The translations under genes were made by a program, and so were the position numbers. Positions 1 through 44,237 of a stretch of 44,237 nucleotides of DNA are shown here, piece after piece (positions within the stretch are counted from its first letter, which is position 1; each line of letters opens with the position of its first letter). Source of the stretch: Chiloscyllium plagiosum (lineage: Eukaryota). The notes beneath the pieces were generated by a model. The model had not been told where the DNA came from. It worked only from the letters and a program-made list of their open reading frames with translations, and made no database searches. The stretch lies in assembly GCF_004010195.1 (NCBI RefSeq), contig NC_057753.1, positions 14,603,236 through 14,647,472 on the forward strand, given 5' to 3'.

Positions 1-381
1 TGAGAGAGTGTGTCTGTGTGAGTGTGTGTATCTGTTTGTGTGTGAGTGTGCGTGCCTGTGTGTGTATATGCGTGAGTGTGAGTGTGTGTGCGTCTGTGTG
101 TATGCATGTATGTGTGTTTGTCTGTGTGAGAGAGTGTTTCTATATGTGTGTGTGAGTGTGTGTATGTGTGCGTGAGTGTGTGTATTTGTCTGTATAGTTG
201 CGAATGTGTGTGTCTGTCTGTGTGAGTGTGAGTGTATGCATGTATATGTGAGTGTGTATGTGTGTGCGTGAGTGAGTGTGCATATGTGTGTGTGTGTGTA
301 TGTCTATGTATAGTTGCGAATGTGAGTGTGAGTGTCAGTGCGTGTATGTGAGAGAGAGAGGGTGTGAGTGCGTGTGTGTGT
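1..381. repeat. Degenerate (TG)n tract
   Basis: Directly visible; similar tracts at ~2110-2630, 3870-4180, 5400-6040, 6960-7340, 9700-10000, 14690-14985, 21640-22260, 36425-36840 and 39440-39810. Confidence 0.95.
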
Positions 382-738
382 CAGTGAGATGACAAATAGA
401 CTCCCCAATTATCAAATACACCAGCTACATAAATCCCAGAGAACAATGCAGAGGGCACTGAGAAACACTTTGAGGGAGGTTGGAGAAACCTTCTGATGGG
501 ATTACTGGAGAAACCGCCACCCTCCAGTTCAAAGCAAAAGTGGCACACGATTTGGGTCAGCAACAGGTCCTAATGAATACCCACGTCTAACAATTCTCAA
601 ATTTATTGGAACCATGTTCCTTAAACACATAGTTTGATAGTTGTCTAGGTCAGTGACAAAAAGTCTACTTGTCAGTCAGGGCAGGGTTGGGAACAGGGGA
701 CCCTGAAGGAGGTTTTTGCAAAAGGACTAAACACTGTG

Positions 739-801
739 TGAATACTGGAGGCAACAACAAGCTTATATTTGGACGAGGGACCAGAGTGACTGTGGAGCCA
801 A
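739..801 (+). CDS. TRAJ: J segment NTGGNNKLIFGRGTRVTVEP
   Basis: GGTTTTTGC 711-719, 12 bp, CACTGTG 732-738; donor GTAGGT. Confidence 0.95.
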
Positions 802-1108
802 GTAGGTATTCATTAATAACCGCAGATATGTCCTTACTTTGCATTCTCCTCTGCGTTTGGGTAGGAATGGGAATAATGAATTTTCTGATCTTGCTACCTC
901 CTTTAAACTCTTCAGGATAAAGTAAGGTTATTCCTGGGTGATGGAGATGGGGTGCCATGTTATTAAGAGTGAGTCATGATAGACACGGCGTCCTTTTCCT
1001 TTCCTATAGAGTTTCAGATTGATGGGATTTGAGGATAGCAGGAAGTTTAGTGTAATTGTCGCTCAGTAACGCGCTGGGGGAGATTATGTTCAGAAACTGA
1101 GTGCTGTG

Positions 1109-1171
1109 GGACCTTTGGTACTTTAAGCAAGCTAACCTTTGGAAAAGGCACACAGTTAACCGTGGAACCAA
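1109..1171 (+). CDS. TRAJ: J segment TFGTLSKLTFGKGTQLTVEP
   Basis: Weak nonamer AGATTATGT 1081-1089, heptamer TGCTGTG 1102-1108; donor GTAGGT. Confidence 0.85.
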
Positions 1172-1698
1172 GTAGGTATTCCTGAATAAATTATGAAATT
1201 TGTACTGTCCATCAGGGAGTCTCTCTTTAATATTCAAGCAGTCCCTCTCTTTGCAACGTTAGCTAATGAAGGTGAATGGAATATCTTGGGGCTTGGATAA
1301 ATGGGTTCTGTGCCATACCCTGAATTATCTGCGTCTAATTGATTAAAAGATCAGTTTGAGCGTCTCTGGGGCCTGTTTTGCCATGCCGACTTTTCAACCC
1401 TCGCTGCTTTTAAGGGTTCACATGAAATGCAGACCTCTCAACATGGACCGGTATTTATTGCCCATCCTTGGTTTTGGAAGTGTAACTCAGTAAGTGCTGT
1501 ACTTGTAAAGATAAATGTCACAAATCTGATGTAGAGACCTGAAAGGATTATCAGGGACAGCACAGCGAATGCAACTGTTGAATTGCTTGCCTATTTCTGA
1601 GTGATGGAGAAGACAGTGAGGATGAAATGATGATGTTAGCGGTGGTGGCCAGGGAGCAAGCACTGGCCTGAGTTCCTGCAAGGGGGGCGCCCACTGTG

Positions 1699-1761
1699 CG
1701 AACTCTCGAGGACATGGGGATGTGGTGCTCGGATGTGGGACCAGGCGAGTTGTTAATCCAG
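1699..1761 (+). CDS. TRAJ: Variant J (LGCG motif) NSRGHGDVVLGCGTRRVVNP; probably non-functional ORF
   Basis: AGTTCCTGC 1671-1679, CACTGTG 1692-1698; donor GTAAGG; paralogue of J at 3336. Confidence 0.8.
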
Positions 1762-1957
1762 GTAAGGAGTCAGTATGTTCCAGTACATGAAGGTGATCGC
1801 CCATAATCATACTGACAGTTGCAATGATATCCCACACCAGCGGGGAACAGGTTAATATGATCGAAATTAAACTGTAATTTCTAGGCACAGAGATACCATT
1901 AATCTGATTATCATGAGGGGTTGTGGGTAGGTTTTTGCTAAAGGGTTAAACACTGTG

Positions 1958-2023
1958 TGAGTTTTGGGGTGAGCAACACCAATCTTCAGTTTGGAAGTGG
2001 GACAAAGCTAACTGTGAAAGCAA
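1958..2023 (+). CDS. TRAJ: J segment SFGVSNTNLQFGSGTKLTVKA
   Basis: GGTTTTTGC 1930-1938, CACTGTG 1951-1957; donor GTAGGT. Confidence 0.93.
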
Positions 2024-2713
2024 GTAGGTATTCCTCAATAAATATTGACTGGGTATTTACGTTTGGGTATGTTGTTGGAGTGAAAACTAACTGATGGAAG
2101 TGCTCAATTAGGTTATGTGTCAGTGCGTGTCCATATGGCTGTGTGTACATGCGTGTGTCTTTGTGGGAGATGTTCTCTTGGTACATCTGTGTGTGCCTGT
2201 ATGCCTATTCGATGTACATACGCCTGTGTGGGGTGTGTCTGTGTGAGATAGAGAGACAGTGTGTGTGCGTATGTGAGTGTGTATGTATTTGTGTGTGTGA
2301 ATGAGTTGTATGAGAGTGTGAGAGTTTGTGTGTATGTGAGTGTGAGTGTATGTGCCTGTGTGTGTGCGTATGTGAGCGTGTGTGTGTATTTGTGTGTGTG
2401 AATGTGGGTGTGTATGAGAATGTGAGAGAGTGTGTGTATGTGAGTGTGAGTGCATGTGGGTATGTGAATGTGTGTGCATATGTGTGTGCGTGTATTTGTG
2501 TGTATGTGTGTGTATGAGAGTGTGTGTGCGTGTATTTTGTGTGTGTCTGTGCGAGTGTTTATTTGTGTTTGTGCATGAATGTGTGTGTGTGTGAATGTGT
2601 GTGTGTGTGTGAACGTTTGTGTGTGTGTACATACACTGCAGTGGCACTGTCTTTATTGGAGACCAGAACAGGACTGAACCCCAAGGGTTTCTGTCAGTCT
2701 GTGTAATATTGAG

Positions 2714-2773
2714 TGAGGGACATGAGGAACAAATCTTATTTTGGAAGAGGTGCAGAGCTAATAGTGGAAGCCA
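2714..2773 (+). pseudogene. TRAJ: Pseudo-J RDMRNKSYFGRGAELIVEA
   Basis: Nonamer GGTTTCTGT 2686-2694; heptamer decayed to TATTGAG; donor mutated to ATAAG. Confidence 0.8.
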
Positions 2774-2823
2774 ATAAGCGTGACACTTTATAAAGATTAA
2801 TGCCACAAATCTGATCAATACAA

Positions 2824-3180
2824 ATTGAATTGAATTTAATTTATTGTCACGTGTTCTGAGGCACAGTGAAAAGCTTTGGCTTGCGAGCAATACAGGCAGA
2901 TCACGTAGTTAAATAGCATAGAGAAGTAAATAATAGGTAAATAGCGGCAAAAGCAAAAACATAGGTACAGGTGAAGGTTAAGAGTTTGTGAGTCCATTCA
3001 GTATTCTAACAACAGTAGGGTAGAAACTGTTACGAAACTGGCTGGTGCGTGTGTTCAGGTTTCTGTGCCTTCTCCCCGAAGGTAGAGGTTTGTAGAAAAG
3101 CATTGCCAGGGTGGGATGGATCTTTGAGAATGCTGGCGGGCCTGGTAGATGGGAGGTTGGCCTTTGTGATTGTCCGGGTC
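2824..3180 (-). mobile_element. Rex1/Babar-like LINE 3' fragment
   Basis: Minus strand reads ASILKDPSHPGNAFLQ, frameshift, PLPSGRRHRNLNTRTSQFRNSFYPTVVRILN; this is the typical Rex1-type ORF end. Short-repeat tail (ATTCA)n near 2824-2835. Confidence 0.75.
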
Positions 3181-3335
3181 TGCACTGGTATCACACAGGA
3201 AAAACAAGCAACATTTTTTTTCCGTTTATTTTCCGAGTGATTGAGAAGCCAGTGAGGGTAAAGGGCTAGGGGTTAGCAGTGGTGCAGGGGCAGTCAGTAC
3301 TGTCGTGAGTTCTTGTAAAGGGTTGACTCACTGTG

Positions 3336-3398
3336 CGAATTCTCAAGGATATGGGAAAGTTGTGTTTGGAGGAGGCACCAGCCTCACTGTCAATCCCG
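3336..3398 (+). CDS. TRAJ: J segment NSQGYGKVVFGGGTSLTVNP
   Basis: AGTTCTTGT 3308-3316, CACTGTG 3329-3335; donor GTAAGA. Confidence 0.93.
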
Positions 3399-4535
3399 GT
3401 AAGAACGCAAGCTGATGGAAAATAAGCTCATCTACTTTAGAGGCGTGGAGGAAATATTTTTCAGTCAAATGATGTGGCGACGGAATGGGCATATTAATAA
3501 TCAGACAACGTGACGTGGCTCCCATTTATTTTAGTCAGAGAGAGTGTAGTCAACATTCACCTCCCTACTGTTATGTTCGATGGTGTATGAAATGGGTTAA
3601 AGGCCAACAATAAAAGATCAACACCAATTGTCATTGCAACATGATCAGCAACGCGTTTTTTGTTTTAACAAAAATCGTCAATGACACCCCGGCCGCGGTC
3701 AGGATCATATCCAACTCACTGGCGTTCATAAGCCCCTCAGACACAATCAGCAGTTAGAGAGATTAATGACAGGAAAGTGAAACGGGCACGCACACAGTTT
3801 GAACAGGAAAGGAATGTGAGGCCTCCTTCAGGAATAGGAACTGTGTGAGGGTCACGATTAGGAGACGAGAGTGTGTGTGTGTGTGAGAGAGTGAGCGTGT
3901 GTGAGAGATAGAGAGTGTGGGTGTATGTGTGCGTATGAGAGAGTGAGTGCGTGTATGTGCGTGAGAGAGCGAGTGCGTGTGCGTGAGAGTGAGTGCGTGT
4001 GTGTGTGTGAGAGAGAGTGAGTNNNNNNNNNNNNNNNNNNNNNNNNNNNNNNNNNNNNNNNNNNNNNNNNNNNNNNNNTGTGTGTGAGAGAGAGAGTGAG
4101 TGTGTGTGAGAGAGAGAGAGAGAGTGTGAGTGCATGTGTGCGTGTGTGAGTGAGTGTGTGTGTGCGTGTGAAAGAGAGTGAGCAGCTGACAGATAGACCC
4201 CCGGACTCTCAAATACACCAGGTACATAAATCCCAGAGAATAATCACGAGGGCACTGAGAAACACTTTGAGGGAGAGTGGAGAAACCTTCTGATGGGATT
4301 ACTGGAGAAACTGTTGTCCTAGAGTTTGAAGGAAAAGTGGCACATGGTTTGGGTCAGCAACAGGTCCTATTGAATACCCACGCTTAACAATTCTCAAGTT
4401 AATTGGAACGAGGTTCCTTAAACAGATAGTTTGATGGTTGTGTAGGTCAGAGACAAAAAGTCTAATTTCCAGTCAGGGCAGGGTTGGGAACAGGGGATCC
4501 TGAAGGAGGTTTTTGCTAAATGACTAAACACTGTG

Positions 4536-4598
4536 TGAATACTGGTAGCAGCTTTGAGCTTATATTTGGAAGAGGGACCAAGCTAACAGTGGAGCCAA
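4536..4598 (+). CDS. TRAJ: J segment [20 protein letters not shown]
   Basis: GGTTTTTGC 4508-4516, CACTGTG 4529-4535; donor GTAGGT; paralogue of 739. Confidence 0.95.
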
Positions 4599-4892
4599 GT
4601 AGGTATTCATTAATAATCGCAGATTTGTGCTTACTTTGCATTCTCCTCTGTGTTTGAGTAGGGCTGGAAGTAATTAAAGTTCTGATATCACTACCTCCTT
4701 TTAACTTTTCAGTTATTCCTGGCCGGTGGGCAGACCCACGCTATTAAAAAAGGAGCTTGATGAATAATTACATCAAGTTTTTCTTTCCGAGAGGATTTCA
4801 GGATGATGGGATTTGGGGATAGCAGGGCGTGTAGTGCAATGGGCGTTCAGAAATGTGCTGCAGGAGTTTATGTTTAGGGACTGAGTGCTGTG

Positions 4893-4954
4893 GGGGTTTT
4901 GGTACTCTGAGCAAGCTTACCTTTGGAAAAGTACACAGTTAACCGTGGAACCAC
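4893..4954 (+). pseudogene. TRAJ: Frameshifted pseudo-J GFGTLSKLTFGKVHS*
   Basis: AGTTTATGT 4865-4873, TGCTGTG 4886-4892; 1-nt deletion after FGK relative to paralogue at 1109. Confidence 0.85.
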
Positions 4955-5253
4955 GTAGGTGTTCCTGAAATGTGTGCTGTCCAGGGAATTTCTCTGTAAT
5001 GTTCATGTAATCCTTCTGTTCGCAACATTAGCTAATGAAGGCGAATGGAGTATCTTAGGGCTTGAGTGAGTGAGTGGGTTCTGTAGCAGTCCCTGAATTG
5101 TCTGCGTTTAATTAACTAAAAGTTAATATCGAGGGTGTACCACTCTCTGGGTCCATTTTCCTCTGACTCCTTTTAGGTAGCATTAATCTGACTCTCAGTC
5201 CAGGTCAATGAGGGTCTGGGCGGGAGGTTTTTGCTAAAGGGTTAAACACTGTG

Positions 5254-5316
5254 TGAATGCTGGGAGCAACACCAAGCTTCTGTTTGGGAGTGGGACAAGG
5301 CTAACTGTGGAGCCAA
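5254..5316 (+). CDS. TRAJ: J segment NAGSNTKLLFGSGTRLTVEP
   Basis: GGTTTTTGC 5226-5234, CACTGTG 5247-5253; donor GTAGGT. Confidence 0.95.
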
Positions 5317-6247
5317 GTAGGTATTCCTCACTGTTGATTGCCTACTTACGGTTGGAAATGTTCTTGCAAGGAGCTCAGTTTTTTTGTGTATTGTTGTATT
5401 TCTGTGTGTCTATATGTCTGTGTGTAGGTGTATCACTGTGTGTGAGACTGATTGTGGCTTTGCCTTCTGTGTGGTGTATGCGTGTTTGTAAACCCCTATA
5501 TGCTTGGAAAGCTATGTCTGTGTTGGAGCATGTGTGTGTGTGTTCATTTGTGTGCGTGTGTGTGTGTGTGTGTTTATCTGTTTGTGAGTGTGTGGTATGT
5601 GTCTATGTCTGTGTATGAGTGTATTTATGAGAGTGTGTGTGCATGTGTGAATGTGTGTCAAAGTACATGCGTGACAGTATGTGTTAGTGTGTCTGTGAAT
5701 GTGTGATTATGTGTGAATATGTATGAGCGTGAATGTGTGTGATTGTGTGCATGAGAGTATGCGTGTATCTGTGTGTATGTGTGTGAGTCTCTATGTGCAT
5801 GTGTGTGTGCGTAAGTGTATGTGTGAGTGTGTGTCTGTGAATGTGTTTGACAGTGAGTGTGCGTGTGAGTGTATGCGTGAGAGTATGTGTGCGTCTGTGA
5901 ATGTGTTTGACAGAGAGTGTGTGTGACCATGTGCGTGAGCGAATGTGTGTGTGTCTGTGAATATGTTTGACAGTGAGTGTGCATGCGTGAGCGTGTGCGT
6001 GTGAGTGTGTGTTTGTGTGTGTGAATGTGTGTGAGTGAGTGCAGAACAAATGTGCCTTTACCACATTCCCGCAGATTGGGAGATAGTTGGTGAGAAGGGA
6101 AGGTACAGGCGATAATGCAAATGCGACGGGGACAGTGTGAGTGACAGACACTGGTTTAGGGGAGTGCGACATGAGGCAGTCACAGAGGAAGACCCCAAGG
6201 ATGGGGCATTGGGGAGACGGGTTTATGTACTGGCCTGGGGCACTGTG

Positions 6248-6304
6248 TGAACACTTTGAACAAACACACCTTTGGAGCTGGGACCAAACTGACAGTGCGA
6301 CCTC
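6248..6304 (+). CDS. TRAJ: J segment NTLNKHTFGAGTKLTVRP
   Basis: GGTTTATGT 6220-6228, CACTGTG 6241-6247; donor GTAAGT. Confidence 0.94.
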
Positions 6305-6831
6305 GTAAGTGAAGGCCAATATTTTGACATAACGTGGGCCATCCAGCTGGGGAGGTGGGGAGTATGGAATGGAGGAGGGTGGGGTGGGAAATGTGTGCTG
6401 GGCTCCCGGAGAAGTCAACCTGGGAGACGGGGTTTAATAACCATCACCCTCTCATTGCTGAAAGCACAGTGGAGGACAGTCAGTGTGAGACAGCCGCTGG
6501 GCACTGCAATGGAGGCAGTAGGCACTGCTTCCTCGTGAAGGCTGGCCAAGTGGACACCATTGAAGGGGATGGTGGATAAACATGACAGGGATGGTGGGAG
6601 AGATGGCTCGCTGTTGGGTTCACTGACCCGAGCTGCCCGTCCCTCCATCTGGTTGAGGTGTTGATCACAGCGTCCGCTCTGAGGCCTGGTTGCAGAGAGG
6701 GGACAACAGTCCATTAGGATAAGTGACTCCAGGCCAGCAAAGCTGATTGTCAGCCCAGATCGATGGGGGACCCAGTGGGCAGGGGGACTCCTTGGGGCAG
6801 TGAGGTTTTTGATAAAGGGCTGAGCACTTTG

Positions 6832-6897
6832 TCAATCTTGGGGCTAGCGCCAGCAAGCTTCTGTTTGGAAGTGGGACAAGGCTAACTGTGGAACCAA
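6832..6897 (+). pseudogene. TRAJ: Pseudo-J NLGASASKLLFGSGTRLTVEP
   Basis: Nonamer 6804-6812; heptamer CACTTTG lacks essential GTG; donor mutated to GGACGT. Confidence 0.87.
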
Positions 6898-7604
6898 GGA
6901 CGTTTACTTCAGTAATTATCGACTGTGTATTTCTTGTCAGATATGCTCTTTGTAGGACGTGGGGTGTGTATGTTTTTTCTGAATATGTGTGTGTCTCTGT
7001 GTCTGTGTGTGTGTATGTGCATGTCCATCTATCAATGCGTGTTTGTCTGTGTAGGTGTTTCTGTGTGTGTGGATGTGTGTGTGTGTTTGTGTGTGTGTGA
7101 GAGTGTGTGTCTGTGTGTGTGTGTATATAGGTCTCTGGGTCTCTCTATGTGTGTGTGTGTGTGTGTGTGTATCTGTTGATGTGTGTGTAGGTGTTTTTGT
7201 GTGTATGGATGTGTGAGTGTGCACACATATGTGCGTATATGTCTCTGCGTCTGTCTATGTGTGTTTGTGTGTGTATTTATGTGCGAGTGTCTGTCTATGT
7301 GTGTACGTTTGTGTGTGCGCACGTGTGTACATGTGTGTGGGTCTATGCTTCTGTGCAAATATGTACATATAAGTACCTCAGTGAGTGTAAAACAACTGAG
7401 CCTGTAGCTTAGTTATACTGATGAAAGAGAAATTAGTTGAGGGAATTAGATTAATGGTGTTAACAGCCAGGTTCATTCAGATATCCATGGAAACCATCGT
7501 CTGAGGTAAAAAGAGTGCCTGTGTCTTTCAATGCCATCGGTAGGACAGGCAACAGAATATGATAGCAACCTGAGAAGGTTATTGTTCGGCAGTATAGCAT
7601 TGGG

Positions 7605-7662
7605 TGAGTTTTGCAAGCAGCAATCAACTTTGGCAGTGGGACCAGACTAATAGTGAAGCCTG
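7605..7662 (+). pseudogene. TRAJ: J with defective heptamer, VLQAAINFGSGTRLIVKP
   Basis: GGTTATTGT 7577-7585, 12 bp, CATTGGG 7598-7604; donor GTAAGT intact. Confidence 0.8.
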
Positions 7663-7780
7663 GTAAGTGTTACCCTTGTCAGAAATCAGATTGTTAGATT
7701 GACATGTCACAGAAACTGACAGACAGACCGATTGGACAGAGGGACTGAGAGATCTAATAGACTGGACCAATAGACTGACA

Positions 7781-7965
7781 CAGGTCAGGCAGCATCCAAA
7801 GAGCAGGAGAATCGACATTTCGGGCATGAGCCCTTCCTGAAGAAGGGCTCATGCCCGAAACGTCGATTCTCCTGCTCCTTGGATGCTGCCTGACCTGCTG
7901 CGCTTTTCTAGCAACACATTTTTTCAGCTCTGTTCTCCAGCATCTGCAGTCCTCACTTATATCTC
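7781..7965 (+). mobile_element. Palindromic Penelope-like terminal-repeat insertion with hammerhead-like core
   Basis: 56-bp inverted arms 7781-7836 and 7842-7897 (2 mismatches); 14-bp direct repeat CCAATAGACTGACA at 7767-7780 and 7966-7979. Confidence 0.8.
7837..7864 (+). ncRNA. Minimal hammerhead-ribozyme-like core
   Basis: CTGAAGA-A-GGGC-TCAT-GCCC-GAAA-CG-TC matches CUGANGA / helix II / GAAA / UH, with palindromic ACGU replacing helix III. The 5' strand of helix I appears missing in this copy. Confidence 0.6.
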
Positions 7966-8354
7966 CCAATAGACTGACAGGTCAGACAAACTGATATGCA
8001 AAATAGACTGGTCAGGCAGACTGACAGGTAAAATGACTGGGTCAGAGAGACTGACAGGTAAAATAGACCGGGTCAGAGAGACTGACAGAGAGTGACAGGC
8101 CGGAGAGACTGACGGGACAGGCAGGCTGACAGATCAACAGACAGTTGACCGGCATTTCAAACTGACATGTCATACTGAATGACAATTCGCCCACCAGGCT
8201 GATGAAGAAGACCAGGATCAAAAAGAACAGACTGACAGGGGAGATTTTGTTTCGCCAGGACAGGCAGACTGGCAGAAGAGATAGACACAGACAACTGTGA
8301 AAACATCAAGTGAGTAACAGGGAGGGCTTTTTTGTCAGGCTGTGTCAGGCTGTG

Positions 8355-8415
8355 GGGAGTGATGGCAACTGGAAGCTCACGTTTGGGAGTGGGACCAGAC
8401 TGACAGTGGAGCCCA
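8355..8415 (+). CDS. TRAJ: J segment GSDGNWKLTFGSGTRLTVEP
   Basis: CTTTTTTGT 8327-8335, GGCTGTG 8348-8354; donor GTGAGT. Confidence 0.9.
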
Positions 8416-8968
8416 GTGAGTATTGTCCTGTCAAATTTCCACGCCAGGGGTCTGACTGAAGGGAACTGCTCACTGTCATCTGGAAAATTTATTATCTGAA
8501 AAACGCATACAGTAGATGTTGCTAGCAACTGGCGGTGAGGGTGAGGCAGTCTAGGTCAGTGACAGGACTTTCGGGATTAGCATAATTCCTGGGAATTGCA
8601 ATGGGACTAGTGGCTGTGTGAGTGTGTGGATGGTTTGATGTCCGGTGCTGTGGAGGGGATTCTGCTGTAGTTCCTCAAAATTAGCAGGAGGTCTCGTTTG
8701 CAAACAGACACTAAATTCCAGACAAATATCGAGCAGCCAGTCCTGGAAGTAAGCTGGGTTTCTGCGCTCTGGAGAGAGGGACAGTCATTAATAGAGGAAA
8801 GATACAGTGAAAATAAATGATTATAAATCAGAGACGGAGGCCTGAGATTGTGAATATACAATTGCCTCAAGTCGATAAGATATAAACATGGCGTTCAATC
8901 AATTTTGTCAGACGATGTACTGTACATCAGCCTGTTAGGGAGTTTCTGCACTGCTCTGTAATACTGTG

Positions 8969-9025
8969 TGAATGATTACAACAAGCTGATATTCGGAACT
9001 GGGACTAGACTAAATGTTCAAGCCA
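8969..9025 (+). CDS. TRAJ: J segment NDYNKLIFGTGTRLNVQA
   Basis: AGTTTCTGC 8941-8949, TACTGTG 8962-8968; donor GTAAGT. Confidence 0.93.
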
Positions 9026-10002
9026 GTAAGTGAAGCTTGACCATGATTTTCACTCCTCCTCCCCAGTTCAAACCGTTTTATTGTCTCTCGAAGGAGGGCG
9101 GCCTTGGGCGAACGATTACAACAAAACGGACCCAATCTTTGCAAAGTGTTGGGGGTTTAGATCAGCGATACAGGGTGGTGGAGGTGACAGAGGGTTTAAA
9201 TTGTGGAGAGAGAAGAGGGAGGAAATGTTATCTCACGCTGAGGTGAGCTATCTGCAAGGGAAGCTGAATAATCTCTAACGTCCAATTCCAACATCCATAC
9301 CAGGGAAGTGTCTTTACCTCCTATTCCCCTCTACATGGATGAGTGAGAACTTTCGCACAAAGGACATTTGCTGCATAAGGCACAGGGACATTTAAGAGGG
9401 GAGAGGGAGGGAAAGGGCATGCAAAGACCGATCTGAAGGAGGGGGTTTGTATCAAATTCAAACACCAGCAGAGGCTAAGGAGTGGGTTTAGGGGGTGGGA
9501 GGGTGACAGAGTGGGGGATTGATCTGGTAATGTTCTACAACATCCGAGTGTTTCTGTATTTGTTGGGGAGGGCCAGGGGGGAGAGAGGGAGAGAGACATT
9601 TCCACCTTATTGTCAATCCTTAGAACTTCACAGTTCGCTCTATGAGCTCAAACAGGTGACAGAAAGTAAGGGAAAGAGGTCAGTTTCACGTGAGGGTGTC
9701 CCGACTCTGTGTGTGTGTGTGTCTGTCTGTCTGTTTCTGTGTGCATGTGTCTGTCTGTCTATATCTGTGTGTGCGTGAGTGTCTGTGTGTGTATGTGTGT
9801 GAGAGTGTGTGAGAGTGTGTATCTGTGTGTGTGCGTGTATCTGTGTGAGAGTGACTGTGTCTGTGTGTGTGTATGTCTGTGTGTGCGTGTGCCTGTGTTT
9901 TTCCGTGTGTATGTGTGTGTGTGTGTGAGAGAGTGCATGTGTGTTTGTATGTGCGTGTGTTTGAAAGAGAGAGAGAGACAGTCAGAGAGAGAGACAGAGA
10001 GA

Positions 10003-10055
10003 CTCTCACCCACAGACAGGCTAAGCTTTGGATCGGGGTGAGATGTCATGTCCCA
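10003..10055 (+). pseudogene. TRAJ: J relic ...[10 protein letters not shown]
   Basis: FGSG followed by a stop, ending CCCA|GTGAGA; RSS position occupied by (GA)n/(TG)n. Confidence 0.6.
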
Positions 10056-10228
10056 GTGAGATATCTGAGGCCATCCTGTCTTACCGGGTGTGACTTAGCC
10101 GAGAGGAGCATGCCAGAAATTGAACTGAAAATGAATCTCATCACCTCGCGAAGACCGTCAGGGTAGAATAGCTATCCTCCCCCAATCCCCTCCCCAGAAA
10201 GGTTATTGTAAGACAGTGAGGCACTGTG

Positions 10229-10288
10229 TGACTTATGGAAATAGCCCCCTTGTGTTTGGAAATGGGACCAGACTCATAGTGGAGCCCA
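10229..10288 (+). CDS. TRAJ: J segment TYGNSPLVFGNGTRLIVEP
   Basis: GGTTATTGT 10201-10209, CACTGTG 10222-10228; donor GTAAGT. Confidence 0.94.
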
Positions 10289-10793
10289 GTAAGTGTTACT
10301 CTTTTAACAAGGGGCTGTTAGAAAAAGCTTTTCCACAAATTCTGTCTTAATTCTACCGAGGATACTGCACAATCTGGAACCTTACATATAGCAGTGAGGT
10401 TGAAGGGTGCTGGGTTAAGGGCACCGATCGATCATGATGAGCGAATTAAGGAGAGTCCAACTCTCACCAGGGTTTAGAATTCACTCAGCAGGGCTCTGGG
10501 GAACTGAAGACACAGCAGAGAGGGAGCCTGCTTTAAGGCAGAGAGCTATTATCTGGCTTTTAGGAATTAGAGTCAGGGTAGGGACAGGGGATCGAGGAGA
10601 AAATGTAGGTCGGGGGACTTGAGGAGGGTCAGATCGGCTGAGGTGTTATTGAAGGGCAACACAGGGGCTGGATGGCCTCATCCTGTCCCTATTCCTGATG
10701 GTCTTATTGGGAGGAACATCAAGATATCTGACAGATATCTGAAGATGTCTATCAGAAAGGCCCTGGGATTTTGCTGAGGGCCTTAGCACTGTG

Positions 10794-10856
10794 GGTATGA
10801 GGGAGCAAGCAGAAAGCTGATCTTCGGACAAGGGACCCAGTTAATGGTGAAACCAA
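10794..10856 (+). CDS. TRAJ: J segment YEGASRKLIFGQGTQLMVKP
   Basis: GGATTTTGC 10766-10774, CACTGTG 10787-10793; donor GTAGGT. Confidence 0.93.
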
Positions 10857-11339
10857 GTAGGTGTCGCTCGATAACCAAGAGATCGGTCTGCTTGTTTCCC
10901 GCGTCACATTGCTGATTTCCTGGCAGTTTGCCCAGGGACCTCTGTCCATTGGCGCCATCTCTGTAACAGTGACCACTTGCTGCCGATTGGTTGCTGCATT
11001 TGTCTCGCCCCGTCCGTGCCGTTATTTTTGAGGGTCGATGTGGTGATATGTTGATTCTGGAAAGGGCGTATTTCCTATGGGAGAAGAATATACCCAAGGA
11101 CAGTCCCACAGAGAGCTGCAACTACTGGATTGGTGCAGCAGCCCGCGCACAACAGAGCAGCACAAACCATTGCACAGGGGCAAAAGTTGGCACTTTAAAG
11201 AAATTCAAGGTGGGAGGCCGAGATACGGGTGGAATACACAGATTCTAAAGGTTTTAAGGACTGGGGAGAGAGAGAGAGCAGGAGAAAGGGCGACATGGAT
11301 AGACTATAGAACAGGTTAGATGGACAGACTGGTTCATAG

Positions 11340-12050
11340 ATTGCCAAGATAGAGAGATGGACAGGATAGAGAGATAGGATAGAGATATGGACAGGATAGA
11401 GGGATGGACAGGATAGAGAGATGGGCAAGATAGAGAGATGGGCAAGAGAGATGGACAGGATAGAGATATGGACAGGATAGAGAGATGGACAGGATAGAGA
11501 GATGGGCAAGAGAGATGGACAGGATAGAGAGATGGACATGATAGAGAGATGGACAGGATAGAGAGATGGGCAGGATGGAGAGATGGACATGACAGAGAGA
11601 TGGACATGATAGAGAGATGGACAGGATAGAGAGATGGACAGAATGGAGAGATGGACATGATAGAGAGATGGACAGGATAGAGAGATGGAGAGAATAGAGA
11701 GAGATGGACAGGATGGAGAGATGGGCAGGATAGATAGAACGGATAGAAATATGGTCAGGATAGAGAGATGAGAGAATAGAGAGATGGAGAGAATAGAGAG
11801 ATGGACAGGATAGAGAGATGAGCAGGATAGATAGAAATGATACAGAATGGGCAGGATAGATAGAAAGGATAGAAATATGGACAGGATAGAGAGATGAGAG
11901 AATAGAGAGATGGACAGGATAGAGAGATGAACATGGTGGAGAGATGGACAGGATAGATAGAAAGGATAGAGATCTGGACAGGATAGAGAGATGGACAGAA
12001 TAACGAGATGAACAAGACAGAGAGACGGGCATGAGAGAGAAATGGACAGG
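11340..12050 (+). repeat. Purine-rich minisatellite, ~17-bp unit GGACAGGATAGAGAGAT
   Basis: Dozens of degenerate tandem copies visible. Confidence 0.92.
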
Positions 12051-12226
12051 TCAAATCAACTGATGAGATGATTCGACAGACAGGAAAACAGGTTGACCGG
12101 GGGAATGTTTCAGCAAGTCACCAGAACAGGATGGTCAAACGTCTGTGGTCTGCTGGGTTCCTGATTTCTCAAACTGTGCCACCGAGATAAAGAGTGAGGG
12201 TTTATGTCAGGCATTGTCGCGCTGTG

Positions 12227-12286
12227 TGAATGATGGCAGCAGGAAGCTGCTTTTTGGCAGCGGGACTGAACTGACAGTGGAAGCCA
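12227..12286 (+). CDS. TRAJ: J segment NDGSRKLLFGSGTELTVEA
   Basis: GGTTTATGT 12199-12207, CGCTGTG 12220-12226; donor GTGAGT. Confidence 0.93.
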
Positions 12287-12445
12287 GTGAGTATTGCCCT
12301 GGGAAAGAATGAGGGTCGCTGCACGCCGTGTCTGTCTCATAGCACTGGGGAGGGCACTCTCCCTGTTTCTGCCTACAATCTAGTTTTCAGAACGGTCTCC
12401 AGTCAATCCAGAGGGTGGGTTTTTGCTAAGGGACTCCACGCTGTG

Positions 12446-12508
12446 TGAGTGGTGGATTTGCAGCTGAGCTTATCTTCGGAGGGGAAACAAAGTTGACAGT
12501 GGAACCCA
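12446..12508 (+). CDS. TRAJ: Variant J (FGGE motif) SGGFAAELIFGGETKLTVEP
   Basis: GGTTTTTGC 12418-12426, CGCTGTG 12439-12445; donor GTAGGT. Confidence 0.87.
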
Positions 12509-13019
12509 GTAGGTACTCATTATTAATGTGTGTGTGAGAGAGAGAGAGACAGAGGAACTTATCTGCTTATATATTTGTGTGTGTGTGTGCCTGCTTTGTA
12601 TACTGTACAACATATCAACAATACCCCTTCCTGGTTAAAGCAATCTTGAACATTGGAAAATGTTTGTCACTTTGGTTTGTATAATGTGGATCTTCTGTGA
12701 TCACCTACAATACAGGAGGCGAGTGAGGAGAAGGCCAGGGGTTGGAGAGAAAGGTTTAGACGAGCAGTTTGAACGGACTAGATAGAGAGAACAGGAGGGT
12801 CCTGTCGGGCAGCATTAACTCTGCAACAGTCAGGTACACTGAAAAAATTATCCCATTCGAAGAAACATTATCCTGTTGAGTAAATGTCATTTCCTGACGA
12901 TGTTCTCTAAAGCTATCCATTGATTTCCCGATGTGTTAATCTCCCTCTGGATGCTGGTTTATGAAACACAGAAAGGACTAAGGTATCATTCCTGTCTGTA
13001 AGCAATCAAAGGGAAATAC

Positions 13020-13057
<38 letters not shown>

Positions 13058-13161
13058 AAAGCTATTAATCTTAAGTGGTGCTTTACTCTACAGCACCCGA
13101 ACAATCCACAAAATAAACTCTAATTCATGTGGTGACCTTCAGGTTAATCTCAACCACCAGT

Positions 13162-13597
13162 TTTCTATCTCTCTCCATTTCTCTCTTGTGCTCCATCTCT
13201 CTCTCTTTCTGTCTGTCTCTCTCTCTCTCCATTTCTCTGTCTCTCCGTATTTTTCTTTCTCTATCTCTCCATTTTCCTCTCTCTGTCTCCATTTCTCTCT
13301 TCCTTTGTTACTCTCGATTTCCCTTTCCCTACATTTCTTTCTTTCTCTCTCTCACTCTCTCTTTCTTTCTCTCTCTGTCTCTCACTCTCTCTTTCTCTCT
13401 CTCTCGCTCTCCCTCCCTCTCGCTCTCCATTTCTCTCTGTCTGTCCTTCGCTCTTAATTTCTCTCTCTCACTCTCTGTCTCTGTTTCCTTATTTCTGTCT
13501 CTTTCTCTCTCTGTCTCTCTCTCTTTCCCTCTTCATTTTTTCTCCATCTTTGACTCTCTCTCTCTCTCTGTCTCTCTATCTCTCTCTCTCTTTCTTT
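13162..13597. repeat. (CT)-rich polypyrimidine low-complexity tract
   Basis: Degenerate (CT)n/(CTTT)n over ~430 bp. Confidence 0.92.
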
Positions 13598-13887
13598 AAT
13601 GTCCTTTAGGACTGCCTGATCCCTTTACCTTTCATTTCTGTTCAAAAAGACAGTGAGGCGTGGATGTTGGGAGAGATGTTGATTACAGTCAGTGAGATTT
13701 AACACAAAATGGTCACCCATATCACATGATGCCACTTGAGAGCTGAATGAGAGGATTATGAACGTTGCCATAGATAAAGGATGTAAAATGGGAAGCCTGA
13801 CCATTCAAAAAGCACCAGCCAGACAGTCAGGCAGACAATAGGCAGAAAATAACAGGGAGGGTTTTTGTCAGGAGGCATTGGGCTGTG

Positions 13888-13947
13888 TGAGTGACAGTAC
13901 TCAAAAGCAGGCATTCGGAGCTGGCACCCAACTTATTGTGGACCCAA
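13888..13947 (+). CDS. TRAJ: J segment SDSTQKQAFGAGTQLIVDP
   Basis: GGTTTTTGT 13860-13868, GGCTGTG 13881-13887; donor GTAAGT. Confidence 0.93.
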
Positions 13948-14141
13948 GTAAGTACAGGGTCCTCAAAGGATAATGCAGCGTGGGTTTGACTTTGAACTTG
14001 TGGTTAAGTTAACGGGGAGTTGCTAATAAACCATTGGGGGATTTCCAGTCAGCGAACAGAAGGACAGTTTCAATCAGGCAATATAGCAGAGAGACACTGA
14101 GGACTTGCACTGCCTTCTTGTGGTTGGGAGCTATCACTGGG

Positions 14142-14199
14142 AAGGGGCGTCTCGAGCACTTGGTGTTGGGAGTTGGCACTGAGTCTTTTGCTCACCCTG
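14142..14199 (+). pseudogene. Possible J relic KGRLEHLVLGVGTESFAHP
   Basis: CACTGGG 14135-14141 with TTCTTGT upstream; LGVGT motif; ends CCTG|GGAAG with donor lost. Confidence 0.45.
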
Positions 14200-14259
14200 G
14201 GAAGGGCTGCCCAGTAAGCACCAGTCACTGAGATGGGAGTTAGATTTCTGCTCAAACCA

Positions 14260-14534
14260 GGGGCACCGAGTAGCCATTGGAGAGTGATGAGGGGTGATAG
14301 ATTTAAGACAGACGTCAGAGGCAGGTTCTTTACTCAGAGAGTGGCAAGGGTGTGGAATACCCTGCCTGACAATGTGGTTAACCCAGCCACATTAGGGAGA
14401 TTTAAACAATCAAGGGATAAGCACATGGCTGATGATGGGATAGTGTAAGGCGATGGACTTAGATTAGCTCACAAGTCAGTGCAACATCGAGGGCCGAAGG
14501 GCCTATTCTGCACTGTATTGTTCTATGTTCTATG
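14260..14534 (+). mobile_element. CR1-like LINE 3' end
   Basis: RGDRFKTDVRGRFFTQRVARVWNTLP..FKQSRDKHM, then GGGCCGAAGGGCCT and (TGTTCTA)n tail. Confidence 0.88.
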
Positions 14535-15014
14535 ATTGAGATAAGACCATGATTAAACATTCGTCCCTTGAATGTGTGATGACTACCAATTGATTTCAAT
14601 AAGATGGAGTAGTGCAAAGATTAGCGTTTGTTTTTACTTTTCCAAGGAAACTTGAAAGTTTCATCAGAATAACCATTCAGTTGAGGCGCTCTGTGTGTGT
14701 GTGTGTGCATGTGTATGCACGCATGTGAGTTTGTATGTCTGTCTGTCTGTGTGTGTGTATGTGTGTGTCTGTTTGTGTGCGTCTGCGTGTGTGTGTGTAT
14801 GTCTCACTCTCTCTCTCTCTGTCTGTGTGTGTGTGTGTTTCCCCAGAGTTTATAACCCCCTCTCCCTGATTTATCCCTGTGTGTGTGTCTGTGTTTGTGT
14901 CTGTGTGTGTCTACGTGTGTGAGTGTGTGTTGTCTGTGTGTCTGTGTGTGTGCATGTGTGGGTGTGTGGGTGCTTGTGTGTGTCAGAGTTTCTGCATTGG
15001 CGTGTATCACTGTG

Positions 15015-15071
15015 CGAATAGCATGGGCAAACTAACATTTGGATCTGGAACCAAGCTGACAGTGGAGCCCA
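15015..15071 (+). CDS. TRAJ: J segment [18 protein letters not shown]
   Basis: AGTTTCTGC 14987-14995, CACTGTG 15008-15014; donor GTGAGT. Confidence 0.94.
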
Positions 15072-15799
15072 GTGAGTGACATTCTGTTGTTCATTCCCGA
15101 GTCAAAGTTGTTCTTTGTGAGATACTGTCATCAGATCCCCATGGCTACATTTCAATCCGCAACAGCTGTCAGGCCGGGCTCGGGGGTCTTGTCTTCAGCA
15201 AAGTGATAGTGAATACCATAGGCTTTTCATATGGACAAGGGAATGGGATAGCATTGAGAAGAGCATACAGGTTCCACTACATTAGAGAGGTCAGATCGAG
15301 GGGTCTCCAATAAAAGGTGATTCGTTCAACTTGCTGCGATAATTTCAACAGGACCTTGTTCCTTTCAGAATTGGGAAGGATGAGAAATTCGACACTAGCA
15401 GTAAATATGCATTAGTTGTGCCGAAAAACACTATTGCTGCTTACACCTGGTGAGGTTTCTAATCAGTTTCCAGCAGTTACTAATGACCTAATCCCAATCA
15501 TAGTGTGCTGTCACATCCCTAGAATGTAACAATCAATCCGTCAGGTCCAGAAGGGATTAGTGAGGAGAGGTAGCATTGAACAAACATGGTTTCCATTAGT
15601 CCAAAAAGGGCAGGACACGGGGAACATGGCTGCTTCAGGAATTGTAGTTTGGTTGACTTGCCCTTAGCTAAAGATGGTCGCTTGAAATTATTTCTTGCTT
15701 CTCATTGGACTGGACACTCTCTGCAGCTGTCAATAAATATCCTTGTCAGAGTGAGCAAGAAATCGCTTTTGACAATCTGAAGAAAAGTGTTCGAGGAGT

Positions 15800-16185
15800 T
15801 AGGTGGGGGAAATCTGATAGAAATCTATCAAATCCTGACAGGATTGACGCGGGAAAGATGTTGCTGATGACCGAGGGAGTGAGGGAATGGAGGGGAGTCC
15901 AGAATCGGGGGTCACAATCTGAAGGAGACGGGGTAGGACGGAGCTGAGGAGAAATGTCTTCACTCAGAGAGTGCAGAGCCCTGTGGGAATCTATCCCGTA
16001 GGAAATTGCTTGAGATCAAAGCCTTGTAAGCTGTGAAGGGTGAACTGTGATGTACTTCTTAGGGATAGAGGAAGCCAAGGGTAGTGGGGAGAAAGCAGGA
16101 AGAGGAGACTGAACTGGATGAGCATCCAAGATGCGACTGAATGGGAAAGCAGGCTTTGAAGGGCTGAAGCCCTGGACCTATATTC
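15800..16185 (+). mobile_element. Degraded CR1-like LINE 3' fragment
   Basis: GGGGAGTCCAGAATCGGGGGTCACA, GAGGAGAAATGTCTTCACTCAGAGAGTG and GAAGGGCTGAA resemble the CR1 ORF2 end and 3' UTR. Confidence 0.7.
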
Positions 16186-16232
16186 TTTGCCACCACATGG
16201 TTTGGGTTTTTGCTACGGGCTGTACTGCTGTG

Positions 16233-16295
16233 TGAATTATGGAGCTGGTAATCCACTTGTCTTTGGAGAGGGGACAAAGTTAACCGTGGTGCCAA
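16233..16295 (+). CDS. TRAJ: J segment [20 protein letters not shown]
   Basis: GGTTTTTGC 16205-16213, TGCTGTG 16226-16232; donor GTAGGT. Confidence 0.93.
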
Positions 16296-16911
16296 GTAGG
16301 TATTCAGAAATGCCCCCTACACTGCTGACATATGTTATGTGAGTGTGCTTGTGAACTTTTCTCTATACAAAGCATCCACAGTGACCTCCACAGGTCAAAT
16401 CCATCGTGAATATCAAGTGGTTTCTGCGTTCTTGCTTTGTTGAGTATGGACCCTATAGCTTCAGAGGCCATTGGCCTGTCAGGATTGAAGAGATCTGAGT
16501 ACCTGGGTGAAGGGGAAAGATTCAGGAGAAACCCAGGACAGAATTAGATAGCGAGGCCAAAAAGCAGGAACACTGTCAAGTCAGACGAAGGAACCACAGA
16601 GTACATTATTTCAAAATAAATTGTTGCGATGTTTTCTATAATTCCTGAGCGCCAAATCAATACGTGCGATTTCTGTAAATGTGAGCTGACACCTTGAAAT
16701 CTTCATGTGTCCCAACTCCGCACTTGTCCAGGTCAGACTCAAGTCATTGAGATATGATTCATGCATGTGGTTAGGTGAATAGACAGGACCAAAGAAGGAG
16801 ACAATATATCTGTGTTAAATGGATACAGCCTACCTTAGAGGGCAATAGGAAATCACAAAAAGAAATTAACAGTCTGTAGGAGTTTAGGTTAGAGATGCTT
16901 AAGAAATTGTG

Positions 16912-16971
16912 CGGATATTTTGAGAGAGAAGCTAATTTATGGGCGTCAGTTGTGATAGAGAGTGGAATGCA
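16912..16971 (+). pseudogene. Co-amplified J relic, copy 1 (DILREKLIYG...)
   Basis: 60-nt J-shaped exon ending A|GTGAGT; contains stops; decayed RSS. Confidence 0.6.
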
Positions 16972-17145
16972 GTGAGTGTTGTGTTCTGGATGGACAACTT
17001 TAGGAAAATGATACTAAACGATGAAAGCTATGTCATGAGTAATGCACGTAACATGGGTGCCATCTGCTTGAAATTGCATTGTTTAACCAGGCAAAGGGCA
17101 GTCACTAACTGGGAGAGAGTTTTTGTCAGGAGGTGTAGGGCTGTG

Positions 17146-17202
17146 TGAATATTAACAACAAGCTTATCTTTGGAGGTGGGACCAGACTGATAGTGGAGCC
17201 AA
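17146..17202 (+). CDS. TRAJ: J segment NINNKLIFGGGTRLIVEP
   Basis: AGTTTTTGT 17118-17126, GGCTGTG 17139-17145; donor GTAAGT. Confidence 0.94.
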
Positions 17203-17581
17203 GTAAGTGTTGGGGATTGTCACAGAATAATGTCCACTGACTGGTGTTGGATAGCGATCACGAGTAGGTCAGCAGAGATAATAATTCCCCAGACCACAGA
17301 TACAGTACAGCAAGGGATACTGTACTCGGGGGAACATCTGTGGGGCTGACACACCAGTCACCCTGCTCTGAGTTGGAATCAGGAGGACTTTTACAAAATA
17401 AAGCAGGTACAACCTAAGTCACATTCGCGCTGGTTTAGAAAGTACTTAGACAGGGTTAGTGTCTATATCATAACATTGAAGAATGGCATAGCGTGTGCCC
17501 CAAGTGTACCCATCAGTGAATAAAGATGGTAATGATCACTCCACTGGGGTGGGTTTTTCTGCTGTGGGGCACAGTGCTATG

Positions 17582-17638
17582 TGAACGCTTGACTTGTTAG
17601 TAAGCTTACATTTGGAGAGGGGACAACTGTAGACCCAA
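17582..17638 (+). pseudogene. TRAJ: Pseudo-J NA*LVSKLTFGEGTTVDP
   Basis: Heptamer TGCTATG, in-frame TGA, 6-nt deletion after FGEGT. Confidence 0.88.
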
Positions 17639-18288
17639 GTATGTATTCAGAAACAACACTACTGCACTGCTTATGTCTGTAATGTGAGTTTGTTAGTGTG
17701 CTTTTTTTTTTGGACAACTATCCACTGAGATCTCCACATGTGAAATTCATCTTGAATGGCAGACAGTTTCTGTCCCGTTGTTTTATAGAGTATAGACCCT
17801 ACAATGTCTGAGGCGATTAGCTTGTGTGGATTGCAGTGGGAACCTTCCTGTGCACCTGGATTGGGGGAAACATTCAGGAAAAACCCAGGATGGAATTAAA
17901 TGGAGAAGCTGAGAGGCTGCTCAAAGCAGGAACACTGTCCGGTTGTCCAGAGGAACGTGCTTCCAATCGAATAGATTACTTCATTAGAAATTATCGAGAG
18001 GTTGTCAGTAATTCCTGAGCGCCAAATTGATGCATGTGATTTCTGTAAATATGAACTGATGCCTTGAAATTTCTGTGTGTTCCAGGTCTGCACATGTCCA
18101 GGTCACAGTCAAACCAATGAGATATGATTCATTAATGTGGTTAGGTGGATGGAGGGGGCCAGAGAAGGAGAGAGGGAGGGCAGTATATCTGTGTTAAATG
18201 GACATAACCAGTCATATATTGCAACAATCCATCTAACAGAAAAAAAAATGATCCTGGAATGTTCATTTCGACTGATTAAGAATGTGTG

Positions 18289-18348
18289 CGAATATTGTGA
18301 GAGGGAAGGTAATTTTTGGGAGATGGTCACAATTGACGTTGGAATCAT
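18289..18348 (+). pseudogene. Co-amplified J relic, copy 2 (NIVRGKVIFGRWSQLTLES)
   Basis: FG motif at J position; donor TTGAGT; decayed RSS. Confidence 0.65.
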
Positions 18349-18522
18349 TTGAGTGTTGGGTTCCGAATGGACAACTTTAGGAAAATGATTGCAAACGATG
18401 AAACTAATATCATGAGGAATATCTGTAAAATGGGTGTTATCTGGTTGAAATTGCATCGACAGGATAAACAAAAAACAGATGCTAACAGGGAGAGGGTTTT
18501 TGTCAGGAAGTGTAAGGCTGTG

Positions 18523-18582
18523 TGAATGATGGCACCAAAAAGCTTATCTTTGGAGCTGGGACCAGACTGATAGTGGAGCCAA
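18523..18582 (+). CDS. TRAJ: J segment NDGTKKLIFGAGTRLIVEP
   Basis: GGTTTTTGT 18495-18503, GGCTGTG 18516-18522; donor GTAAGT. Confidence 0.94.
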
Positions 18583-18852
18583 GTAAGTGCTGGGGATTTT
18601 CGCAGAACAATATCCAAAAGCTTGTGTTGGATAGCAATGATGAGTAGGGTAGCAGAGAAAATAAGTCCCCAGACCACAGATGTGGTGCAGCGAGGGATAC
18701 CGTACTTGGGGTAACATCCCCAGATTATCTGTGGGGCTGACCCACCAGGCACTCTGCTCTGAGTGGAGATCAAGAGAATGTTTTTATTTTATAAAAATCA
18801 TACCATCCCTAATTCACTGGGGTGGGTTTTTGCTGAGGGATACAGAGCTGTG

Positions 18853-18918
18853 TGAATGTTGAAGGGGCTGGATATGTATTTACATTTGGAGAGGGGACTA
18901 AGTTAACCGTGGAACCAA
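18853..18918 (+). CDS. TRAJ: J segment [21 protein letters not shown]
   Basis: GGTTTTTGC 18825-18833, AGCTGTG 18846-18852; donor GTAGGT. Confidence 0.92.
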
Positions 18919-19518
18919 GTAGGTATTCAGTAACAACTCTACACTGCTTACATCCATTACTTGAGTGAGTGTATCTGTCTGGTTTTCTGTACAAAGCACC
19001 CACTGAGATCTCCACATGTGAAATTCATTTGAATTTTGGTCTGTTTCTGCCTCTTTGCTTTATACACTATAGACCCTACAATGTCTGAGACAATTTGTGG
19101 ATTGGAGTGGAAGCTTTCTGAGTTCCAGGATGAGGGGGAAAGGTTCAGGATAAACCCAGGATAGAACTAGATGGCGAAACCGAGACTCTCCCCAAAGCAG
19201 GAACTTTTAGACAGAGACATTTGCTTCCACGGAGTGCATTATTCCAGGAGAAATTATCGTGAATTCCGGACCACCCAACTGATGCATGTGATTTCCGTAA
19301 ATATCAACTAATGCCTTGAAATCTCTGTGCGTCCCAGGTCTGCAGTTATCTACATCGTGCTGAGATATCATTGATTAGTGTGGTTTAGATAGAGAGGGCC
19401 AGAGAGGAAGAGAGTCAACAGAGTCTCTATAAATTGAATAGATAGACTCGACCTCAGAAAATAGTTGTAAATGTCAAAGAATAATAACTGGTCCTGGGGG
19501 TTTGGGTTAGGATATGTG

Positions 19519-19578
19519 TGAGTATTGTCAGAGGGAAGTTATGTTGTGGAATTTGATCAGGACTGTAGGTGGAATCCA
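19519..19578 (+). pseudogene. Co-amplified J relic, copy 3
   Basis: Homologous to 18289; stops; donor lost. Confidence 0.55.
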
Positions 19579-19743
19579 ATGAGTTCTGATTAGAACATTT
19601 AGCAAACTGATTCCAAATGATGCCAGTACTGTCATGAGTAAAAAAACGGATATTGGTACATCTCATGGAAACAGCATTGGTGGTGCAGACAAGGAACACT
19701 CACGAATGTGGAGAGGGTTTTTGTTAGGAAGTGTAGGGCTGTG

Positions 19744-19803
19744 TGAATACTGGAAACAACAAGCTTATCTTTGGAGGTGGGACCAGACTGATGGTGGAGC
19801 CGA
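19744..19803 (+). CDS. TRAJ: J segment NTGNNKLIFGGGTRLMVEP
   Basis: GGTTTTTGT 19716-19724, GGCTGTG 19737-19743; donor GTAAGT. Confidence 0.94.
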
Positions 19804-20184
19804 GTAAGTGTTGGGGATTATCACAGCATAATGTCCATGGGCTTGTGTTGGATAGTGACCACGAGTAGGTCAGCAGAAATAATAATTCCCCAGATCACAG
19901 CTACAGCAACGGATACCGTACGCAGGGTAACGTCCTCAGGTTATCGGTGGGGCTGAAACACCAGGAGCTCTGCTCTGTGTTGGGATCATGAGAACTGTAC
20001 TTACAAAGAAAGATAGTTCTTAATTCACATCAGCGCTGGATTAGAAATTACTTCCACAGGGTTAGTGTCTGTGGGACAGCATTGCAGAATGGCACAGAGT
20101 GTGTCCAAGTGTACCCACCAGGGAATAGAGATGGTAATGATCACTCCACGGGGGTGGGTTTTTGCTGAGGGGCGCAGTGCTGTG

Positions 20185-20247
20185 TGTATTTTGGAGGTGC
20201 TAGCAAGCTTATCTTTGGAGAGGGGACAAAGTTAACCGTGGCACCAA
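20185..20247 (+). CDS. TRAJ: J segment [20 protein letters not shown]
   Basis: GGTTTTTGC 20157-20165, TGCTGTG 20178-20184; donor GTAGGT. Confidence 0.93.
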
Positions 20248-20886
20248 GTAGGTATTCAGTAACAACTTGATACTGCTTATGTCTGCTATGTGAGACTGCG
20301 CATGTGTGTATTTTTTTGTCCGTACAAACTATCCATTAAGATTTCCACATGGGAAATACAGCCTTGAATGTCAGGCTGCCTTTTGCTTTCTGTCTTTTTG
20401 CTTTATACAGTATAGATCCTACAATGTCTGAGGCGATTAGCCTGTGTGGATTGAAAAGGGAAGCCTCCTGATTACCTGAATCAGGGGGAAAGGTTCAGGA
20501 GAAACCCAGGTTAGAACTAGAGATCGTAACACTGTCCAGTTGGACAGAGAAAGCTGCTTGCACAGTGTACATTAGTTCAAAAGAAATTATCGAGAGGTTC
20601 TCATTCGTTCCTGAGCAGCAAGTCGATGTGTGTGACTTCAGTAAATATGAACTGATGCCTGGAAATCTCCCTGTGTCCCAGGTCCGCACTTGGCCATGTC
20701 ACACTCAAACCACTGAGATATGTTTCATCCATGCGGTTAGGTGCATAGAGGGGGCCAGAGAGGGAGAGGGGGAGGAGACTGAGTCTCTGTGTTAAATGGA
20801 AAGACTCTACCTTAGATTGCAATAGCGATTCCCACATTTTAATAACTGCCTCTGGGAGTTTGGGACAGACTGTTCAAGAAAGCGTG

Positions 20887-20946
20887 TGAACATTGTGAGA
20901 GGGAAGCTGACTTTTGGAAGTTGGTCGTGACTGAGAATGGAAACCA
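20887..20946 (+). pseudogene. Co-amplified J relic, copy 4 (NIVRGKLTFGSWS*LRMET)
   Basis: KLTFGS motif, stop, donor CTGAGT. Confidence 0.7.
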
Positions 20947-21100
20947 CTGAGTGTTATTTTGTCAATGCACAACTGGTTCTAACTCATGAAGGCACTTTCA
21001 TGACTAACCTGCTTAACATGGGTGCAGTCTGCTTGCACCAGCGTTAGTGACCCTGACAAAGAGCAGTCACTGACTCAGAGAGAGTTTTTGTCAGAATGTG

Positions 21101-21157
21101 TGAGTAATGGCCTCAGCTTTATCTTTGGAGGTGGGACCAGACTGATTGTGGAGCCAA
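21101..21157 (+). pseudogene. TRAJ: J with collapsed RSS, SNGLSFIFGGGTRLIVEP
   Basis: Nonamer 21083-21091 lies only 9 nt from the exon (10-bp deletion); donor GTCAGT. Confidence 0.87.
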
Positions 21158-21544
21158 GTCAGTGTTGGGGATTTTCACAGAATAATGTCCACAGGCTGGT
21201 GTTGGATAGCGACCATGAGTAGGTCAGCAGAGATAATAATTCCCCAGACCGCAGATATGGTACTGCAAGGGGTACTACTCGGGGTAACATCCCCAGATTA
21301 TCGGTGAGGCTGACGTACCAGGCACTCTGCTCTGAGGTTTGAATCAGAATGTTTTTATTTATAAAAAGCAGATAGGCCCTAACTCACATCAGCGCTGGTT
21401 TAGAAATTACTTCCAAAGGGTCAGTGTCTGTTGGTCAGCACTTCAGAATGACAGAGTATGTGCCCCAAGTGTACCTACCAGTGAATAAATATGGGAATGA
21501 CCACTCTACTGGGATGGGTTTTTGCTGAGGGGCGTGGTGCTGTG

Positions 21545-21610
21545 TGAATGCTGGAGTTGTTGGATATAAACTTATCTTTGGAGAAGGGACAAAGTTAACT
21601 GTAGAGCCAA
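21545..21610 (+). CDS. TRAJ: J segment [21 protein letters not shown]
   Basis: GGTTTTTGC 21517-21525, TGCTGTG 21538-21544; donor GTAGGT. Confidence 0.93.
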
Positions 21611-21749
21611 GTAGGTATTCAATAACATCTCCATGCTGCTGACGTGTGCGTGTTTGTGTCTGTGTGTGTGTGTGTGTGTGTGTCTGTGTGTGTCTGTGTG
21701 TGTGTCTCTGTGTGTGTCTGTGTGTGCGTTTGTGTGTGTTTGTCTGTGT

Positions 21750-22141
21750 NNNNNNNNNNNNNNNNNNNNNNNNNNNNNNNNNNNNNNNNNNNNNNNNNNN
21801 NNNNNNNNNNNNNNNNNNNNNNNNNNNNNNNNNNNNNNNNNNNNNNNNNNNNNNNNNNNNNNNNNNNNNNNNNNNNNNNNNNNNNNNNNNNNNNNNNNNN
21901 NNNNNNNNNNNNNNNNNNNNNNNNNNNNNNNNNNNNNNNNNNNNNNNNNNNNNNNNNNNNNNNNNNNNNNNNNNNNNNNNNNNNNNNNNNNNNNNNNNNN
22001 NNNNNNNNNNNNNNNNNNNNNNNNNNNNNNNNNNNNNNNNNNNNNNNNNNNNNNNNNNNNNNNNNNNNNNNNNNNNNNNNNNNNNNNNNNNNNNNNNNNN
22101 NNNNNNNNNNNNNNNNNNNNNNNNNNNNNNNNNNNNNNNNN
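21750..22141. other. Assembly gap in a (TG)n tract; other gaps at 4023-4078, 25892-25909 and 36634-36721
   Basis: Runs of N. Confidence 0.99.
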
Positions 22142-23002
22142 CCGCAGTGAGGGACAGCGATGACAGTGTGTGTGTGTGTGTGTGTGTGAGAGTGTGTGTG
22201 TGTGTATGTTAGTGTGTGTGTGTGTGTGTGTGTGTGATTGTGTGTGTGTGTGACTGTCTGTTTTTTTCTGTACAAAGCTTCTGCTGAGATCTCCACATGT
22301 GAAATTCATCTTGAATATCGGACAGTTTTTGTCCCGTTGCTTTATTGAGTGTAGACCCTATAATGTCTCAGGCGATTAGCATGTGTGGATTGAAGTGGGT
22401 GCACCCGGATGAGGGGGTATGTTTCGGGAGAAACCCAGGATAGACTTAGATAGCGAGGCCAAGAGGCTGCTCAAAGCAAGAACACTGTCCAGTTGGACAC
22501 AGAAATCTGCGTCCACCGGGTACATTCTACAGGATAGAGGATGGATGGGTTTCTCATTAATTCCGAAGCATCGAATCGATACGTGCGAGTTCAGTAAATG
22601 AGTTCGACAATGTCCCTGATTGACTAAAGGAATCTTGAACTTCACAAATATTTTGCCAGCTTGTTATGTCCAGTGCAGATCCTCCATGACCACCCCCAAT
22701 ACAGGAGGCAAGTCGTCATTGAGCAGCAGGCCATAGATCAGACTGAAAGGTTTCTGTGAGCAGACTGGTAGGAGCAGACGGAGAGAGCAGAGGGGTTCCA
22801 CTGGGCACCATTAACCTTGTAACTGAGAAAATTATTGCAATTAGACAAACATTACCCTGTTCAGTAGATATCCTTTCCTGAAGTTGCTCTCTGTTGCTAC
22901 CCAATGATTAATGTGTTAAACCCACTCTGTACCCACTAGAGAATAAAGATGGTAATGATCACTCCACTGGGGTGGGTTTTTGCTGAGGGGCGCAGTGCTG
23001 TG

Positions 23003-23065
23003 TGAATACTGGAGTTGCTGGTCAGCTTATCTTTGGAGAGGGGACAAAGTTAACGGTGGAACCGA
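23003..23065 (+). CDS. TRAJ: J segment [20 protein letters not shown]
   Basis: Nonamer 22975-22983, TGCTGTG 22996-23002; donor GTAAGT. Confidence 0.93.
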
Positions 23066-23316
23066 GTAAGTAATCCTGGAGAATTTAAATGGCCAGTCTA
23101 TTTTCAGGCTGGGTATTCGCTTTCGGTCTTAATCCCTGAAAAAATACCTCAACAGGATGACATATCCTTGAAGTTTGAAACGCCTTTGTTTTATGGATTA
23201 TTCCTTTGTGGTTGAGGCGTGGGGTCAGTACGGGTCTGGCATATGTTTCTCGAGTCAACAGAATACAATGGCAGCCAGTCTAAGACTGGGTTTTTGTTGT
23301 GGGGCGCAGTGCTGTG

Positions 23317-23379
23317 TGTATGGGGGAGGTGCTGACAAGCTTATCCTCGGAGAGGGGACAAAGTTAACCGTGGAACCAA
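23317..23379 (+). CDS. TRAJ: Variant J (LGEG motif) [20 protein letters not shown]
   Basis: Nonamer 23289-23297, TGCTGTG 23310-23316; donor GTAGGT. Confidence 0.88.
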
Positions 23380-23833
23380 GTAGGTATTCAGTAACACATC
23401 CACACAGCTTATGCCTCCTGTGTGTGTGCGTGTGTGTATGTGTGTGTGTGTGTGCGCGTGTGTGTGTGTGTGTTTGTGTGTCTCTGTACAAAACATCCAC
23501 TGAGATCTCCACATGTGAAATTCATCGTGAATATCAGATGGGTTCTGTCCCTTTGCTTTCTCGAGTTAAACCCTACAATGTCTGAGGAGATTAGCCTGTG
23601 GGGATTGAAGTGGGAATCTACCTGAGAGAATAGAATTCGATAGCGACTCAGAGAGGCTCCTCAAAACAGGAAAACTCTCTAGTTGGAGAGTGAAATCTCC
23701 TTCCACAGAGTACATAATCTCAACAGAAATTATCCCGAGGTTCTCATTAATTCCTGAGCACCCAATCGATTTCTGTAAACAAGCCTACAACATCTCGTAC
23801 TGGTTAAAGTAATCTTGACCATGAGAAAATGTT

Positions 23834-23877
23834 GGGGTCGAGAGTGGGGTGCTGGAGAAGCTCAGCAGGTCAGGCAG
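23834..23877. mobile_element. Truncated left arm of the palindromic insertion
   Basis: Same left junction (ATGAGAAAATGTT|GGGGT) as full copies at 30351, 31615 and 33145; the remainder and some flank are deleted. Confidence 0.75.
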
Positions 23878-24138
23878 TCAGATACAGGGGGTTAGTGGTC
23901 ATTGAGCAGCAGGCTGTAGATCAGACTGAAAGCATTAATCTTGTCACAGTCAATTGCACTGAGAAATTAGTCCAATTAGAGAAACATTATCCTGTTTTGT
24001 AAATGTACTTTCCTGAATTGCTTTCTGTTGCTACCCAATGATTAATGTGTTAATCCCCACTCTGTACCCACCAGAGAATAAAGATGGTAATGATCAGTCC
24101 CACTGGGATGGGTTTTTGTTGAGGGGCGCAGTGCTGTG

Positions 24139-24201
24139 TGAATACTGGAGGTGCTGATCCGCTTATCTTTGGAGAGGGGACAAAGTTAACGGTGGACCCA
24201 A
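24139..24201 (+). CDS. TRAJ: J segment [20 protein letters not shown]
   Basis: Nonamer 24111-24119, TGCTGTG 24132-24138; donor GTAGGT. Confidence 0.93.
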
Positions 24202-24455
24202 GTAGGTATTCCTGGAGAATGTCGATGGTCAATCTATTTTCAGGCTGGAGTGTTCGCTTTCAGTTTTAATGCCTGAAAAAATAATAATTTAACTTGTGGA
24301 CATATCTTCGAAGTTTGATGCATCTTTGTTATATCGAATTTTCCTTTGTGGTTGAGGCATGGGGTCAGTCGGATCTGAAATAGGTTTCTAGACAGAGCAG
24401 AATATATTGGTAGCCAGTGTATGGCTGGGTTTTTGTTGAGGGGCGCAGTGCTGTG

Positions 24456-24518
24456 TGTATAGTGGTGCTGCAAACAAGCTTATCTTTGGAGAGGGGACAA
24501 AGTTGACCGTGGAGCCAA
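24456..24518 (+). CDS. TRAJ: J segment [20 protein letters not shown]
   Basis: Nonamer 24428-24436, TGCTGTG 24449-24455; donor GTAGGT. Confidence 0.93.
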
Positions 24519-25129
24519 GTAGGTATTAACTTTACACTGCTTACCTCTGCTATGCAGGTTTATGTGTGTGTATTTTTCTTTCTGCACACATCTTCCACTA
24601 AGATGTCCACATAGGAAGTTCATCTTTCGTTTCAGACAGTTTCTGCCTCTATGCTTTATACAGTATACACCTACAACACCTGAGGCGATTAGCCTGTGTG
24701 GGACTTAAAAGGGAATCCTCCTGAGCAATGGATCAGGAGGAAAGGTTCAGGAGAAACCAATTAGAGAGTAGAACACTGTCCAGTTGGACAGAGAAAGCTG
24801 CTTCTACAGTGCACAATAGTTCAACAGAAATTATCGAGAGGTTCTCATTCGTTCCTGAGCAGCAAGTCAATGTGTGTGACTTCTGCAAATATGAACTGAT
24901 GCCTGGAAACCTCCATGTGTTCCAGGCCCGCACGTGTCCACGTCACACTCAAACCACTGAGAGCGTATTCATCCATGTGGTTAGGTGGATAGAGGGGTCC
25001 AGAGAGGGAGAGAGTGAGGAGAGTGTCTCTGTGTTAAATGGACAGACTCTACCTTTGACTGTGAACAGTAAGTCTCACAGAATAATAACCAACGCTGGGA
25101 GTTTGGGTCAGACTGTTTAAGAATATATG

Positions 25130-25189
25130 TGAACATTGTGAGAGGGCAGATAATTTTTGGAAGTTGGTTATGACTGAGAGTGGATTCCA
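25130..25189 (+). pseudogene. Co-amplified J relic, copy 5 (NIVRGQIIFGSWL*)
   Basis: Homologous to 20887. Confidence 0.65.
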
Positions 25190-25353
25190 ATGAGGGTTAT
25201 TTTGACAATGCACAATATTAGGAGACTGGTTCCAACTCGTGAAGGCAATGTCATGACTAACCTGCTTAACATGGGTGCAGTCTGCTTGCACCAGTGTTAG
25301 TGATCCTGACAAAGAGCAGTCACTGACTCAGAGAGAGTTTTTGTCAGAATGTG

Positions 25354-25410
25354 TGAGTAATGGCCTCAGCTTTATCTTTGGAGTTGGGACCAGACAGATA
25401 GTGGAGCCAA
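25354..25410 (+). pseudogene. TRAJ: J with collapsed RSS, SNGLSFIFGVGTRQIVEP
   Basis: Same 10-bp RSS deletion as 21101; nonamer 25336-25344. Confidence 0.87.
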
Positions 25411-25796
25411 GTCAGTGTTGGGGATTTTCACAGAATAATGTCCATGGGCTTGTGTTGGATAGTGACCACGAGTAGGTCAGCAGAGATAATAATTCCCCAG
25501 ACCACAGATACAGTACAGCAAGGGATATCATACTCAGGGTAACATCCCCAGATTATCAGTGGGGCTGACCCACCAGGCGCTCTGCTCTATGTTGGGAGAA
25601 TATTTCTATTTTTCAAAACCAGATAGGACCTAATTCACATCAGCGCTGGTTTAGAAAACACTTCCACAGGGTAAGTGTCTGTGGGACAGCACTGCAGAAT
25701 GGCATAGCGTGTACCCCAAGTGCACCCAGCAGAGAATAAATATGGTAATGATCACTCCCACTGGGATGGGTTTTTGCTGTGGGGCGCAGTGCTGTG

Positions 25797-25859
25797 TGAA
25801 TACTGGAACTGGTTATAAGCTTATCTTTGGAAAGGGGACAAAGTTAACCGTGGAACCAA
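25797..25859 (+). CDS. TRAJ: J segment [20 protein letters not shown]
   Basis: Nonamer 25769-25777, TGCTGTG 25790-25796; donor GTAGGT. Confidence 0.93.
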
Positions 25860-26630
25860 GTAGGTATTCAGTAACACCTCCACACTGCTTANNNNNNNNN
25901 NNNNNNNNNGTGTGTGTATGTATCTGTGTGTCTGTACGTCTGTTTTTCTGTACAAAGCATCAACTGAGATTCCACATGTGAAATTCATCTTGTATATCAA
26001 ACGGTTTCTGTCCTTTTGCTCATAGAGTTAAACCCGAAAATGACTGAGGTGATTAGCCTGTAGAAATTGAAATGGGAATCTCCCTGAGTTCCTGGATCGG
26101 GGGAATGGTTCGGGGAAACCCAGGGTAGAGTTAGATAGCGACTCCGAGAGGTTCCTCAAAACAGATATTCTCTCCAGTTGGACAGATAAAGCTGCTTCCA
26201 CAGAGTGTGTTATTTCAACAGAAATTATCCTAAGGTTCTTATTAATTCCTGAGCACCCAATCGATTTCTGTAAACAAACGTACAACATCTCTTTTTCATT
26301 AAAGTAATCTTGACCATGAGAAAATGTTCACTACTTTGGCTTGTATAATGTGGATCTATTTTGTGATCAACTCCAATACAGGAGGTAAGTGGCCATTGAG
26401 CAGCAGACTTTGGATCAGACTGAAAGCATTAACCTTGTCACAGTCAGATGCCCTGAGAAATTATTCCCATTGGAGAAACATTATCCTGTGCAGTTAATAT
26501 CCTTTCCTGAAGTTGCTCTCTGTTGCGACCCAAGATTAATGTGTTAATCCCACTCTGTACGCAGCAGAGAATAAACATGGTCCTGATCACACCACTGGGG
26601 TGGGTTTTTGCTGAGGGGCGCAGTGCTATG

Positions 26631-26693
26631 TGAATACGGGAACTGGTTATAAGCTTATCTTTAGAGAGGGGACAAAGTTAACGGTGGAACCGA
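26631..26693 (+). pseudogene. TRAJ: Pseudo-[21 protein letters not shown]
   Basis: Heptamer TGCTATG, FREG motif, donor ATAGGT. Confidence 0.88.
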
Positions 26694-26952
26694 ATAGGTA
26701 CTCCCGGAGAATGTAAATGGTCAATCTATTTTCAGGCTGGAGTGTTCGCTTTCGGTCTGAATCCCTGAAAAAAAAAGTAATAATTCAACTTGAGGACATA
26801 TCCTTGAAGCTTGAAATGCCTTTATTTTATCGATTATTCCTTTGTGGTTGGTGCGTGGGGTCAGTATGGATCTGAAATAGGTTTCTGGACTGAGCAGAAT
26901 ATAATGGGAGCCAGTGTATGGCTGGGTTTTTGTTATGGCGGACAGTGCTGTG

Positions 26953-27015
26953 TGTATGGTGGAGGTGCTAATCCACTTATCTTTGGAAAGGGGACAAAGT
27001 TAACCGTGGAGCCAA
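26953..27015 (+). CDS. TRAJ: J segment [20 protein letters not shown]
   Basis: Nonamer 26925-26933, TGCTGTG 26946-26952; donor GTAGGT. Confidence 0.93.
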
Positions 27016-27653
27016 GTAGGTATTCAGTAATAACCTTGCACTGTTCTTTTCTGCTATGTGAGAATGTGTGTGTGTGTGTGTTTTTTGCACCTATACAAAG
27101 CATCCACTAAGATTCCACATGTGAAATTCATCTTTAAGATCAGGCAGTTTCTGCCTATTGGCTTTATAGAGTATTGACCCTACAATGTCTGAGGCGATTA
27201 GCATGTGGGGATTGAAAAGGGAATCCTCCTGATTACCTGGATCGGGGGGAAAAGGTTCAGGAGAAACTCAGGTTAGAATTAGAGAGTGAAACACTGTCTG
27301 GTTGGACAGAGAAAGCTGCCTCCACAGAGTACATTAGTTCAACAGAAATTATCGAGAGGTTCTCATTCGTTCCTGAGCAGCAAGTCGATGTGTGTGACTT
27401 CAGTAAATATGAACTGATGCCTGGAAATCTCCGTGTGTCCCAGGTCCGCACTTGGCCATGTCACACTCACACCACTGAGATATGTTTCATCCATGCGGTT
27501 AGGTGCATAGAGGGGACCAGAGAGGGAGAGGGGGAGGAGAGTGAGTCTCTGTGTTAAATGGAAAGACTCTACCTTAGATTGCAATAGCGAATCCCACATT
27601 TTAATAACTGCCTCTGGGGGTTTGGGACAGACTGTTCAAGCATGTGTGCGAGT

Positions 27654-27926
27654 GGGCAACATGGTGGCTCAGTGGTTAGCACTGCTGCCTCACAGCGCCA
27701 GGATCCCTGGTTCAAATCCAGCCTCGGGTGGCTGTCTGTTTGCACATTCTCCCTGAGTCTACGTCGGTTTCCTCCCACCGTCCAAAGATCTGCAGGTCAG
27801 GTGAATTGGCCATAATGTAAGGTGCGTTCGTCGGAGGGAAATGAGTCTGGGTGGGTTAATCTTCAGAGGGTCGGTGCGGAGTTGTTGGGCCGAAGGGCCT
27901 GTTTTCACACTGTAGGGAATCTAATC
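27654..27926 (+). mobile_element. HE1-like tRNA-derived SINE, inserted into J relic copy 6
   Basis: A box TGGCTCAGTGG 27665-27675, B box GGTTCAAATCC 27709-27719, CR1-type tail GGGCCGAAGGGCCTG. Confidence 0.88.
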
Positions 27927-28150
27927 CAAGCATTTTGAGAGGGATGCTAATCTTTGGAAGTTAGTCACGACTGAGAGTGGAAGCCAATGAGGATTATTTT
28001 GACAATGCACAATGTTAGGAGACTGATATCAACTCATGAAGGCAACGTCATGACTAATCTGCTTAACATGGGTGCAGTCTGCTTGCACCAGTGTTAGTGA
28101 TCCTGACAAAGAGCAGTCACTGACTCAGAGAGAGTTTTTGTCAGAATGTG

Positions 28151-28207
28151 TGAGTAATGGCCTCAGCTTTTTCTTTGGAGTTGGGACCAGACTGATAGTG
28201 GAGCCAA
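28151..28207 (+). pseudogene. TRAJ: J with collapsed RSS, SNGLSFFFGVGTRLIVEP
   Basis: Same 10-bp RSS deletion; nonamer 28133-28141. Confidence 0.87.
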
Positions 28208-28588
28208 GTCAGTGTTGGGGATTGTCACAGAATAATGTCCACAGGCTGGTGTTGGATAGCGACCACGTGTAAGTCAGCAGAGATAACAATTCCCCAGACC
28301 ACAGCTACAGTACAGCAAGGGATACCGTACTCGGGGTAACATCCCCGGATTATCGGTGGGGCTCACCCACCAGGCGCTCTGCTCTGAGTTAGGATTTTTA
28401 TTTATAGGAAGCAGATAGGCCCTAGTTCAAATCAGCGCTGGTTTAGAAAGCACTTCCACAGGCTTAGTGCCGGTGGGACAGCTTTGAGGAATGGCACAGT
28501 GCGTGGCCCAAGTGTACCCACCAGAGAATAAAGATGGTAATGACCATTCCCACTGGGGTGGGCTTTTGCTGAGGGGCGCAGTGCTGTG

Positions 28589-28654
28589 TGAATGCTCGAG
28601 GTCCTGGCTATAAACGTGTCTTTGGAGAGGGGACAAAGTTAACTGTAGAGCCAA
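28589..28654 (+). CDS. TRAJ: J segment [21 protein letters not shown]
   Basis: GGCTTTTGC 28561-28569, TGCTGTG 28582-28588; donor GTAGGT. Confidence 0.91.
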
Positions 28655-29393
28655 GTAGGTGTTCAGTAACATCTCCACACTGCTTGCGTCTTGTCTGTGT
28701 GTGTGTGTGTCTGTCTGTCTGTTTTTCGGCACAAAGCATCCACTGAGGTCTCCAAATGTCAAATTCATCTTGAATATCGGACACTTTCTGTCCCTTTGCT
28801 TGACAGAGTTAAACCTTACAATGTCCGAGGGGGTTAGCCTGTGGGGATGGAAGTGGAAATCTTCCTGAGTACCTGCACCTGCGCGAAAGCCAGGATAGAA
28901 TCAGATAGCTACTCACAGAGGCTCCTCAAAACAGGAAAACTCTCCAGTTGGACAGATAAAGCTGCTTCCACAGAGTACATTATCTCAACAGAAATTATCA
29001 TGAGGTTCTCATTAACTCCTGAGCACCCAATTGATTTCTGTAAACAAATCTACAACATCTCACACTGGTTAAAGTAATCTTGACCATGCGAAAATGTTCG
29101 CTACTTTGTTTTGCATAACATGGATGTTTTTGTAATCAACCCCAATACAAGAGGGAAGTGAGCAGCAGGCTATGGATCAGACTGAAAGCATTAACCTTGT
29201 CACAGCCAGGTGCCCTGAGAAATTATTCCCATTGGAGAAACATTATCCTGTTTCGTAAATCTCATTTCCTGAAATTGCTCTCTGTTGCTACCCAATGATT
29301 AATGTGTTAATCCCACTCTGTACCCACCAGAGAATAAAGATGGTAGTGATCACTCCACTGGGGTGGGTTTTTGCTGAGGAGTGCAGTACTGTG

Positions 29394-29456
29394 TGAATGT
29401 TGCAGGTGCTGATCAGCTTATCTTTGGAGAGGGGACAAAGTTAACCGTGGAACCGA
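29394..29456 (+). CDS. TRAJ: J segment [20 protein letters not shown]
   Basis: Nonamer 29366-29374, TACTGTG 29387-29393; donor GTAAGT. Confidence 0.93.
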
Positions 29457-29708
29457 GTAAGTAATCCTGGGGAATGCAGATGGTCAATTTATTTTCAGGC
29501 TGGAGCGTTCGTTTTCAGTCCTCATCCCCGAAAAAATAACTCAACATGATGACATATCCTCAAAGTTTGAAACGCCTTTGTTTTATGGATTATTCCTTTA
29601 TGGTTGAGACGTGGGGTCAGTAGGGATCTGGCATTTGTTTCTAAAGTAAACAGAATATAATAGCAGCCAGTCTAAGGCTGGGTTTTTGTTGTGGGGCGCA
29701 GTGCTGTG

Positions 29709-29771
29709 TGTATGGTGGAACTGCTGGCAAGCTTACTTTTGGAGAGGGGACAAAGTTAACCGTGGAACCAA
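29709..29771 (+). CDS. TRAJ: J segment [20 protein letters not shown]
   Basis: Nonamer 29681-29689, TGCTGTG 29702-29708; donor GTAGGT. Confidence 0.93.
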
Positions 29772-30350
29772 GTAGGTATTCAGTAACACCTCCACACAGC
29801 TTACGACTTTTTTTGTGTGTGCATGTGAATGTGTGTTTGTGTGTGTTTGTGTGTGTGTGTTAGTCTGCGCGCATGTGTGTGTGTCTGTGTGTGTTTATGT
29901 GTGTCTGTTTGTGTGTGTCTATATGTCTGTGTGTGTTTATATGTCCATGAGTGTGTCTGTGTGTGTTTCTGTACAAAGCATTCACTGAGATCTCCAAATG
30001 TCAAATTCACCTTGAATATCAGTTTCTGTCCCTTTGCTTTATAGAGTATACACCCGACAATGTCTGAGGTGATTATCGTGTGTGGATTGAAATGGGAATC
30101 TTCCTGATTACTCAGATCTGTGGGAACGATTCAGGGGAAACCAAGGGTAGAATTAGATAGTGATTCCGAGAGGCTCCTCAAAACAGGAAAACTCTCCAGT
30201 TGGACTGATAAAGCTGCTTCCACAGAGTACGTTATCTCGACAGAAATTATCATGAGGTTCTCATAAATTCCTGAGCAGCCAATTGATTTCTGTAAACAAA
30301 CCTACAACATCTCGTACTGGTTAAAGTAATCTTGACCATGAGAATATGTT

Positions 30351-30596
30351 GGGGTGGAGAGTGGGGTGCTGGAAAAGCACAGCAGGTCAGGCAGCATTAG
30401 AGGGAGCCGGAGAATCGCTGTTTTGGGCATAAGCCCTACATCAGGAAATGTTTTTCATCAGAAATTCTTGATGAAGGGCTCTTGCCTGAAACGTCGATTC
30501 TCCTGCTCCCTCTGATGCTGCCTGACCTGCTGTGCTTTTCCAGCATCACACTTTTGACTCTAACCTCCAGCACCTGCAGTCCTCACTTTCCCCTCT
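30351..30596. mobile_element. Palindromic Penelope-like insertion with degenerate hammerhead-like cores
   Basis: Long inverted arms; ~13-bp duplication at 30338-30350 and 30597-30609; core TTGATGA-A-GGGC-TCTT-GCCT-GAAA-CG-TC at 30468-30495. Confidence 0.8.
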
Positions 30597-30911
30597 ATGA
30601 GAAAATGTCCGCTACTTTGGTTTGTATAATGTGGATCTTTTAGTGACCACCTCCAATACAGGAGGCAAGTAGTCATTGAGCAGCAGGCTAGGGATCAGAC
30701 TAAAAGCATTAACCTTGTCACAGTCAGGTGCCCTGAGAAATTATTCCCATTGGAGAAACATTATCCTGTGCAGTAAATATTCGTTCCTGAAGTTGCTCTC
30801 TGTTGCTACCCAATGATTAATGTGTTAATCCCACTCTGTACCCAGCAGAGAATAAAGATGGTAATGATCATTCCACTGGGGTGGGTTTTTGCTGAGGGGC
30901 GCAGTGCTGTG

Positions 30912-30974
30912 TGAATGTTGGAGGTGCTAATCAGCTTATCTTTGGAGAGGGGACAAAGTTAACTGTGGAGCCAA
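30912..30974 (+). CDS. TRAJ: J segment [20 protein letters not shown]
   Basis: Nonamer 30884-30892, TGCTGTG 30905-30911; donor GTAGGT. Confidence 0.93.
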
Positions 30975-31229
30975 GTAGGTATTCCTGGAGAATGAAAATG
31001 GTCAATCTATTTTCAGGATGGGGTGTTCCTTTTCGGTCTTAATCTCCGAAAAAATACCTCAACAGGATGACATATCCTCGAAGTTTGAAACGCCTTTGTT
31101 TTATGGATTATTCCTTTGTGGTTGAGGCGTGGGGTCAGTACGGATCTGGTATTTGTTTCTCCAGTAAACAGAATATAATGGCAGCCAGTCTAAGGCTGGG
31201 TTTTATATTTTGTGGGGCGCAGTGCTGTG

Positions 31230-31291
31230 TGTATGGTGGAGGAGCTGACCAGCTTATTTTTGGAGAGGGGAAAAGTTAACCATGGAACCAA
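31230..31291 (+). pseudogene. TRAJ: Frameshifted pseudo-J YGGGADQLIFGEGKS*
   Basis: Nonamer disrupted by a small insertion; 1-nt deletion after FGEG. Confidence 0.88.
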
Positions 31292-31614
31292 GTAGGTATT
31301 CAGAACCAGCTCCACACAGCTCACGTCTGGTGTGTGCATCTGTGTGTGTGTGTGTGTGTCTATATGTCTGTAAGTCTGTCTGTTTGTGTGTGTGTGTTAC
31401 TGTATCTGTGTGTGTCTGTGTCTGTGTGTGTCTCTATACAAAGCATCCACTGAGATCTCCACATGTGAAATTCATCTTTAATGTTGGACAGTTTCTGTCC
31501 CTTTGCTTATAGAGTTCATTATCCTCATTAATTCCTGAGCACCCAATCGATTTCTGTGAACAAATCTACAACATCTTGTACTGGTTGTTGTAATCTTGAC
31601 CATGAGAAAATGTT

Positions 31615-31862
31615 GGGGTGGAGAGTGGAGTGCTGGAAAAGCACAGCATGTCAGGCAGCATTAGAGGGAGTAGGAGAATGAACGTTTCGGGCATAAGTCC
31701 TTCATCTGGAATTGTTTTTTTCATCAGAAATTCTTCATCAAGTGCTCTTTCCCGAAACATTGATTCTCCTGCTCCCTCTGATGCTGCCTGACCTGCTGTG
31801 TTTCTCCAACACCACACTCTCGGCTCTGTTCTCCGGCACCTGCAGTCCTCACTTTCTCTTCC
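31615..31862. mobile_element. Palindromic Penelope-like insertion (duplicated copy)
   Basis: Same site and duplication (31602-31614, 31863-31875) as 30351. Confidence 0.8.
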
Positions 31863-32177
31863 ACGAGAAAATGGTCGCGACTTTGGCTGGTATAATGTGG
31901 ATCTTTTAGTGACCACCTCCAATACAGGAGGCAGGTGGTTATTGAGCAATAGGCTATGGATCAGACTGAAAGCATTAACCTTGTCACAGTCAGATGCACT
32001 AAGAAATTATTCCCATTAGAGAAACATTATCCTGTTCAGTAAATATTCCTTCCTGAAGTTGCTCTCTGTTGCTACCCGATGATTAATGTGTTAATCCCAC
32101 TCTGTACCCACCAGAGAATAAAATGATAGCGAACACTCCCACTAGGGTGGGTTTTTGTTGTGGGACGCAGTGCTGTG

Positions 32178-32240
32178 TGTATGGCGGAGGTGCTGATCAG
32201 CTTATCTTTGGAGAGGGGACAAAGTTAACGGTGGAGCCAA
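32178..32240 (+). CDS. TRAJ: J segment [20 protein letters not shown]
   Basis: Nonamer 32150-32158, TGCTGTG 32171-32177; donor GTAGGT. Confidence 0.93.
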
Positions 32241-32492
32241 GTAGGTATTCCTGGCGAGTGTGGATGGTCAAGCTATTTTGAGGATGGGGTGTTCGTTTTC
32301 ATACTTCACCCCGGAAAAAATAACTTAATATAACAACATATCCTCAAAGTTTGAAACGCCTTTGTTCTGTGGATTATTCCTTTGTGTTTGAGGCGTGGGG
32401 TCAGTACAGATCTAGCATTTGTTTCTAGAGTAAACAGAATATAATGGCAGCCCGTCTAAGGCTGGGTTTTTGTTGTGGGGCGCAGTGCTGTG

Positions 32493-32555
32493 TGTATGGT
32501 GTAACTGCTGGGAAGCTTACTTTTGGAGAGGGGACAAAGTTAAACGTGGAACCAA
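32493..32555 (+). CDS. TRAJ: J segment YGVTAGKLTFGEGTKLNVEP
   Basis: Nonamer 32465-32473, TGCTGTG 32486-32492; donor GTAGGT. Confidence 0.93.
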
Positions 32556-33144
32556 GTAGGTATTCAGTAACACCTCCACTCACCTTACATCTGGTGTGTG
32601 TGTGTGTCCGTGCATGTTTCTACACGAAACATCCACTGAGATCTCCATATGTGAATGTAATCTTGAATATCAGATGGTTTCTGTCCCTTTCTCCACACAC
32701 CTTACATCTGGTGTGTGTGTGTGTGTGTGTGTGCGTGTGTGTGTGTGTGTGTGTCCGTGCATGTTTCTACACGAAACATCCACTGAGATCTCCATATGTG
32801 AATGTAATCTTGAATATCAGATGGTTTCTGTCCCTTTGCTTTACACTGTTAACCCCTACAATGTCTGAGGTGATTAGCCTGTGGGGATTGAAGCGGGAAT
32901 CTTCCTGAGTACCTGGATCTGTGGGGAAACTTCAGGATAAACCAAAGATAGATTGAGATAGCGAGTCGGAGAGGTTCCTCAAAACAGGAAAACTCTCCAG
33001 TTGGACAGTGAAAATTCCTTCCACAGAATACATTACTTCAACAGAAATTAGCATGAGGTTCTCCTGAGCACCCAATCGATTTCTGTGAACAAATCTATGA
33101 CCATCTCATACTGGATAAAGTAATCTTGACCATGAGAAAATGTT

Positions 33145-33391
33145 GGGGTGGAGAGTGGGGTGCTGGAAAAGCACAGCAGGTCAGGCAGCATCAGAGGGAG
33201 CAGGAGAACCGACATTTTGGGCATTAGCCCTTCATCAGGAACTTCTTTATCATCAGAAATTCTTGATGATGGGCTCTTGTCTGAAACATTGATTCTCCTG
33301 CTCCCTCTGATGCTGCCTGACCTGCTGTGCTTTTCCAACACCACACTCTCAACTCTGATCTCCAGCACCTGCAGTCCTCGCTTTCCCCTCT
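33145..33391. mobile_element. Palindromic Penelope-like insertion (duplicated copy)
   Basis: Perfect 13-bp ATGAGAAAATGTT at 33132-33144 and 33392-33404. Confidence 0.82.
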
Positions 33392-33706
33392 ATGAGAAAA
33401 TGTTCGCTACTTTGGTTTGTATAATGTGGATCTTTTAGTGACCACCTCCAATACAGGAGGTAAGTGGCCATTGGGCTGCAGGCTATGGATCAGACTGAAA
33501 GCATAAACCTTGTCACAGTCAGATGCGCTGAGAAATTATTCCCATTGGAGAAACATTATCCTGTGCAGTAAATATCCTTTCCTGAAGTTGCTCTCTGTTG
33601 CTACCCAATGATTAATGTGTTAATCCCACTCTGTACCCACCAGAGAATGAAGATGGTAATGGTCACTCCACTGGGGTGGGTTTTTGCTGAGGGGCGCAGT
33701 GCTGTG

Positions 33707-33769
33707 TGAATACTGGAGTTGCTGATCAGCTTATCTTTGGAGAGGGGACAAAGTTAACGGTGGAGCCAA
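33707..33769 (+). CDS. TRAJ: J segment [20 protein letters not shown]
   Basis: Nonamer 33679-33687, TGCTGTG 33700-33706; donor GTAGGT. Confidence 0.93.
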
Positions 33770-34024
33770 GTAGGTATTCCTGGAGAATGTAGATGGTCAA
33801 TCTATTTTCAGGTTGGAGTGTTCACTTTTGGTCTTAATCCCCTAAAAAATAATAATTCAACTTGTGAACATATCCTCGAAGTTGGAAACGTCTTTGTTAT
33901 ATCGATTATTCCTTTGTGGCTGATGCGTGGGTTCAGTACGGATCTGAAATAGATTTCTAGACTGAGCAGAATATAACGGGAGCCAGTGTATGGCTGGGTT
34001 TTTGCTGTGGGGCGCAGTGCTGTG

Positions 34025-34087
34025 TGTATGGTGGAGGCGTAAACAAGCTTACCTTTGGAGAGGGGACAAAGTTAACCGTGGAGCCAA
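34025..34087 (+). CDS. TRAJ: J segment [20 protein letters not shown]
   Basis: Nonamer 33997-34005, TGCTGTG 34018-34024; donor GTAGGT. Confidence 0.93.
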
Positions 34088-34574
34088 GTAGGTATTCAGT
34101 AACATCTCCAGGCTGTCCACTTCCTGATCCATCTCTCTGTTCACTATCCTGCCCACAATCCATCTCTTGGTGTTCAAAGTCTCCTGGAATGCGTCCAGAC
34201 TTTGTTCTAAGGAGCGAGGGACTTGCTAGACTGTATGATATGGGGCAAGTTTAGATTTGAGGACATCCCGGATGGGTATCGGGATTACTTCAGGGGAATG
34301 GCATGTGTGAGCTAGGTAAAGAGAGAAGGAGGCTTCCTGTGTGAGGTATAACTACTGGAACTGACCAGTCAGAGTGAGCGACCTGTTTCTGTGGTGTATC
34401 TTGTCTTTCATATCATTCCCGACGACGTTGTGCTGAGTCCTGGACGTTAATGAAATAGAAAAGGCCAGAAAATCAGATTTCTGCTGATTTCCAGCGATCC
34501 CTCAATGCATGCCAATTTCCATCCTGTTTTCTGTGGAGAGGGCAGAGGGCCAAGAGATTTTACCTCATATAACG

Positions 34575-35115
34575 TGTCCAATTATGACCTGAGGAAGGAT
34601 GTAGCTGCATTGGAGGCAGGTTCAGAGGAGGGTCGCTCGATTATTCCCAGAGATGAGGGGGTTTGTCTTATGAAGGGAGAAGGAGTAGGTTAGGCTGTTT
34701 CTGTAATATCGAGAGAGGAGATCTCATCGATGCTAAATGCAGGGGGCGCGGGAGATTGGCAAAGCAGGTGGAGGGTGCTTGGTCTCTAATGGGAGAGGGG
34801 AATCTAGTACAATAGGTTCTAATTCCAGGACGAAGGGGAAACAGAGGTTGCAAGCAGAGATGGAGAGAAATTATATCCCTCAAAGGGTGGACGTGTGGCA
34901 ATGGGCTCTCCCAGAGTACAGTGGATGCTGGGAAATTAAGTCAATATCAAGCAGACTTGGACAGACTGTGAGCGAGGAATTGTTCGAGGGAGCGATGGGG
35001 AGAGGGCTGCAGAGTGGGGGGGGGGTTGAGACTGACATGACATCAGCCACGGTGATCCTGAAAGCAGGAGCAGGCTGGAGGGGCTGAATGGCCTCCCTCC
35101 TGCCCTTTTGTTCGA
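34575..35115 (+). mobile_element. Degraded CR1-like LINE 3' fragment
   Basis: LRKDVAALEA..QRR-like coding remnant; 3' UTR GGAGCAGGCTGGAGGGGCTGAATGGCCT. Confidence 0.72.
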
Positions 35116-35160
35116 TGGAACCACGCCAGCTGGGTTTTTGTTAAGGGTTGCAGCGCTGTG

Positions 35161-35223
35161 TGAATGATGGAGGTCGTACTAAGCTTATCTTTGGAGAGGG
35201 GACAAAGTTAACTGTGGAGCCAA
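35161..35223 (+). CDS. TRAJ: J segment [20 protein letters not shown]
   Basis: GGTTTTTGT 35133-35141, CGCTGTG 35154-35160; donor GTAGGT. Confidence 0.94.
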
Positions 35224-35864
35224 GTAGGTATTCAGAAACACCTCTAAAGTGCTTCTGTCTAGTAGAGGAGCTTGTGTGGGTGCGTATTTTTCTTTACTGG
35301 AAATAGCATCCAGCAAGACCACCATATGTGAAATTCATTTTCAATCTGGGACCGTTTCTGCCTTTTTGCTTTGTAGAGTACAGAATCTATAGGTCTGAGC
35401 CTGTGTGGGAATCCTTCTGTGTACCTGGATGAGGGGGGGAATGGGTCAGGACAGACCCAGGATTGAGTTAGGTAGCTAAACCTCGCGGCTCGTCAAAGCA
35501 GGAACACTGTCCAGTTGGACAGAGAGAGCTGCTCCCGAAAAGTACATGTCGCAACAGAAATTATGGTAAGGCGCTCATTAATTTCTGAGCTCCAAATCAA
35601 TGCGTGTGATTTCTCTAAATAGACAACAGTAGAAATCTCGAGGTCTGCCCTGGTCCAGGCCACACTCAAACCGCTGTGATACGACTCGAGGGAGTGACAG
35701 TTTCTGAGTGAATGAGTTTAGGAAACTGATTTGAACTGGTTAAAGCGGCATCATCAATATTGTACATAAAATGGATGCTCTCTGGTTGAAATTACATTGG
35801 GTGGTACAGGCACAGAGCAGTCACTAACTGGGAGAGGGTTTTTGTCAGGTAGTGTAGGGCTGTG

Positions 35865-35924
35865 TGAACTCTGGCATCAACAAGCTTATCTTCGGAGGTG
35901 GGACCAGACTGATAGTGGAGCCAC
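35865..35924 (+). CDS. TRAJ: J segment NSGINKLIFGGGTRLIVEP
   Basis: Nonamer 35837-35845, GGCTGTG 35858-35864; donor GTGAGT. Confidence 0.94.
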
Positions 35925-36320
35925 GTGAGTGTTGGGGATTGTCACAAAATAATGCCCACGGGCTTGTGTTGGATAGCCACCATGAGTAGGTCAGCAGAGA
36001 TAATAATTCCCCAGACCACAGATACGGTACAGCAAGGGATACCATTCTCGGGGAAACATTCCCATATCATCAGTATGGCTCACACACCAGGCGCTCTGCT
36101 CTGAGTTGGGATCAGAATTTTTATTTCAAAACAAAAAGCAGACGGGCCCTAATTCAAATCAGTGCTGGTTTAGAAAATACTTCCACAGGGTTAATGTCTG
36201 TATCACAACATTGAAGAATGGCACAGCGTGTGCCCTAAGTGGATCAATCAGAGAATAAAGCAGAGCGGTAGTGATCACGCCACCAGGGTGGGTTTTTTTG
36301 CTGAGGGGCGCAGTGCAGTG

Positions 36321-36389
36321 TGAATACTGTAGCTGTAGTTGGTGCTAAGTTCATCTTTGGAGAGGGGACAAAGTTAACCATCGAACCAA
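36321..36389 (+). CDS. TRAJ: Long J segment [22 protein letters not shown]
   Basis: TTTTTTTGC 36293-36301, TGCAGTG 36314-36320; donor GTAGGT. Confidence 0.87.
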
Positions 36390-36841
36390 GTAGGTATTCA
36401 CTCCAACTCCATACTGCCTATGTTTAGTGTGTGTGTGTGTGTGTCTGTGTATGTGTATGTGAGAGTGTGTGCATGTGTATGTGAGTGTGTGTATGTGATT
36501 GTGTGCGTGTATGTGAATGTATGCGTGTATGTGTATGTGATATTGTGTGTATGTGTATGTGAATGGGTGTGTGTGTCTGTGTATGTGAGTGTATGCATGT
36601 ATGTGTATGTGAGAGTGTGTGCATGTGTATGTGNNNNNNNNNNNNNNNNNNNNNNNNNNNNNNNNNNNNNNNNNNNNNNNNNNNNNNNNNNNNNNNNNNN
36701 NNNNNNNNNNNNNNNNNNNNNATTGTGTGTGTGTATGTGAGTGTGTGTATGTGAGTGTATGAGTGTATGTGTATGTGAGATTGTGTGCATGTGTATGTGA
36801 ATGGGTGTATGGATGTGTGTGTCTGTGTGTGTGTGTCTGTG

Positions 36842-36900
36842 TGAATATTGTGAGGGGGAAGCTAATGTTTGGAAGTTGGTGTGAATGACAGTGCAATCCA
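36842..36900 (+). pseudogene. Co-amplified J relic, copy 7 (NIVRGKLMFGSWCE*)
   Basis: KLMFGS motif, stop, donor lost; RSS replaced by (TG)n. Confidence 0.65.
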
Positions 36901-37076
36901 CTAAGTGTCGGGTTCTGAATGGACAACTTTAGGAAACTGATTGCAAATCATGAAAGCAATGTCATGAATAATGCACTTAAAATGGGTGCCATTTTTTTCA
37001 ATCGCATGGGGAGGTGTATAGACAAAAAACAGACGCAAACCTGGAGATGGTTTTTGTTAAGCAGTGTAGGGCTGTG

Positions 37077-37136
37077 TGAATACTGGCAATAGCAAGCCCG
37101 TCTTTGGAGCTGGGACCAGACTAGTAGTGGAGCCAA
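37077..37136 (+). CDS. TRAJ: J segment NTGNSKPVFGAGTRLVVEP
   Basis: Nonamer 37049-37057, GGCTGTG 37070-37076; donor GTAAGT. Confidence 0.93.
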
Positions 37137-37438
37137 GTAAGTGTTGGGGATTTTCACGGAATAATGTCCACAGGCTTATGTTGGAAAGCGATCACGAGTA
37201 GGTCAGCAGAGAAAATAAATGATATTTTAAGTCAGGAGCATGAAGATTGTGGTGATTCTGGGACATTGAGGACTGGGTTCAACCATGAGTTCTTGCGAAA
37301 GCATAAGATTCGATCGAATCTCAAATCTTTGATCCGTTGGTGCTTGGAGGTGACCTGGTTGACCAATGGGCAGCCAATGCACCTCAAAACGATTGAACTG
37401 TATATGTGCATTGTGTAATCTCCATACATGCTGCTCAG

Positions 37439-37773
37439 AGAGGGACAGTGGCTCAGTGGCTAGCACGGCTGCCTCACAGTGCCAGGGACCTGGGTTCAAT
37501 TCCCACCTCAGGCGACTGTCTATGTGGAGTTTGTGCATTCTCCCCATGTCTGCGTGAGTTTATTCTGGGTGGTCCAGTTCCCTCCCACAATCCAAAGATG
37601 TGCAGGTCAGACAAATTGGCCGTGCTAAATTGCCCATAGTGTTAGATGCATTAGTCAGGAGTAAACATAGGCTAGGGGAATGGGCCTGAGTGGGTTGCTC
37701 CCTGGAGGTCCAGTGTGGATTTGTTGGGCTGAAGGGCCTGTTTCCATATGGTAGGGATTCTAAGCTAAGCTAA
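37439..37773 (+). mobile_element. HE1-like tRNA-derived SINE
   Basis: A box TGGCTCAGTGG, B box GGTTCAATTCC, body homologous to 27654, tail GAAGGGCCTGTTTCC...(CTAAG)n. Confidence 0.88.
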
Positions 37774-37948
37774 TGTCCACCATCCTTACCCTGTCTGGCC
37801 TATGTGTGGCTCGAGAGTGTACTTGTGTTCAATGGGTCAGTGTTAGATCATCACGATGTAATACACACACACACACACACACACGTTCTGACAGTAACTA
37901 ACACAGGGAATTTCTTCCAGTCTGGGTCAGAACTTTTAAGGATGTGTG

Positions 37949-38005
37949 TGAATAGTGAGAGGGAAGCTAATGTTTGGAAGTTGATGTGAATGAGAGTGGA
38001 ATCCA
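37949..38005 (+). pseudogene. Co-amplified J relic, copy 8 (NSERGKLMFGS-like, frameshifted)
   Basis: Homologous to 36842. Confidence 0.62.
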
Positions 38006-38102
38006 CTGAGTGTTGGGTTCTGAATGGACAACTTTAGGAAACTGATTGCAATTCATGAAAGCAATGTCATGAGTAATGCACTTAAAACCTTTGGGGGGGG
38101 GG

Positions 38103-38161
38103 TGAATTTGAAATGGGGAAGATAATGTTTGGATGTGGGACTCAATTAGAGGTGGAAGCCA
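38103..38161 (+). pseudogene. TRAJ: J relic FEMGKIMFGCGTQLEVEA
   Basis: Open FGCGT..EVEA frame; no RSS (G-run upstream); donor GGAAAT. Confidence 0.7.
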
Positions 38162-38204
38162 GGAAATGCTATTGCCCTGGCCTGGTCACACAGCATTGAG
38201 GAAG

Positions 38205-38770
38205 GAACTGGGACATATTGTTGCAGCTGTACAAACATTGGTGAGGCCACATTTGGAGTACTGCATGCAGTTCTGGTCATCCTACTACTGAAAGGATACA
38301 ATTGAACTATAAGGAGTGCAGAAAAGATTTACTTGGCCTGGAACATTCGAGAAGTTGGATAGGCTGGGAGATTTTTCTTTTTCCCTGGAGTGTCAGAGAC
38401 TTGGGGGTTACCTTATAGAGGCATAAGAGGCATAGATAACGTAGATGGCGAACATCTTTGCCTCGCGATAAGGGAGTCTAAAACCAGAGGGCATAGGTTA
38501 AGGTGAGAGAGGAGAGATACACATGAATCCAGAGGGGCAAGTTTTCTTGGGTGGTGAGTGTCTGCAGTGGGCTACCAGAGAGAGGGGCGGAAGCAAATAC
38601 AATTTTGTGATCAACGAAACACTCAGGCAGGGGCATGGATGGGATAGAAATGGAGCGATATGGGCCCACACGCAAGGAAATGGGACGGGTTTAATTGTGC
38701 AAATTGGGTGTCAGGGACGAGTTGGGCCAAAGGGCATGTTTCCATGCTGTTGGCGTCTAAAACTCCATGT
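38205..38770 (+). mobile_element. CR1-like LINE 3' fragment
   Basis: LQLYK/LVRPHLEYCMQFWSSYY..KD..VQKRFT remnant; tail GGGCCAAAGGGCATGTTTCCATGCTGT. Confidence 0.85.
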
Positions 38771-38917
38771 TAGAAAACCAACTGAGACAAACGACAGCAA
38801 CATCATAAATAATGGATGTAAGATGGGGGCCTGTCCACTTTCACGTTGCACTGGATATACAGACAAAGAACAGTCACTAACTGGGAGAGGGTTTTTGTCA
38901 GGAAGCGTAGGGCTGTG

Positions 38918-38974
38918 TGAATAATGACTTGAAGCTTATCTTTGGCGGTGGGACCAGACTGATAGTGGAGCCAA
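38918..38974 (+). CDS. TRAJ: J segment NNDLKLIFGGGTRLIVEP
   Basis: Nonamer 38890-38898, GGCTGTG 38911-38917; donor GTAAGT. Confidence 0.94.
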
Positions 38975-39340
38975 GTAAGTGTTGGGGATTGTCACAGAAT
39001 AATGTCCATGGGCTTGTGTTGGATAGTGACCACGGGTAGGTCAGCAGAGATAATAATTCCACAGACCACAGATACGGTACAGCAAGGAATACCGTACTCA
39101 GGGTAACATGCCCAGATTATCGGTGGGGCTGACCCACCAGGTGCTCTGCTCTGAGTTTGGATCAGGCAAACATTTATTTAAAAAGAAAGATCAGCCCTAA
39201 TTCATATCAGCGCTGGTTCAGAAAATACTTCCACAGGGTTAGTGTCTGTACCACAGCATTGCATGTGTACCCACCAGAGAATAAAGATGGTAATGATCAC
39301 TCCATTGGGGTGGGTTTTTGCTGAGGGGCGCAATGCTGTG

Positions 39341-39403
39341 TGAATACTGGAGCTATTACTAAGCTGGTCTTTGGAGAGGGGACAAAGTTAACTGTGGAAC
39401 CAA
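39341..39403 (+). CDS. TRAJ: J segment [20 protein letters not shown]
   Basis: Nonamer 39313-39321, TGCTGTG 39334-39340; donor GTAGGT. Confidence 0.93.
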
Positions 39404-39442
39404 GTAGGTTTTCAGAAACACCTCAACACAGCTTACTTCCAT

Positions 39443-39481
<39 letters not shown>

Positions 39482-40359
39482 GTGTGTGTATGTGTGTGTG
39501 TGCGCATGCGTGTGTGTGTCTGTGTGTGTGTATCTGTGTGTGAGAGTGTGTGTGTGCATGCGTGTGCGTCTGTGCGTGTGTATATGTGTGTGTGTGAGAG
39601 AGTGTGTGTGTATGTATGTGAGTGTGTGTGAGAGAGTGTGTGTGTGTATGTATGTGTGTGTGTATGTGTGTGTGTCTGTGTGTGAGAGAGAGAGAGAGTG
39701 TGTGTGCATGCGTGTGCGTGTCTGTGTGTGTGTGCATGTGTGTGCCTGTCTATCTGTCTCTGTCTGTCTGTCTCTGTCTGTCTGCCTCTGTCTGTGTGTG
39801 TCTGTGTCTGTGTTTTCGTTCTATAATGCATCCAATGAAACCTCCTCATGTGAAGTTCGTCTTTAACAACAGACAGTCTCTGTCACTGCTTTACAGAGTG
39901 TGGATCCAATGCCTGAGGTGATTAGCCTGTGTGGATTGGAAATGGAAATCTTCTTTAGAACCTGGATGAAGGGGATTAAGTTCAGAATAAACCCAGGGTA
40001 GATTCAGTTAGAGAGGCCAGGAGGCTCCACGAAGCAGAAACACTGTCCAGTTGGACAGAGATAGCTGTTTCCACAGAGAACATTATTTCAGTAGATATCA
40101 TTGTGAGGTTCTTGCTAATTCCTGAGCAGCGAGTCAATGCGTGTTATTTCTGTAAATATAAATTTGTGTGTCCCAGGTCATCACTTGCCCAGGTCACACC
40201 GAGATATGATCTATTTATGTGGTTAGGTGGAAAGGGAGGACCCGAGAGTGAGACAGCCTGTGTCAAAAGCATTGGCTCTACCTTAGATGAAAGCAGTAAA
40301 TGTCACATAATATGAACTGACTGTGGGTCAGTTTGGGTCAGACTGTTTAAGGGTGTGTG

Positions 40360-40419
40360 TGAATATTTTGAGAGCTAAGCTAATTTGTGGAATTGGGTCG
40401 GGACTGAGAATGGAATCCA
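40360..40419 (+). pseudogene. Co-amplified J relic, copy 9 (NILRAKLICGIGSGLRMES)
   Basis: Open frame with CGIG motif; donor GCGAGT; decayed RSS. Confidence 0.68.
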
Positions 40420-40579
40420 GCGAGTGTTGGGTTCTGAATGGAAAACTCAGCAAACTCATTCCAGCTGGTGTGACCAATATCATGAGTACAGTCCGTGAAA
40501 TGGTTGATACCACTGGTGGTACCGACAAAGAAAGATCACTAACGCGGGGATGGTTTTTGTCAGGAAGTGTAGGGCTGTG

Positions 40580-40639
40580 TGAATACTGGCTACGAAAAGC
40601 TTATCTTTGGAGGTGGGACCAGACTGATAGTGGAACCAA
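40580..40639 (+). CDS. TRAJ: J segment NTGYEKLIFGGGTRLIVEP
   Basis: Nonamer 40552-40560, GGCTGTG 40573-40579; donor GTAAGT. Confidence 0.94.
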
Positions 40640-41007
40640 GTAAGTCTGGGGCAATTTCATGGAATAATGTCCATGGGCTTGGGTTGGAGAGTGATCACGG
40701 GTAGGTCAGCAGAGATAATAATTCCCCAGACCACAGATACAGCACAGCAAGGATACCATTCTCGGGGCAACATCCCCACACTATCGGTGGGACTGACACA
40801 TCAGGAGCTCTGCTCTGAGTGGGGATCAGGAGCATTTTTAATAAACAAAAAAGTAGATAGTCCCTGATTCACATCAGCACTGGTTAAAAAATATTTCTAC
40901 AAGGTTAGTGTCTGGATCACCACAGTGAAAAATGGCACAGACTGTGCCCCAAGATGGTCATGATCACTCCAATGGGGTGGGTTTTTGCCAAGGGGGGCAG
41001 TACTGTG

Positions 41008-41064
41008 TGAATGCTGGAGGAAAGCTTATTTTTGGAGATGGGACAAAGTTAACCGTGGTGCCAA
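41008..41064 (+). CDS. TRAJ: J segment NAGGKLIFGDGTKLTVVP
   Basis: Nonamer 40980-40988, TACTGTG 41001-41007; donor GTAGGT. Confidence 0.93.
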
Positions 41065-41738
41065 GTAGGTATTCAGAAACACCTCTATACTGTTGATGTC
41101 TATTATACGAGCGTCTTGTGTGTATAATTTCCTCTTTGTAAAGCATCCACTGAGATCTCCACAGATGAAATTCATCTTGAATATCAAGCGTTTCCTGCCC
41201 CTTTGCTTCATAGAGTATAGAGGAGAAAGTGAGGACTGCAGGTGCTGGAGTATAGACCCTACAGTGTCTGAGGCGATTAGTGTGTGTGGATTGAAATGAG
41301 GATTGCCTGGAGTTCATGGATGAAGGGGAATGGTTCAGGGGGAAACGCAGGATAGAATCAGAGAGCATAGGCAAGTGAGCTATCAAAGCAGTATCACTAT
41401 CTAGTTTGAAAGAGCAAGTTGCTTCCACCGGGATGATTTCAATAGACATTATCTTGATCTTCTCATTAATTCCTGAGTGCCAAGTTGATGTGTGTGAGTT
41501 CTGTCAATATGAACTGATGCCTGGACATCTCTGAGTATCCCAGGTCCACACTTGTCCAGGTCACACTCAACACACTGAGATATGATTCATTAACCTGGCA
41601 CTTTGATAGATTGGGGCCAGAGAGGGAGAGTGTGAGGAGTGTCTCTCTGCGTTCAATGGAGGGACGGCTACCTTAGATTGTTAACAGCAAATCTCACAGA
41701 CTAATAACCGACTCTCGGAGTTTGGGTCACATGGTGTG

Positions 41739-41798
41739 TGAATATTGCGAAAGGGAAGGTAATTTTTGGAAGTCAGTCATGATTGAGGCTGGAGCACA
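41739..41798 (+). pseudogene. Co-amplified J relic, copy 10 (NIAKGKVIFGSQS*LRLEH)
   Basis: FG motif, stop, donor GTGAGT. Confidence 0.68.
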
Positions 41799-41974
41799 GT
41801 GAGTGTTGGGTTCTGAGTGGACGACTTCAGGAAACTGACTCCAACTCACGAAAATTGACTCTCATGAGTAACGTACATAACATGTGTGTCGTTTCATCCA
41901 AATGTTATTGGTGGGAGAGGGAAATAACAGTCGCTAACTGGGAGAGGGTTTTTGTCAGGAAGTGTAGGGCTGTG

Positions 41975-42034
41975 TGAAATATAGCAGCGACAAGCTTATC
42001 TTCGGAGGTGGGACCAGACTGATTGTGGAGCCAA
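41975..42034 (+). CDS. TRAJ: J segment KYSSDKLIFGGGTRLIVEP
   Basis: Nonamer 41947-41955, GGCTGTG 41968-41974; donor GTAAGT. Confidence 0.94.
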
Positions 42035-42425
42035 GTAAGTGTTGGGGATTTTCACAGAATAATGTCCATGGGCTTGTGTTGGATAGTGACCACGAGTAGG
42101 TCAGCAGAGATAATAATTTCCCATACCACAGACACAGTATAACAAGGGAAGCCATACTCAGGATAACATCCCCGGATTATCGGTGGGACTGACACATCAG
42201 GCGCTCTGCTCTGAGTCGGGACCAGGATAAATTTTAATAAATAAAAAAGTAGATAGTCCCTGATTCACATCAGCGCTGGTCAAGAAAATACTTCCACAAG
42301 GTTAGTGTCTGGATCACCACACTGAAGAATGGCGCAGAGTGGGCCCCAAGAGTACCCGCCCGAGAATAAAGATGGTAATGATCACTCCAATGGGGTGGGT
42401 TTTTGCTGTGGGGCGCAGTGCTGTG

Positions 42426-42491
42426 TGAATGTTGGAGTTGCTGGAGGAAAGCGTATCTTTGGAGAGGGGACAGAGTTAACCGTGGTGCCAA
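42426..42491 (+). CDS. TRAJ: J segment NVGVAGGKRIFGEGTELTVVP
   Basis: Nonamer 42398-42406, TGCTGTG 42419-42425; donor GTAGGT. Confidence 0.92.
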
Positions 42492-43157
42492 GTAGGTATT
42501 CAGAAACACCTCCAAACAGCTTACATCCATTATTTAACTGTGTGGGTCTGTGTGTGTGTGTGTGTCTGTGTGTGTGTGTGTGTGTGCGTGTGTGTCTGTG
42601 TGCGTCTGTGCTTTCGTTCTACAATGCATCCAATGAAACCTCCTCATGTGAAGTTCGTCTTTAACAACAGACAGTCTCTGTCACTGCTTTACAGAGTGTG
42701 AGTTCAATGTCTGAGGTGATTAGCCTGTGTGGATTGGAAATGGAAATCTTCTTTAGAACCTGGATGAAGGGGGTTAAGTTCAGAATAAACCCAGGATAGA
42801 TTTAGTTCGAGAGGCTAGGAGGATCCACGAAGCAGAAACACTGTCCAGTTGGACAGAGATAGCTGTTTCCACAGAGAACATTATTTAAGTAGATATCATT
42901 GTGAGGTTCTTGTAAATTCCTGAGCAGTGAGTCAATGCGTGTTATTTCTGTAAATATAAATTTGTGTGTCCCAGGTCATCACTTGTCCAGGTCACACTGA
43001 GATATGATCTATTTATGTGGTTAGGTGGATAGGAAGGACCCGAGAGTGAGACAGCCTGTGTCAAAAGCATTGGCTCTACCTTAGATGAAAGCAGTAAATG
43101 TCACATAATATGAACTGACTGTGGGTCAATTTGGGTCAGACTGCTTAAGGGTGTGTG

Positions 43158-43217
43158 TGAATATTTTGAGAGCTAAGCTAATTTGTGGAATTGGGTCGGG
43201 ACTGAGAATGGAATCCA
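43158..43217 (+). pseudogene. Co-amplified J relic, copy 11 (NILRAKLICGIGSGLRMES)
   Basis: Open frame, donor GTGAGT intact, heptamer-position GTGTGTG, no proper nonamer. Confidence 0.68.
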
Positions 43218-43377
43218 GTGAGTGTTGGGTTCTCAATGGAAAACTCAGCAAACTCATTCCAGCTGGTGTGACCAATATCATGAGTACAGTCCGTGAAATG
43301 GTTGATACCACTGGTGGTACCGACAAAGAAAGATCACTAACGCGGGGATGGTTTTTGTCAGGAAGTGTAGGGCTGTG

Positions 43378-43437
43378 TGAATACTGACTACGAAAAGCGT
43401 ATCTTTGGAGGTGGGACCAGACTGATAGTGGAACCAA
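43378..43437 (+). CDS. TRAJ: J segment NTDYEKRIFGGGTRLIVEP
   Basis: Nonamer 43350-43358, GGCTGTG 43371-43377; donor GTAAGT. Confidence 0.93.
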
Positions 43438-43807
43438 GTAAGTCTGGGGCAATTTCACGGAATAATGTCCATGGGCTTGGGTTGGAGAGCGATCACGGGT
43501 AGGTCAGCAGAGATAATAATTCCCCAGACCACAGATACAGCACAGCAAGGAATACCATTCTCGGGGCAACATCCCCACACTATCGGTGGGACTGACACAT
43601 CAGGAGCTCTGCTCTGAGTGGGGATCAGGAGCATTTTTAATAAACAAAAAAGTAGATAGTCCCTGATTCACATCAGCACTGGTTAAAAAATATTTCTACA
43701 AGGTTAGTGTCTGGATCACCACAGTGAAAAAATGGCACAGACTGTGCCCCAAGATGGTAATGATCACTCCAATGGGGTGGGTTTTTGCTAAGGGGGGCAG
43801 TACTGTG

Positions 43808-43873
43808 TGAATGCTGGAGGTGCTGGAGGAAAGCTTATTTTTGGAGAGGGGACAAAGTTAACCGTGGTGCCAA
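43808..43873 (+). CDS. TRAJ: J segment [21 protein letters not shown]
   Basis: Nonamer 43780-43788, TACTGTG 43801-43807; donor GTAGGT. Confidence 0.93.
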
Positions 43874-44237
43874 GTAGGTATTCAAAAACAACTCTATACT
43901 GTTGATGTCTATTAAACGAGCGTCTTGTGTGTATAATTTCCTCTTTGTAAAGCATCCACTGAGATCTCCACAGATGAAATTCATGTTGAATATCAAGCGT
44001 TTCCTGCCCCTTTGCTTTATAGAGTATAGAGGAGAAAGTGAGGACTGCAGATGCTGGAGTATAGACCCTACAGTGTCTGAGGCGATTAGTCTGTGTGGAT
44101 TGAAATGAGGATTGCCTGGAGTTCATGGATGAAGGGGAATGGTTCAGGGGGAAACGCAGGATAGAATCGGAGAGCTCAGGCAAGTGAGTTATCAAAGCAG
44201 TATCACTATCTAGTTTGAAAGAGCAAGTTGCTTCCAC

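Follow-up and report, generated by a model that had tools for sequence, protein, structure and literature searches.

The window analysed here, a stretch of 44,237 nucleotides, carries a short palindromic insertion with a hammerhead-ribozyme-like centre among gene segments resembling T-cell receptor (TCR) J segments. This raises the question of where the insertion came from, how its inverted arms were built, and whether its ribozyme could act on the transcripts that include it. The original prediction, made from the sequence alone, had taken it for a Penelope-like retroelement footprint of doubtful ribozyme activity.

Setting and anatomy of the insertion

Across the window, 51 J-like motifs were identified, all on the plus strand, with 9 upstream and 42 downstream of the insert, and the listed J segments are preceded by a recombination-signal-like sequence and followed by splice donors. 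Judging by the J motif, by a spacer of 12 nt, and by how many segments there are, the window would correspond to a TCR-alpha J array, and sharks have been described as carrying many alpha J segments (PMC5931798). The insert starts 118 nt past the splice donor of the nearest upstream J segment, and its hammerhead core is sense-oriented relative to transcripts using upstream J segments. Both the position inside a J array and the sense orientation in a J-C intron are thus as originally proposed, the core being on the plus strand like all J segments. The heptamer of the nearest upstream J segment (CATTGGG) is non-consensus, and this segment may be little used. The features of the insert and its surroundings are:

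7577-7664, plus strand: nearest upstream J segment, with a 12-spacer recombination signal (RSS) at 7577-7604, an FGSG motif at 7629, and the donor GT at 7663-7664
7767-7780: left target-site duplication CCAATAGACTGACA, 14 nt, or 20 nt with the common CAGGTCAG included and CA slippage allowed
7781-7836, minus strand: left arm, an inverted copy of element positions 7842-7897
7835-7836, plus strand: helix I remnant (5' strand), 2 bp with 7865-7866, within the junction TTC
7837-7841: fold-back loop, 5 nt
7837-7864, plus strand: minimal type-I hammerhead core, fitting the consensus in Fig S3 of PMC4209133 except in helix I length
7842-7897, plus strand: right arm, sense copy
7898-7965, plus strand: sense-only 3' extension, 68 nt
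7966-7979: right target-site duplication CCAATAGACTGACA
7978-7985, plus strand: target 8-mer CAGGTCAG, which also opens the left arm (10/11 with the next three letters)

The 185-bp insert (7781-7965) was read directly from the sequence. Re-reading of 7767-7979 confirmed the predicted insert length, 14-bp repeats, and 56-bp inverted arms exactly, except that the length of the direct repeat, although correct as read, is ambiguous: since the right flank repeats the start of the left arm, the duplication measures either 14 nt or, if a slip of 2 nt (CA) is allowed, 20 nt. The two 56-nt arms are paired at 54 of 56 positions, with two mismatches and the 5-nt loop between them, and form a hairpin of -125.1 kcal/mol (z -16.7, with 0 of 200 shuffled sequences equally stable). 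At the turn, the sense copy stops 0-3 nt before C3, and TTC is common to both arms. The surrounding flank (7690-8290) is a degenerate 13-30-nt repeat based on GACTGACAGGTCAG, and it is from this repeat that the match with the minus strand of the element comes.

An abundant repeat family with older copies in the same array

Four public runs (X4, X5, and X11 for DNA, X21 for RNA) were aligned to 7560-8460 at 85% likeness. Matching contig records, whose counts are not copy numbers, amounted to 63,335 in X4 and 6,940 in X5, both from organism A, and 71,268 in X11, from organism B. Nearly all were on the insert; leaving aside local peaks on J segments, depth over the flanks ranged from about 7 to 25, and was about 12 for X4 and X11. 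Such counts show the insert to be a member of a repeat family that is very abundant in both organisms. Run X4 spans both junctions (no difference over 7560-7808; 8 differences and 2 gaps over 7928-8460), hence another haplotype carries the insertion. Among the joints listed for the three DNA runs, none represented an empty site; a contig of organism B ends at 7779, and 7994-8024 had no coverage. Loose ends upstream of 7834 agree in all four runs on the five letters CCTCA and are then mixed (agreement 0.34-0.48), and about 75% of the family depth at loop-II position 7850 is T, when the insert has C in both arms. No description of this family was found in the literature covered, with Dfam, Repbase, and subscription journals outside its scope.

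Additional members of the family were detected within the window:

33132-33404: older, independent insertion of the same family, with a target duplication at 33132 and 33392, an inverted arm, a 34-42-nt tail, and decayed cores
30338-30608: the older insertion again, duplicated along with its J cassette and keeping the same flanks
31602-31875: the same older insertion, third cassette copy
23821-23878, minus strand: deleted remnant of the older insertion, left-arm start only
41213-41256, minus strand: family insertion reduced to the tail, flanked by 9-nt direct repeats GAGTATAGA
44022-44065, minus strand: cassette duplicate of the tail-only insertion

The copies at 30.3, 31.6, and 33.1 kb have common flanks and a common target duplication, which identifies them as one older insertion copied along with its cassette and rules out three independent events. 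More broadly, the J array (about 16000-44237) was expanded by cassette duplication, as seen from common flanks at ~23.8, 30.3, 31.6, and 33.1 kb, and also at ~41.2 and 44.0 kb. The older insertion turns at the same hammerhead edge as the insert at 7781-7965, its inverted arm is ~35 nt longer than the insert's left arm, and the last 35-40 nt of the insert's 3' extension match its one-sided tail and the tail-only copies. Loop II of the older insertion reads CTCT in the right arms and TTAT, TAAT, and TTAT in the left arms of the three cassette copies; given that the arms differ there and that 7850 and 7851 are family-variable, two templates are suggested. The centre of the older insertion is complex and includes a second partial antisense copy of the core start (CATCAGAA). 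The tail-only insertion retains just ~26 nt of tail, and its 9-nt repeat overlaps the element at the 5' junction. Target-duplication lengths in the three events are 14 (or 20), 12-13, and 9 nt.

A complete hammerhead core with a weak helix I

The core at 7837-7864 reads CTGAAGA-A-GGGC-TCAT-GCCC-GAAA-CG-TC, exactly the letters of the original prediction, and includes all conserved hammerhead positions. CUGAAGA (7837-7843) is followed by an extra A (7844, after A9), a 4-bp helix II (7845-7848/7853-7856, loop UCAU), GAAA (7857-7860), and the palindromic helix III ACGU at 7860-7863, also as predicted, with would-be cleavage after C7864. These features are those described for minimal hammerheads (min-HHRs) by Cervera and De la Pena (2014, PMC4209133), namely CUGANGA and an extra nucleotide after A9, a helix II closed by G-C (G10.1-C11.1), GAAA-CG-UC, and a palindromic helix III (15.2/16.2). 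Where the insert departs from that description is in helix I, which needs 3 bp and is 2 bp both here and in a Drosophila virilis variant, and in having its core buried in a 56-bp hairpin. Table S1 and Fig S3 of the same study include no cartilaginous fish.

We scripted the min-HHR descriptor as published (PMC4209133 Fig S7) and applied it to both strands of the window. The core contains the CUGANGA(+N), helix II of 3-7 bp with a 3-10-nt loop, and GAAANNUH of the descriptor, and ACGU provides the palindromic helix III that allows dimers. With helix I relaxed to 2 bp, this core was the sole match in the window on either strand, for a chance expectation per shuffled window of 0.0067 (0.043 without helix I; 300 shuffles). 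At the published 3-bp minimum, no match was obtained on either strand of the window, because helix I of the insert is 2 bp. The core of the insert is a degenerate relic rather than a descriptor-positive min-HHR. An Rfam scan of 7000-9000 yielded no hammerhead match at E<=10. Its 15 weak matches were all below gathering score and mostly to miRNA hairpins, which we discarded as generic hairpin matches far under their gathering scores.

The helix I partner had also been predicted to be truncated. Judging by the loose ends, family letters upstream of the core appear to be ...CCTCA-TTC-CTGA, which would give a helix I AUUC/GAUU of 2 bp, a U.U, and 1 bp. The copy in the insert would therefore have lost about one pair, as predicted, but of an already weak helix, helix I of the family seeming hardly stronger than that of the insert. 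Among the variants listed, those in the core are limited to N7 (7841) and loop II (7850, and 7851 via its mirror 7827), a density (2/28 positions) similar to that of the flank (8/94). The older copies in the window carry broken cores.

The ribozyme is probably inactive at this locus

In folding predictions, helix II had a probability of 0.0000 in either the whole insert or a 440 nt context, and forcing the hammerhead fold cost 38.4 kcal/mol relative to the hairpin, and still 5.7 when just 7 nt of the left arm were retained. In these models, it is the hairpin and not the truncation of helix I that blocks the hammerhead fold. The left arm is transcribed before the core and locks it in the 56-bp hairpin, so that RNA of the J-C intron would not be expected to self-cleave. 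No second intact core that could contribute to a dimer was found in the window. The ribozyme of the insert is thus probably dead, and both the doubt originally cast on its activity and the suggestion that the long hairpin masks the core hold up in light of the 2-bp helix I, the helix II probability, and the energy penalty.

Sequencing data were also considered. In RNA run X21, 2,858 of 12,955,460 reads mapped to the region, on both strands and with practically none on the flanks; without reads on unique flanks, this run is uninformative on the insert's own locus. These 2,858 family reads displayed no pile-up of ends, which is a weak test in a fragmented poly(A) single-cell library. In run X5, seven contigs match the element from 7865 onward only, with unrelated letters before (133 contigs do so at 7834). 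Position 7865 is the would-be cut site and is absent among the starts listed for the other three runs, and these contigs may either derive from cleaved RNA or represent noise.

We also considered whether TCR transcripts that use an upstream J might be influenced by the motif, acting as a ribozyme (active or protein-assisted) or yielding a processed hairpin RNA. The core nucleotides are all intact and sense-oriented, the insertion is present in at least one other haplotype (run X4), and the hammerhead of a Penelope-like element has been shown to be protein-assisted (PMC11167929). However, such assistance is unlikely to open 56 bp, and the size of the folding penalty, the early transcription of the left arm, the 2-bp helix I, and the lack of a second intact core in the window all argue against activity. 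In addition, even dimers of the min-HHR class are described as cleaving weakly (PMC4209133; Lunse et al., as cited in the review PMC6765202, deal with dimer cleavage), and X21, with the limits noted above, shows no end pile-up. An effect of this kind on TCR transcripts is very improbable, and we would be surprised to find that the hammerhead has any function at this locus.

Relationship to Penelope-like elements

Within the window, no reverse transcriptase or endonuclease open reading frame (ORF) of Penelope type was identified, and a tblastn search of the window with three Penelope-like ORF fragments returned no match. No relative turned up among longer proteins for a read-through peptide (ATG at 7851, 47 aa, extending into the flank), a result that carries little weight. 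Family-specific DNA patterns had 0 matches in viral contigs and 0 in prokaryote genomes. A generalised core pattern, in which helix I was left free, matched at least 119 loci in metagenome contigs (49 of the 119 listed loci are under 1.5 kb), which have the core alone, and not the flanks, in common with the insert. Same-strand Penelope-like ORF ends were located <=700 nt upstream of 41 of 129 listed cores, including 3 that are the query fragments' own loci, and downstream of none. For the Pfam GIY-YIG domain, one of the three query fragments scored above the cut-off, one below, and one had no match. Mean helix I length in these metagenome loci was 2.8 bp vs 1.4 bp in shuffled sequences (0 of 2000 shuffles; 49 dereplicated contexts among the listed loci), and this covariation of helix I indicates that the core class is a real hammerhead elsewhere. 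A head-to-head copy was found <=600 nt upstream of 22 of 117 listed cores, 12 of them within 52 nt, with pairs counted from both sides. At one metagenome locus (L034, 62-90, minus strand), the same core belongs to an unrelated family, and there too the inverted arm turns a few bases ahead of CTGA, in the geometry of the insert. Two others (L024, 3592-4197, minus strand; L076, 28-837) include core-adjacent Penelope-like ORF ends with a CxxxxCxxC linker before a GIY-YIG-like part, a linker described as a feature of the Neptune clade (PMC8557442).

The layout of the insertion points in the same direction. In published accounts of endonuclease-bearing (EN+) Penelope-like insertions, an inverted copy truncated at its 5' end lies alongside, and one side alone bears a tail of 30-40 bp (Craig et al. 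2021, PMC8557442); target duplications measure 8-10 bp, and the inverted junctions are palindromic (Arkhipova et al. 2013, PMC3846280). The insert likewise contains an inverted, 5'-truncated head-to-head copy with a palindromic junction and junction microhomology, a one-sided 3' extension (68 nt, and 34-42 nt in the older insertion), and a target duplication that varies in length between the three events. Unlike the published EN+ insertions, it is 185 bp long and has no ORF at all, and its sense-only extension is longer than the published tail, which speaks against a Penelope-like stub; the 68 nt result from the inverted arm starting at the target-matched site. Min-HHRs in the pLTRs of metazoan Penelope-like elements are reported mostly as single copies from truncated elements, with some opposite-strand pairs (PMC4209133). 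By an indirect link, through analogy with these insertions and through the same core adjoining Penelope-like ORF ends elsewhere, the insert would be a Penelope-like element, in support of the footprint originally proposed.

Two other systems provide useful comparisons. For Poseidon, an Anolis carolinensis element examined in vitro by Frangieh et al. (2024, PMC11167929), the 3' end lies ~100 nt past the cut site, as in the insert, which itself spans that site and so would derive, as in Poseidon, from uncut RNA. No RNA ends are reported at the Poseidon cut site, and none are piled up in the insert-family reads. The position of the Poseidon ORF start corresponds to AAG in the insert's core, and the Poseidon initiation sites are described as lacking target homology, whereas the left junction of the insert has an 8-nt target match. 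Non-LTR retrozymes (10.64898/2026.07.22.740005), reported in one chondrichthyan genome, are short, non-coding, Penelope-derived, and carry a type-I hammerhead, all as in the insert, yet they are arranged as direct tandem arrays in which every unit has its hammerhead. The insert is a single inverted insertion with no direct tandem units: it is not a retrozyme array, and most probably an ORF-less insertion of a Penelope-like end module.

How the insertion may have been built

In our reading, which we hold with considerable confidence, the insert is a dead-on-arrival Penelope-like stub, i.e. a ~130-nt hammerhead-bearing end module that target-primed reverse transcription inserted between two J segments. 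We infer the following enzyme and order of events behind the observed anatomy, family abundance, and junction matches. The element's GIY-YIG endonuclease would cut both target strands, and the bottom strand would prime cDNA synthesis at the tail end (7965), with copying as far as the 5' boundary of the hammerhead (7834-7837). A second, antisense copy would then be made on the other side, begun at the 8-nt match between target and RNA (7897), and the two copies would be joined head to head over the common TTC. Purified Penelope-like protein is reported to cut and extend both target strands, and to initiate at two internal sites bounding the tail on uncut RNA (PMC11167929). The left arm starts at the sole 8-nt match of the target flank (7978-7985) to the element's minus strand, the next-best match being 4 nt. 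This would occur by chance at ~5 x 4^-8 if positions were independent, a figure for a single post hoc event in a flank of similar repeats that also needs a 2-nt slip. Such a start suggests homology-guided priming, and the 8-nt match would have been available both to a second target-primed cDNA and to a first cDNA folded back on itself.

The latter option, in which the palindrome arose by fold-back self-priming of one cDNA, has an appreciable though lesser chance of being correct. The 3' end GAA of the cDNA would fold onto the internal TTC, copy 56 nt, and jump to the 8-nt target match, which agrees exactly with the 3-nt overlap and 5-nt loop, dispenses with a 20-nt staggered cut, and was already proposed for Penelope-like palindromes (PMC3846280). 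The occurrence of the minority letter C7850 in both arms also favours a single cDNA, although it is compatible with either model. Conversely, the older insertion favours two templates, as its arms differ in loop II in all three cassette copies, and the enzyme extends both strands in vitro (PMC11167929). One copy cannot decide between the two. L1-type twin priming on one RNA, as usually defined, was ruled out by the presence of the same segment in both arms.

Separately, the ~130-nt module may itself be a non-autonomous, SINE- or retrozyme-like RNA mobilised in trans by a Penelope-like protein, which we regard as possible but on balance unlikely. The sequence TCATTCC, 4 nt before the core, resembles what we take to be an initiator start. 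The agreement of the loose ends over CCTCA alone is consistent with such a module, as are the common edge at which both independent palindromic insertions in the window turn, and the derivation of animal retrozymes from Penelope-like ends (preprint 10.64898/2026.07.22.740005). However, the mixed consensus further upstream is equally expected from heterogeneous 5' truncation, and tandem units like those of non-LTR retrozymes are lacking. Finally, the short, palindromic, duplication-flanked structure and high copy number could evoke a MITE or other DNA-transposon derivative, with a hammerhead-like string by coincidence. This is hardly credible for an insert in which the inverted repeats are not terminal, with 68 nt outside the right arm, in a family in which arm length, centre, and duplication length all vary and tail-only copies exist, and with a core that is unlikely by chance. 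The original prediction had named a MITE or DNA-transposon consensus as the outcome that would overturn it, and the family instead has non-palindromic copies and asymmetric arms.

Returning to the Penelope-like stub, a more speculative extension, offered as a tentative and rather doubtful proposal, is that short stubs are not random products. The template RNA would start at the initiator just before the hammerhead, so that internal initiation ~130 nt downstream would yield a complete short cDNA, and short target homology, as suggested by the 8-nt match at 7781, could override the fixed second-strand start.

Significance

Insertions of this kind have already been described, and the present one, most likely neutral, is probably an inert intron relic in an antigen-receptor locus. 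On its own it matters little, but it adds one observation on the construction of inverted arms by Penelope-like elements. A genome-wide count of arm starts and arm subfamilies could test two-template vs fold-back synthesis, and Penelope-like stubs could be used to order the J-cassette duplications. If stubs are indeed non-random, their junctions would constitute a natural record of second-strand synthesis by Penelope-like elements, a process still unexplained.
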